NCBI GenBank assembly: GCA_002633005.1
Contig: NMRA01000388.1
Span: 124,001 to 188,000 of the forward strand
DNA length: 64,000 nucleotides
From: Phoronis australis
Taxonomy: Eukaryota > Animalia > Phoronida
Reading direction: 5' to 3'
Numbering within the stretch: the first letter of the stretch is position 1; each line of letters opens with the position of its first letter. The notes beneath the pieces were generated by a model. It made no database searches. It saw only the letters and a program-made list of their open reading frames with translations, and was not told where the DNA came from. A program made the translations under genes and the position numbers. This document shows, piece after piece, positions 1 through 64,000 of this stretch.

Positions 1-329
1 GCAAATGTGAAGGTGCCTGACATTTCATCTTTCTCAATATCTAGTTGTTTTATAAGTTAGTATGCATACATGATACAAATTAGCAGCCACCAGTATTTAG
101 CAGACAATTCTGTTCATTCAGTTGCTAATAAAATAGCTATGTTTCTATAGTCTCAGTCTAGAAGTATTGTCACAGTCAGTCCTATTTTGTTCAAACCTGG
201 TTTTGGAAAAAGGTAATTTTAGAATTTTATGCGGTGAATCACATCGATTTTCCCATTAATTAAACAAAGTAACTTTTACGAGGACAAAAATAAATTTGAG
301 TTATTTTGAATGACATTTGCTTTAAAAGT

Positions 330-638
330 ATCGTTTTGCGTTGGAACTGACCCCAAAACATAAAACTAGCACCAAAAATGCACTTCTCACCCCTCAAAAC
401 ATTGAAACGATGATATCACAATGTGTTCTAGTGATAATAATAGCCAACATATGCCAATTTCCATTTTCGGCGGCGGCCATATTGGATTTTGCGCGTAACA
501 ACCACCAGGGGGTAAGAACACTTTGTTTGCGGTGTTTTTTGAATTTCTTTTGCTTATACCTAATAGCGTGCCAAATTGCAAAAACGTGTCACAAAGTGCC
601 CAATTTTTGCAAATCTGTACATTATTCCCTCCCCGCTA
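330..638. mobile_element. Possible terminus of a second Academ-like element
   Basis: ggcggccatattggattt subterminal motif and a ...ccctccccgcta end; partner end not in the window. Confidence 0.35.
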
Positions 639-739
639 TCTTAAGTTACAGCTACCTTTCAATGCACGAAAGGTAACCTTATACTAAGGTGACTTTGTGG
701 TGGCTTTGGGTTAGCGTATTGTGCGTATTGTGAAAGAGG

Positions 740-3465
740 CTTGGAGTTTGTTGTGTAATTTTGTTGGTTTTTTTGGGAAAGTGGAAGCTATACATTTTTG
801 GAAACCTCGTGGAATGACAGTTCAGAAAATAATTGATTCCATTTTTGTCGGGCGTCTTGGATTTTCAAAAATGGCGCCGGTAAAATGCATTTTGCCCAAT
901 ATCTCCGCTTTTGGGTCACATACATTGTTGTTTTTTATGGCTACACCTGCATTTCTCAGCTCAAGGAATTGGAAATTTTATTTTATTGGCGGCAATCTTG
1001 GCGGCCATCTTAGATTTTTAAAAATGGCCCCATAAAATACATTTTCCTCAGTGTCTTTGTTCTTGGGTCACTTAGAACGTTAGTTATAATGGCTGCACCC
1101 ACATTTTTGTGGTGAAGAAATATGAAAATCCAACTCATTAAATAGAAAACATAACCAAAACCCCTTTTATTAGCAGCCACATTTTCTAAATGCATTCTTC
1201 ATGTAATCCAACACATATGATCACTATCTAACTTTCTTGTATATTTTGTTCGGAGCTTGTTTCCTTCAAGACACTTAAACTAAACCAGTATCCAAACAAC
1301 TTATTTACCTTTGAAGAGCATGAGAATGTGTTTTTGTAGCGTCAATAGTCTTTCAAAACTTTGAAATCAGTCTATAGATCATTACTATAGTCATCACTGT
1401 CACCAGGAATCACATAATCATCACCATTTTTACACTCTGCCCTATACTGATATAGATCTGAGTAAGGAAGGTACTTCGATCGGCAAGAGCATCTTTTGGA
1501 AAGGGGCAATCGTTTTTGCACTGGCATCTAACCAGTCCAATGATAGCCTTTGGCGCCGGAAGCTCCTCAGTTGTGAGGGTTTCATCTGGTCATCTTTGTC
1601 CTTGTAAATTCATTCTGCAATGGGTCAAGGACCTCCAGTCGAGCAATGACTGCCTGGTCCCACACTCTAGCTTGAATAAACACCCTCAGCACATGCTGTT
1701 TCAAAGCACCAATGTTTGGTGGACGTTTGTCACCTTCAGCCATACGTTTACAGAGGAGGTACATTCTCAACTCTGGGAGGCTATTTGTCTCTATTCCTGT
1801 GGTGAGTACGCAGCACATGTAAAAGGGGCTAATGTGAAAAGAGGTTCACCTGTTACTTCGTAAGCAGTACAAAGAGTCTGCAGTGCATTAATATCATCAG
1901 CGTTTGCCTTCAAATATATATTCAACCTACAGAATGGACCAGTGTTGTCTGTCAATGTAAAAGCATGGAAAGCCAGAAGAGCCTTTGCCCAGACAGCACC
2001 TAATATTGTCCTTTTTCATGCGCCCACCCAGAGGTGGCTCAAAAGAGCCCCCCAAAAAGTCCGAGAACACGGGACAAAAGTCCACTAAATATACGCAAAA
2101 TCGCAATTCACAGTGGTGCACCCGTTTTTTTTTTAGTCCGCCCGCTCTTTTGTTAGCAAATAGTCCATAACGTCGATGTGATGCCAGGACTGCATGATGC
2201 ATTAGCAATGTATCTGCTTCTTCGTGGTTGTCTTCTTCTAAGCGTAGATCACGTCGGTTACGTTTTGTGCATCCTGAAGCTATCTTGGCAGAGTCTTTAC
2301 TATATTCAAATGTCTTTGTAGACAGATATTCAGTAAGTTGAAAGGAAACGGCTCATTGGGATGTTCTGTATGTACATGTAAGTCTCATCTTTTATCTGGT
2401 ACTGTACTCGACCTTTTCCCTGCCTCCTTTTTTCCTTTTGTAGCTTGTTTCAAAGAGTTGTCTTTGTTAAATAAAACCGGAATGATATCGTCATAATCTC
2501 TACTTAAGAACATCACTTCCATACTATCCACACGTGCACTCAGTGGATGTTGTATACATGTTTTCTGGATCTAAAACCTCTCTTGCAGCTTGAGGACTGT
2601 CCTGTTCTAAGGCGTCTGCTTCGGAAAGTTTCTTCAAAAGCTGGATTCGATTCGACTTGTCTCTGCTTGGCCGCATTGCCCCACTGACAGCAAAGATTGC
2701 TCTTGGTGTTAGGGTGAATTCATAGTGGCTGATAGCATGTTTCTGGTCGATTTGCCCAGCAGGCTACAACTCCTGTTGTTCTCATCATTGATCCTCAGCC
2801 TGATTACTGCCAAAATTATCTGCCATCCGACTGTCAAAGCAAAATGCATTTCAAGTGAGTAGAGGAGAGCTGGATTCCAAAGTGAACAGTGGGAAAATTG
2901 TCGAAATCTTCAAAAGATATGTCTCAAATGTCTTTTCAAAAAGATAAAGATATATACTGTGAATAAAGGTTAATCTGCGTTTCTCTGATTCCTTTAAATA
3001 TTCTGGGAGTTCGTAGCTGCTATTAACAGTCATTTAGATTATATGTATCATTTTAGAAATATGGTTTTCAATTCCTTACCCCACAAAATGTGGGTGAAGC
3101 CATTAAAACTAACATTCTATGTGACCCAAGAGCAGAGATACTGAGCAAAATGTATTTTACGGGAGCTATTTTTCAAATTCCAAGATGGACTCCAATAAAA
3201 TTAAAATTTCCAATTCATTGACCTGAGAACTGCAGGTGTAGCCATAAAAACTAACATTCTCACTGACACAAGGGTGGATATATTGGGCAAAATCTATCTT
3301 AGCGGCGCCATTTTTAAAAATCCAAGATGTCCGCCAAGATGGCCACCAAAATTGGAATCACTTATTTTCTGATTCGTCATTCCATGAATTATCCAAAAAT
3401 GTAGTTCCCACTTTCCCCAAAAAATTCCAACGAATGTCAAAATTTGGACATAGTGAACCTGACTA
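740..3465 (-). mobile_element. Academ-type DNA transposon remnant
   Basis: Long imperfect inverted repeats (~760-1135 vs ~3062-3440); right terminus ...ctgacta; decayed transposase on - with NHEEADTLL (~2209-2229) and PP..GALKQHVLRVFIQARVW. Confidence 0.75.
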
Positions 3466-4648
3466 TTAGTCACGTCAGTTCGTTAGCTACCATATTCACT
3501 TCGAAACTGGTTCCTTTTTCCCTCCCATTAAGCTATTAATAGAATTGATTAATCGTGTCCCTTCCTGGTCTTGGAAAGAATTGAATCGCTAATGTATGTG
3601 ACCAGGCTCAACAAGTTGATTTGTTTTACGCGCCAAGCACGGTCTTGCCAGGTGATTACGTTGTTCATGGTTTGCCAAAGCGACGCGCAACTAGACATCA
3701 GCAACTTTTGAAATTTCATAGTATTACTTGTTTTGTTATACAGTTGAATACCAGACAGTTTTACTATTTGCGTTTGTAAAAATGAACTGAAAATCCACTT
3801 GCTATAATGTATTATGATTTGTATTTATTCGAAGTTGCATTATTCTAAATTTAGATCACTTACCGCAGTTGTCTCACCTTGCTCCTTATCAAATGGTTTC
3901 TAGAATTGGAAAGAATTGATGGTCAGCTAAAGTTTGAGAACAGGTTCAATGCATAAAATGACCCAATGTGCAAAGCTTTTCTGCTGAGCCTGACTCAATC
4001 AATAACGCATGGTCAGTATATTCTCAATGGACGAAATCTGTGATCTTACGCATAAGCCGTGACGTCATTATTCACTAGCAACACCCTGGAAGATGTAGCA
4101 CGCATTACTTCCGGCAAGTACGTCGTCTGCTAATAATGGTCATTTCGTAGGGATTTGGATCGGCGGCTTTGCACAACTCACATCCGTGTTTAAATAAAAG
4201 CTCGTAAAACGTTAACACCTTAAATATAGCTCATATTAATACTCCATAAATTACCATCAGGCCTACTCAAAAACCAATCTCGCACTTCAACAGCAGTTTA
4301 CTTGACGTTTCATTTTAAGTTTGAATGCACGCCGGTGCCGCTCAAAATATCTGAACTCTACTGTTGGAAGACCTTGAACAACGTTTCAATGCCAAAATTA
4401 TTTTTTCATTGTAATAGACTGTAAAGTAGATGGAAGGTGAATTGCCCGTCACAATACACTAACCGGAAGTTGTGCTTCCTATGTTTAGAGAGTGGCACCT
4501 CCTCTAGAATATTTCGCAGGAAAATGTCGCAGTTGCGAATCTGTTGTTTGTAATCTATGGTTTTATCAAATCCCAGAAACCATGTCTTGTTTAAGATAGC
4601 GTTTATGATCTGAATTACAGTGTAGCTTATTTACAGACATGTAAAGTG

Positions 4649-4729
4649 ATGGGGAGACATGGCGAGATGCGATTCAAAGTTCTACTATTCCTCTGGCTGT
4701 CGTCTACCTCGCCTTCCGTAGATGCCGCT
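4649..4729 (+). CDS. Putative signal-peptide exon of the kringle gene
   Basis: MGRHGEMRFKVLLFLWLSSTSPSVDAA then GTAAGT, with a ttacag acceptor just upstream. It ends in phase 0, so an unidentified exon is needed to join the phase-1 kringle exon. Confidence 0.45.
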
Positions 4730-5630
4730 GTAAGTGCAGTTAACGGCAACACCTCGTGGAAAGGTACATAGGGTGGCCATATTGACGTATTGGATACCAA
4801 TGTCACGAACACAAATGAAATGAATTTTAACGTAGTGAACCACTTGAATATGCCTCTGTAATGAATACTGTACAGCTCTATACAGGAAACAGTGAATTAA
4901 CCCACAGTTTTGCCGCCGAGAACTGAATTAAGTCACCGTTCTTTGGCATGCATGTGGAACCTTTTACCACGGATTTCGTGTTTGCAGGTCTTGGACGGAC
5001 GTTTGGGTGGTCGTGGTTGGGTTTTAAATGCACAGCCACGGAAATGTTTCATCTCCCTGAAGTAACATTCAATTTGACATGGCCATCATGTGGCGAGTAA
5101 CTTAAACTAACTGCATCACCTCTGCTTTCAACTCAATAATTTACTGATGCATAAAACTCAATTTTATTCCAAAACAGGTAAAATAACGACCTGGCCGAGA
5201 GCTTCGACAAAAGTTAATGCATTTCATTGAAATTGAACTTCACACAGTTGACTTGCATTTACAAATGACCTTTGCAAACTGACCACTTTTACCATCTATC
5301 ACTGTAAGAAGGAATAAACATGTTGATAACGCAAAGTAGACAAAACGGTACGACTTGTAACATAACCCTTACCTTGCAAAGTACGTCGGGGTAGGCAGCT
5401 TTGTTGTTGTTGCATTACGTGCTTTCTCCGTAAGTTTAGCAGAACAGATCCCTCGGTAACCACTCGTGGAACTATTTCCGTGACAACGATATCACGCTCA
5501 CAATCCATCCGCTATTTCAGATCACGTTCTCACACCAATTTCTGTTTTAACCATGAGCAGAGCAGATTTGCGTGTAGATATGCCTTATATTCTAGTTGGT
5601 AGTTGGTCCATTCTTGTTGTTTTATTTACC

Positions 5631-5689
<59 letters not shown>

Positions 5690-5855
5690 TCCAAGTTGGT
5701 TGCTGGGTCCCGCGCAAATTTCGCCTAGACGTGTAGACAAAATTTAATGAAGATAAAAGTAAGAGGTACATCATCTTATATGGTATATATATGGTATATA
5801 TATATATATATATATATATACCATATATATACCATATATATATATATATATATAT
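5631..5855. repeat. (TA)n microsatellites
   Basis: Runs at ~5631-5688 and ~5778-5855. Confidence 0.9.
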
Positions 5856-5856
5856 C

Positions 5857-6880
5857 TGTCACATCACTCGTGTCATCCCTTTCATTTCAAGAAAAGCCTT
5901 CCATATAGCCTTGCCCTAAGAATTCGACGCATTTGTTCAGAAGAAACTTCCTTTAATAACCGTTTAATAGAACTCAAGTACTATCTAGTTCAACGTCATA
6001 TCCCCTTACATCTTATACACAAACGGTTTGACAAAGACCACTCAGTCACAAGAAACGAATCTTGAAGAACTAAAACAAAAGAATATCTTTCATAACTATG
6101 TTCAATCCATGTTTAAACGGAACTAGCCACGTCTTCAGAAAACATATTTCCATGCTGCATATTTCCCTTCAAATGAAAAACCTATTTCCTCATCCACCTA
6201 TAATTTCTTGGAGAAAATGTAAAAATCTAAAAAATTATTTAGTTAAAGCTAATATCGACAAAATGTACCAAACTGACAAACCTATTGGCAATACACAATG
6301 TAACAAAACTAGATGTAAAATGTGTAACTTTATCAACGATAGTACTTTCTTCCAGTCTTCCCAAACCAATGAAAACTTTGAAATAAAACATTATTCTGAT
6401 TGCACCACCAACAATATTATTTAACTTATAACATGTAAAAAATGTTCTATCCAATACGTAGGACAAACTCAACATAATCTACAAACTCGGTTTCGTAATC
6501 ATAGATTTAACATAATACACAAAAAGATTTCTGATTCTATAGGTAATCATTTCAATTCCAAAAATCATAGCCTTCAAGATCTTTCTGTACAAATAATGGA
6601 AAAACTCCAATACCCCAGTACCCCTCACAGACTCAAAAGGGAATAATTTTGGATAGACAAGCTCAATACATTAGAACCTCATGAATTAAACATAAAAACT
6701 TCTTAAATTGTATCATTGAATTTTTTTCCACAACAATGTATCATATTTATTACGACACATCTTAAATGTCAATTGTCATTTAGTGTTTGATTTACTTTAT
6801 TTCTGTTTCTGTTGACGAAGGATGTTATTATATCCGAAAACTTCAGTTGATCCATTCTTGTTGGTTTATTTACCTATGTA
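5857..6880 (+). mobile_element. Penelope-like retroelement (Neptune-type), 3' fragment
   Basis: HP..KKSLPYSLALRIRRICS, CNKTRCKMC zinc knuckle and GIY-YIG (YLITCKKCSIQYVGQT...RFRNH...FWIDKLNT), with stops and frameshifts; adjacent to (TA)n. Confidence 0.88.
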
Positions 6881-7638
6881 TATTCCAAAGATTTAGGGAC
6901 ACCTTATAACAGTCGGTGTCAGTGGAGATGTACCGATAGCCTTAAATTTTCCCGAATTACAGTGGACATAGAGTTGCAATTTGGTTAGTGTACGTCTGTC
7001 TGTTTTAGATAAGAAAGTACGAGGTGAAGACAACACTTTATTGTGATCCTTTGACATCTGACAGCAGAGAGCAGCTTGCCACTGATGCACTTTTAGACGT
7101 CATGCAGCTAGACAGAAAGCGGCTGACAAACTTGTCGTTCAACCCAGTTGACCACAGTAAGCGAATTTTCGACTTTTTCGTAGCGTCAATCAGTGTACCA
7201 AGCAAAGTTTTACAAAAATGACAAAACCGTGCCGATGGTAAAATTTCCGAAACCCAGAAGACATATTCATGTACCTAGATGCTATGAATTTTCATCATGA
7301 AAGTATGAACGAACGTCAAAATGACAGTTAAAATACGGATTTCAAAAATTTAATTTCATGCAATGGGGTGCACCTTACACGCAATGTCATGAATTGCTCC
7401 CTTATCCACTATTTGCACGCTGTGGTGGCGCTGTAAAAGTGATTGTTGGGACAAAATGTTTCGTTTTAGCGTCAAAGTCAACAACGTACATACAGAATCA
7501 TTTTACACGCAGCTTTGTATCAGCACCTCATTTTCAAGCATAATGGCAAGTAGTGAATAATGCCTCAGTATATTCCACCCTTCCACTTAACTTCCTGCTA
7601 GACGTTCTTGTGCATTGTGAATTGTAATTGACTTGCAG

Positions 7639-7929
7639 TACCAACCCTCTCTATGACTTGTAAACTCGATGCCAAGGGTGTCCAATACAATGGTGACCTT
7701 GCAACGTCGTTGGAGGGGACAAAGTGCAGAAAATGGTCCAGTCAGGAGGTTCAGAGGCACATGACAAAATATAGCCAACTCTCTAAAGGATACAACAGTT
7801 GGCCATCAAAAGTGCAATCTTCTAACTTCTGCCGTAACCCGGACGGGGATGCAAGAGGTCCATGGTGTTACATCGAAGATCAGGATATGCCGGCCCACCA
7901 TTTTTGCAACATTGAAATCTGCCACGGCC
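7639..7929 (+). CDS. Kringle-domain exon
   Basis: All six kringle Cys present (CKLDAKGVQYNG...CRKWS...NFCRNPDGDARGPWCY...FCNIEIC); ttgcag acceptor, gtaggt donor, phase 1-1. Confidence 0.9.
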
Positions 7930-10900
7930 GTAGGTAGTTCACAGTAATAAATACACTGTTTCTGAGCTCTGCGTGCATTAGTGGAGTTGCACATCTTACT
8001 TGTGGCAGCGTCCCCAAACGAAATCCATGCATTCTTTAAATTTGATTTCGTATTATGTGTCTCGCAATAACAAGCGGTCAAATGTTCAACCATACATGTA
8101 GATAGATAGCGGTACATTAAACCTGGATTACGACAGGACATCACGCTCACAATGCACTACATCAGACCACGCTCTCACGCCACTTTCTGTTTTTAATCAC
8201 CAGAGCAGATTTGCGTGCAGGTGTGCGAAAGTCGCTTAGCGACGTAATAAGATTATGAAACATGCATTGGAATTGCTCTAAAAACCCTCGACCTAAACAA
8301 CCTATAACACCTCCTCGACCCATGACCCCCTCGACCCACGAACCAGAACCCTCTTGACCCAGTCTACACAAGCTCGACTCGATCCGAATATAGAATACGC
8401 GCTGACTTGCAGGACCAACGCTTGGAGCCGTGACCTCGACTGGGTTTTTCCTGTTTTTTGCCATTAAAGAAAGTTAATTCGGTAAATTTGAAAGCCAAAA
8501 CCAAATAAACAACGTGACCAAATCAAGTCAAAGATCAACCAACTTTGCAAATTTTGTTTCCGGCAGAGTGTAATTGTGCCGTGTGCTCTTCAGTGAATGA
8601 CAGATTCAAGCTTTTTTAGAAGAGTGGGGTAACTCACAAATGTGTAATTTCTTCAGTAAATACAGTTTACGCAAACTTCGCTAAAAGCACGACTTGACTT
8701 TTTGTTTGCAAGCTTGATACTGGTACGCTCGTAATTTCGGAACAGTCTCCTTTCTTCAGGTGTTCCTAAGTTCAAATAAAGTCGATTTGTCGAAGCCGAG
8801 AAAAAGCCGATTAAACTGGGACAAGTGAAAGTCTTAAAGTCTTCGGTTAATTATTCGGTGAAAACTTGTTTTCGGTACACATTTCCTATAAAATCCTTAA
8901 CTATGTTAGCTATTTCAACGTTCACTCGCAATGTCAACTGATTTTGCAGTGCGTAACTAGCTTAATTATCATTAAAACTTCAAATAGACGTATCGTTCCC
9001 AGCCAACTTTTACTGTTGTTTACGACCTGCTTTCTAAGTAGGTCACAGTTCATTGCCTGTACACGTCACGTGCTGGGAGACTAATACAAAACCAAGTAAG
9101 AAATGGATTACAAAAATCGAATCGCTGGTTAAAGTAGGTCGTTAGCATGAGATCGAAACATCGAAATGTCGACTTATTGATTGAAGTATGGAATTAGGGT
9201 GAGGACTTACCTCTTTTCACCACTTTCTGTATTCGTGACCACAGAGGCCTGAGACGACTCGTAGCATTCGTTTTCAACGCCAACGGTCGTATGTATGTAG
9301 ACGCACAACTCCCTTAGGATCAAAACTACGTTTTGTCGTTGTTTGCCCCGGGACCATTCTGTCATAAGTACACCTGGTTGGCTAAATGTTATGGCGACTT
9401 TGTGAATGAAGGACTGACGGTATACGAAGCTGTTCTGTACCTGGCAAGAGATTCGATTTAATTGAAAGCCATTTAACCTTTGACCTTGGATAAGTAGTAA
9501 ACAAATATCCACGCCGTTGTGCGGTTCCAAGGCGGTCCTGCTAAATCTTTTTTTTGTCTCACACGGGGTATATATTTTGTATTTGAAGTTCCCCGAGAAT
9601 GAAGATAAGGTATTTTGCTAGACAAAAGTGAACTATTGTAAAAATGGCCAATCTGTGTGAATAAGGTTGGAGATATCCTTAATAAAGGCTTTATAGAAAA
9701 ACCCGGCTAACGCTGTTTAGATTTGAACTCAAAAAGTTGCTTCTTTCCCATCGATCATTACATGTTTCGACAAGGATTACGATAATAAATTAAATCTAAC
9801 AACACACCAAGAGCTAGAGCTCATGTCTAATATCTCTACCCGAAACCGAATTCGAAATTTCGGCATTTTCGCTGTACTTTAATTTGGTGAATGCAAACAC
9901 AAAATAGTGTGCCTGACTACTGTACATCACATCGTAACAGTATTTTCTAGTCCAACTTTTCATTTAATGACCTCTAAGTTAGAGATAGAGCTTTTTGGTA
10001 ATACTCGAAACTTTCGTGTTTAGATGTTTTGCCTGAGGTTATCAAGTGCAAATTAGGATTAAACAATTTTCCAAGCAATCCATTATGCGCAGATTAATAG
10101 ACGCTTCTCTACAGTTTGCACAAAAGTAGAATAGAAAATACCAAAAATAATTTCGAGTTCAATCCCCAGTAAAAGATTAGATGTCGAGTCCAGGACAGAC
10201 AGAGCACAACCGGCTTCAACCTGGCTGCACGTTTAAGAATAAGACAGTAGAGATTCTTAAGAGGCAGTCTATATAAAAACCAGGTGATTTTCAAATGTCA
10301 GTTTATATGTTAAAATTCAAAACAACTTCTTTTTTGTACTCGGATATGTATCCTAACAAAAATCTAAACATTTTGTGCACTCAATGGCCCCTAAATGTTG
10401 CTGCTGGAGCACTAGACCGCTATTCACCATACTAGCCATCTCCGAAATTGAACGTTTTCAGCCAATTACAAAATAGATTGAAAATTGTACTTTGGTAGCT
10501 GTACTGTAAGTAATTATTTGGTATTTGACGGCTTTCTGCTAAACAGGGGAGATAATCCACATACCACTTTCTCTATCTATCGTTTTGTGACCCTCTTAGT
10601 GTTATATTGCACCTTGTAGCTTTTTGTAACCTACAACTAAACAGTAAATCATGATAACTGACAAAAATATATCTTGCCTCAACTTTACATTTAATGAACA
10701 TTTTCTTGCAAATTGTCCATTTTGAAAATGATGAGTATAGTTTACAGACAAATTGAACGCAATTTTGATCAAGAAATCTGTTTGAATTGTTATAAAAGTC
10801 AAGTTTAAAAGGTCTTTCAAATGAAAACCAGCTATTTCCTGGATAAATACGCGATTAGTATCAAAACTGAACGCGGTGACATTTGACCAGTCAATCAGTT

Positions 10901-13900
10901 GACATTAGGTTTGAGGATGTATAAAAATTGTACATGTAACCCTCTTGTTTTCTTCCATTATCATTTATTTGACAACTGCAGTTCAATTAAATGGAAATAA
11001 ATTCGTTTGATCACATTTGATTTAGGCCAGAACAGAAGCACGAACTTTAGGCCAGAACAGAAGCACGAACTTTAAAATTAGCGCGTTAGTAAATAACGAC
11101 ATATCTATCCAACGTTTTGGTTTATTACTCTAAACCATTGTCAAGGAAACAGTTTACTGACTCAATAGAGGCGACACATGTAGAGAAGAGACTGTACAGG
11201 TACACGTCAAAATGCATTTTGAAAGGGAGAGACCAGAAATCAAAACAGTTGGAACTCAAATGAACCAGTGTTTCTATTGAGGTAACGCTCAGCATGATTC
11301 ATCCGTATATGCATAGTCTCCTTTATAAGGATCCTGAGGGTGACATTTTCCTTGTCTAGGATCTGAACACCAGAGCAATATATAGTGTGACCAGTTGTCA
11401 AGGAATGATTGAGAACAGCACTGTGTGTGTCTACACTGTTCTTTGACTCTGATGCAAAGAATCCTGTTCGTCATTCCAATATAAAACTGTTCACATTCAC
11501 TACAGTTGAGTTGGTACACAAGATGACTTCTTTGAGAATTACTCAACGGTGTTTTCAGTCTGACAACGACAAAAGTCTGTTTACAGGTTTTAAGATTGTT
11601 ACGAGTTGCAAACATGGAGCAGTAACTCCAAGCATTCTCTTAACCTGTCTCTCGACTACACAACTGGTGTTACATAAACAGGGGAGATTGAGAAATACTT
11701 TTTTTCAATTCAGGCCCATGACAAACATCCGCAGGTGTCCTGGATTGGTTACGTAAAAACCTGTCAGTGTAAGATTTTATAAATGTTTAAGGGTATGCAT
11801 TTTGAAGCAAGAGGTTATTTAAAAATTCAAGTTCCTCGTCAAACAAGTCAGAATTGCTACATATTTTAAAGGCCCGATTAATTAGACTAATGACCAGACC
11901 AATTTTGTGCTTTTTCGGAACAAAGCTGTCCCACTTGAGGTACAGACCTTAGAAAGTGGGTTTTCTATTCACTGATGTAGAAAATACGTCATTCTGACGG
12001 TGAATTAATACATCAATAAAACTAATGCAGTTGTTTGCTTCTGACTAAATTTAACACTATGGCATAACGTGTCATTCAGTCAAGAAATGACTTAGCTTGA
12101 AGTTTGAATTTGTAAGAATTTCAATTTGTAAAGACTGGTTTTGAGGCTACAAAACTAAGAACAAATGCCATTTCTGTTCGTTTAGAGAAATTTCATTAAA
12201 ACAAGAGCGATCACTGAAGCTTTGTGGCTTACAGGAGAAAGCCACCCGATTTAATTAGCCTTTTTACCGTCTTAATCGGTCTATATCCACATCGCATCTT
12301 ATACGGTCGACGCCACTTTGCCGAGAGGTGTCGCGTTAACCTGTGAGGAAGGTGAGAAACGACGCAGCGATCGACGTCAGTGGTTCGTCTGCAGAGTGAA
12401 TGCCGCTTGCAGAACAATGAAGCAGCGAAAAAAAAACGGGTATATCGTTTTTTCGACTTCTCCAAGAGCCCAAAATGCTTAGGAAGTGGCTCGTGGTAGT
12501 GAAAAACGAAAGGTAAGCTGTTAATAGCAAGTATGAGGCCGTGAAACATCTCCGAGTGTCTGTGGCTGGCATTTCGTCGACAGTGATTTCTATGACGAAT
12601 TCTGGCTTACCAAAGAACTATCCATACGTTCCGTTGCCTATGCATGTTAACGGCTCCTCTCTAGTATTTCTTGATCAGTGTATTGCCGTTCGAACTGATA
12701 GCCTGTGAAATTAAACGATGCGACTCGTGAAGTCTTCTTCGGAAGGGCTCTTGATTTTCGGGATTGGCGCCGGGAGAGTTGCCATGTAGACGTTTATTAT
12801 TCTGCTTTCTGTTTCAAAATGAATTGTTCTCATCCTAACTAATGCTTATATAAAACTGAAACAAAGTCTGTCTCATCAGATACAATTTTCAATACCTTTG
12901 CAGTATTCGTGAGTGCAAATATTGAGAAGCCAGCAAAGATTAAATCACTGCGTTACCGGCTTTTGATGCCAGCAATGAAGGTGACTGACCGGGCACCGAG
13001 GCCGTGTGAGCGCATGCTAATTCAGTGTTTGCTGACAGAAAGTTGTTTTTAAACAATTACTCGATTCTATAGGTTTAGTTTCCAACTCAAGCTGGTTTAT
13101 GTTCATGCTAGTGCCTGCGGGCGCGACAGGCCTGGTCGGTCTCCGAGCCACTGGCAGGGATAACGAGTCAGTCCGGTCGCGACGGGCCTGATCGGGTTCT
13201 GAGCCACTTGCCGGGATAACAAGCGTTTTGTGTGTTTAGAACTAAAAAATCACATGTATCAACAACACAGGTCTAGGCTCTCCTGTCTTTAAATCACGGA
13301 AGAATACTTCGAATTTATCTCGGAACAGATTACAAACTCCTGCTACGGACCTTGGTAAATTGGCCTTTGAACTTTGTAGGCTACGGTGTGTCCAAATACC
13401 AATAAATCCGTAACAGAGAAATAGAACAACACGTTTTGATAAGTACTCGGTGTATTTTTAAGTGTTTTACATCGAAGTTTGACGATTTATTGGTATTAAA
13501 CGATGAATTCAAGCGATAAGCTGACACCAGTGACCCCTGTTGTGAACTGCTGAATAGACTGCGTGTGAAACCAATGACATCACTGGATAATTTCAACACC
13601 TCCGTCTGCCGTTAGGTGTCAGGTAATGCAACCGAACGTGCCGTTATGGACTAGAACTACTCAATCGAAATTGATACAAAACAGGTTGTTTTTAGGTGAC
13701 ATTCTCCTTTAAGTTTACGCTGTTTTATTATTTACCTTTGACCGACTATTTCATTCTTTACTAATTACGACCATGAAGAACCGTTTTGTTTTCGTTCAGA
13801 TCTACTACATGTGCTTTCATTTTGGCCCATGTGTCCGAAGTGGCAAAATCAGCCGATTTCATCTACTTGTATATGTTGTCAAGTTAAAAGTGACCTTTGT

Positions 13901-14265
13901 AGCATTAAGTCAAAAATATGCTCACATCTGTTTCTGTAGAATAAATATCTCTCATTTAAGCAAAACAGTGCTACAGAGACAGAGAATGTACAAGTGATTT
14001 GAAATGAATGAGACTTCTATCAATTATTCTAGACTGTGGTGTCCTCACATTAACGTGACCTATCTCCAGCAATTGTGAAGTGGAGCGCAAGACCAAATTT
14101 CTGTCTTAAGTCTTTTAAAATCATTTTTCACGATCCAAACAACCCCTTGTCTAAAATAAGGTTAGTTTTAGTTCAGAAATAACTTTAATTTAAAAAAAGT
14201 TGTTTAATTATTGATTTCCTAGAGCCAAGATATTGTTTATATATATCTATATATATATATATATA

Positions 14266-14335
<70 letters not shown>

Positions 14336-17300
14336 GGCGGCAACTCTAACGGCTGACACATGGGCGGCACACCATAGGGGCTTCGGTTGGGGCTATAGTC
14401 CTTTTTTTCAGTAGTACTTTGACGCCCACAGTCTATGGGCATGCAGCACAGAGGGGTCCAACTTTTTTTCATTGCTGCGCCCCCCATGTGACACCTACAC
14501 ATGTCTAGTTGCTTCCTATTACGGCCAATAGAATGAAAATTCAAGATGTAGTTTCAGAGGAAGCTTTAAACATAATCATCGATTACATAATAAGTTTATG
14601 TCGCTTGATTATCACATCCTCTGTATTGGTTGCTTTAAGAGCCGTAGTGGTCTTCTAAGCAGGGATTTTTAAGGCCGCACCCGTGTCATTGGCGCCAAAT
14701 TTTTTTGCAGTTGTGATGATTTAAAAATACCTAGTTGCACATGATTTCAACAATTGTGATGGTGCACTTCTTACTTAGACGCACGAGTCGGCACTATCCC
14801 CTGAACATGTGCTAACACTTTTGTAGCAAATAATTGTGTGTACCGAGGTGAGATCAATTTTAAGTGCCAGTGCTTCTTTTGAGTTTCTTCATGAAAGTCA
14901 TAAAAAACTTTTTGTGATGGCCCAAGAAAAAAGTGGAAAATTTGAAAACAAAAGAATTTTGGAGAACAGTGCTTCATGTATAGTGTATGAAAGTTTAATA
15001 TGAATTCAATCACCCATCTCTGATAAATGATGTTCCAGTTTGCCAAATTATGCCATTTTTCGATTGCTCTACGTGCCTTGACGTTCTTATGTGAGGACAG
15101 AGATTAGTGGCTTTTAGGTTAAGCAATTATGAGGTTTAGCACCCCAGAAACGTTTTAAAACAATAAAAACGAGATAGTTGAAAGCCATTACCTTAGCTTC
15201 TGAGGTGGTCCTACCACAGTCAAATTACTGCTTTTTACATGTGCTGGCATTTCTTGGAGTTTTTTTTGCAAACGGCAGTTGCCAAAGAACTTTGACGGAA
15301 TGTGGAATGTGCGACCTTCACAATAGTTTACAAACATACCGGGGTTATAAAATGATCATCCACAGCTCTGCACAAGAATTAACAACCCAAATTTTAAGCA
15401 ATTTGTGGAGAAAAAGACCAACTACAAAATGGCGACTTTGACGTCTGTATCCTCTTCCGCCAAATTAAGATCTCGAGGATCGGCCTCGTTTCTAAGTCAA
15501 CCAATACCATTCAAGTACAAACATAGGTCATTAGGTTAACAGTTGACATATTTTTTCACAAATCATCACATCAAATTACGGCAATAAAACTCAACAACAA
15601 GATGGCGTCGAGAGAAAGGCATGTGTATGGAAAATGTTGAGATTTCTGCAAAAACTGCCGACTTATGACTTTTTCTGTTTTGATTGGAATCTGGTATTGT
15701 ATTTTGCAACTACTACACACACGATATTGATTTGCAATATTTGGACACAGCTGTGTTCCACGGTTTAACAGCCTTGTGGAGCGTGTCCGTAAATACGTAT
15801 TTACAGATAGTATCTATTTACAGACGGTTCACGTGTCTAGCACAAAGTGCTAGGTGTCTTCGTGAGCGTGACCGGCATGCTTCAAAAAGTAACAACTGAC
15901 CTGTGTCCCTTTGCTTCCAACAGAAGCTGTGTTGGAATTCGCACTGAGACCACCAACGACGAAATCCCCACAACCGAGCGGGAGCGCGTTGAAAAGGTTG
16001 AAAGAGGTTGTCAAAGCTAGAGCTTTCACCATCAAGAAAAAAGACGGAAAAACGGCTTGCAATGGAACTGCCACTAGCGTTGGTATGGACGTTTCATGTT
16101 AACAGTAAAACTGAAGGGCAAGGGTGGGCACGCTTTTGTTTGCAATATATTCACGAAAATTACATCCATCTACATGCGCGCACCCAGGGGNNNNNNNNNN
16201 NNNNNNNNNNNNNNNNNNNNNNNNNNNNNNNNNNNNNNNNNNNNNNNNNNNNNNNNNNNNNNNNNNNNNNNNNNNNNNNNNNNNNNNNNNNNNNNNNNNN
16301 NNNNNNNNNNNNNNNNNNNNNNNNNNNNNNNNNNNNNNNNNNNNNNNNNNNNNNNNNNNNNNNNNNNNNNNNNNNNNNNNNNNNNNNCCACTAAATAAGC
16401 ACAAAGTCGCAATTCACTGAGGTGCTCCCGTTTTCTTTTTTTTTTTTTAGTCCGCACGCTCTTTTGTTAGCGAATGGTCCACAATGTCGGGAATTTGAGC
16501 CCCCTATATCGAAGGCTGGGTGCGCGCATAATCTACCAATTCGTGATCTTGGTAAATTATGCTACATGTAAATGAAAGGCTAAATATGAGTAGACAGTAC
16601 TCACCAACATCCTTACAATCACGTAAAGTGTAAGTTTCCGCAACCTGAAACCAGTCTGGAAATGTATCAACATAAATGTATACACATGTACGTACAGTAC
16701 ATACATACATACATACCTACATACCTACGTACATACATACATGTATACATTCTGTACATACATACATACATACATGCATACATACCTAAATACATACATA
16801 CATTCATACAAGTATACATTCTGTACATACCTACATATATACATACATACATACATGTATACATTCTGTACATACATACATACACTCGTACATATGTACA
16901 TGTACATGCGTGTACATGCGTGTGAGCTTGTTCGTGTGTGACGGTTTGTTGACGATTTTCTATTGTCTCAAAATATTTCCCATAATAACTAATGACATTT
17001 TAGTTTCGAGCCATATAAAATTGCCTGTACTTAACTTCGGTATTCGCCGTAGTTTCACGATCCCATCTCGCACATCCTACTTCGTAAGAGACGCGTTGTC
17101 ATTGCTCTGGGACCATTCCAAGAAACTGACTTAAGTTAATCTTTGACTTCAGATTTGACTTAACTTCTAAACTTGAAACTTCCACGTCCGGTAAGATAGT
17201 TAAAATTAAGACAAAATGTATATCAAAATTTAGAAATTAAGATATCTTCCTTGAAACGATGTTTAGAAAACTTTCAAAGTTTCATCTTGAAATTTGCTGA

Positions 17301-20300
17301 AATTTGAGATTTGTCTTACCTAACTCAGTTTTGTTGTAACGGGCCCCAAGCATCTAACAAATATCGACGTTATGGTATTTTAGTTGTTTGATGATCCTGT
17401 CATTTATTGCGACGCCTGACATTACCTCCAGGTATTTTGGTCCTTCCAGCGTTTACTGATCTCCTGGCTGCTCTGGCAAAATTATTGAGAAAAATTCTCA
17501 ACTTCGAGGTCACATGTTTTTTTACTAAACATCTTCCGCGTTTTGTTTTTGTTTAATCTATTCTGAAAAACAATCACGTATTTCCACAATCCACTGCAAA
17601 TGTTTTTACTGCATACAAGCCATTTGGTTCTCTCCAGCTACAGGTCTGAAATACTTTCTCTTGTCTTTGTTTTTTCCGGGGATATTAACCTTTCTCTATT
17701 ATCCTTTCAGATATTTTCAGATACATCGTCTTCTCATAATTGCTGATTTGTTCTTCCTGAATACCATCTTTTACTAATCACCATTTACTAATCACCAACG
17801 TAATTCAAACCACCTCTGACTAACTAATTTCTAAAAGGCTGGGGAATGGTTCTTGTTGAGAAGCTTTTGAGCCTTTTGTATCGTGATACTCAGAAGTTGT
17901 CTTCGGCGGTGGAACTGAGTCTTCTGTTGTTTTCACGGATTTAAACGACTGTGTTGACTAATGTACTAGATGTTTACCCCGCACTACTCCAAAGGCCCTC
18001 TAGTTCAAAGGCCCACTACTCGGAAAAACGCCCACAACTCCGAAAAATTACTCCTCCGCCAATAATATGAATGCATTTCTTTCATTTTATAACATCAATG
18101 TGATCCGTTTTATTTTGGTCAAGCAAATTTCAAAGGAGATATGATAAAGGAATCGATAACTACAACGACGTTACAAGATTTCGTTGTCCAAATTTAGCTT
18201 TTTTGCTTTTGCATTTTGACACTAATTAGCTTTCAATGAAAAGTAATGTTTTTGAAGTAACGGGTCTGAATAGAAACATTTTTTCATGAGAGTTCCAACT
18301 GTTTTGATTGTTGATCTCTCTCCTCACAATACACTTTAACGTGTACCTGTACCGTCTGTTCTCCACCCGTTTCCTCTGATTGGAATATTGTGAAGTTTTG
18401 TCTTCTGTCTTGAGAATGGTTTAGAGACAATAATCCGAAACATCGATCAATATGTCGTTGTTTACATATGGGCGGATTTTTAAGTTCGTGCTCATGTTTT
18501 GGTCAAAAACAAATATAATCAAGATATCGAATACATATAATAACAAGAAACATAATTTTTGAACCTCGAAGTTTGCAACACGTAACACGCCATACATGTG
18601 GAAAATATTGCACAGGTCTTGGTGTCAGAATATAGACTGACACTGTTTTTAGTTGTATTGTTTTGTTTTGTTTTGTTTTGTTGTTCTGTTTGATTGGCAT
18701 GACCCCCTGAGTTCAGTACACTGATGATGTAATTTGTTTACTACAGTATAGTGTGGAACTCTAGCATGACAGTGATTAATGCAGTCTGGATTATTCTAGA
18801 GATCAGTAAATGTTGGTAGAATGATTGGGTAGCTTCCGGAATGTCCTTGAATGTACTTAAATTGGTGAAAAGTTCTAGAACAATGCGTTAGTCTAAATAC
18901 ACAAGCACCGGTTTGTATTAGTTAGTTAAGCAGTCAATTCAGTTCAAGAGTTCAGCAGTTGTAGTTAACAATTAAACAGTTGAAAGGATTACAGTTGAGT
19001 CGCAGTGAAGAGAATCAGCAGTTACAGCGAGAGTCAATAGAAAGCCAGCTACAAAGACAGCAGGTTATTTGAATCAGCGAGTGTAACAGTTGCTGGAAGT
19101 GTCTCAGAAGTTCATCACAAGTCAAGGCTTCGCAGTACTGGCTGGAGCATAGAGCAGGCATTACGTCGGACGTTCTGTTTGATTAGGCTTGTGAAGATAC
19201 GGTCGAGTTTAATTAAAGGATTAACACGAACCAGTCGTCAGTCTATCATCGCACCGAAAGCTATTAGTACCGGTCTGTAACAACCTGCGCCCACCCACAC
19301 AAGGGGAAAAACGTGACACCTGGCTTTGTTGGATTAAAAAAACTTTTCATCTGAAAAGGAAACACGCGGAAAATAATTTTACGGTGGCAACTGGTATAAA
19401 TTAAAATTTAAAGTTTCTTCGATGGAACGTAAATTTCTTCTTGCTTAAAAATGTTTAAATACGAGAAGTTTGGTACTATCCACTCCTCTTTGGTATCAAA
19501 TCTGTAAAGTTGAATACAGTGCGGTTCACTACAAAATTGAAGAAATATGACACTATCGACGTTTTCATTGCTGTTGAGGTTATCTTAAAGGAGAATGCCA
19601 CCCAAACTCAACCTATTTTGTATCAGTTTAGATCGAGTAGTTCTACTCCATAATGACACGTACGGTTGCGTTACCTGACACCTGACAGCAGACGGTGCTA
19701 TTGAAATTATCCAATGACGTAATTGGTTTCACACGCAGTCAGTTCAGCAGTTCACAACTCGAGTTAGTCTTGTAAGCTTATCGCTTGAATTCATCGTTTA
19801 ACACCAATAAATCATCAAACGTCGATGTGAAACCCTTAAAAATACACCGAGTTCTTATAAAAACGTGTTGTCTTATTTCGCTGTTACGGATTTGCTGGTA
19901 TTTGGACACACCGTAGCCTGGCATGACTGAGGCCAATTTGCCAAGGTCCGTAGCAGGAGTTTAGGGGCTGTTCGGAAATAAATTCGAAGTACTCTTCCGT
20001 GAAATACAGGCATGTGAATCTAGATCTGTGCTGTTTATGCTTGTGATTTTTTAAGTTCTAAACACACAAAACGCTTGTTGTCCCGGTCAGTGGCTCGGAA
20101 CCCGATCAGGCTCGTCGCGGCCACCGGGACTGGCACGAACATAAACCGGCTTGAGTTGGAAACTAAACCTCCAGTCACGAAAAGACTACAATAGTTAGCC
20201 GAAGAAATAAAGTGCACGTAATTATTTATGTTAATCAGCCACGAAACTGAAAATCTAATTAATTGTCGGGGGCCGCAAAGTCGGGTTCCCCTTCCACAGA

Positions 20301-23300
20301 CCGTCAGGGCAAAGGTTGTACAGTGACAATGATTTGAATAATGTATTTGTATTTCTAAATAAAGATTCCACTAACATGTGACAATAGCATATAAAATCGA
20401 GTAATTGTTTCAGAACAGCTTTCTGTCAACAAACACTGAATTTGCATGCGCTCAAACGGCCTCGGTGCCCGGTCAATTACATGTACCTTTGTTGCCGGCA
20501 TCAAAAGCCAGTGACGCAGTGGTTTATTCATTGCTGCTTGACTTCTCGAAACATTTGCAATCACGAAAACTTCAAGACATTTCTTATTGTATCGAATGAG
20601 ACAGACTTTGTTTCAGTTTCTTATAAGCATTGGTTAGAATCATTTTAGGATGAGAATAATTCATTTTAAAACAGAACGCAGAATAATAAACGTCTACATG
20701 GCAACTCGCCCGCCGCCAATTCCGACTTAGTCAAGAGCTCATCCGACGAAGACTTCACGGGTCGTATCGTTAGGTTCACAAGCTATCAGTTCGAACTGGA
20801 ATACACTGATCAAGAAATACTAGAGAGGTGCCGTGAACATGCATAGGCAACGGAACGTATGGATAGTTCTTTGGTAAGCCGGAATTCGTCAGAGAAATCA
20901 CTGTCCACGACATGCCGGCCACAGGCACCGAGATGTTTCACAGCCTCATACTTGCTATTAACAGCATACCATTCAATCTGCAGACGAGCCACTGACGTCG
21001 CTGCGTCGCTTCTCACATTCCTCACAGGTTAACGCGACACCTCTCGGCAAGGTGAGGTCGACCGTATAAGAGGCGATGTAGATATAGACCGAAAAAGACG
21101 GTAAAAAAGAATAATTAAATCGGGTGGCATTCTCCTTTAACAATCACTTGGTTGTGAACGAAAGGATGGAAAACCTGCTAACTGGTGATGTTTTTCAAGG
21201 CGCTAGATGTCTTTTACCGGAAATTGCACCAGCTTTGACGACCGAATATTCAGCAGTGCTTTACAAGTTATTTTTGGTACCACTCTCTGGGGTGCCTCAC
21301 GTACGCCTGCAATTTGCAAATATTTGGAGGGAGCTTGTGAAATACGAGAGAAAAACAGTACAATACTCTAAAGATGGTGTTTTGAGACATGGGTTTGCAT
21401 TCTTCGTATAAAGGAAATTTATGTAACCCTGTAAAAACTGTCCTGCTTAGTAATTGAACAAAGAGGACTCTTCGTTACTACACAAAAGTCGTCTTGGTTA
21501 CGACGGCATAAAGTCATGCAGTAATAAACTAGAAACGCTTTTGTTTCAGATTCTGAATGTACTCAGCCAGGAACCTTCGGCGAGAATTGTGAGCACGAAT
21601 GCCACTGTAAGCAACTCACGTGCAACGATCAAACAGGAAGTTGCAAGGATCACGGCGGCTGTGCGGAATATTTCTCGGGCGACAACTGTTCATTCTGTAC
21701 GTGATCTGTGTTTTATAATATGGAGTTACGCCGTTACTGGTTGGTATGCTGGAAGCAATAATCGCGTTAAGTAGAACATGATCAACTTAAAAACACACAA
21801 ACGCCTTTGTGCTCAGAATGTTTTTTGTACAAACAGCTTTAAAGTGCTATTTTACGAGATCATCAAAAGATAGATTTCAGGATGAACTCCGGACCAAAAT
21901 TTTGTGAATCCGTGAGGTGAGATATGATCAGTTTGCTTTTGAATTGACAGGAGAATGAATCTTTTAATCCCAGACTTTTTGCAGCTCTTAGGTTCACTAG
22001 TTAAAGTAATTTGTAAGCAGCATATTGCAATTGAGGAGAGATCGCCTATATAATATGGAAGTAGGTGTTTATGATCTCTATCAGAAATTACGTTGGTGTG
22101 TTTCCAAAGGGCAGCGTCCTTAAACCTCAATAGAAGGCAAAAATCGTCAAATGATATTCATTCAACCATGTTTTTTCTACTCTATCAGCCAGTTAGCAGA
22201 GTTTTTGGTGATTTTGAATAATTATGTCCATCAATTTATTATATATCAGGAAAAATAACCAATCTAGCGTTTTGTTTTAAAGCACCAGTCCATGGAAACA
22301 ACGTACACATACCTTCACGTATTTCACACTACTTCACCAAGGCAGCGTGTTTGCAGCTGTATCTACAAAATCTATGCAGGGACATTTGGACGTTTTAGAC
22401 ACAGTCAAATAATATTAAAATGTCCAAATTAAAAACAAAAGCAACCATAATAATTAGGCAAAATTTAGGTTGAAAAAATATATACTTTGGATGTTACGGA
22501 GCTATGGATCGGGCAAATCTACACTGTAAATCCTGAAACTCCCTGGAAGCATACAAAGTGTGCAAACGTTGTCGACATATCAACCGAATAATCCAAGCGC
22601 ATAATTTCTGAAAAAGTTTCAGTTCTAAAATGCTCCCATAGTTACTGGAATGGGAAAAATCTAAGACCTCCGAAACTTTCGGTTACGTGATTTGGATGTA
22701 ATTATATTGCTATTTGCGCGGCCAAATCGCGTCATAATGTAAGGAGATACTTATAAACACGCGTTATGCGACACATGTCTCGTTGGAATGTAGATGGCGA
22801 TACCGTAGTTGGCAGGCAGCATTCTGCATTTTTGTATTTTTAGGCACTGTAGTATTTCTCATTGTTGTTGTAAATTCCTTTCACCATCATGTCGTCAAAT
22901 CGCCACTGGTATGGTAGAGATATTCAAACGATTGGCTGTAAATAGAAGATATTTCATTTCGTCCTTGTCAACACCAAAATATTAAAAAGCGAATTCTGTG
23001 TTTTTGTAGCCAATCGACGCCAAGAGTTGTATGTATTTAGTTGATTGATCCCTGTTTGCATGTTAAGAGTAAAAATCATGATCCCATTCGGGAGCTGACG
23101 ATAAGACGGCTGATATTTTTCAGGATGCCGATTGGTCGGCAGACCGACCTTCTGGTAGAACGTCATGCGTACGTGCCGGAAGTAATTTACACTGTTGCTT
23201 AATGAGAGTGTCACGCAAAATTGTCAGTCATTATCTTTTGCCCACATAATTAGTCAATTTTCAGCTCACTAACATTTGTTAATTATGATTGGCCGGAATT

Positions 23301-26300
23301 GAAAAAAGACATGCTTACAGAATGTACCTGATGGTACGTAATAATAATAATATTAATAATAATAATTATTATTATCATTTATTGTACATTGCAGGCTTTG
23401 CCTACTCATACATTAATACATAAATTCAAATGTGTATTCAGAGTATTTACACGGAGAGTAGTTCTTCTCTTAAAGTGTACACAACATGACTCTAGTACCT
23501 CAAAATAATTTTTATTATTATATCTTGCTTGATTTCAGTGCCTTTAGTGCACTGCTCATAAAGAAACACGCAAAAAATTGAAAAAATAAAAATTATGTAC
23601 AACGTCATGGGTTGAACCCAAGTCGTCCGCCATACGTTGTTCGGATCAGAGACAAAGTGTATAGAGTGAAGAGACAGCAAAGTACATTTAGTGTCGAGGT
23701 TCGTAGAGGGATCAAAAGATGTGTTTCCGGAGGCTGCAGCAACAGCAGCCAGGCGGAGAACGTCTCGGTGTTCCGAAGGACACCAAAGTTGCGCAGAAGT
23801 GGCATCGCTTCGAGCGCTGAACGAGAGTGTGGGACGTCATCGTGGACCAAGCGATTCGGTCCGGGGCCACTCTGTGTTCTGCCCACTTTGAGGACTCGTG
23901 TTTCGACTCCAGTCACAGGAGACGTTACGACGAAGGCCTGGTTCAATAAAGGACAATATTCATCATTCAGAAACATCAGCTCTTAGTTCAAGATCGTCTG
24001 TGATGACTGGATTGACTCGCTGAGCCCGAGGCCGCTTCTCTCGCTGGAGGATCCAGTTCGTAAGGCCCAAAGTAGAAAAGTACGCTGCCGGAACCAGGTT
24101 AAACTTGTTATCGCTTTCGTGCAACCCCATTTCCTCATCCTGGCCACCATTCCCGTACTTTTCTTCATAGTATATTTTGTTCAATTCTTGCTCATAATCG
24201 TCGTCGCTTTCAAATTCCCTGCTCTCCGCCATTGTTCAATGCTAGTCACTGATCTCCTGTGTTCAACCCATGACGTCACATGGCGGCAAATGTGAAAATT
24301 GGCAAAATTGAAAGAAAAATCAAAATTTCGAGCTAATTACACAAAATAAATATGGGTTTAGCTACATTTTACGTCATACATTTAGTCTGTGGCCACCGAT
24401 AATTCAAAATTTGCAAAAATCCATGGTGTGTACTGTTTAAAACCATAGTCTTCTTAATATACAATGCAAGGCGCTGGTTACTGTCATGGTTTTTCTGTTG
24501 GAATAGCCTAACAAGAGAATAGTTGACATTCACAAGCTCTGGTAGAACACTTCTTTCAAAGTCTCCAAGAACAGGGCGTCGACACACGAAATGTGGCTCA
24601 TCTTCAATTTCACCCAGATAGCATATGCCGCAATATTCTCTCACTTCTAGGAATACCCGTGAAGATCGTAAAGTGCGTATCAATTAAAATTCCAATGTTA
24701 TGTACCTGGCGTAGCAACGGAATAATTTAAGAAGTTGAAGCGTTTTGGTAATACACTTTTTGTGTATTTAGTCACAATTTTGTATTACTTATTCGAATGA
24801 AAGGTTCTATACAATTAGGTAAAAGCCGCAAATTAGTTGTTGTTTTACGTCATCGGCTATATTAAAATCTATGTATATCGTTTTTATAACTAAATAAATT
24901 TGAATTTAATTCGAAATTTGATGACTTGACGTTATTTTCGTTATCTTAGCGTTAAACGATGGCTCGTGATATATAATTTTACAATGGAGTCCTACTAAAA
25001 CATGAGCCTGGACATAAATTCAGTACAAGCACTTATTGGATGTAAAACACGTCAATTTCGGTGTGCAGTACTACATATACATGTAGTAATAATAGCCAGT
25101 ACACCAATTCTAACAGAGCTGAATGTTCATTGGATTTTTTCCAGATCCTGTTCACATAAACCAGAAGAAACTCATGGTATGGGCAAAAAATACTGGTTGA
25201 ATGTTCTATTAGGCCTAAATCAAATTCCTATGGATATTTATGAATTACCCGCTTTTACCCTGTTAATAGTAAACCGTCAAATCTTCGAAATTGAGGAATA
25301 TGTTAGTCTTTTGGAGGGCTTGATTTCTGTGCAGTTCTATGCGCGGTATCTTTTCTAACGATAAACGTCCGCACGCGATTGTAACTTTGTAAGAAAGTTT
25401 ATGGTTCCTTGGAATGTATTTGATTAGTTCTACCACACTCAACGAGTATATTGCACCAATACTGATAATTTCTTCAAATTTATGTTCATGTCACAGTATC
25501 AGGAAAAAATCTTAGATTGACCTTCAGCTCTGTTTGAGATTAGTGTTGATAATACCAACTTCTAATGTCTAACGGAATTTTAAGGCACTAGGAATATTGT
25601 TCTCGAGTGTTAAACCGTGAAAAAGTCTGCATAGCCAGCCAATCAGCTGTATGAAGATCGACTTCAAAATAAGACAGGAATAGACGTGAGTTAACATCAC
25701 ATACACGTCAAAATTTTACACCGCCCAGGTGCTAGTGACCTGGTCCTCAGAACATCTTACATTCAAGAACGAGTTGTGGTAACGACTGGCAGAGGTTGGC
25801 GCTAAAAGTGGGTGTCGAACAGCACTCACCTTGCCTGTAATGGCCGTTTAAGTTGAAAATATATTATAGCATAATTCTCCGGCCTTTATTGCAAATAACC
25901 GCCTGTCGTCTAATGGACAGCAATACCCTTTAGAAATTTATTTTGCTCATAAATTTGGTTTGTTGATGTTAAAATATTAATTACTTATAACTAAGAAAAT
26001 CCAATTCCGATAATTTGTCGTGACGGGTAAGCAACCTTGTGCAAAAAGAACACTTGTCTGAAGAATCGTCGAGAAAAACGAATGAGCCTGACAGGTGGCG
26101 CCAAAGATACGATTGGCCTACAAATGTAGCTTCAGAATATTGGTAGAACGACACTTTTAGCGATAGTAAATAATTTAGTTTAAACAAAGATGCAAGTTCT
26201 TAATGCTATTAACTTTGGGTTAGATTGTTGTCACCCACATGGGTGCAAAGCTTCATGTTGATACTGCTCGATGAAGGCAAAAGTATGCATCGAAGATTAA

Positions 26301-27806
26301 CTTCCTAACCACCACCGTGACCACATATTTTTTATTTATATGAACACAGCTCCAGAAATCATTTCACATTACATCCAGGTTCTCATTCATCCCCTTGCAT
26401 ACATTTACTAGCAAGACAGAGATCAGAGGAGTAGAAGATACCTTTTGTGAAATGCTCGAGTATCTGCAAGTAAAGCTAGGATTTGAACCCGGGTCTCCCA
26501 AACGAGAGCCCGTAGCTCAACTCACTGAGCCACACCGTCTCCAGTTACTGACTTGACAGCATGTCGTATTTGAAAGACAATAGGTTAATTTTTAAATTTT
26601 CCAGATAAAATGAAAGCCCCGGCCGAAATCAAATTTCGTAATGACGTCATAGTTAACACGAGAATGGTCATAGTGGCTGTTTCTTGGCACTTAAAATACC
26701 GGTACCTCAAAATTTGGTGACCCCTATTCTTTCTTATTTTGTTTCAAACACGTGAGGTATCAACATAAGAAAAATGTCTAACGGCATAACCACTGGTGTG
26801 AAAGCCAAAACGTTGAAAGTTGAGGTGCTCAACGTAAAGAAAACGTTCACGTAGACCGGCATTGGAAAATCAGAAAACTTGTAAATTTTATTAAAGCCAT
26901 TAAAACATGAAATTGACACCGTGTATTAAACGTAGTCCGTTCTGAATGAGTTTCAACCATTTAATTAAACAAGGACGGTTTTCGAAGTTTACATTTTGCA
27001 GCGTTGCTTTTACTTTGCTGATCTGGAGGCATTAACGTGTTCTAGACTTCAACTGAATAATTCAAATGTGTTATTAAAAGAATACAACGACTGAACGCTA
27101 GTGTTTGGACAACATGAAAAAGAGTAATCCAAAATATCTTTTTGTTTCAGTTACAATACCTGCTGTAGAAGACGCAGATTTATGTAAGTTAAGTTGGTGG
27201 GTCTAAACATGTTCTAGAAACGCCTCGATTTTGGATTAAAGGTAACGAGTCACATTTACTTCTGAGTAAACATATGGGACTGAACAGCGAAGCGTCGACT
27301 CTTCTCTACAGTGGGAATAGTCCGAACTAAGGAGTCTATTTCTCGCCAGTAGTCACTGCAGCGACAAGGGTGCATATCACGTTACACCACTTCGGGTTAT
27401 CTTCGATGGGATAGCATCATCTTAACTCCGATGTTTGTTAACTACAGAAGCTAACGGGGACGCTCAAGTTAACTTTGCAATTAATGTCAACGCTTCGCTT
27501 GGTAATTAGCGTAAAATATACGTAAGCGATTAACTAATCATTGTCATGTGCCTAGGTGCGGACGGTAATGCACAGATAGTGGAAACGGGGACACTGCCGC
27601 TGATAATCATCAGCGTCGTGAGCGCAGTGGTCTTTGTATTCTGCATCGCTCTTGGCGTGTTCATGAGGTATTCAAGAACTCACAACAATTGCTGTGGAAT
27701 GGATAATTACAACTTCGACTCCGATATGTCGAATGTCAGCAGTCACAACGATTCCTACGTCGAAACTCCATCGTATAGCACGCCAGATTCCGACAGCATT
27801 ACGTAA
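7639..27806 (+). CDS. Kringle + EGF single-pass membrane protein (spliced; 5' end uncertain)
   Basis: Four exons (7639-7929, 21550-21696, 27151-27183, 27556-27806) join through phase-1 GT-AG introns into one open frame: kringle, EGF, stalk, TM, cytoplasmic tail. Additional exons may exist. Confidence 0.72.
11080..12000 (-). mobile_element. Penelope-like GIY-YIG fragment
   Basis: LVYQLNCSECEQFYIGMTNRIL in ORF 11289..11615. Its 3' UTR recurs on + at ~18290-18500. Confidence 0.75.
12233..13708 (+). mobile_element. Kolobok-like non-autonomous element, copy 1 (THAP remnant)
   Basis: Termini aggagaaagccaccc ... ggtgacattctcct, flanks TTAC/TTAA; colinear with the 28788 copy. Confidence 0.8.
14238..14333. 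repeat. (TA)n(GT)n microsatellite
   Basis: Read directly from the sequence. Confidence 0.9.
16173..16530. mobile_element. hAT-like MITE with 5-bp TSD spanning the assembly gap
   Basis: catgcgcgcacccag / ctgggtgcgcgcata; ATCTA on both flanks; a truncated relative lies at ~2017-2175. Confidence 0.75.
16191..16387. other. Assembly gap (N run)
   Basis: Run of Ns. Confidence 0.99.
16675..16920. repeat. Compound (TACA)n microsatellite with higher-order unit
   Basis: tacatac runs punctuated three times by gtatacattctgtacatac. Confidence 0.85.
19589..21136 (-). mobile_element. Kolobok-like non-autonomous element, copy 2 (inverted)
   Basis: Perfect 15-bp TIR aggagaatgccaccc, TTAA on both sides; ORF 20810..21025 carries the same CGRH THAP-like remnant. 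Confidence 0.85.
21550..21696 (+). CDS. MEGF/SCARF-type (laminin-EGF-like) repeat exon
   Basis: SECTQPGTFGENCEHECHCKQLTCNDQTGSCKDHGGCAEYFSGDNCSF (8 Cys); tttcag acceptor, gtacgt donor, 147 nt, phase 1-1. This frame is not in the ORF track. Confidence 0.85.
23474..24436. mobile_element. TTAA-flanked Kolobok-like deletion derivative with THAP pseudogene
   Basis: Imperfect 15-bp TIR (12/15) between TTAA sites; frameshifted THAP on + (RCVSGGCSN...KWHRF...LCSAHFED, ~23710-23930); convergent acidic ORF start MAESREFESDD on -. Confidence 0.65.
24441..24690 (-). mobile_element. Non-LTR retrotransposon C-terminal zinc-knuckle remnant
   Basis: YCGICYLGEIEDEPHFVC motif typical of LINE ORF2 C-termini. 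Confidence 0.55.
26320..26543 (-). mobile_element. tRNA-derived SINE
   Basis: On -, A box tggctcagtgag and B box ggttcaaatcc, followed by a non-tRNA body and an A-rich end. Confidence 0.6.
27151..27183 (+). CDS. 33-bp stalk micro-exon (TIPAVEDADL)
   Basis: ttttgtttcag acceptor and gtaagt donor; symmetric phase 1. Confidence 0.7.
27556..27806 (+). CDS. Transmembrane + cytoplasmic tail terminal exon
   Basis: LIIISVVSAVVFVFCIALGVFM hydrophobic helix followed by RYSR and a Ser/Asp/Tyr-rich tail to TAA; cctag acceptor, phase 1. Confidence 0.78.
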
Positions 27807-28787
27807 GAATATGCACATCCAGAGAAACCACAGGGAAGGGATGAGGAACTCATCTAAGCAAAAGACACGTCTATGATCATCAATTATTGCCCGAATTATT
27901 CTGACGACCCGTTTTAGAAGTTCCCTGAGTTCAGTAACGCCAGGACCTGACTAAAAAGCAAGACCTCGCTAACTTACGTCAGATAAGTCATGTATTTTGA
28001 AGGAGAACACGTGATTATGGTTAGATTTTAGCGAGGTTCAGAACAGTTCTCACAGGGGTTTGGCTATCAGAACACACGTCAATGGACTCGTCACCCTTTT
28101 TTCACTCTGTCAAAAACTGCATGCAACGAACGAAAAGTTTTGAGTCATTTCACATCACAAGCCCCACAAATGACCACAGAAACATTATTCTCTCTTGTAT
28201 TTGTGACCCTTTCACTCCTACTGAAAACCAACTAGACTGAAGAAAAAAGATGTAAAAACGCAAAATCAGCACTTTTCACCCCAAAACAATCACTTTCTTG
28301 CCGACGCTCGACTAAAGCCAACATTCGATTCCGAAAGCAAATTCCCTGTCAATTCCAAAAACGTGGTGCAAAAGTAGTGTCAACCAATTTTTTTTTTTTG
28401 CAAAATCTGTCTTGCTTGACGGAGTGCTACCTGAAATCGCGGCCAATTTCTCAGTCGCTACACAGCAATACACAATTGTAATGGGGGACCACCATCTTGA
28501 ACAAGAGTGCAGCTACAGCCGAGCAAGTGGTCTTTTTTCATTCTCAACATGTTCACAAATACAATCAAACTACATTCACTCGGCCTACATCCAATACCTA
28601 ACTCAAAATGCCCCCAAGCCTGGCCTACCCCTAGATTTTAATAGTTTGGGAGAGGAAATTGGCCGCGGCCGCAGCCTAACTGTTCATTACCACCTAACGT
28701 TAATGAACTCCACTCAGGTGTTTATTTAAAATATCCTCACCGGAAAGTCGAACATTTTACGTGTTATCAGGCAGTAAACATGATTAA

Positions 28788-30509
28788 AGGAGAATGCCAC
28801 CCGGTTTAATTAGTCTTTTTTACCGTCTTAATCGGTCTATATCCACATCGAGTCTTATACGGTCGACCTCACCTTGCCGAGAGGTGTCGCGTTAACCTGT
28901 GAGGAAGGTGAGAAATGACGCAACAACGTCAGTGGTTCGTCTGCAGAGTGAATGCCGCTATATTGCGGTGCATCGTTCCCGCTTATCCGAAATATGAAGC
29001 TGCGAAGAAAGCGGGTAAATCGTTTTTTTTTTTGACTTTCTCGAGAGTCCGAAATGCTTAGCAAGTGGCTCGCGGTAGTGAAGAACAACAAGTACGCTGT
29101 TAATAGCAAGTATGAGGCCGTGAAGCATCTCCGTGTCTGTGGCCGGCATTTCGTCGACAATGATTTTTCTGACGAATTCAGGCTTACCAAAGAACTACCC
29201 ATACGTTCCGTTGCCTATGCATGTTCACGGCGCCTCTCTAGTATTTCTTGATCTGTGTATTCCGGTTCGAACTGATAGCCTGTGAAACCTATACGATCCG
29301 ACCCGTGAAGTCTTTGTCGGATGAGCTCTTGACTATGTCGGCTTTGGCGCCGGGTAAGTTGTGATGTACATGTAGACGTTTACTGATTATTCTGCGTTCT
29401 GTTTCAAAAGGAATTATTCTCATCCTAACCAATGCTTACATAAAACTGAAACAAAGTCTTTCTCATTAGATACAATTTGTAATGCCTTTGCAGTATTCGT
29501 GAGTGCAAATGTTGAGAAGCCAGCAGTGAATAAACCACGGCGTTACCGGCATTTGATGCCGGCAATAAAGGTAATTGACCGGGCACCGAAAGTCGTGTGA
29601 ACGCATTCTAATTCAGTGTTTGCTGACAAAAAGCTGTTGTGAAACAATTATTACTCGATTTTATATGCTATGGTCATATGTTAGGGGAATCTTTATTTAG
29701 AAATACAACTGCATCATCCAAATCATTGTTACTGTTCAACCTTTGCCCTGACGGTCTGTGGAAGGGGAACCTAACTTCGCGGCCCCCGACAAGTAAGTAT
29801 ATTTTCAGTTTCGTGGCTAATTCACTTAGATAATTACGTGCACATTATTTCTTTGGCTCATTATTATAGTCTTTTCGTGACTGGAGGTTTAGTTTCCAAC
29901 TCAAGCTAGTTTATATTCGTGCCAGTCCCGGCGGCCGCGACGGGCCTGATCGGGTTCCAAACCAACGGCCGGGATAACGAGTCAGTCCGGTCGCCACGAG
30001 CCTGATCGGGTTCTGAGCCACTGGCCGGGATAACAAGCGTTTTATGTGTTTAGAACTCAAAAAATCACAAGCTTCAACAACATCGATCAATGTTCTCCTG
30101 TCTGTATTTCACGGATCGAAGATTACTTCGAATTTATCTCTGAACAGGCCCTAAACTCCTGCTACGGACCTTAGTAAATTGGCCTGCCGAACTTTGTAGG
30201 CTACGGTGAGTCCAAATACCAATAAATCCGTAACAGCGAAATAAAACAACACGTTTTTACAAGAATTCGGTGTATTTTTAAGGGTCTACATCGAAGTTTG
30301 GTGATTTATTGGTGTTAAACGTTGAATTCAAGCGATAAGTTGACACCACTAATCCCTGTTGTGAACTGCTGAAAAACTGCGTGTGAAACCAATGACGCCA
30401 TTGAATAATTTCAACACCTCCGCCTGTTGTCAGGTTTCAGGTAACGCAACCGAACTACTCGATCAAAATTGATACAAAATAGATTGTTTTTTTCGGGTGG
30501 CATTCTCCT
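28788..30509 (+). mobile_element. Kolobok-like non-autonomous element, copy 3
   Basis: TTAA-AGGAGAATGCCACCC ... GGGTGGCATTCTCCT-TTAA; THAP remnant MPLYCGA...KWLAVV...RVCGRHF around 28952-29250. Confidence 0.85.
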
Positions 30510-31080
30510 TTAAACAAATCAGAACGCCACTTGCCTGAAAGCTATACGTATATGTATTCAAGTACTTCCCGCAATGAAAGAATTATTTTATTATTTTGTG
30601 GTTTGTTTAAATATCCGCTCATTTTAATATTCATTTGCTCGTTTAATAGGTGATCAGCATGAAAGTAAATGATTATTCTGCTCGTGTAAGTGCAGAGTAT
30701 TACTGTTCCTGGGTTTTCTTCAATTTTATTACTCTGCGCGTGTATGCGCAGAGTACAGTTGTTTGCTGCTAAGGTCATATACCGTACTCGTCCGGGTTAC
30801 CGCCCAGGGCGCTTAAATTGGGAATCTAAAAAACAAGGGGTGGGTGATAAGCCGAACATGAGCGGTTAAAATCGAAATTTTTGAAAAGTCAGGAGTGGGT
30901 GTTTACTGCACGGAGGACCGATTTTACCCTCACGGAACTACATTGACGTCGGAGTAGCAGTTCAAATATACGTCGGCGGATTGAAGTAACGGACTTCCAC
31001 TCTCTGAAGTGGAAGAGCGCACACGACACAGTGGCGCCGTGAGCCCGAGCATGATTGAGTTTTTTACGTACCTCCGTCGG

Positions 31081-34000
31081 CAGGGCCGTAGGAAGCGGGG
31101 GGGCCGGGGGGGCCCGTGCCCCCCCCAAAAATTTTCAGCGTAGAAGCTTCTGCAACATTGTATTTTGATTTGAAGTACAGTTTTCTCAGACTTATAACGA
31201 AATTGAAGAATCTGACTTAGTTATCAGAAAAACACCATAAATACGTGTGGATCAGGCAGCTTTTATTTCGCCAAAGAATCGTTTCCCAAGACTGCAGAAC
31301 AAGACTTCAAGTTGATGTTTGGCGTCGTCGGCAAAGTGAAGACCTCACGTGTGTACGGTAAGTGTTACATTATATCTAGCAGTAGCGCGTGCAGTTCTAA
31401 GCTTGAACTTTGGTGTTCAGTGCATTATTCGAGATGTCGACCGCAATGGAGGTAATTGAGTTTTCTAACGTTGTGGAGTTGTTTTTACTGTTCATTGTGA
31501 TTGTCGTGTAGTATAATTGTTTAAGATATAATCTCAAAAACGCTGTTACAATTTTCCAAAATATCGTTTCGTTTTCGTTTTATGCAACTTTAAAACGTTT
31601 TCATAAAAATCTGAAGCACTAGTTTGATTAGCCCTCATGCAAAAGTCGAACATCTTAAGAAAAATTCTTAACCGCGTGTTCGAGAACAGTGTATCGGAAT
31701 TTGAAAGTTCGATGCAAATTCAATACATTTTTGAATTTGGAAAAAATTGGAACTCTTATTAGGTTCTACATAACTTTAAAAGCACAAAATGCAAAACTTA
31801 GATTATAAAAAATTGCGACAAGTTTCCGGTTTCCTAGCAGAAAACTAACCTGAAATTGTGCAAATAGTAATGTTAGGTTCGCGACGGCGGTTACATGTAT
31901 GTGGCTTGTCCCTTTGAAACAACTATCATCCCGTACTTTGTTCTGTGTATGAGCGCATTTTGGGCATTTGCCATGAAGTTGGGGACGTGAAATGGGAAAA
32001 AATCCATTGGCATTCACTAAAAGTGCCATTTCGGAAAGTCGAAATTATGTCTATAAACTCATTCCTGGAATAAGGCCCATTTACGAATTTCTTGTCATTA
32101 CACAGAATTTCAAAACCTATCTAAAGTATCGCATGGCCTTATTTTATAAAGGCAAGTAATCTCTTGATACAACCTTGCAGTTGCTTAATTTCTGTTTATA
32201 GGTGACGAATCCCTCCACGTGACATTAAGGCTGCTGACTGCAGCCGAGCTCTTCATTCACTCTGACTTTTATGCAAGGCACCCACACGTTATTGCTGCTA
32301 CTCAGAAAGAAAACTCTATATCTTCGGATTTTCAAACATTATTCACTGTGGTAATGTCTCAGGAGGACGGTCTTGGAGACACTGTAAACGATGATAATGA
32401 AGCAGCCATTGTAAGAGAGGCAAAGCATCTGTGCCACGATGGGAATTGGAGTGGTCTCATGGCTGTCATGGGTCTGTCGTCTGTATTGAAAATGCCAGTA
32501 ACAAGTGTATATCCCGACGTAGGAAAAAGTGTTCATTCCCTTCATGGGGAGATCTTACCACGTGTATTAGGAAAGGCTTCATGCAACAAATATGCGATTT
32601 TCTTGTGGTCTAGAGATGGAAATCTTGACAACCGACCCGGCGCGATTTTTGAACCAAATCATGTCGTAGCAGTTAGAATAAAAAACACACGCCCTGTACC
32701 TGAGTGTCAAATGAATAAAAAAAGATTTTGCGACGATTCCCAGGAATGTTCAAGAGCAAAGAAGCAGCACGCTTCCAGTCACCAAAGAAAAATAGGTGCC
32801 TTCTTTAAGGTAAAATCCCTACCTGTAACCAGTAACTCACTCACGCTCGAAACTCACTTAATAGGCGGCGCATCACGCACTAAACCTGGAGGTGCTTCAG
32901 CTTGGAATATAAAAAGTAACTCTGAAACGTCAAACACAGAACTATCGGACGTCCTGGAGTCCCACAGTAGCTGTCCTACGCAGTTAGCAAACAGCACTTC
33001 TGAAGAAGCCACATTGCACACAGAGCCACTTGTGGTGAACGCTGGGACTCACAAATCTGGTACTACGAATTTAGAACCATCGAGCCAGTCACAGGAGCTT
33101 TATTGTAGCTTTTCAGCACCAAGTGAAAACTCCCACACTCACCAAAACAGTTCTTCTCAGTCGGCTCACACCATGCAAGAAAAACGTGGTTTACACGACA
33201 TTCCCGAGCATCCACACAAACCTTCAAATCACGTCTTTCCAAAACGACCTTTTGGCAAGAAAAATCGTCAATTTCAAAAACAGTGGTTTATCTCATGGCC
33301 GTGGCTGCATTATATTGAGGGGGAAGATAAGGTGTTGTGTCACATATGTGCAAAAGCTTACCACATGGGTCTGCTGTCTTCAGCAAAACAAGAGCTATCA
33401 TTTGTTGTTACCGGTTATACCAACTGGAAAAAGGCTACTGACAAGACGTCTGGCTTTACGAAGCATGAGAAATCTGAGTGCCATAAAGAAGCAATGGAAC
33501 GCACACTGATAGTGAAGTTGTCTGTCAAAGATGTTGCGGAACAACTGTCAACAGCCCACGGAGAGCAAAAAGCGAAAAACCGCAGAATGTTCCTGAAAAT
33601 ATTAACAAACATACGTTTTTTGGCAAGACAAGGTATACCGTTTAGGGGTGACGGAGATGAACAAGATTCCAATTTTATTCAACTACTCCATCTAAAAGAA
33701 ACAGAGACAGATATTTTGAAATCATGGTTGTCGCAGAAAACAAATAAATATACGTCTCCAGATATTCAAAATGAAGCGATCAAACTGATGGCTTTAAAAG
33801 TTCTCCGAGAAATAGCGTCGTGCATTCGCGGCAGTCCTTATTTTAGTATACTGGCAGACGAAACTACTGACGTGTCTAATAGCGAACAACTCGTCGTTTG
33901 TATCCGATGGGTAGACGAATCATTACAACCCCATGAAGATTTCATCGGATTTCGCCGCTTGGAATTGATGGATGCCCAAACAATTACGTCACTTCTAAAA

Positions 34001-35731
34001 GACACACTGTTGCGGATGAACTTGTCTTTAAGCAGATGTCGTGGTCAATGCTATGATGGTTGCAGCACAATGAGTGGGTCCAAAAATGGAGTCGTTGTCA
34101 ACATTAAACAGGAAGAACATCGCGCCCTGTACACACATTGTTATGGCCACGCGTTGAATCTTGCCTGCTCAGATAGTATCAAACGATGCAAGCTGATGGC
34201 AGATGCTTTAGACACCACGTACGAAATTACCAAACTGATAAAAAAATCTCCCAAACGTGACGCACAGTTGAATAAAATACGAGATGCGTTGCTTGACGAC
34301 AGAGAAGTGGGTAATATTCGGCAACTGTGTCCAACGAGATGGACCGTGAAGGCTGACGCTCTGAATCGTGTGATAGGTAACTATGATTGTTTACAGGAAC
34401 TCTGGTCCTGGGGAGTCCAAAATTGCAATGATTCAGAAATGAAAGCGCGGATACGTGGAATTCAGTCTCACATGACACAGTTTAGTTTCTTTTACGGTTT
34501 AGTACTTTCAGAGCGCCTGTTGGTGCATGCTGACAATCTGAGTACAACTTTACAAAGCGTTCAGATGTCCGCGGCTGAGGCTCAAAAGATTGCCAAAATG
34601 ACCCTTACTACATTAGAACGGATGAGAAACGACAGAGAATTTAAAAACTTCTGGGATGAAGTCCTAGCTTGTGCAAAGGATCATCACGTCAAAGATCCTG
34701 GTCTCCCTAGACGCAATAGAAAACCCGCTAGATACGAAACAGGAAATGCGCCTCCGGAGTTTTCTTCGAGTCCAGAAGATTATTATAGAAGAATTTATTT
34801 TGAAGCTCTTGACAATATCATTGCATCAATACGGGACAGGTTTGATCAAGAAGATTACAAAATTTATATGCAGTGTGAGGAGCTGATACTCAAGGCGGCA
34901 AAAGGGGAAAACTTTGAAAATGAATACCAAGATGTTATCAGTTTTTATGAAGATGATTTTGATTCAACACTGCGCTGTCACCTGGCTACGTTTGGGGCCA
35001 ATTATGCACAGGATGGTAGTCAAGAGGTAACATTGTCTCGTGTTGTGGATCATTTGCAGAAATTATCAGCCGGTCAAAAACACTTGATCGAAAATGTAAT
35101 TAAACTAGCAAACTTGCTGTTAGTGATGCCTGCAACAAATGCCAGTAGCGAACGAGCATTTAGTGCTCTTAGGCGTGTTAAGTCATATTTACGTTCCACA
35201 ATGGGACAGGGGAGGTTGAACCATTTAATGTTGCTCCATGTTCACAAAGACATGTGCGATAAGCTAAATTTGGTGGATGTGGCAAACGATTTTGTACGAG
35301 GAAGTGAAATGCGAAAGGCACAACTCGGGGTTTTTACCACGTTAGACTTAGCTGCAGCCCGAGTTCCTGTGTGCAGCAGGGCAACGTCCACTGATTTATG
35401 TTGAAGAGTAAATAAAAACATTTATAATTATTTCACACCTTCATTCTTACTGTTCAGCAAGAGTAATCGTATGAGCGGCATGTATGTTGCTCCAAAAATT
35501 TCCAGTCAATCTTAACAAAAAATTAACTCTAAAAGTACAGCATCTGTTACACACCTTATTATTAGTAGACATATTTTTTCATATAATTCAAAACGTACCT
35601 AGTGGTTGCAGTAGTTCATTTTACAGCGTTGGTATATACACCCCAGTGCAACGCAGTGGTTTCGAAATTAGAAGTTACGTATCGACCAGGGTCGGTGCCC
35701 CCCCAATAATTTTTACCTTCCTACGGGCCTG
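31081..35731 (+). mobile_element. Full-length hAT DNA transposon with 5-bp TSD (hAT5-like)
   Basis: TIRs cagggccgtaggaag / cttcctacgggcctg (14/15 match); GTCGG duplicated at 31076-31080 and 35732-35736; contains an uninterrupted transposase ORF. Confidence 0.92.
32202..35404 (+). CDS. hAT transposase (ZMYM1/THAP12-like: ZnF-TTF, DUF4371, DDE, hATC) with N-terminal vertnin-like OTU-type region
   Basis: Motifs WFISWPWLHY..CHIC..HEKSECH, FSILADETTD, GQCYDG, HCYGH, LCPTRW and SSERAFSAL. The ORF track start is GTG; a tttatag acceptor at 32200-32201 implies an upstream exon (candidate ATGTCGACCGCAATGGAG|GTAATT near 31434-31451). Confidence 0.92.
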
Positions 35732-36524
35732 GTCGGTGGTCGTCATCTCTTAGAACTAAGGTATTCCTACAGGTAGGCGTGCGTTCAGTAGAGCAAGTTT
35801 CTTGAGAGAAAAGACAGATCAAGCAAAACTCCGCTAGTGCGCCACGTATTTATAATAATATAAGGGAAGCACCTGATTTTGTAGATTTGCTCCCAACTAG
35901 ACACTTTGGCAACCAAAACACGTCCTAATGATTGACAGGTCTCAGTTCTTTTAAGAACATAAAAATGCTTTGAACCTAGTTTGAAAATGAAACATTTTAT
36001 ATAAATTGTATTCTTCTTTCTGAGTTGAACACTCTTGTTCAAAGCACGCCTACTCAACAATCGGACGATACTATTATTAGGCAATAGGGGTGCTAGATGG
36101 GCTGAAAAAATAACGTAGCAAAACACATCATGTAAAAAGACATCAGGAAAATCAAGAGTTCAAAAAATAAGTTTTTGAGGACGTGGATGTGGATAGAATG
36201 TTCGACTTACGCTTAACGACAAGTTGATTTCTTGAGATGTTGCTGTTAGTTGGGCGCTTCCATTTTGGTTGGGCGCTTCCATTTTGGTGTCGGGAGTGAG
36301 TCATTTAAAACATGCATTTAACCAAGGCAGTGAACAGAAAGACAAGTTCCTTTGTCACAATGACTCGTGTCTGCTTGTATTGAAAACAATGCGTCCAAAA
36401 TTATGTCGGTGTGCTCGTGTTTTTTTCTTATTTCATTGCTCAGGGTGGTGATGTTTCGTGTAGTCACAGCACCCACGGGAAATCACAGAAAGGTAGGCCG
36501 CGGACTTGCAATTACTGTCAAGTA

Positions 36525-37114
36525 CTCGCTGGTTTCCTGCATGCCGCTAGGTGGAGCGGTAGCCGCGCCAGCACGCAGGTATCCCTTAATTTTCCTCGGG
36601 AAATTGTTTTACACCGGGGTTTCTGATTGGCTAGTCGAATTCTCAACAGGTAGCGCTTTACGCAAACAAACTGGCATGACTGATGGACTGAAATGTAAAT
36701 GTCATTGGTATGTTGGGCAGAGAAATCGGTGTTTAATATTTATGTTCAGGAAATTTGAATCCTAGAAATTGTGGTTGCGCCTTTTCGGAGTGCATCTTTC
36801 TACTGTCGATGACATTTGTTTACGATACTGTCCTGTATTCACACAGTATGAATAACACACCGTTAAATCGGCCAGGTATATGTTTATTGAAGATGTACGT
36901 GCCTCAAGCACGCGGCTGTTAAACATCACTGCAGAAACGAAATAGTTGATGCGACGCCACTTGCATGACAAGGGTAAAAATCGTTCACTGTCCGCCATTT
37001 TTTCACGGTGTTGTAAAGCTAACCAATGATTGCTCAGGTTACATCATCCAATGCTTAAGCGGGTGCCACTGCGTGATACCTGCGTGCTGGCTAGGCACGT
37101 AGGGGACCAGCGAG
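36525..37114. mobile_element. MITE with 10-bp TSD
   Basis: Termini ctcgctgg / ccagcgag; subterminal inverted repeat gccagcacgcaggtatc / gatacctgcgtgctggc; ctgtcaagta duplicated at 36515-36524 and 37115-37124. Confidence 0.8.
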
Positions 37115-38297
37115 CTGTCAAGTACCGCTTTGCTGGTTCTTTCCCGGCAATGAAATGCATTCGACAAACGCTGTCTCAGTGATCAGTAAATGCTGACACG
37201 AGTTCGGCGTGTGAGCCAAAGGATATAATTGTGTCTCCTTCAGTAAAGTGTATGAGAATACGCCCGTTGGGTACTTAACCGCTATAGTAAGGCAAGGTCC
37301 GGTTCCGCTAAAACTGTTTCATTGTCTGTGAAAGGTAAGCAAGTTACGCACGTTTTGGAATCTTAGTTTTGAGCGACGAAGGTTCACAGAAGCACAGACA
37401 CTTTAAGAAAGTCTCGATGATGAAAAATTGGGGGTGGGCGGTAAAGAGCACGGGCTGTTAAAAATGAAAAATTTAAAATTTCGGGGATGGGCAGTAAGCC
37501 GAGCATGGGCGGTAACCCGGACGAGTACGGTAATTTTCAACATGCTACTCTTTCTTCAGTTTTAAACGTTTCTTCTTCAAATTAGGTGCACAGATGTAAG
37601 TCAGAAAGGCAAATTAAAAAGTACTTTTCTAAGTAATCGGCTCATCCAATCAGGTCAAGCACACTACTCCACTAACCAATTGGGGCATCCAACCGGAACC
37701 AAAAGATCAAAGGTCATTTAGTGTAAACTAAGATTTTGAGCTAGACACTTCAAATTCATATACTTGTTTGCTACATGTAATTGAGTTCCAAATTTAATCA
37801 GGTCATATGATGCAACCATGGGTACGTCATTAGATGCATTTTTCTTCCGTTACTCATTTGTATCTCTTCAATTAGCTCCTGATAGCCAAAGATGATATTC
37901 AATGCTGGGTGTGAACTTCAAAAGTAAGCAATGCCTGGTAATTAATTGATGTACCCTCTGTTCATTCAACTTTCCTGCAGATCGGAGACACTCTCGAGTT
38001 CCCTAATGAAGATGAAAGTTCAATTAAGAGGTTCAAGGCGACTTTTTGCAGTTTTCATAGGTTTTCGGCAGTTCTCCATGGGAAAAATAATGACTGGGCA
38101 TTGGAAAGAAAATTGGTTAAAAGTATCGGCAGTAAAGGGCTCAGTTAGAAGTCTACAAATTTCAAACTGTCAAACTTCCTCTTTGTGAATGCCGGAAACT
38201 ACAGTCGGCTCATTCCCCAGCCCTTGAGTTTTAACGTTTTCAATTTTGAATAACCTTTCTGCTTGATCCCATGCTTTAGTTCTTTTTTCCTGACTGT

Positions 38298-38710
38298 GCT
38301 AACCTGGACAAATACAGTAATTGAATGTCAGTTGTTTTGTCCCGAGTGCTAATTTGGGCAAATACAATAATTAAATGTCAACATTTTGTCGTGGGTACTA
38401 ACCAGGACATATACAATAATTGAACCTCAATATATTTGTCCTGAGTACCACCTTGGACAAATCCAATAGTTGAAAGTCGATAATTTTCGTCTTGAATGCT
38501 AACTTGGACAAAGACAACAATTGAATGTTAATATTTTTGTCTTGATTGATAACCTGGAGAAATACAATAATTGAACTCGACAATTTTGTCCTGGGTGTTA
38601 ACCTGGAGAAATACAATAATTTTGTCAATAATTTTGTCTTCAGTGTTATTCTGTACCAATACAAGAATTGAATGTCAATAATTTTAGTCTTGAATATTAA
38701 CCTGCACTTT
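38298..38710. repeat. Degenerate ~50-bp tandem repeat, ~8 units
   Basis: Unit resembles gctaacctggacaaatacaataattgaatgtcaataattttgtcctgagt, recurring about every 50 nt. Confidence 0.8.
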
Positions 38711-39055
38711 ATTGTTTTTTCAAAGTCTTATATTGATGCAACAAGTGTTTGCTATAAAATAAGGAAAAGATTATTTTGAAGCTATTTTAGCTCAAGCAGT
38801 CATGCAAGAGAGTTGGACAACTTCAAGTCCACAACTGCCCTGGCCCCCTGCACTTTAATGGACGACGATCGTGTGGTGTTGATGAGTTTGTGAAACAGGT
38901 TTTGTTGACATGAAAAGACTAAAATATTGCTTCATTTATTCAAATTTGCCTTTGTACCTCAAATTAAGGTTCATTATACCACAATATTAGCCTAGAATGG
39001 CAGATACAACCGTGTAATAACCCATAAAGTTATCTCACTAGTGAGATAACATTTT

Positions 39056-39135
39056 TGGCGGGAAACCGCGGACGGAGTCGAACCCGAGCCTCAATAGTTA
39101 CGAGCCGCCGACTTTATCAGTACACCACTCAGCGG
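39056..39135 (-). mobile_element. tRNA-like SINE head or tRNA pseudogene
   Basis: On -, gctgagtggt A box and ggttcgactcc B box; I could not fold a cloverleaf. Confidence 0.45.
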
Positions 39136-39655
39136 CTGACGTCATCGAACGTGAAAATAGAATACTTAAATGAGCACGCCCAACAATCGCATGCTCAGCA
39201 AAGGACACTGCACCGACATTTATACGCTATGAAAAATAAGACGCATAATTTCCATAAAAACGATATTTTAATTCAGTGAATTTTTTCTCTCGTGTTCTCT
39301 CACTTGTAGGTGTCGTGTGGTCGGGATCCTTTGACTTGAGCATTATAGTCAGTTACTAGTGGTAACCTACTTTAGCAGACGATATATTCCCGGTCGAAGC
39401 TTAGCGTGATAAAATGAGTAGCAAGCTATAATAGTTGCTAAACCTTAATTTATAGGTTCACTTTATTTCTATTTTGTTTTATTTTTCAATTGGTTTTGAG
39501 TAAAAGCATTATTTTACAAAAATATCTCGGCTTTTCTTAAAAGGTTACGACCTCCGACCCCGAGCCTCTAAGATAGAAAGTAGTTACAAAGCCGAGGAGA
39601 GTCGCGAAAGGTAGATCGATTCATTGCAAAGTTTCTCGTTCGGTATGTGGTATAA

Positions 39656-39819
39656 ATAGATTATTACATGTTCTCAGTCGTTATCCCCCTTATCTAGAGC
39701 CCGAGTGGATTTTGGAGAATTATCGCCCGAGGGGCGTTAGCCCCGAGGGTGATAATTCTACAAAATCCACTCGGGCTCTAGATAACGGGGGACAACGACT
39801 TCGCCATGTAATAATCTAT
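39656..39819. repeat. 164-bp near-perfect palindrome (Crypton-like fold-back element)
   Basis: Arms atagattattacatg...ttatctagagcccgagtggatttt / aaaatccactcgggctctagataa...catgtaataatctat, centre ggggc-gtta-gcccc. Confidence 0.85.
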
Positions 39820-39928
39820 ACAGTATGTACATGTGTATGTATACACTTATGTTTTTGCCTAATATCGTGTTGAGCGTATAGAGCAATTTAGGGGAAAATT
39901 TGATGTCACGCTATACACATTTTTCACG

Positions 39929-40089
39929 CAGTCGCCATTTTGAAAGTGAGCCTCTTTTTAGGTTTTAAGAACAATGCATTCTGCGCTTAATCATAGCAAA
40001 AGCGTGATTTTTCCCGTGTCTCATATTTATGTCTCAAATGCATTGTTTTTTAAACCTAAAACGAGGCTCATTACCAAAATGGCGACTGC
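39929..40089. repeat. Fold-back MITE-like inverted repeat
   Basis: gcagtcgccattttg...aacaatgcatt / aatgcattgtt...caaaatggcgactgc. Confidence 0.7.
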
Positions 40090-40196
40090 TTGAATGAGGT
40101 CTATTATTTAACATTTAAGCAACAACAGAAATCAGTCGATTCTGAAATTAAGTAATTTGGTCTTTAAAATCAAAACTATATTCAAACTCTTGTAAA

Positions 40197-40202
40197 TTTA
40201 TT
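40197..40202 (-). terminator. Candidate polyadenylation signal (AATAAA) of NIT-GC
   Basis: AATAAA on the minus strand about 280 nt after the stop codon. Confidence 0.3.
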
Positions 40203-40482
40203 ACTGTTGTAAAATAACGACTACGCTGACGTTTGTTGACAATGTCCAATCCACTTGAGTCACAAAGTTTGTCTTATACTCCCACCTACTTCGCTACTGC
40301 TAAATAGGTATTTAGCTCGTCGCAGTTAAGCACATCCAAATCACTTGAGCAATCAAGGATTGGTTTTCTAATGTATGTACACTGCTAAATAGAAACAAAT
40401 TTAGTTTTTCTGGCATACTTGTGTTGAGCTTAAGACTAATTTTTTTACTTGTAAGCCTTGAAACACGAAACATAAGTACCCA

Positions 40483-40590
40483 TCACATCGGAATCAATAG
40501 TCTCGAAGTTCCACTCTCATCCAACCCACGAGAGTTTGGTTTTGGATAAGAACATCCAGTTAACCAGTACGTCTTCATTTGCCCTTTCCC
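40483..40590 (-). CDS. NIT-GC terminal exon ([12 protein letters not shown]...LLIPM*)
   Basis: tttcag acceptor; the GKGxMxTYWL motif that ends cyclase domains; TGA at 40485-40483. Confidence 0.92.
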   Translation of the reverse strand, partial: GKGQMKTYWLTGCSYPKPNSRGLDESGTSRLLIPM

Positions 40591-43500
40591 CTGAAATAAA
40601 AGAAAACTATCTTAAACTGCGTTCTATGTACAATACCGAGAACAGAGACCGTTGAAAGTGCATCTAGGTCTATAAACGTTATTTGATCCTCACAACGGCT
40701 CTATATGCAAGAAGGTTAGAAATACTGAAGTTATGATCCAATGCCCGGCACTGTACCAGTCCCACATCCTGGTTTTAACCTTTCTGTCACTTGCGCAATG
40801 TTTTCCTCGCTGTACATTACCATAGCTTCTTCCTAATTTGAGGTACTTTTTGAAACCATTATTGGCTTCCAGACTAGGATGATCTCTTAAATCATGGTGC
40901 TCAGTCTTAACTCGTGAGTGCGAAAGCGACGGAATGTAGTGTGAATACGTTGAGGGCCCTCTTGGAAAACAGCTCACAGGAATAATTCAGCTACAGTAAC
41001 CTGTACAATCGTTTAACCTTTTGTACGTGTGAAGTGCCTCTTATTCCTTTGCAGAAGTCAGACTCCTAAAATAAAATTCCCCGCCTGGCGAAACGCTGAT
41101 TCAGTGCAAGGAGTTCACTCGGATGTTGTCACACAAATGGCCTTTAACTACAAAAAGGGAAACTGCTGATATGTTCAGGAAGATTTTCCAACTTAACCAA
41201 AGTCGCAAAGTGAGCCGTTCATTGACAGTGGGATGGAGGGAATGTCATTCGAGCATTTGTGCTGCTAGGTCAAAACAGCGTCAAACTAAAATATTTGTTT
41301 CAAAACAATTTTCGCTCAAAACAACATGTGGACATTCAGTTTGATTAAAACCTCTTCCCAATAAGGGTTTAGATTATGTTTGCAAGATCGCTCAAGTTGC
41401 TGAAGTGCATTGCATCACTTCTCCTTGCTACGTCATCTGTCAGCAAGAAGTTTCCTCTGAGAGCGTGATCACACGATTGTTTTGTGGAAGTTGAATTCCA
41501 GGCAGTGTATGGAAACAGCAACTGACGTAATGGTTTGCTTTGGGTTTACTATGCTTCCTTCTCCCATAGAAAACAATCCTGTGATTCCGTCTTGAAAACT
41601 GTAAAGTAACGATGCCATGAAATTTCGCCATAGTTGCAGCACACAACCCGCGAATATAAGCAAAATTAAAACGCTCGCCAAAGTTAACAATGCCCCCGCC
41701 CCCCTCTCCCCACCTGTCGTCTTCTCGGCCTCCTTCAGTAACATCGCATATTTCACAGGGTTTAGATCTATTGTTGTGCCACTTTGATGAAAAAGAACAC
41801 CAAAGATCACAAAGAATGATCAGCCAAAGCTAACAAACAGTAGCCCAAATCATAGTAAACAAACACTGATGAAAAGCATTTTCTGCCAAAGTAGGTAAGT
41901 TCCGCCATACAGCGATGCATGCGCTTGGGTCAGTTACCGCTTCAACTATGAATGTAATCTCAGGCTTACCTTGACATCGCACGTTCCCCTTTCATCGACA
42001 CTAAATCCACCTATCCGCTGTAGTAGAGACTTCACGTTCTCTGACAAATGAATTTTCATGGCTGCAATTAACAAAGAAATTGAAAGAGGGGAAGTCCTGT
42101 TCTCAAAGTACAACCGGAACGAAACGGGCGTAATCTAGAACAGATCGTTAAAAACCGATACCCGTTCCGTAGTCTTCTGCAAGACTTCGCCATGCATTAC
42201 AATCAAAGCAAGGCTATCATTAATCACGAGTTTCACTCTTCCACGGAACCCAACATACGACATTTCCTAATTGTCTGCTTGCGGTATATTTACAGTAAGA
42301 GATAACGGTGTAAATCAGTTACGACAATAGTCTCCTTCGACATAAATTGTGGCACCCACGGTTTGACGACAGTGGGTGGTAGTGGACTGACGTCGTAGAT
42401 GCAAAGGTCACGCAGTTACTGTTCTAGAATTTCTTGGACTATATGTTCACCTTGATTAAGAAAATGTCGATTCATGCCCGAAAATACATCAGTAATTCAA
42501 ACTGTATAGAGATGCCAGTAATCTGTGCAGTTTGCCTTATGAAATGAAAATGTCCGCATTATGAATAACAGCATGGAGACACATTTTCCCAGCCACGTCG
42601 TCGACTTGACTACAGTTCACCCACTGAGAGTGAGACCACGTCAGATGTTGAAGATGAGCATCACTGAGACTTCCATTTCATCTTACAACTCTTCTATGGT
42701 GTCGCAGGTTAAAAATGATGGTACCACGAGGTTCAGTGTAGAATACCGGCGGCTGAATGTGATGTCCCAAATTGTCGAACAATCTAATGGCAACCCAGGA
42801 GATATCATAGCGACTCTGCATATTCGAAGTTTCTTCTCAAAGACCTATTTACAAATGCGAATGGTGCTGCAGAATCATCAATTACATGTGGAAGAATTTT
42901 TGGAGAGTTTAATTAACACATCCGTACAACAGCAGGTTTTTTAATCAAAGAGTATAACAATCGCTTGACGATTTTGAACCTTTGAACCGAGAACTGCAAG
43001 CAGCTGTCGACGTACTACCAACAAACCTAAGTCTTCAGATAAATTCAAACAAGTTCAGAACGGTATGTCGCATTGAGAGAAACTGGAACAAGCTCAGTAT
43101 CCTTTGAAAAGCTGTATTGACGTACGTGACACGTTTCAGGAGGATCAATCGAAGGAAGTCTGAACTACAGCGAGAGAAATAAATGAATAGTATTGTAGTC
43201 TTTGAAAAAATCTCGAGTTACTCGAGACAACTCAAGTCAGAAGGAGAAAAAGAAAACTGGCACATTGAAGATAACTATTGGCAAGCTCTATTCCCACAAC
43301 GGGTTTCAAGACGATCCATCAAAGACGTTGGCATGAGAAATCAATCAATTGTTAAGCGGTCATCGAAACATTCACCAGGTAAGTAAGGTATAGCGTAGAA
43401 TAGATTACTTATTCCAGATATTACTTGAGATGACCTCTGCCAGAAGAATTACGAAAGGACCGGGATCCAAAATCTCCGCAAAACAAAATAAAAATGGACG

Positions 43501-46500
43501 ATCCATGACTTAGATGACTGTAACACTGAAACCTTCGAAACGTACATGTACCAACGTCGGACCATAGTGATCAGAAAATTTTGTTTAATAACTCGATAAT
43601 AGTCGCGGTAAAAACACTACTTGTACAAATTAAAGCGATCTATTCTCATACTAAACTTTTGTCAGAGGACATCGTTATATATATGTGACCTTTTCTCACA
43701 TGACCTGGAAGGTGTTACGACACGACTGGTTGATATCACCGAGTACGTCGAGTACGTTACTTTTTGATATTACATGGGCAAATCACAAAGTAGTGCAAAG
43801 TAGAAATACATACGCCTTACATTTTATCGTCTGCAAATAACGCACACCAACCAAGAAAAGCCGGAATTTCGTGAAGGTGACACGATTATGATTGACAAAT
43901 CGGGTTTCGCAACTGTACGTAATCCTTGTTGGAAGGACATGCAAGCAACTTTTTAAAAGGACCAATCTTCGGCGGAGAATTCCATATCCACGTTCATTCA
44001 AACGGAGACGAACCCCAACTCAGGAAACGCTGTGAGACTGTCTAACTGTGCGGGGAAGCTTTGCTGACTGTCATTTATGAACATGTTTTAAGGTTTAATT
44101 TTACAATTTCAATGACTATTTATTGAATATAGGTTACGAAAGCTGCCAGTGGAGGCAATTTACAATTGTTCAGTTTAAAATAAAACTATTAACAAAAAGA
44201 ATCTGAGTTTAGTTTACACTGCGCAACCGTGTTTTTACAAAGTTGCGTCATGTGGTTGAAAGTTTGGGAAACGTCGAGTTTTTCGAAAAAAAAAGATCGT
44301 TTTTACAGTTCAAAACAAGTCCTCCAATCGTCTCGGCAAGCCTCGGCATTTTCACAAATTTCCAAGAGGTTTTGCCCTTGTCATATATCTCAGACTCGCG
44401 TAGGATTGTCTATTTATCTCACCCTCACATGTTGTTTCACTGTGAACTAGCTTCGGTATAGCTTTGCAATTAGCTCATAACAAAATGCATTCCAAATAGG
44501 ATTTGTATTCACCTTCGCCTGTCGTTTCCATTCGACTAGCTGTATTGACAGTGTCGCCAAATAAACAGTAACGAGGCATCTTCACACCAACCACTCCAGC
44601 TACACATGGTCCTGAATGAATAAAAAGAGTTAGACGTATTAATCGAACAAAACCAGGATATTACAAATTGAAAAACAATGTTCAAAATAAAGTGGACCAG
44701 GTTCCGGAAGAACTCTGCTACATTCTGCCAAACTTTGATAAACATCTTGCCAGAATAATGGTTGCTTAGTTGAACTTTTGAAATAGGGTTATCATCGAAC
44801 CTCATGTGTCTTTATAGCGCCTGTAATCGACTTGCTCAATTAGTTGTCGCTATTTCGACGACGTGGATGGAGCGACACCTGTCGCCAATTTGTCGAGATT
44901 TAGCCAGATCTAAAGCGGATTCTAGTCCTTAATTCACCTATTTCACGAACGCGGGGCGCTGCTGTCGTGTTGATCGAAAACGAGGCGCCTTGACAAACAT
45001 GGCATCGTTCTTCAAGGTGGTGTGGTCAAAAGACTTATCAACGTTACCAAAAATCAAGTTGTCTGATGTTGAATCGATCTCCAAAAAACATACCAATACG
45101 CACGGCAACTAGACTTTTACCCTCCTCAGCCATTCCTTCGTAGTTTTCCATCTTTTGGGAAAGTGTGGAAGTCATGGATATACCCAGGCTTTTAGTCTTG
45201 AAAAACCCTGCTCGCCAGCTGGGCGAGTGCCGGATCCAGAAAATCTACTCGCCCAGTCCGAAATTCAGTCACCCGGCCGTTGGCACCAGTCACCACAAAC
45301 TTGCTGATAGTTTCAATAAAAATCATCGTTTCGTGCACTGATGTCACCATCTATTAGGGCTACCGTATTCGCCCTAATAAGCGCCCAGAGGGACGCTTTT
45401 TGTAGCCTACGGCGATTAAAACCCGGTCTCCGAAACGGGTGAAATCGGAAGCTAGGATTCATCAAATTTACGCGCTGTGACGTATGTGTAACCTATGACA
45501 GACTTTCTACAAAACTGTGGTGCATTGCTATCAAACTATGTTGTTAAATTACGATCTTTTAAAAAAATGTGCTGATTCCCAGGGCAAAAACTTGCCGACT
45601 GATGCGTCGCTGCTTCGCGATCGTCGATAGGACAACTTGAATTCCTGAGTAAAAATAGTTTCGACTCAAATTACCTGAAATCCTCCTTAAGTTTTCCAAA
45701 TAGCCTTTCATAAGATTCTTAAGTTCCTGTGGACTCGGAGTCGGGATTAACCGCAGATTAAGTAAAAATCTGCTCTAGATCGCACCCCGCACCGAGAAAA
45801 ATCTGGACGAACACATATGTTGTTGTCACGTGACGTTCGTACTGAAGAGAGTCAACAGGTGTGCACCGAGTGAGCGAGCGCGTGCGTGCCATCAGTGTTC
45901 ATTTGCAAGAGTAGCAGGCCCAATGAGCTGCATATGTAGTTATTGATATTTATCTCATTGAGCAGGCCCACATATTATATGTAGGCCCTAGCGCGCGCTT
46001 CTTGGCCAAGTTTCGATTCGCGGTTTTTATAATTTTACGTGTACAAAGCAATCTGGATTCCTGTTGTGGGAGAAAATCTGTACGAGAAAGATACAATACC
46101 AATCCTGTTGACCAGAACGCTGCGTCTGTTCTGAACTGAAGGGCCAGACCATAATAGTGTGACACTTTCCTTGCAAGATCAGCAAATCTTTTGCGTTCTT
46201 TTTGAAGTGTACAGCCACGGCTAAATACCGACATGGCGGCGAGGCTCGTGGTCTACTAGAAATTCCGCGCACAATGATTTTTCAGGACTGCCGGATTATT
46301 GATAAATTGGATACATTACTGTAGAATTTTAGAACTGTGAGGTAAGACATTTTTCGCACAAATATATACACATTCATGGACTGGGCGCTTATTTTAGCGA
46401 AGTCTGAAAACGAGTGGGGACGCTTATAGGGGCATGGGCGCTTATTAGGACGAATGTTATAAAAATAATTTTGGCTAAAATGACATTTTACATTACAATA

Positions 46501-49500
46501 AGAAATCAGTTCCAAGAAATATGGTATTTCACTTGCTGTGAGCACATGGACCGGTCTTCCACCTTTCTCCCCTTTTCTTCGTTTCGGACTAGTCCACAAA
46601 TTCTTTGTGCACGACCACACACTGATTTTTTGACGAATCTCGTAACGGGTGACATGTACTAAATCGGTAGGGTCGCACTGCGCCGATGTTTTTTACTGCC
46701 GCAGCATCGACACGATGACCAAACTGAACCTTAAATTCATGATAAAAACAGCCCAAGGAGGAGGAAAATTATTCATATTCATCTGGGAAACGATATATAG
46801 TGCTTTTGCGTTCTGAAATTCGCTCGCCACTTGGGCGACCGGCAAGTCAACTTCTACTCGCTCAGCATCATTTTTACTCGCATTGGCGACTGGGCGAGTG
46901 GCTAAGTATATCCCTGGGAAGGATACCGACGAGTTATTACGGGAATTGGTACGTTCAGGCACTGCACAGTACACCATCATGGCCAGCTGATGATCACTCA
47001 CGAGGTTTTATCAGTGTGCCTCGTTTTCGATCAGTATTTAAAGATGGCGCGGGAAGATGGCGCTTTCGTGAAATAGGTGAATAAATACCGTGTATTAAAA
47101 CATGGTTTTGTGTGCCAAACTTCGAATTTCGACGTTGTCTAATACATTTGAAAACTAATGTATAAGCAGTATAAGCAAACGTTTACCGACGTTCAAATAT
47201 GCCAACAGCTTCGTATATACATGTATCAGGGAGACTGCGCTAGAATTTTCAGTCAGGCTTAACGAACACAGAAAGGAGGTGGGTGAGCTACATCAGCGTA
47301 GGGTCACACGTTCAGAGAGGAGATGGTAGAAGAACACTATTAACAAGTCTGCAGTGACTGATCATGCTCTTGGCTTTAATCATGTAATTAACTGGGATGA
47401 TGCTCGTCCTGTTGTGTTGGAAATAGCTCAAGATCTAAACGGATGATGCGGAAATTAGTCGCTCTCTGCATTATCTTGCCTCGGTCTCAATATCCAACGA
47501 AGACATTTATAGCGACATGGTGGGGTGGGTCGTGGCGGAGTGGGACAGGAAAGAACTACGCTATTCGGAAGTAACTGTGCCTGTCCCGCTGAAATCCTTT
47601 GCAGGACAGCGGTGCATCTTTCGACCGTGAATCAAGTGAAACTATCGCCAAATGCTCAACACACCCCTTCCCATCATTTATGTCTGCGAGCAGTACAAAC
47701 CTGAATGTATACCAATTCGAATTCGAAGTGTCTTTTCTGGACGACTAGGCAGTCGAAATTCGAGAACGATGTTTCTGATATGGAATGCCATGCGAGCAAT
47801 CTCTTTAGCATGTTGATCACCTGCCAGAAAAATGCAACATTTCAAATATACTTTATGCGTTGTTTTAGTTAAGTTAAACATTTAATCAAAAGAATTATAA
47901 CGCAAATCAATTTAGTCAAAGCATACTCCTTAATGACCTTTTCACAAAGACACCATTTTAAACAATACCAAATTAATTTTTTTTTAAATTCCTGATGTTG
48001 ACTAGCCATCACAGTTGAATGAAATACAACTGCACTAAGTTGAAATTGACACATGTACTAAGCACATGCATCAGTGTTATTACACATTGGTTCCTTCTCA
48101 ATTACATCCTTTGGCGTCCCATTAAGTGAAATGAGTTCAACTACAATGACGGGAAATAGTAAATACTGGGCACAGTAGCCGGAAGTTGAAACCTCAGTTA
48201 TCTCGTCTTGTACATTGCATAGACCCAGCCGTTGAGCTGGTAGTGGTTGTCAAACCTATTTGTAAACTGATCACCTTTCACAATAGCAATGTTGTTTATA
48301 AGGTTGAATATGATACTTGTAATGAATTCTATATCGGACTCAAACAAAGACGCCTGTGTGACAGATTGGGATAACATCACGACTCAGACAAATGCAACTT
48401 CTATAGACATTCGGTCAGTAACAATCACCTAACTAATTCAGTCATTATAATCTGTAAAGAACCTGTAAAGTAATTACTTTACATTAAAGAGTCACTGACC
48501 ATTCAGGACCAGCATGCTGCTGGTTGTCTGAATAACATGCAGAGCTCAGTAACCCTACAGCTATGGTGATGACCGCTTTACTGTTACCTGTCATTTCTGT
48601 TAACTCATTTCACCTTATGGAAGGGACTTGACTCGTATGTCGACACTTAATTTATGTCCGATTGTTTGTAACTTGATGATGTCTAATGAAAAAACGAAAC
48701 GTCAAATTAATATGAACTTTTTCATTTGTGCTGCGATTGTCCGGTTTTAGATAGTTTTACCTTACTGGTTTACTTAATTGTGCAGATGCTTCAACTAAGC
48801 CCGTTTCGTTGCTCGTATGATAACTCCCATCACTTTTTGCGAACCAAGATGCAACAGTTTTACCTGTTGGGATTCATTTAGGCAGGCCATGCAATGGGAT
48901 AGCCAAATTAATTCATGACGTCAGTATGGAGATGCGGAATCATGGAATTTTTATTCCAAAGGCAATTGTTTCCACTCATTTTTTGATTTCTTATGTCGTT
49001 TGCTGAGTTCTCTCTTCAATCATGTTTGGTAGAGCGAGCATATGTATACCATGTATACCAAACACCTGGCGTTTTTCATTAGACATTGGGGAAAAATACG
49101 AGTGGTAGAAGAACAATAATCAATTTTAGACGGTTTGGGAATGTAAAAAATGGTAATTCATACATCATTACTATATTCATTTTGTACCAGACATTCTACT
49201 TGCTGACGGTGTTAACCGGAATAGCCGGTATCCCACCGTATGTTATGTATGTGACGTCTTTCGTTATCGGTAAAAAAGACAATTGGTCCAGTGTTGCTTT
49301 TCTTTTAGTTTTCTTTACAATTTCGCCATCACCTCGAAAATACTAGATGACATTACAATCACTATGTCATCTATTCCACGAGTTTACCTTTCCAACATGT
49401 TTCATCATAATTAAGCCTAAACCCCTGCGATGATCATTTCCCGATAATTTCTCTGAATTGCCACCTGTATTTAAGACGTAACAACTCAATATTTTTTAGT

Positions 49501-49998
49501 CAAACCATGGACATGTACCAACTTACCATTAGGGTTCGGGAGTCCAGACACTACCATATAAGCGTCTCCTATCGTCTCCACTTTGTACACGTCATAGAGG
49601 TCAATTGCATTATCAAACAGGCTGGAAAAAAGAAACCTCAGCAATAAGACGTCTTTCACAAAACATGTGACTAAGCTTCAACTATTTTGGCACGGTGCGG
49701 CTGCATAAAACACAATGAGTCACTTTACAGCGGCTTGTCTTTATTGCTTTCTTGCAAAACTTCCGAAGTTTAGCAATAACAAGAGCACCAAAAATGTAAC
49801 CTGAAAGGAACAAAAGTGCCTCATCAGCAAAATATAGCGAAAGTAATTACAAAAACAACCATATGACATTTGACCTTTCGACAAAAACAAGAATACTGGA
49901 GAAACAAGAATATAATCCAACTAGAATAATATATACATTTGCATATGCATATGTATGTATGTACGTTTGCATGTATATATATGTGTGTGTGTGTGTGC

Positions 49999-50029
<31 letters not shown>

Positions 50030-53000
50030 TGCGTGCGTGTGTGTTGTGTGTGTGCGTGTGTGNCAGGATCTTTATTAAGTTTAGTGTAATAAAAGTGAAA
50101 AATTGAAACAGTATCAAAAAATATAGCTCAAAGTACGAAGAATTCCGGCACAAGAGATACGTAAATGAAACAGGTAAATATGTGACCTGCAAATGAAAGG
50201 TCACAGGAAAATGCACAAACCAAAGAGAGAAAATAAATAAATCTATGGCGCAAAGATCAAAAACTAGAAGACGGGGAAAATGCAGTGCACATACCAAAAT
50301 ACCAAATAAAGTTTAAAACGTATGAAAACCTCGTTACATACAAAATCAGCTATGTAACGACCAACACATCGGCACTCTGCACAAACCATGGATAAAGAAA
50401 GTCAAGATTATGGCGGTAAACCATACTTAAAGGTCAATGACTTGTGACCCCCGAGCGAACCAGTGGTACAACAAACAGGGGTACTTACAAATGCACACAA
50501 CTAACCAACCAATACTATATATACAAATGATTGCGTCTGCAATAAAAGCATCCATGCAAGATTTTCGTGACTTTCTAATGCATTTAATAAATTCTTAAGG
50601 TATTCAAAAGTATTGTATTTCACCCACTATGCTATTACAAAACATTATTAAGCGGGTTTTGGCACCATTAGGTGCAATTAGTCACCTTTGGCTTGAAAAT
50701 TATGAGTTTCAACGTATACGGAATTTTTGCGTTATCAATGATTTCGTTCCCAAAAATTTTACAGCCATAGAAATGTAGAAAATGGTCTTGCATCGAACCA
50801 CTCTGAAAATGCATGGATAGGCGCCGGGAACGAAAACATATCGCGTGGACGAAGTAACAATGCAATGGGTTGAGCGATGGTACGTGATACTCTCCTCAGT
50901 GAGGGGATTCGTTGACAAAGCACAGACAATGATCTGACCATAAGAAAAACTTAAGCATCCACCCCATCCTTTACATTTGAATAAAAAGTAAATCACGTGT
51001 TTTTCGATGAACATGAAGACGAGCTTAAGTCCTCAAGCAGCTCAGACAAACTTACTGCACTCCTACTTGCTACGTACTTTAATTAATCGACTCTAGGACT
51101 CCCACCAATAGCGTTTAACCTCTCTCAGCCAATGTTTATCTTGTGAGGCAAGTTCCAATCACCAGAAATTCATGACAAGAATGTATTTTGCTAGACACGA
51201 GTGAAATACTGTAAAAATGACCAATTTTGTGAATAAGGTTTGAGAAAACCTTAAAGCACGAGTAACTAAGTTTGTTACGCATGCGTGAATAGTGGAGTAA
51301 TTAAATATTCCGGCCGTGAGTGTGTTCACTACGTTTTCTCGATAAGCCATCGGGTTCGTCTGCGCTCCTTCTATGTATGATTTCGCACGGATAGGCTGTT
51401 CGTCAACCAAAACGAGTAGATGATTCTGATGAGACGCCGATGACGAAGATGTATCAGATACCGGGCTACCCTCCAGAAGAAGCCCTTTGTTGACCTCGGA
51501 GCAGGAATCAGAGTACGGTTCTATGTCGTCCTCTGCAGATTCTTTTGTGCTATTTGCGTTTTGCTCAGGCGATTCCCGTGGACTGTAAAATCTGTGGATT
51601 CCACTTTTACGTTATAACGATACAGGCCCGGTTGCTCGGAAACACAATCTTTCCGGGACCGTTCAATAACACCCCAAGCGTTATCAACACGCACAACTTT
51701 ACCCGATATGAAATCATGGTGAGGTTTCTGACGTTCTTGACGACTATGAACTGACTGAAAGATCTCGTACTGACGAACACAAGTAAAGTTTGAATAACGG
51801 CAACAACTTTTCTAAAATCTAGCGACATGCTTCGGCAGCAAAACCTGCACCATTGTCAAACTTTATTCAGAGAATGGATGCCAGGATGGCTACATGTGTA
51901 ATACACAGAAAATTCTAAGAACACGCAAAAACATCTGAACAGGACTGGCTAGCAATCTGCGAATCACAACTCGGTGTAACAGTGTCAACGACTCATGCGA
52001 AGTACATGTATGTGGATTCGTTTCTGAAGACCGAATGTGAATGGCTGCACGCAGTTTCAAGCGATAGCGATTGGTATCGCTGTCAATAATCGTACAGCTG
52101 TGTTCCTCAGCGGCCTCTCTACCGTAAGCGGCATTCTATTCCAGGTGTCTAAAGATATGTGCATTCTCATGGCTAGCTAGGTGTTCCTTCATCCTTGTAG
52201 TCAAATGGCGAGTTGTCCTGGGTGGATCAAGACTTGCGTTTTTTTATTTCGTTGAGCAGAAATGGTCCCTGGCCCATATACATGTGCTCAATAGTACAGT
52301 ACATTACAAAAACGTACGTATCTACATCGTATCTTCTGTTGCCACCTAATAACGAACACATAACCTTCCTAATTTAAATTACCACAATTTAGTATGACAT
52401 TTTTCTAATGGTTTTTCACAGTTTATGTTTGATATCTTATTTCTTGTTCTTAAATCATCATAAAACGGCCACTTAATAAAATTATTTTCAACTTATTATT
52501 AATGACATTAGTTTTTGGCCGTAGTAGGATCAAAGAAGCAACATCACACCTCAGACAAAAGCACTGAGAAGTAGAAAAATACAGTTAAAGAACAAGTCAA
52601 TGCACCAAAGAGTTGTCTGACGAAAGGATAATTTTTTTTCCGGAAAACTACCTCTGTAGGTTCGAAACATGAAAAGTAAACATGACCAAATTGCGGCGAT
52701 CGTAGTGTTACGGATTAGGTATCATGCTGAATGCAGGGTTACGTTTCTTCTAATAAATTCTTGATAAAAATGCTTTCTACACGAACCAGGTCATCTGGTC
52801 GAATTGTTGACGAGTTGAAGATATATTCGGGCAGTGGTGGCTCATAGCATTTTGCTGTCATGTGCAATTAGTCTCATCTGGTTTAATTTGTTGATCAAGA
52901 GTACGCCTATTAGCTTTAAGCACAGCCTAGTCCTGGTGAGGTAGGCACTACCGGGACTAACAGTTGATTTGTCATCGATCTGAAATAATAGTTGATGTTA

Positions 53001-56000
53001 TTAAATATATATTTTGATTACGATAAAAAACTAGGCTCGCACTTGAAAATAAAAATTTTAAGACCAATTCTGCTTTCTTGGTTTTAATAATTACGTCTAT
53101 TTCATGTGTTATATTTTTCAAATATCAATCTCGACCAAGTTGAATTTTAAAATTAAAACACCTAATTCTTTCGTCCAAAGCATAACCTCGTTTTACAGCT
53201 CAATTTCAGTTAACTGGACAGAACACAGTGGCGGATTTAGAGGGGAGCCAAGGGGCTATGCCCCAGCCCTCCCCCCTAAAATTCTCCCAGATTCCATTTG
53301 GCAGTTCAGGAGCGCGAATTTCTGACGGGCAAAATCCTGGCAAATACTCTTGCCTTACCCCCTCCCCCTAACTCAAAGTCCTGGATCCCCCTGGAACAAG
53401 CATAGTTATCATGTTTCTTCAGAGGCCTCGTTCATATCCGAGGGGAAAGGTGCCTCATGTGTGTGCGGCCTTCTGAGAGGGGAACGTTTCGCCGAGTGAC
53501 GGGTCAGTGAAAACTCTACTGACCTCCCGATCACCATCAATAGCACCCTGCCCTTTTGCAAGCTGTCATAGCTCTGTCTCAAGTAGCATTTTCAGTGGCT
53601 GATCTAGGATACGTACCATATAGGCCTAGTGAGGGGGGCCCGACATCCTCGGAGAAGCGGGCAAAGCGCTATTGTATGCACGTAGGCGGCCCGGAAGTTG
53701 CGGGCGTCGAGGATGTATACCCTCTGCTCAGGAAATCTGTCGTTGGATTAAAAAACAAAATAAACGGAACGTGTTTTCTCCCCTCGTCCACTACCGGTCC
53801 TAACTCGAACTCAGTACAAGTTTCCTCCTGCTTAACGTTTTGCTGGTCTATTTTGCTTGCGGCAGTCAAGGGGGCGGGCGCGCCCCTCCCTCCAAATCCG
53901 CCTATGATTTTGTACTTTTTTCAAATTGTCACCTCTGTGATCACAGGTGATTTGAACAGTTGGAGAGAAATTTTCAATCACAAAGGGGATTTTTAGGCTT
54001 CGTGGCAGGGAAATTCGCGTGATTTTTCCAATATTTTTGAGAGGGGAATAGGGCCGATATTTGGCCCCAAAATTGAGGGATTGAGGCCCTGTCCTTTTTG
54101 TAAAGAAAAATGCATCACGCTTCAATCCATAGTCATGAAAACACTGCCTGGCTGGCCGAAGATTCTCCGGTCCTCGTTGCTATGGCGGCATCCAGTCCGA
54201 GATGCGACAAATTATGATTCGAAAACAGCAGTAAATTTTACACGGACATATTTTCCTTCGTCGCGGCGTATGGCAAGGACCCAACGCTTCCGAATCCCAA
54301 AGTCCTTAGAGATTTTAAAACAGAGTGTCCGTATTTTTCTAGCTGTTCGAGAGTACAACTGCCACCAGAGCTACCGTAGCGAGCCTCGTTTTGGAACGCG
54401 CCTCCTGTCGGCGTGAATAGGGTCTATAAATCAAAAACTGTTGTCCGATAACTATGCTGCTATTGGGCAAGCAGACGACATAATCAGTCGGCACCGAAGT
54501 TTCAATTTTGTAATTAATTACCAGTAGCATTGCCAAAAGTAATCACAATACCAACACTTCTACTATAGAAAGACTTTGAAAAGCGTTTCAATACCGAAAT
54601 TAATATTTTTTTTTCGTTGTTTTGGACAGTAAACTAGATGCAAATATTTCTCGTCAAAATACACTAACCGGAAACTGTACCAGAAAGGTCACTAGAGTTC
54701 AGCTAGCATGTAAGAAAATACCGGAGTTGCGAATCTGTTGTCTATAATCTATGGTTACACAACTCAAAAGGCGCACAGTAATGCTAGAAAATGACGTTTA
54801 TTAGATTATTCTTCCCGCAAACGTCTGGCAACGGGCAAGGTGAGTGTCCGAACTGTCTCCCAGATTTTGCATACATCACGGCCATCGGTCGTTGGCTCTG
54901 CGATATAAGTTTCACGACGAGGTGACTAACACAACTCATACCCGGCCTGTATCAGGTCTATAGTGTATGGTTTAACAGAGCTCAATTCACAGTGTTACCT
55001 TGCTGTATTTTGGCGACAGTCTTCAAACAGCTAGCTGGCTGGCTACAAAAAAATTCTGAAGAGTGCACTTCGAAGTTTAGTGTTACTGTTCCGGCCCAGA
55101 GTATAGGGAATCCGGCCCAAATCCGGAATATTCTATCTGATTTGGGTCCTTCCCGTAGGCCTAACGGAATTCTGACACTGAATTTAAAGCGTTCAATTGG
55201 TTACAAATTCTTATTAGTAGGTATGTTTTTATGCAATCCAGACTTTATTTCGTAGTTGTAATTTATTACAGACACTCACAATGTTGTGTTGCTATTAAAT
55301 TTTCATTTTTTTTAGGTTGACCGAGTCAAAATGGCGACGATTAGGCTACGGGTCGCAGCATTTCAAGGCGACTTATTTTGAAAATTGAGTTTCTAATATA
55401 AAAGTTTTCAATAAATTTGATTATAATTGCGTTGTACGAAAAGATCAAGCTGATATGTGCTGTAACGTTTCCCACTATTTTGCACCAAATTAAACGGCCT
55501 ATACCAATACGGGGACACACACTGGACAGCCGCCCGTAGGCCTATTGGAATCGCGCAGCGTTCACACCTTCGGCTTCAAAAAGACATGAATGCAAAGTTC
55601 CTAACATTAGAGTTTTTCTACCAAGCATATTACTCTTTATAATAAACATTGTGAAATTGCTGATAACAATTCAGACGAAGCGTTTTGTTTTTCCGGCTGT
55701 CCCGACGGCCCCAGTCACACTCCCGGGGATTCCCATACGGGCCCGTATGAGAATATGTGCTAAATAATTGAATAAAAAATTATAAAGGTATGATTTTGAT
55801 CAATTTTAATATTAACTGACATGAAATGAAAAATTAATGTGTTTCCTTGATTTTCCACGTATTTTGCACTAAATTAAATGGCCAGTCATCGCTAATTCCA
55901 ATACTGTGGAGACACGGTGAAAGCCAAGATCGCGGTAACGATGATGTCATAGACTTCGATTGGCACGAGCGCCGTCTCAAGTTTTTTTTGGCGCTAAATG

Positions 56001-59000
56001 GGGTTCGTGATGGGGCTACTTAGTCGGTGGGCCAGAATTTGTAGGGCCTCTAGAAAATGGTTTTTGTGAGTACTTTAGGGGGGCAATTTTATTTTGGTGT
56101 TTTTTAATTCATTTATTAGAGTGTTTTCAAAATCTAAAAAGTTCCAACATATAAAGTTGCACATTTTTGAGAAATGTGAGATTGAAATTACCTAATAATC
56201 ACCAAAGAGCTTAGTAAACTTATATTTGTAAAAACAACAGTTTTGGCGACTTTTTTGCAAAACAAGTAATATGATCCCATCAGTGCCATTGTATTGAACA
56301 ATATTACACTCACATTACATGTTTTACTATTGTAGATTAATTGTAAACAATGAAATTTAAAAAATGTAAAGAGACACCTGGTGGCAAAAATGCAAACTAA
56401 GTCTGGATGTTACTAGGAAGTTATTCTGGCATTGTCTGGCAACAAAAATAACACAAAACACTTGAGACAGAGCAAAATGTGTGCCTCAATGACTAAAACA
56501 TTGACTAATGGTGTAAAATACAGCTTGTTTGCATAATACAACAGAAATACATTATAGTACAAAAACAATATAGTGGAATGATCTCTGTGAATGTGCAAAC
56601 TGTATGAAAATAATAGATTATTCTGACAGCGTTTATCAAGCAGTATGAGACAAATACATGACAATGATCAAAGTATGTACTTTCTATGACTTAATCAACA
56701 AATAAAATTAACTTTTTAATACAAAAAAGGAAATAACGGGGTTGGAGGTCTATTTAGGGTTGACTTGTCAAAGAACTATCCAATGTTATGCAGTCAGTGT
56801 TGCTGATGTTACTACAGTTGTCACAGCTGCACATTTCTGTACAGTTTGACCCAGCATTGCAGCACAAACTCAGTTTCCCACCACACATGTTCTTTTTGCA
56901 CTTGCAGCGTTCATCGTTTAGTACTGTCAATGGAGATGCAGGCATTGCCATACATTTTAACTGCAAAGCTCCACCGCCAAGGAGCCAACTATGGTCGATT
57001 AGAGAGGGTACAGCACTGCACACTGGTGATTGACCCGCAGGCAATGAAGGGTCAAACACTAAGTCCTTGTTTGGAGGCGGGCAGGATTTGGGCAAATGTT
57101 TGATTCAAAATATGTTATAATGGGCTGTGTTAATTAGAGTCAGCAAGTGAATCATTGAATACTAGCCTCAATTCAATTTTGTATCTCTTAGTCGGGCACA
57201 AACTACAACAGTGAGTAGCTTCAACAATATTTCTTAAGATTGCCTGTCCAAATAACTTCATGTACACCAACTTTCTGAAGAACAGCTTCAAAGTCTTGCT
57301 TTAGTTTTGAAAGGCAAATGACATCTCCATGTGCTAGAAGCTTTGATTCAATGAACTCCAAACAAAACTGTAGAAGAACATCTCTGAAAACTGCATGTGG
57401 ATTCGTCACTCTTCAAAATCTTTGTCTTTCTATTTTTTATAGCATGATGATCTGTGGTACTTGGCTTCTCAGACACAAGGTCTTTATCTTTGAATTTCAT
57501 TTGCATATTCAGGGCTCTGGACTGAGCTGTTGCTTGCGATACAAGTCCAACTGAAAAAAACCCGAACTGTTAACACTAATCTAACATTCAACTATGAGTG
57601 AGTTGGCATGCAACTTTTTCAGGCGGACTTATCAGGAACTGAACCACCACCAGTCTGACAAATTTACATGCCGTCTGATCTGTCGCCTAAAAATGTTGAT
57701 CATCTAATAATTAGATTAGTTGATGTAACTGAAAATAAATCAGCTGATATACCAGTGCAGTGATTGAAATTTAATTTTTTCAAAACAGATGCTCAAACCA
57801 TAGTCAATTGATTTACACTTAAAGTAATCGACGTTTAACGAAATGAACAGTGGCTTCCATCGTCCTCAAATTACGACGGCGACGATGGCCACTTTAGCAC
57901 TTTAATTTAATTATCATTGCAGCTACCTAAGTAATTAATGTTTACAAAAAATTGAGAAGAGGTTCCCCCTATCCCAGGACTACGGCAGGGGATGACAGCC
58001 ACTTGGGCATGTTCTTTGCAACCATCTACTCCATTTAACCTTCTCAAAATTTTTGACTAAAAGTGCTTTAAAATCACACCCACACTATAACGCCATATGA
58101 TTATTCCTTAGCGCAAGCAGTGTCGATGTGGCAACTGAACAATGGAGTGTTCGAAAAATAGGATTGCAGGAGTATTTGTTTAAACTGGGAACAAATGAAA
58201 ACATTAACGACCTCCTCAGAGGCATCTCTCTACGCGGTACTTCTAAATTTATAGGAACATAATTTGCCGAAAAGCATCCGGCATATGGAGTACCTATGGT
58301 ATGATCACCGTCTCTACTGGGTCAGCGGTATTGTCTAAGGCTTAGGCAGCCAAGGGGCTGAACAAGTTAGAAAACAACTGGTGATAATACTGAAACACAC
58401 CTGGAAAACACCAAGATGTACCTTTCAAAAACACGTACCTGTATTTGAAAGCTATACTTCTTGAAATATGGTCCATAATATACTTTTCCTGCTAACAAAT
58501 GATGCACTCATGTATCAGAATGTTTCTATCTTTTTCAGGTTAATCGGGTGTTTCAGATATTGGTCGTATAATTGATTTTCTTGGGAAATCTTGGATAACA
58601 TCTGCATCACTTTCAGCAACTTCAGCTTTAGTACTACTGTTGGTGCCTTGAAACGTTGTTTTGCCGTTCTATGTCCTTTCAATTTTTTGGTCTGACACTT
58701 GGTCTTCTAGTCTACAACACTCAGCAGTATACTGTGTAGGCTATACCAGGACATGCAGCTGCAGCTCTTGCATCACAATTTTGTGTTGTTTGATAAACCN
58801 AACGCTATGAGATCTGGCCCACCGACTAACTGTATTGTCGAAGGCCTACTTAATTAACGACTGGGGTATGCTGTGGCAAATGATTTTGATGTTTTTCATC
58901 AATAAATGTGTTTTAGATGTAAAAATAGCACCATACTTGGCCTTTAAGTTTGAATTCGACCTCCGAAACTGTGCTGTGGGGCTGTAAAGATGGTTATGAT

Positions 59001-62000
59001 CTCCCATCTATTTATTATATCTCATTTTACTTGTTTCACAACGAAACTCTATGCGCCCAAATATCAAAATCAAAAACATTGCGCTCTATTGTTGACCTTA
59101 TGAAACGTAAACAATCTCCGTTTTGTTGCTGTGTTTACTTGGGCACACACGGTATCGTACAATATAAGAAGCACTCAGCCTCGTCTCCAAGCCTCAAGAT
59201 GGTGCTGATCAGTTAAGTCATTTGAGGCTTGGAAATAAAATGTGTGAATTTTTACGGAAATTGCAAGAATAGCTGGAGTAATTTCGAAATTTTCAGCAGT
59301 TTTATGTAGAATAAAAACTAACGGTATGTTGCAGCAATTTAGGTCTAAATTATTGCAAAAGTTGTGTATTTTGATTCGAAAACAGATTAATACTATTCAT
59401 AAAATTAATATGAATTGAAAATAATTACAACCTTTATTTAAGACAATAAATAAAACAATGCCTTCTGTCACATGAATGGCTGCAATGTGAAAATAATTAC
59501 AATCTGCCTTTGTTCAATGACGTCAAGGCATCGGTCAATCATTGCGCAGAAAGTAATTTCCCAAACCAAGCCTCAAATGGCTAAAGCGATTAGCGTCATC
59601 TTGAGGCTTGGAGAAGAAGTTGAAAAAGTCAAATCAGTGTCAATTGTGTGTAAACACAGAGCAAAGCCATCAATCGATGCTCATGAGATTTTTTTGTAAC
59701 AGATTGTGAAGTACTTTTTTGGAATATTGAAATGGTAACAAAATTGGCCTTTTTTGAAGAAATGGAATGCATAAAAATTCGCTTCTGAAAAGATTACAAG
59801 AAACTGAAGTCCTACAACCAACTGTAACTGTTAACAAAGGATGAAACATTTATATATCTTGCAGATTATGCATTTCAAATAAAATGCGTGTTGGAATGGT
59901 ATACAGTGTCTTTAGGTAACTCTTATTATGTATGACTTATCTGGAAACTGTATAGTGGAGTCTGTTTGTACTCTAATATACATGTACTAAGCAGGCGTTG
60001 TTTTATTTCAGGGATTGTGATCAAGGAGAACAGTAATGCTAATGCAATCTTTATAATAAAAAGACAAGCACCAGGTTCCGAAACGCTGGTGTAAGGGAGG
60101 GAAGGCGAAAAGCTGTGTGAAGCTGCCAGTCCACTAACAAGCCCGAGACAGTTTTGTAAAAAATAATTAGTTGCTTATTTTTTATTTATATAATTCATCA
60201 TTTTTGTAAGTATTTTACCTTAGCAGTTTCACAGTAATAAAAATATTAAAGAACGAGCCTTTTCTTCTTGTAAGTCAAAGCTGCACGTGCAATGGGATTA
60301 AAATGACCAACAAAGCGAACGTTGTAGGACTTAAAAACATGAAGCATTGAAAAAACTAACCTGATGTTTCGTTATACCCACAAACAGTAATATTCCTGCA
60401 TTGGGCCTGTAAAGGCAACATTAGTGGTTCAATATTGGCACTGTACTTGCCCACCACTGCACTTTCGCCCATGTAATTAGTATACTGGCTTAATGTGAGC
60501 CCACCAATGTCCCTGTGCAGGGCCAACATAGTCTGTCAATACTGGCCCTTTATAGGGCCGAAACCGGTTTTTGGTGTATTGGCCCAGTAATGACTTGGTA
60601 CTGGCCCTTTACTGGCCGATATCGCAATCTTATACTGGCTCAATACCCAGCAGGTGTGCAAAATGTTATTGGGACAGTACTGGCCTACAGCATTGGACCA
60701 ATACAGGCCAATACTGGCCAATACTGGCCTGTATTGGCCTGTATTGGCCTGTATTGGCCCAGTACCTGGGACGCTGCCAGAACATTCCTTAAACCAGTAC
60801 ATAATTGAAACCACATTCTAGTCCACAAAGTCGCAGTGCCTACTTTAAAACACAAAAATTGGCCAAAATCAGTTTCTAGGACAACAGGTAAGTTGTAACC
60901 TTCAATGTTTTCTGAAAACCGGGATGAGGTTACTTACCAGTATATAGTGTTAAGCAAGTCAATGACATCCATTGGATTCATCGTCGCCACCATTGAAGTG
61001 AAACCAACAATATCGCTGAAGTAAATAGTGCAATTTTCGTAGAATTCTGCGGTGACGTTTCTTTGAGCTTTTAAATCTTCAGCCACGGATTTTGGAAGCA
61101 TTTGATACAGAAGGCGCTCGGTACGTCTTTTCTCAGCGGACAGCTGTTGCGTTTTTGTGGTTACGTTTTCCGCATACTTTCCCATCTTGAACAGAATTTT
61201 TGAGATGGACTTCAAGTATAAAAACACCATAACTGTACAAGACATCACGACCATAGCCACGATGACCGTATACATGATTACCCCCGCGCTTGCGTCTTGC
61301 AGCGCTGTCTCAAGTTCATTCAAAACAGTATCAACCACTTGGGAACGTATCTTAGAAAGAGCTGTTATGTATCGTGTTGCCGTGTCGAACGCGTTGAGGC
61401 TGTTCTGGAAACGAGTCTCTAAAGACGTATTCAAACACAATGCTCTGTAAGTTTTAGATTGCATCAATTGTATAGCATGTGTCCATTCTTGTTCAAGGCC
61501 GGTATCCACAATCAGTTCTTGCAGTAATTTGGCCAGCTCCGGTCTGTAAGCTTGCGCTAAACGACGTAAGCTAGCAAACTCTCCCTGTAGTTTAGAAAAC
61601 CACAACAGTGTCTCCTCGTTTATACTGCATGTATAGAAAAATACTGACCCCAATGCCCGCTGTATACCTACGGCATCTGAGCCCCAAAGAAGGCAACAGT
61701 ATGAAACAAGCAAGGTCCAAAATGAACCGGCTTTCGGATGCTCGATTGGTATAGTCATAGTCAACAAGAGACCGTACGTAATGTTGCTGTAGAAATGAAT
61801 GTTATTGGTCACTGTGGCATTGCCGCTGTCAATAAAATGTCGATGGGTCTTCAATTCTTCTACCAAATGGACTATCGTCTTATCATAAATATGCAAATTC
61901 CATTGGCGCTCACTTCCAAACAGGTCATCTGTCGTCGCCCGTTGTTGTACCAAAGAGTCTAGTTTCGACAAATTGGCTTTCTTCAAGCTTAGAAACATGG

Positions 62001-62331
62001 CACTGAGTCCGCGTTCAATTTGAAGACTTGTCACCAATTTCCCTCTGTATATAAGTGTCGTCACTACCGCCTCGTTTTCTTTGACAAGTTCTTGGTGAAC
62101 CTGTGTTTGTGTGAGCGTGTGACTAGCTAACGCAACCAAAACTATGATAGGAAACGCAACCAGGATTACCATTTTACTCAACTGAAATACCCGATTTCGT
62201 TTAGTACTGGCATCCAAAATTTCCTTCAGTTCTCTTTTGTCCACGTCTGTACTATGCAGCGATTGGGTGCTGTAAATTCGTCCAGGTATTTTCAGTAGAC
62301 TAGAGGGCTTGGAAGTACTTGGGTTCTCCAT
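40483..62331 (-). CDS. NIT-domain transmembrane guanylyl cyclase (NIT-GC), complete 6-exon gene, 635 aa
   Basis: Exons 62331-60938, 49621-49527, 47820-47701, 44611-44513, 42061-41970 and 40590-40483. All introns are GT-AG and the phases join; the total is 1908 nt (636 codons including TGA). Architecture: TM1, NIT (LQIERGLS...GIQRALGS), TM2, signalling helix ([14 protein letters not shown]), class III cyclase ([39 protein letters not shown]). Confidence 0.93.
41970..42061 (-). CDS. NIT-GC exon 5 ([31 protein letters not shown])
   Basis: ttgcag acceptor, gtaagc donor; in phase with neighbouring exons. Confidence 0.93.
42340..43760 (+). mobile_element. Decayed Ty3/Gypsy LTR retrotransposon fragment
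   Basis: ORF 42561..42944 retains [24 protein letters not shown] (RT N-terminus); boundaries approximate. Confidence 0.6.
44513..44611 (-). CDS. NIT-GC exon 4 ([33 protein letters not shown])
   Basis: ttcag acceptor, gtgaat donor; guanylate cyclase signature. Confidence 0.95.
45173..46916. mobile_element. hAT-like non-autonomous element with ~6-bp TSD
   Basis: TIR catggatatac / gtatatccctg (10/11); flanks ggaagt / ggaagg; ctcgccc / gggcgag subterminal repeats. Confidence 0.65.
45363..46459. mobile_element. pogo/Tc2-like non-autonomous element
   Basis: ta-ccgtattcgccctaataagcgccca at the left end; tgggcgcttattaggacgaat at the right end (tip degenerate). Confidence 0.65.
47200..47430 (+). 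mobile_element. Penelope-like GIY-YIG fragment
   Basis: Translates [14 protein letters not shown]...[17 protein letters not shown]. Confidence 0.6.
47701..47820 (-). CDS. NIT-GC exon 3 ([15 protein letters not shown]...LRIRIGIHS)
   Basis: ggcag acceptor, gtttgt donor; cyclase motif RIGIHSG. Confidence 0.93.
48190..48760 (+). mobile_element. Penelope-like GIY-YIG fragment with hammerhead-like 3' end
   Basis: [27 protein letters not shown]; ttgatga...cgaaacgtc at ~48672-48703. Confidence 0.72.
49527..49621 (-). CDS. NIT-GC exon 2 ([31 protein letters not shown])
   Basis: ttccag acceptor, gtaagt donor, canonical cyclase motif; missed by the ORF track. Confidence 0.95.
49950..50062. repeat. 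(GT)n/(GCGT)n microsatellite
   Basis: Read directly from the sequence. Confidence 0.9.
50700..52300. mobile_element. Highly decayed Kolobok-like transposon remnants (boundaries approximate)
   Basis: Plus-strand fragments CKICGFHF (THAP-like, ~51583) and [11 protein letters not shown] (~51942); minus-strand fragments EDDIEPY and [16 protein letters not shown] resemble the Kolobok accessory protein. Termini not found. Confidence 0.4.
53226..53393. mobile_element. hAT-like MITE with 5-bp TSD GAACA
   Basis: cagtggcggattta ... ctggatccccctg; GAACA at 53221-53225 and 53394-53398. Confidence 0.7.
53593..53906. mobile_element. hAT-like MITE with 5-bp TSD ATTTT
   Basis: cagtggctgatcta ... aaatccgcctatg; ATTTT on both flanks. 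Confidence 0.6.
56021..58828 (-). mobile_element. Academ non-autonomous element in NIT-GC intron 1
   Basis: Perfect 16-bp TIR tagtcggtgggccaga, 3-bp TSD ACT; internal CXC-type remnant [28 protein letters not shown] (ORF 56754..57095). Confidence 0.85.
60560..60770. repeat. Inverted array of 10-bp units (ggccaatact / tgtattggcc)
   Basis: Tandem units switch orientation at ~60730; probably a CCCAG...CTGGG-type MITE. Confidence 0.65.
60938..62331 (-). CDS. NIT-GC exon 1: N-terminus, TM1, NIT domain, TM2, coiled coil, start of cyclase domain
   Basis: Provided ORF 60934..62361. First ATG at 62331 (MENPSTSK); donor TG|GTAAGT after 60938. Confidence 0.93.
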
Positions 62332-62391
62332 AGTTGATTGATTTGTGTCACCAGTTAACAATGGTCTGTAGATCTCTGGTTAACACGTTCC

Positions 62392-62400
62392 TTTATATAA
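62392..62400 (-). promoter_or_regulatory. Candidate TATA box of NIT-GC
   Basis: TTATATAAAG on the minus strand, about 60 nt upstream of the ATG at 62331. Confidence 0.4.
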
Positions 62401-63894
62401 GTGTATTCACCTACGTCTGCCGTTTTCTCATGAAAACGAGTCGGCAATCGATTTATGGTCGAGTCTCTCTCCTGAAGGTCACAAATTTAAAAACACTCAA
62501 AGTATAAAGAAATCCGTGAATACCAGAAAACCGTTAATAATAATAAGACACTAATTGCGATAGTAGGAATATCAGTTACGCATTACCTTTTCATTATATC
62601 TGAAGATACAATAACAGTACAACTTGTAAATTCCACTAAACGACAACTAATGGGTACTACAGCAGAGGGGATTTTTGCTGCAGTAAATATGGGTCGTAAA
62701 ACTACGATTGAAAAGGTCGCAGAAGCTATGAAAGCAAATAGAACACGGGATACCTTGATTGGCATGAAAAATGGAACAAAAATATTGTTCAATCACTCGT
62801 TTAATAAAAGACAAAACCAAATTCAACGAAGAAATTTAAAACTTGTCGGATTTAAACAGTCAAACGAATCTTTAGACCTTAAACCGGGTATAAATCCGCC
62901 TTCTGTCACAAAAAAGATATCGCCTGCAGTTTACCTATAAAACTGGACTCAAGTTCTAGCTTAGTCAATTTGTAAGTAATTGCCTTGCTTAGAAAGAACT
63001 AAAGGGTCGATCAATTGACTGTTCACGCCGGGTCACTTTAATCACCGACCATGGTGTCAAGCATTAAGAAACTGTTCGCTTTTTCTTTCCAAGACCAGGG
63101 ATCAATTTTCGCCTAAGTTACGAGCGGTAGTTGATACCAGGGCTGCTTTAAATAATTAAGTATATATAATACGCATAAATGAACATCGCGATCTTGGAAT
63201 TGGCAGGCTTTTGAGAAAATCAATTTGCGACTCCTTTTGAGTTAAATCACTTAAATTTAAGTGGGTCGATCCTATATGTTAGTATTTCATGGGAACCACG
63301 ATGGAGATCAAAACTAATCACCAAAGAAAAGTATCTGCGTAACGTTTTGTGTTTACCAAAACGCTAAAAGTACTCAAAATCCGGTTACTCACGCCAACGT
63401 AAGAGATTCATAAAACTGACACTGTTTCAGCGATATCAGTCAGTTTTCATAAGTGTTTCAAAAAAGAATTCAAATGTAGCTGACTTTTCTTTCCCCGTAG
63501 TAAATTTCAAATTTTGCCAGATGTACCTCACTTTAGGTAACTGTAAGGAAAATATAATTCGGTGATGTTCCTATTTCTTTCAGATTTGTAGTACACTGAA
63601 GTAAAACAACAAAATAAAAACATGGAAATTTAAAAAATCAAGAACAAACCAAAACTGTCTAAAACCCCCATCAAGCTATGTACGCACATGAAATATGTCT
63701 CATAATATACCATAACGTGATAGAACTTGCTTTCCATTGTCATCAAGAAAATCTCAGCCGTCATTAACTCTTGAAAACGCTTTACAGTTTATTGAGGCTT
63801 ACCATCTATATAATTGAGACAATGACTCCTGTAAGCATCGCCTGCGATTTGAGTTACTTGCCGGCTCTTTGCAATCCCAAAACATTTCTAATAA

Positions 63895-64000
63895 AGGAGA
63901 ATGCCACCCAAAAGCAACCTATTTTTTATCAGTTTGGATCGAGTAGTTCCACTCGAGAACAGCAAGTTCAGTTGCTTTACCTGACACATAAGGGCAGACG
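63895..64000 (-). mobile_element. Kolobok-like element, copy 4 (truncated by window end)
   Basis: aggagaatgccaccc and the following ~100 nt match the left end of the 19589 copy. Confidence 0.8.

What the first reader, a model, noticed from the sequence alone, without database searches (positions are those of the whole stretch)
32202..35404. Intact hAT transposase fused in-frame to a vertnin-like OTU-type protease domain
Seen: the first ~160 aa of the ORF (GDESLHVTLRLLTAAELF..DFY...W..LMAVMGLSSVLKMPVTSVYP...IFLWSR...PNHVVAV) are not hAT. A ~170-aa Ser/Thr-rich linker joins them, without stops, to a complete ZnF-TTF/DDE transposase, and all of it lies inside the TIRs. Knowledge: this pattern resembles vertnin-like OTU-fold domains; OTU/Ulp1 protease cargo is known from Helitron, Ginger, Dada, MuDR and Zisupton elements, but I do not know it as a standard hAT feature. 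Inference: a transposon-borne deubiquitinase-like module that could stabilise the transposase or alter chromatin at target sites. The His motif (NHVV) is present, but I could not find the catalytic GxGNC motif in 31081-32200, so the domain may be catalytically dead or missing an exon.
Basis: partly seen in the sequence, partly recalled or inferred. Interest (0 to 1): 0.8.

Follow-up and report, generated by a model that had tools for sequence, protein, structure and literature searches.

The report
hAT transposase carrying headless deubiquitinase domain
This animal jumping gene encodes its cutting enzyme joined to two-thirds of a domain shaped like ubiquitin-removing enzymes and to a motif predicted to grip the DNA-copying clamp; the piece with the cutting cysteine is missing here, but complete versions occur in other marine animals and would likely shield the transposase from ubiquitin tagging.

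Summary
Observation confirmed. A 4651-bp hAT element (31081-35731; 15-bp TIRs, 14 of 15 matching; 5-bp target duplication, as in hAT5) holds one stop-free frame: OTU-fold domain (aa 1-160), canonical PIP-box motif (aa 195-202), Ser/Thr-rich linker, zinc finger and intact DDE transposase. It is transcribed on the + strand through the OTU part. The OTU domain is headless: relatives carry the catalytic Cys about 11 residues upstream, in two loci on a separate exon that splices at the same Gly codon, and no such exon lies anywhere in the window. This copy is therefore likely not a protease. The fusion is recurrent: 11 other hAT proteins carry the domain, six with both Cys and His (one is an oyster RefSeq protein cluster), as do piggyBac transposases. 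The family resembles A20/Cezanne/VCPIP1 and, by eye, vertnin. My paper searches found no OTU-hAT description, but Repbase Reports are not held, and OTU cargo is known from Ginger, Helitron and MULE. The scan noted vertnin-like OTU-MULE fusions before, on other DNA. Function (a PCNA-tethered deubiquitinase protecting the transposase) is inferred and untested. New variant of a known kind.

The parts
31076..31080 (.). left copy of 5-bp target-site duplication
   Evidence: two reads in run X12 from a related, unoccupied copy of the outer element fit a 5-bp and not an 8-bp duplication (table 5c)
31081..31095 (+). left terminal inverted repeat
   Evidence: 14 of 15 match to right TIR
31315..31357 (+). 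3' end of first exon: ATG plus 13 codons, in phase with the acceptor at 32202, followed by a GTAAGT donor at 31358; encodes no Cys motif
   Evidence: donor used by 25 reads in run X10, which go on into sequence absent from the window; no 31357-32202 joint reached the 3-read listing threshold
31358..32201 (+). intron-like region where relatives have the Cys-bearing exon; none is detectable; ends in a phase-1 acceptor
   Evidence: same intron position in L003 and L006; covered by unspliced RNA reads in most bins of 31600-32200
32202..32680 (+). C-terminal two-thirds of a vertnin/A20-type OTU domain (aa 1-160), His154 kept, Cys and its helix absent
32783..32806 (+). PIP-box (PCNA-binding consensus) motif QRKIGAFF, aa 195-202; binding untested
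   Evidence: consensus Q-x-x-L/I-x-x-F-F as given in PMC3971601
32693..33199 (+). Ser/Thr-rich linker, aa 165-333, not alignable to relatives apart from the PIP motif
33200..33520 (+). TTF-type zinc finger region (C380, C383, H422, H428 invariant in 7 aligned proteins); the label TTF is recalled
33285..33529 (+). cryptic 245-nt GT..AG intron removed in a few transcripts; shifts the frame
   Evidence: 2 reads in X10, 3 in X11
33521..35404 (+). hAT DDE transposase core and C-terminal dimerisation domain: D553 (33857), D619 (34055), C647xxH650, W714, E984 (35150); stop at 35402-35404
   Evidence: Pfam DUF4371 E 5e-22, Dimer_Tnp_hAT E 1.9e-9; Hermes E 0.003
35717..35731 (-). right terminal inverted repeat
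   Evidence: reads leave the window's sequence here into mixed flanks
35732..35736 (.). right copy of 5-bp target-site duplication
30780..37532 (.). outer non-coding element with perfect 27-bp TIRs (30780-30806, 37506-37532), 2097 bp without the insert, into which the hAT jumped; not part of the hAT
   Evidence: mixed flanks at 30780 in reads

Best explanation
This is a transcribed hAT element with a 5-bp target duplication whose transposase frame begins with the Cys-lacking two-thirds of an OTU domain and a PIP-box motif; it likely descends from elements in which the complete domain is predicted to be a deubiquitinase that would be carried to PCNA-loaded DNA and would strip ubiquitin from the transposase or nearby proteins. 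Shown: the anatomy, the OTU fold, the absence of the Cys exon from this window, transcription through the region, and complete Cys+His OTU-hAT fusions in other animals. Inferred: the Cys exon was lost recently in the subfamily to which this copy belongs; this copy's product is a working transposase with a dead protease remnant; the PIP motif binds PCNA; and in intact relatives the protease counters ubiquitin-dependent degradation or eviction of the transposase at replication or repair sites, where hAT excision breaks are mended. Confidence is about 0.9 for the anatomy, 0.8 for this copy being protease-dead, and 0.35 for the PCNA-tethered deubiquitinase role.
For: Fold: window domain model pLDDT 87; in the wide PDB comparison ranks 1-27 are all OTU-type entries by title, best OTUD3 Z 8.6, rmsd 2.9, 104 aligned. 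A complete relative (P0066) gives Foldseek E 2e-5 to Cezanne and VCPIP1 and Z 12.9, rmsd 3.1, 137 aligned to OTUD3; the family profile aligns its Cys with the GDG-C motif of OTUD1, VCPIP1, A20 and Cezanne and its His with the matching His of A20 and Cezanne. Cys present in 55 of 63 relatives that cover the position, 88 of 151 do not cover it; His in 127 of 152 rows. L003 and L006 have the Cys exon, a phase-1 intron in the same Gly codon, then the second exon. Fusion recurs: P0154, P0224, P0028, P0109, P0138, P0303-P0306, P0310, P0311; 19 of 32 relatives with 150 or more residues after the domain carry a hAT-type zinc finger. P0303, P0304 and P0310 have Cys, His and all three DDE residues; the P0303 cluster holds Crassostrea gigas XP_034322447.1, collinear with the window protein at 33% over 1072 columns. 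The OTU part is 46% identical to P0154's while the linker is unalignable. PIP motif: strict in 11 of 70 and loose in 24 of 70 relatives, against 0.13 (max 3) and 0.79 (max 5) in 500 shuffles. RNA: + strand depth of 9-30 (X10) and 5-27 (X11) in every bin from 32096 to 35461. Youth: one DNA contig covers 31676-32760 at depth 85.6 with 1 difference, beside diverged contigs at depth 4-5 (depth is not a copy number); right-end reads run into mixed flanks (agreement 0.45).
Against: No activity, substrate or PCNA binding was tested. The 31358 donor splices to an exon that is not in the window (25 reads), so a longer master copy with the Cys exon cannot be excluded; 13 loose-end rows and 105 were not shown, and the acceptor's partner was never seen. 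Variants in reads over aa 1-160 lean synonymous (10 of 17 rows, P 0.002-0.014; only 7 of 13 without CpG sites, P 0.015-0.07), which is hard to square with long neutral decay. The PIP motif is missing in 46 of 70 relatives, among them the two piggyBac fusions, and the 70 rows are related (P0015 and P0303 are near-identical). RNA run X12 shows almost no reads over the ORF. Foldseek gave no E below 0.001 for the window's own truncated model and Pfam OTU scored only E 0.09.
Confidence: 0.5

Rival explanations
1. The Cys-less remnant is itself kept by selection as a pseudo-deubiquitinase: it no longer cuts but binds ubiquitin or a partner, as is supposed for the inactive OTU proteins vertnin and OTULINL.
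For: Frame open and His kept; synonymous lean of read variants; the truncated domain is predicted to fold well (pLDDT 87); an in-phase ATG exon exists at 31315-31357; vertnin is described as an inactive OTU homologue (PMC10318531, passages).
Against: Losing the whole N-terminal third, with the central catalytic helix, is a larger change than vertnin's point substitutions; the 31357-32202 splice was not listed in any of 4 runs; the pLDDT rests on an alignment of complete relatives.
Confidence: 0.2
2. The active family still has the Cys exon; this copy, and perhaps most copies, are internal-deletion derivatives, and the master's first exon splices to a Cys exon that then joins 32202.
For: The 31358 donor splices to an unknown exon (25 reads in X10; a 255-nt X6 contig also leaves the stretch at 31358); depth rises across 32202 in X10 (9.6 to 14.6 to 21.8) and X11 (3 to 7.4); a diverged contig matches only from 32176 on; synonymous lean.
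Against: The high-depth DNA contig shows the window's structure over 31676-32200; no loose end at 32202 was among the rows shown (shown down to 9 reads in X10 and 7 in X11); the 30 letters seen of the unknown exon hold no Cys motif and could be a host exon beside another copy.
Confidence: 0.2
3. In intact relatives the domain is a self-processing protease that cuts the fusion to release or mature the transposase, rather than a deubiquitinase.
For: Papain-like and OTU-cluster viral enzymes process polyproteins (PMC10318531, passages); a long flexible linker follows the domain.
Against: Closest structures are chain-cleaving DUBs; the domain is also C-terminal in P0106 and repeated three times in a non-transposase protein, P0003; no conserved cleavage site stood out in the linker.
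Confidence: 0.07
4. The N-terminal segment is a chance or passenger capture of a host exon with no role in transposition.
For: OTU and transposase identities are uncorrelated among 11 fusions (Spearman 0.01, permutation p 0.47); most close transposases show no such domain (2 of 120 hit by HMM).
Against: Recurrence in deep hAT lineages and piggyBac with catalytic residues kept; OTU part conserved while the linker is not; the 120 proteins are mostly ORF calls that would miss upstream exons.
Confidence: 0.03

Closest known systems
hAT5 (hAT with 5-bp TSD; Kapitonov and Jurka, Repbase Reports 2007, as cited in PMC12730594; PMC9004415)
   Same: hAT transposase, short TIRs, 5-bp duplication; known from invertebrates and fish (passages)
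   Different: The passages read mention no protease domain; placement among Repbase hAT5 sequences was not tested
Ginger1 transposases with OTU or Ulp1 (PMC2836005), Helitron OTU/VTD (PMC9741609), MuDR-6_HM OTU (PMC6446971)
   Same: Ubiquitin-type protease carried by a DNA transposon, in Ginger1 fused in frame to the transposase; same proposed roles (passages)
   Different: Host element is hAT; the domain is N-terminal, of the vertnin/A20 type, followed by a PIP-box motif, and here lacks its Cys exon
Vertnin (VRTN) OTU-like domain
   Same: Same domain layout and motifs; by eye 19 of 57 identities in two ungapped blocks against pig vertnin (PMC3024977 supplement 9); both inactive
   Different: Vertnin keeps the whole domain but has lost Cys and His by substitution and continues into helix-turn-helix sequence; here His is kept, the Cys exon is gone and a hAT transposase follows
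A20/Cezanne/VCPIP1/TRABID-type OTU deubiquitinases
   Same: Best Foldseek and sequence-profile matches of the complete domain; Cys and His motifs align
   Different: 17-21% identity, transposon-borne, chain preference unknown; OTUD3 ranks first in the other structural comparison
'Zinc finger MYM-type protein 1-like' hAT proteins, e.g. Crassostrea gigas XP_034322447.1
   Same: Collinear over the whole length, 33% identity, OTU-PIP-linker-zinc finger-DDE
   Different: The oyster protein's cluster representative has the N-terminal 84 residues with the Cys; its automatic name hides both the transposase and the OTU domain

Membership tests
hAT superfamily | DDE triad with CxxH motif and conserved Trp | tested here: met
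   D553, D619, E984, C647/H650, W714; Hermes match E 0.003
hAT superfamily | C-terminal dimerisation domain PF05699 | tested here: met
   E 1.9e-9, above cut-off
hAT superfamily | short terminal inverted repeats | tested here: met
   15 bp, 14 matching
canonical hAT (8-bp TSD) | 8-bp target-site duplication | tested here: not met
   only a 5-bp match among lengths 2-10
hAT5 | 5-bp target-site duplication | tested here: met
   one insertion site plus 2 empty-site-like reads; other copies' sites not seen
hAT5 | transposase groups with Repbase hAT5 families | not testable with these tools
   no Repbase sequences on hand; the tree has no named references
OTU deubiquitinase | OTU fold | tested here: met
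   ESM Atlas neighbours carry PF02338 on 11-44% of members
OTU deubiquitinase | catalytic Cys | tested here: not met
   absent from the window; present in relatives
OTU deubiquitinase | catalytic His | tested here: met
   His154; family His aligns with A20 and Cezanne
OTU deubiquitinase | cleaves ubiquitin conjugates | not testable with these tools
   needs an assay
vertnin-like OTU subfamily | sequence similarity to the vertnin N-terminal domain | tested here: inconclusive
   by-eye match only, 19 of 57 in two ungapped blocks; no vertnin profile in the libraries scanned and no computed score
vertnin orthologue | OTU-like domain followed by helix-turn-helix region, no DDE transposase | tested here: not met
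   a hAT transposase follows instead
PIP-box PCNA ligand | Q-x-x-L/I-x-x-F-F consensus | tested here: met
   aa 195-202; consensus from PMC3971601
PIP-box PCNA ligand | binds PCNA | not testable with these tools
   no model or assay obtained

The most novel reading that the evidence does not exclude
Marine-invertebrate hAT transposases carry a swappable OTU-plus-PIP cassette, an active deubiquitinase tethered to PCNA that lets the transposase erase host ubiquitin signals at replication forks and excision breaks; the same mobile OTU family rides piggyBac and other elements and is the pool from which the vertebrate axial-patterning gene vertnin was domesticated as a pseudo-enzyme, a decay this copy is repeating by losing its Cys exon.
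Probability: 0.22. Interest if true: 0.8.

Novelty: new variant of a known kind. Interest (0 to 1): 0.5.

Why it matters
Ubiquitin-type proteases on DNA transposons have been noted since at least 2010, yet PMC9741609 (2022) states that transposon OTU domains had not been tested for activity. This family extends the pattern to hAT, gives intact Cys+His+DDE candidates (such as the oyster protein) for a direct test, and supplies a specific hypothesis through the adjacent PIP motif: deubiquitination at PCNA-loaded DNA. The window's copy, young and transcribed but without the Cys exon, is a natural loss-of-function comparison. The likeness to vertnin points to a transposon origin for that vertebrate gene's dead OTU domain. 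The copy itself is not a new enzyme.

Tried and rejected
No whole genome is held for the window, so other copies could not be read. Search for the Cys exon by three-frame reading, HMM and PSSM found nothing; look-alikes in 31081-32200 scored -13 bits or lower and were rejected. The exon that follows the 31358 donor is not in the window (0 matches at 3 mismatches). The second donor at 31452 has no in-phase ATG upstream. An 8-bp TSD was rejected. The look-up of sequencing runs listed no RNA holder; the RNA runs were added by species label. Relatives in viral contigs: none; the genome-contig scan did not run. No TIR/TSD pair was found around the domain in the 11 of 20 metagenome loci scanned for hAT-type ends nor a convincing one in the 10 scanned for inverted repeats, so the relatives' element ends are unverified. 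Foldseek on the truncated model gave no E below 0.001. Co-evolution of OTU and transposase was not shown; the OTU tree is largely unresolved (17 of 26 inner branches open), though P0001 and P0154 pair (98/91) and four hAT fusions share a clade in both trees. A PCNA-peptide model was not obtained, which says nothing about binding. Literature: no description of an OTU-hAT fusion in searches (searches returned 0 papers; most listed papers were seen as listings only); Repbase Reports and subscription journals are not in the library. PMC6004678 had no hAT5 passage; PMC5751038 and PMC6431247 mention OTU only as a known accessory domain (passages).
Full report
Observation. The window holds a stop-free frame at 32189-35404 (+), 1071 codons, entered by a phase-1 acceptor ending at 32201. 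Pfam finds DUF4371 (aa 400-630, E 5e-22) and the hAT dimerisation domain (E 1.9e-9); the first 180 residues give only a weak OTU hit (E 0.09). The DDE residues D553, D619 and E984, the C647xxH650 motif and W714 are present. The 333 codons ahead of the transposase core would be stop-free by chance with P about 5e-10, and aa 165-333 are 27% Ser+Thr. TIRs of 15 bp (14 matching) bound a 4651-bp element at 31081-35731. The flanks share 5 bp, not 8; two reads from an unoccupied relative of the surrounding element fit a 5-bp duplication. hAT families with 5-bp duplications are called hAT5 (PMC12730594 and PMC9004415, passages). The hAT sits inside a 2.1-kb non-coding element with perfect 27-bp TIRs.

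What the N-terminal domain is. Residues 1-170 have 506 relatives at E up to 0.001 among 1.84 billion representatives; the best 150 were listed. The model of the window's domain (pLDDT 87) gave no Foldseek match below E 0.001, though its top rows were OTU enzymes; in the wide comparison ranks 1-27 are OTU-type entries, best OTUD3 at Z 8.6, rmsd 2.9, 104 aligned. A complete relative (P0066, pLDDT 91.5) matches Cezanne, VCPIP1, A20 and TRABID at E 2e-5 to 3e-4 and OTUD3 at Z 12.9. The family profile aligns its Cys and His with the matching residues of those enzymes; that these are their catalytic residues is established knowledge. Read by eye against the vertnin alignment in supplement 9 of PMC3024977 (part 1 of 2 read), the window protein shares 19 of 57 residues with pig vertnin in two ungapped blocks, and vertnin has Leu at the family's Cys position and lacks the His; PMC10318531 lists vertnin as an inactive OTU homologue (passages). 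No computed score against vertnin was obtained.

The missing cysteine. Relatives have about 85 more residues in front, with a GxGxCL motif whose Cys lies 11 residues before the Gly at which the window's exon starts: 55 of 63 that cover the position have it, 88 of 151 do not cover it. In L003 and L006 this part is a separate exon ending inside that Gly codon, followed by a GT-AG intron; most of the other 14 loci with an upstream hit run through without an intron. The window has the same acceptor but no such exon: HMM best E 4.7, PSSM best 2.5 bits in the window and -13 in 31081-32200 against 39-59 for 5 held-out relatives. This copy cannot encode a working OTU protease from its own DNA.

Transcription and copies. 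In RNA runs X10 and X11 the element is read on the + strand at depth 9-30 and 5-27 in every bin from 32096 to 35461, with no break between the OTU part and the transposase; X12 shows almost nothing over the ORF (about 18-19% of each run read). The donor at 31358 is used by 25 reads in X10 but joins sequence absent from the window. An ATG at 31315 would be in frame with 32202, yet no such joint reached the listing threshold. Unspliced reads cover most of the intron-like region, depth rises across 32202, and no loose end at 32202 was among the rows shown, with 13 rows hidden. So the real first exon is unresolved. One DNA contig spans 31676-32760 at depth 85.6 with one difference, beside diverged contigs at depth 4-5, and right-end reads run into mixed flanks: this suggests a young multi-copy family sharing the window's structure there, though depth is no copy number. 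Variants over aa 1-160 lean synonymous, 10 of 17 rows (P 0.002-0.014), 7 of 13 without CpG sites (P 0.015-0.07).

Recurrence. Eleven other proteins join this domain to hAT transposase domains: P0154 and P0224 (2 of the 120 closest transposases by HMM), P0028, P0109, P0138 and P0303-P0306, P0310, P0311 (6 of the 11 long hits). Six show both Cys and His (P0138, P0303, P0304, P0305, P0310, P0311, the His of P0311 read by eye); P0303, P0304 and P0310 also keep D, D and E (P0305 not tested). The closest transposase, P0153 (61%), keeps a fragment of a His motif. P0001, P0153, P0154 and P0224 fall in one clade of 7 rows (support 99, FastTree, 52 rows), other fusions in deep branches. The P0303 cluster contains Crassostrea gigas XP_034322447.1, collinear with the window protein (33% of 1072 columns). 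The domain also occurs on piggyBac transposases (P0002, P0308, L003), a DUF7869 protein (P0042) and a mussel protein with three copies (P0003). OTU and transposase identities do not correlate among 11 fusions, which fits swapping or saturation.

A new detail. Just behind the domain lies QRKIGAFF (aa 195-202), an exact match to the PCNA-binding consensus Q-x-x-L/I-x-x-F-F (PMC3971601, passages). The strict motif occurs within 130 residues of the domain in 11 of 70 relatives and a loose form in 24 of 70, against 0.13 and 0.79 in shuffles; 0 of 13 OTU-less hAT N-terminal extensions matched, although P0193 has a near miss. The rows are related, so the counts overstate independence, and binding is untested.

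Mechanism. Most likely the ancestral protein is OTU-PIP-linker-zinc finger-DDE, with the PIP motif holding it at PCNA-loaded DNA and the protease removing ubiquitin from the transposase or local repair factors; protection from degradation and a role in repair are the ideas already offered for other transposon proteases (PMC2836005, PMC9741609, passages). The window's subfamily then lost the Cys exon but kept an intact transposase. Rivals are a retained pseudo-enzyme, a Cys-bearing master copy elsewhere, a self-processing protease and a passenger exon.

Novelty. Protease cargo is known from Ginger1, Helitron and MULE (the MULE paper was a lead from earlier scan notes). Nine searches showed no account of an OTU-hAT fusion or of a transposon origin for vertnin's OTU domain, but Repbase Reports and most subscription journals are not held, and the fusion is visible in public Pfam annotation. 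Verdict: real, a new variant of a known kind, catalytically dead in this copy; interest 0.5.

Noticed in passing
window 30780-37532: Non-coding element of about 2.1 kb with perfect 27-bp TIRs that hosts the hAT; reads show many other copies.
   Followed up: partly
window 60937-62379 (-): 481-codon frame with NIT, HNOBA and the start of a guanylate cyclase domain; likely a host gene exon.
   Followed up: partly
window 39685-39790 and 39913-40104: A 51-bp hairpin (90% complementary, 4-nt loop) and a 68-bp inverted repeat, MITE-like.
   Followed up: no
window 38297-38707: Degenerate direct repeats with a period of about 99-100 bp.
   Followed up: no
window 28781-28821 and 30476-30516; 29932-30037: A 41-bp inverted repeat pair 1.65 kb apart enclosing a 50-bp direct repeat; possibly another small element.
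   Followed up: no
window 31552-31591 and 31632-31672: Short stretches inside the hAT's intron-like region shared with other repeats in the genome (loose ends on both sides).
   Followed up: no
window 35368-35731: Run X12 holds many reads that match only the right end of the element, some with a 31-nt skip at 35601-35633: probably a transcribed non-autonomous derivative.
   Followed up: no
protein P0109: OTU-hAT fusion whose first two DDE positions read Q and P, with a second near-identical member on a long contig; possibly domesticated.
   Followed up: no
protein P0106: 1520-aa hAT-like protein with the OTU domain (Cys and His present) at the C-terminus instead.
   Followed up: no
L003:901-4389: Two-exon OTU (Cys present) fused to a piggyBac-type transposase.
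   Followed up: partly
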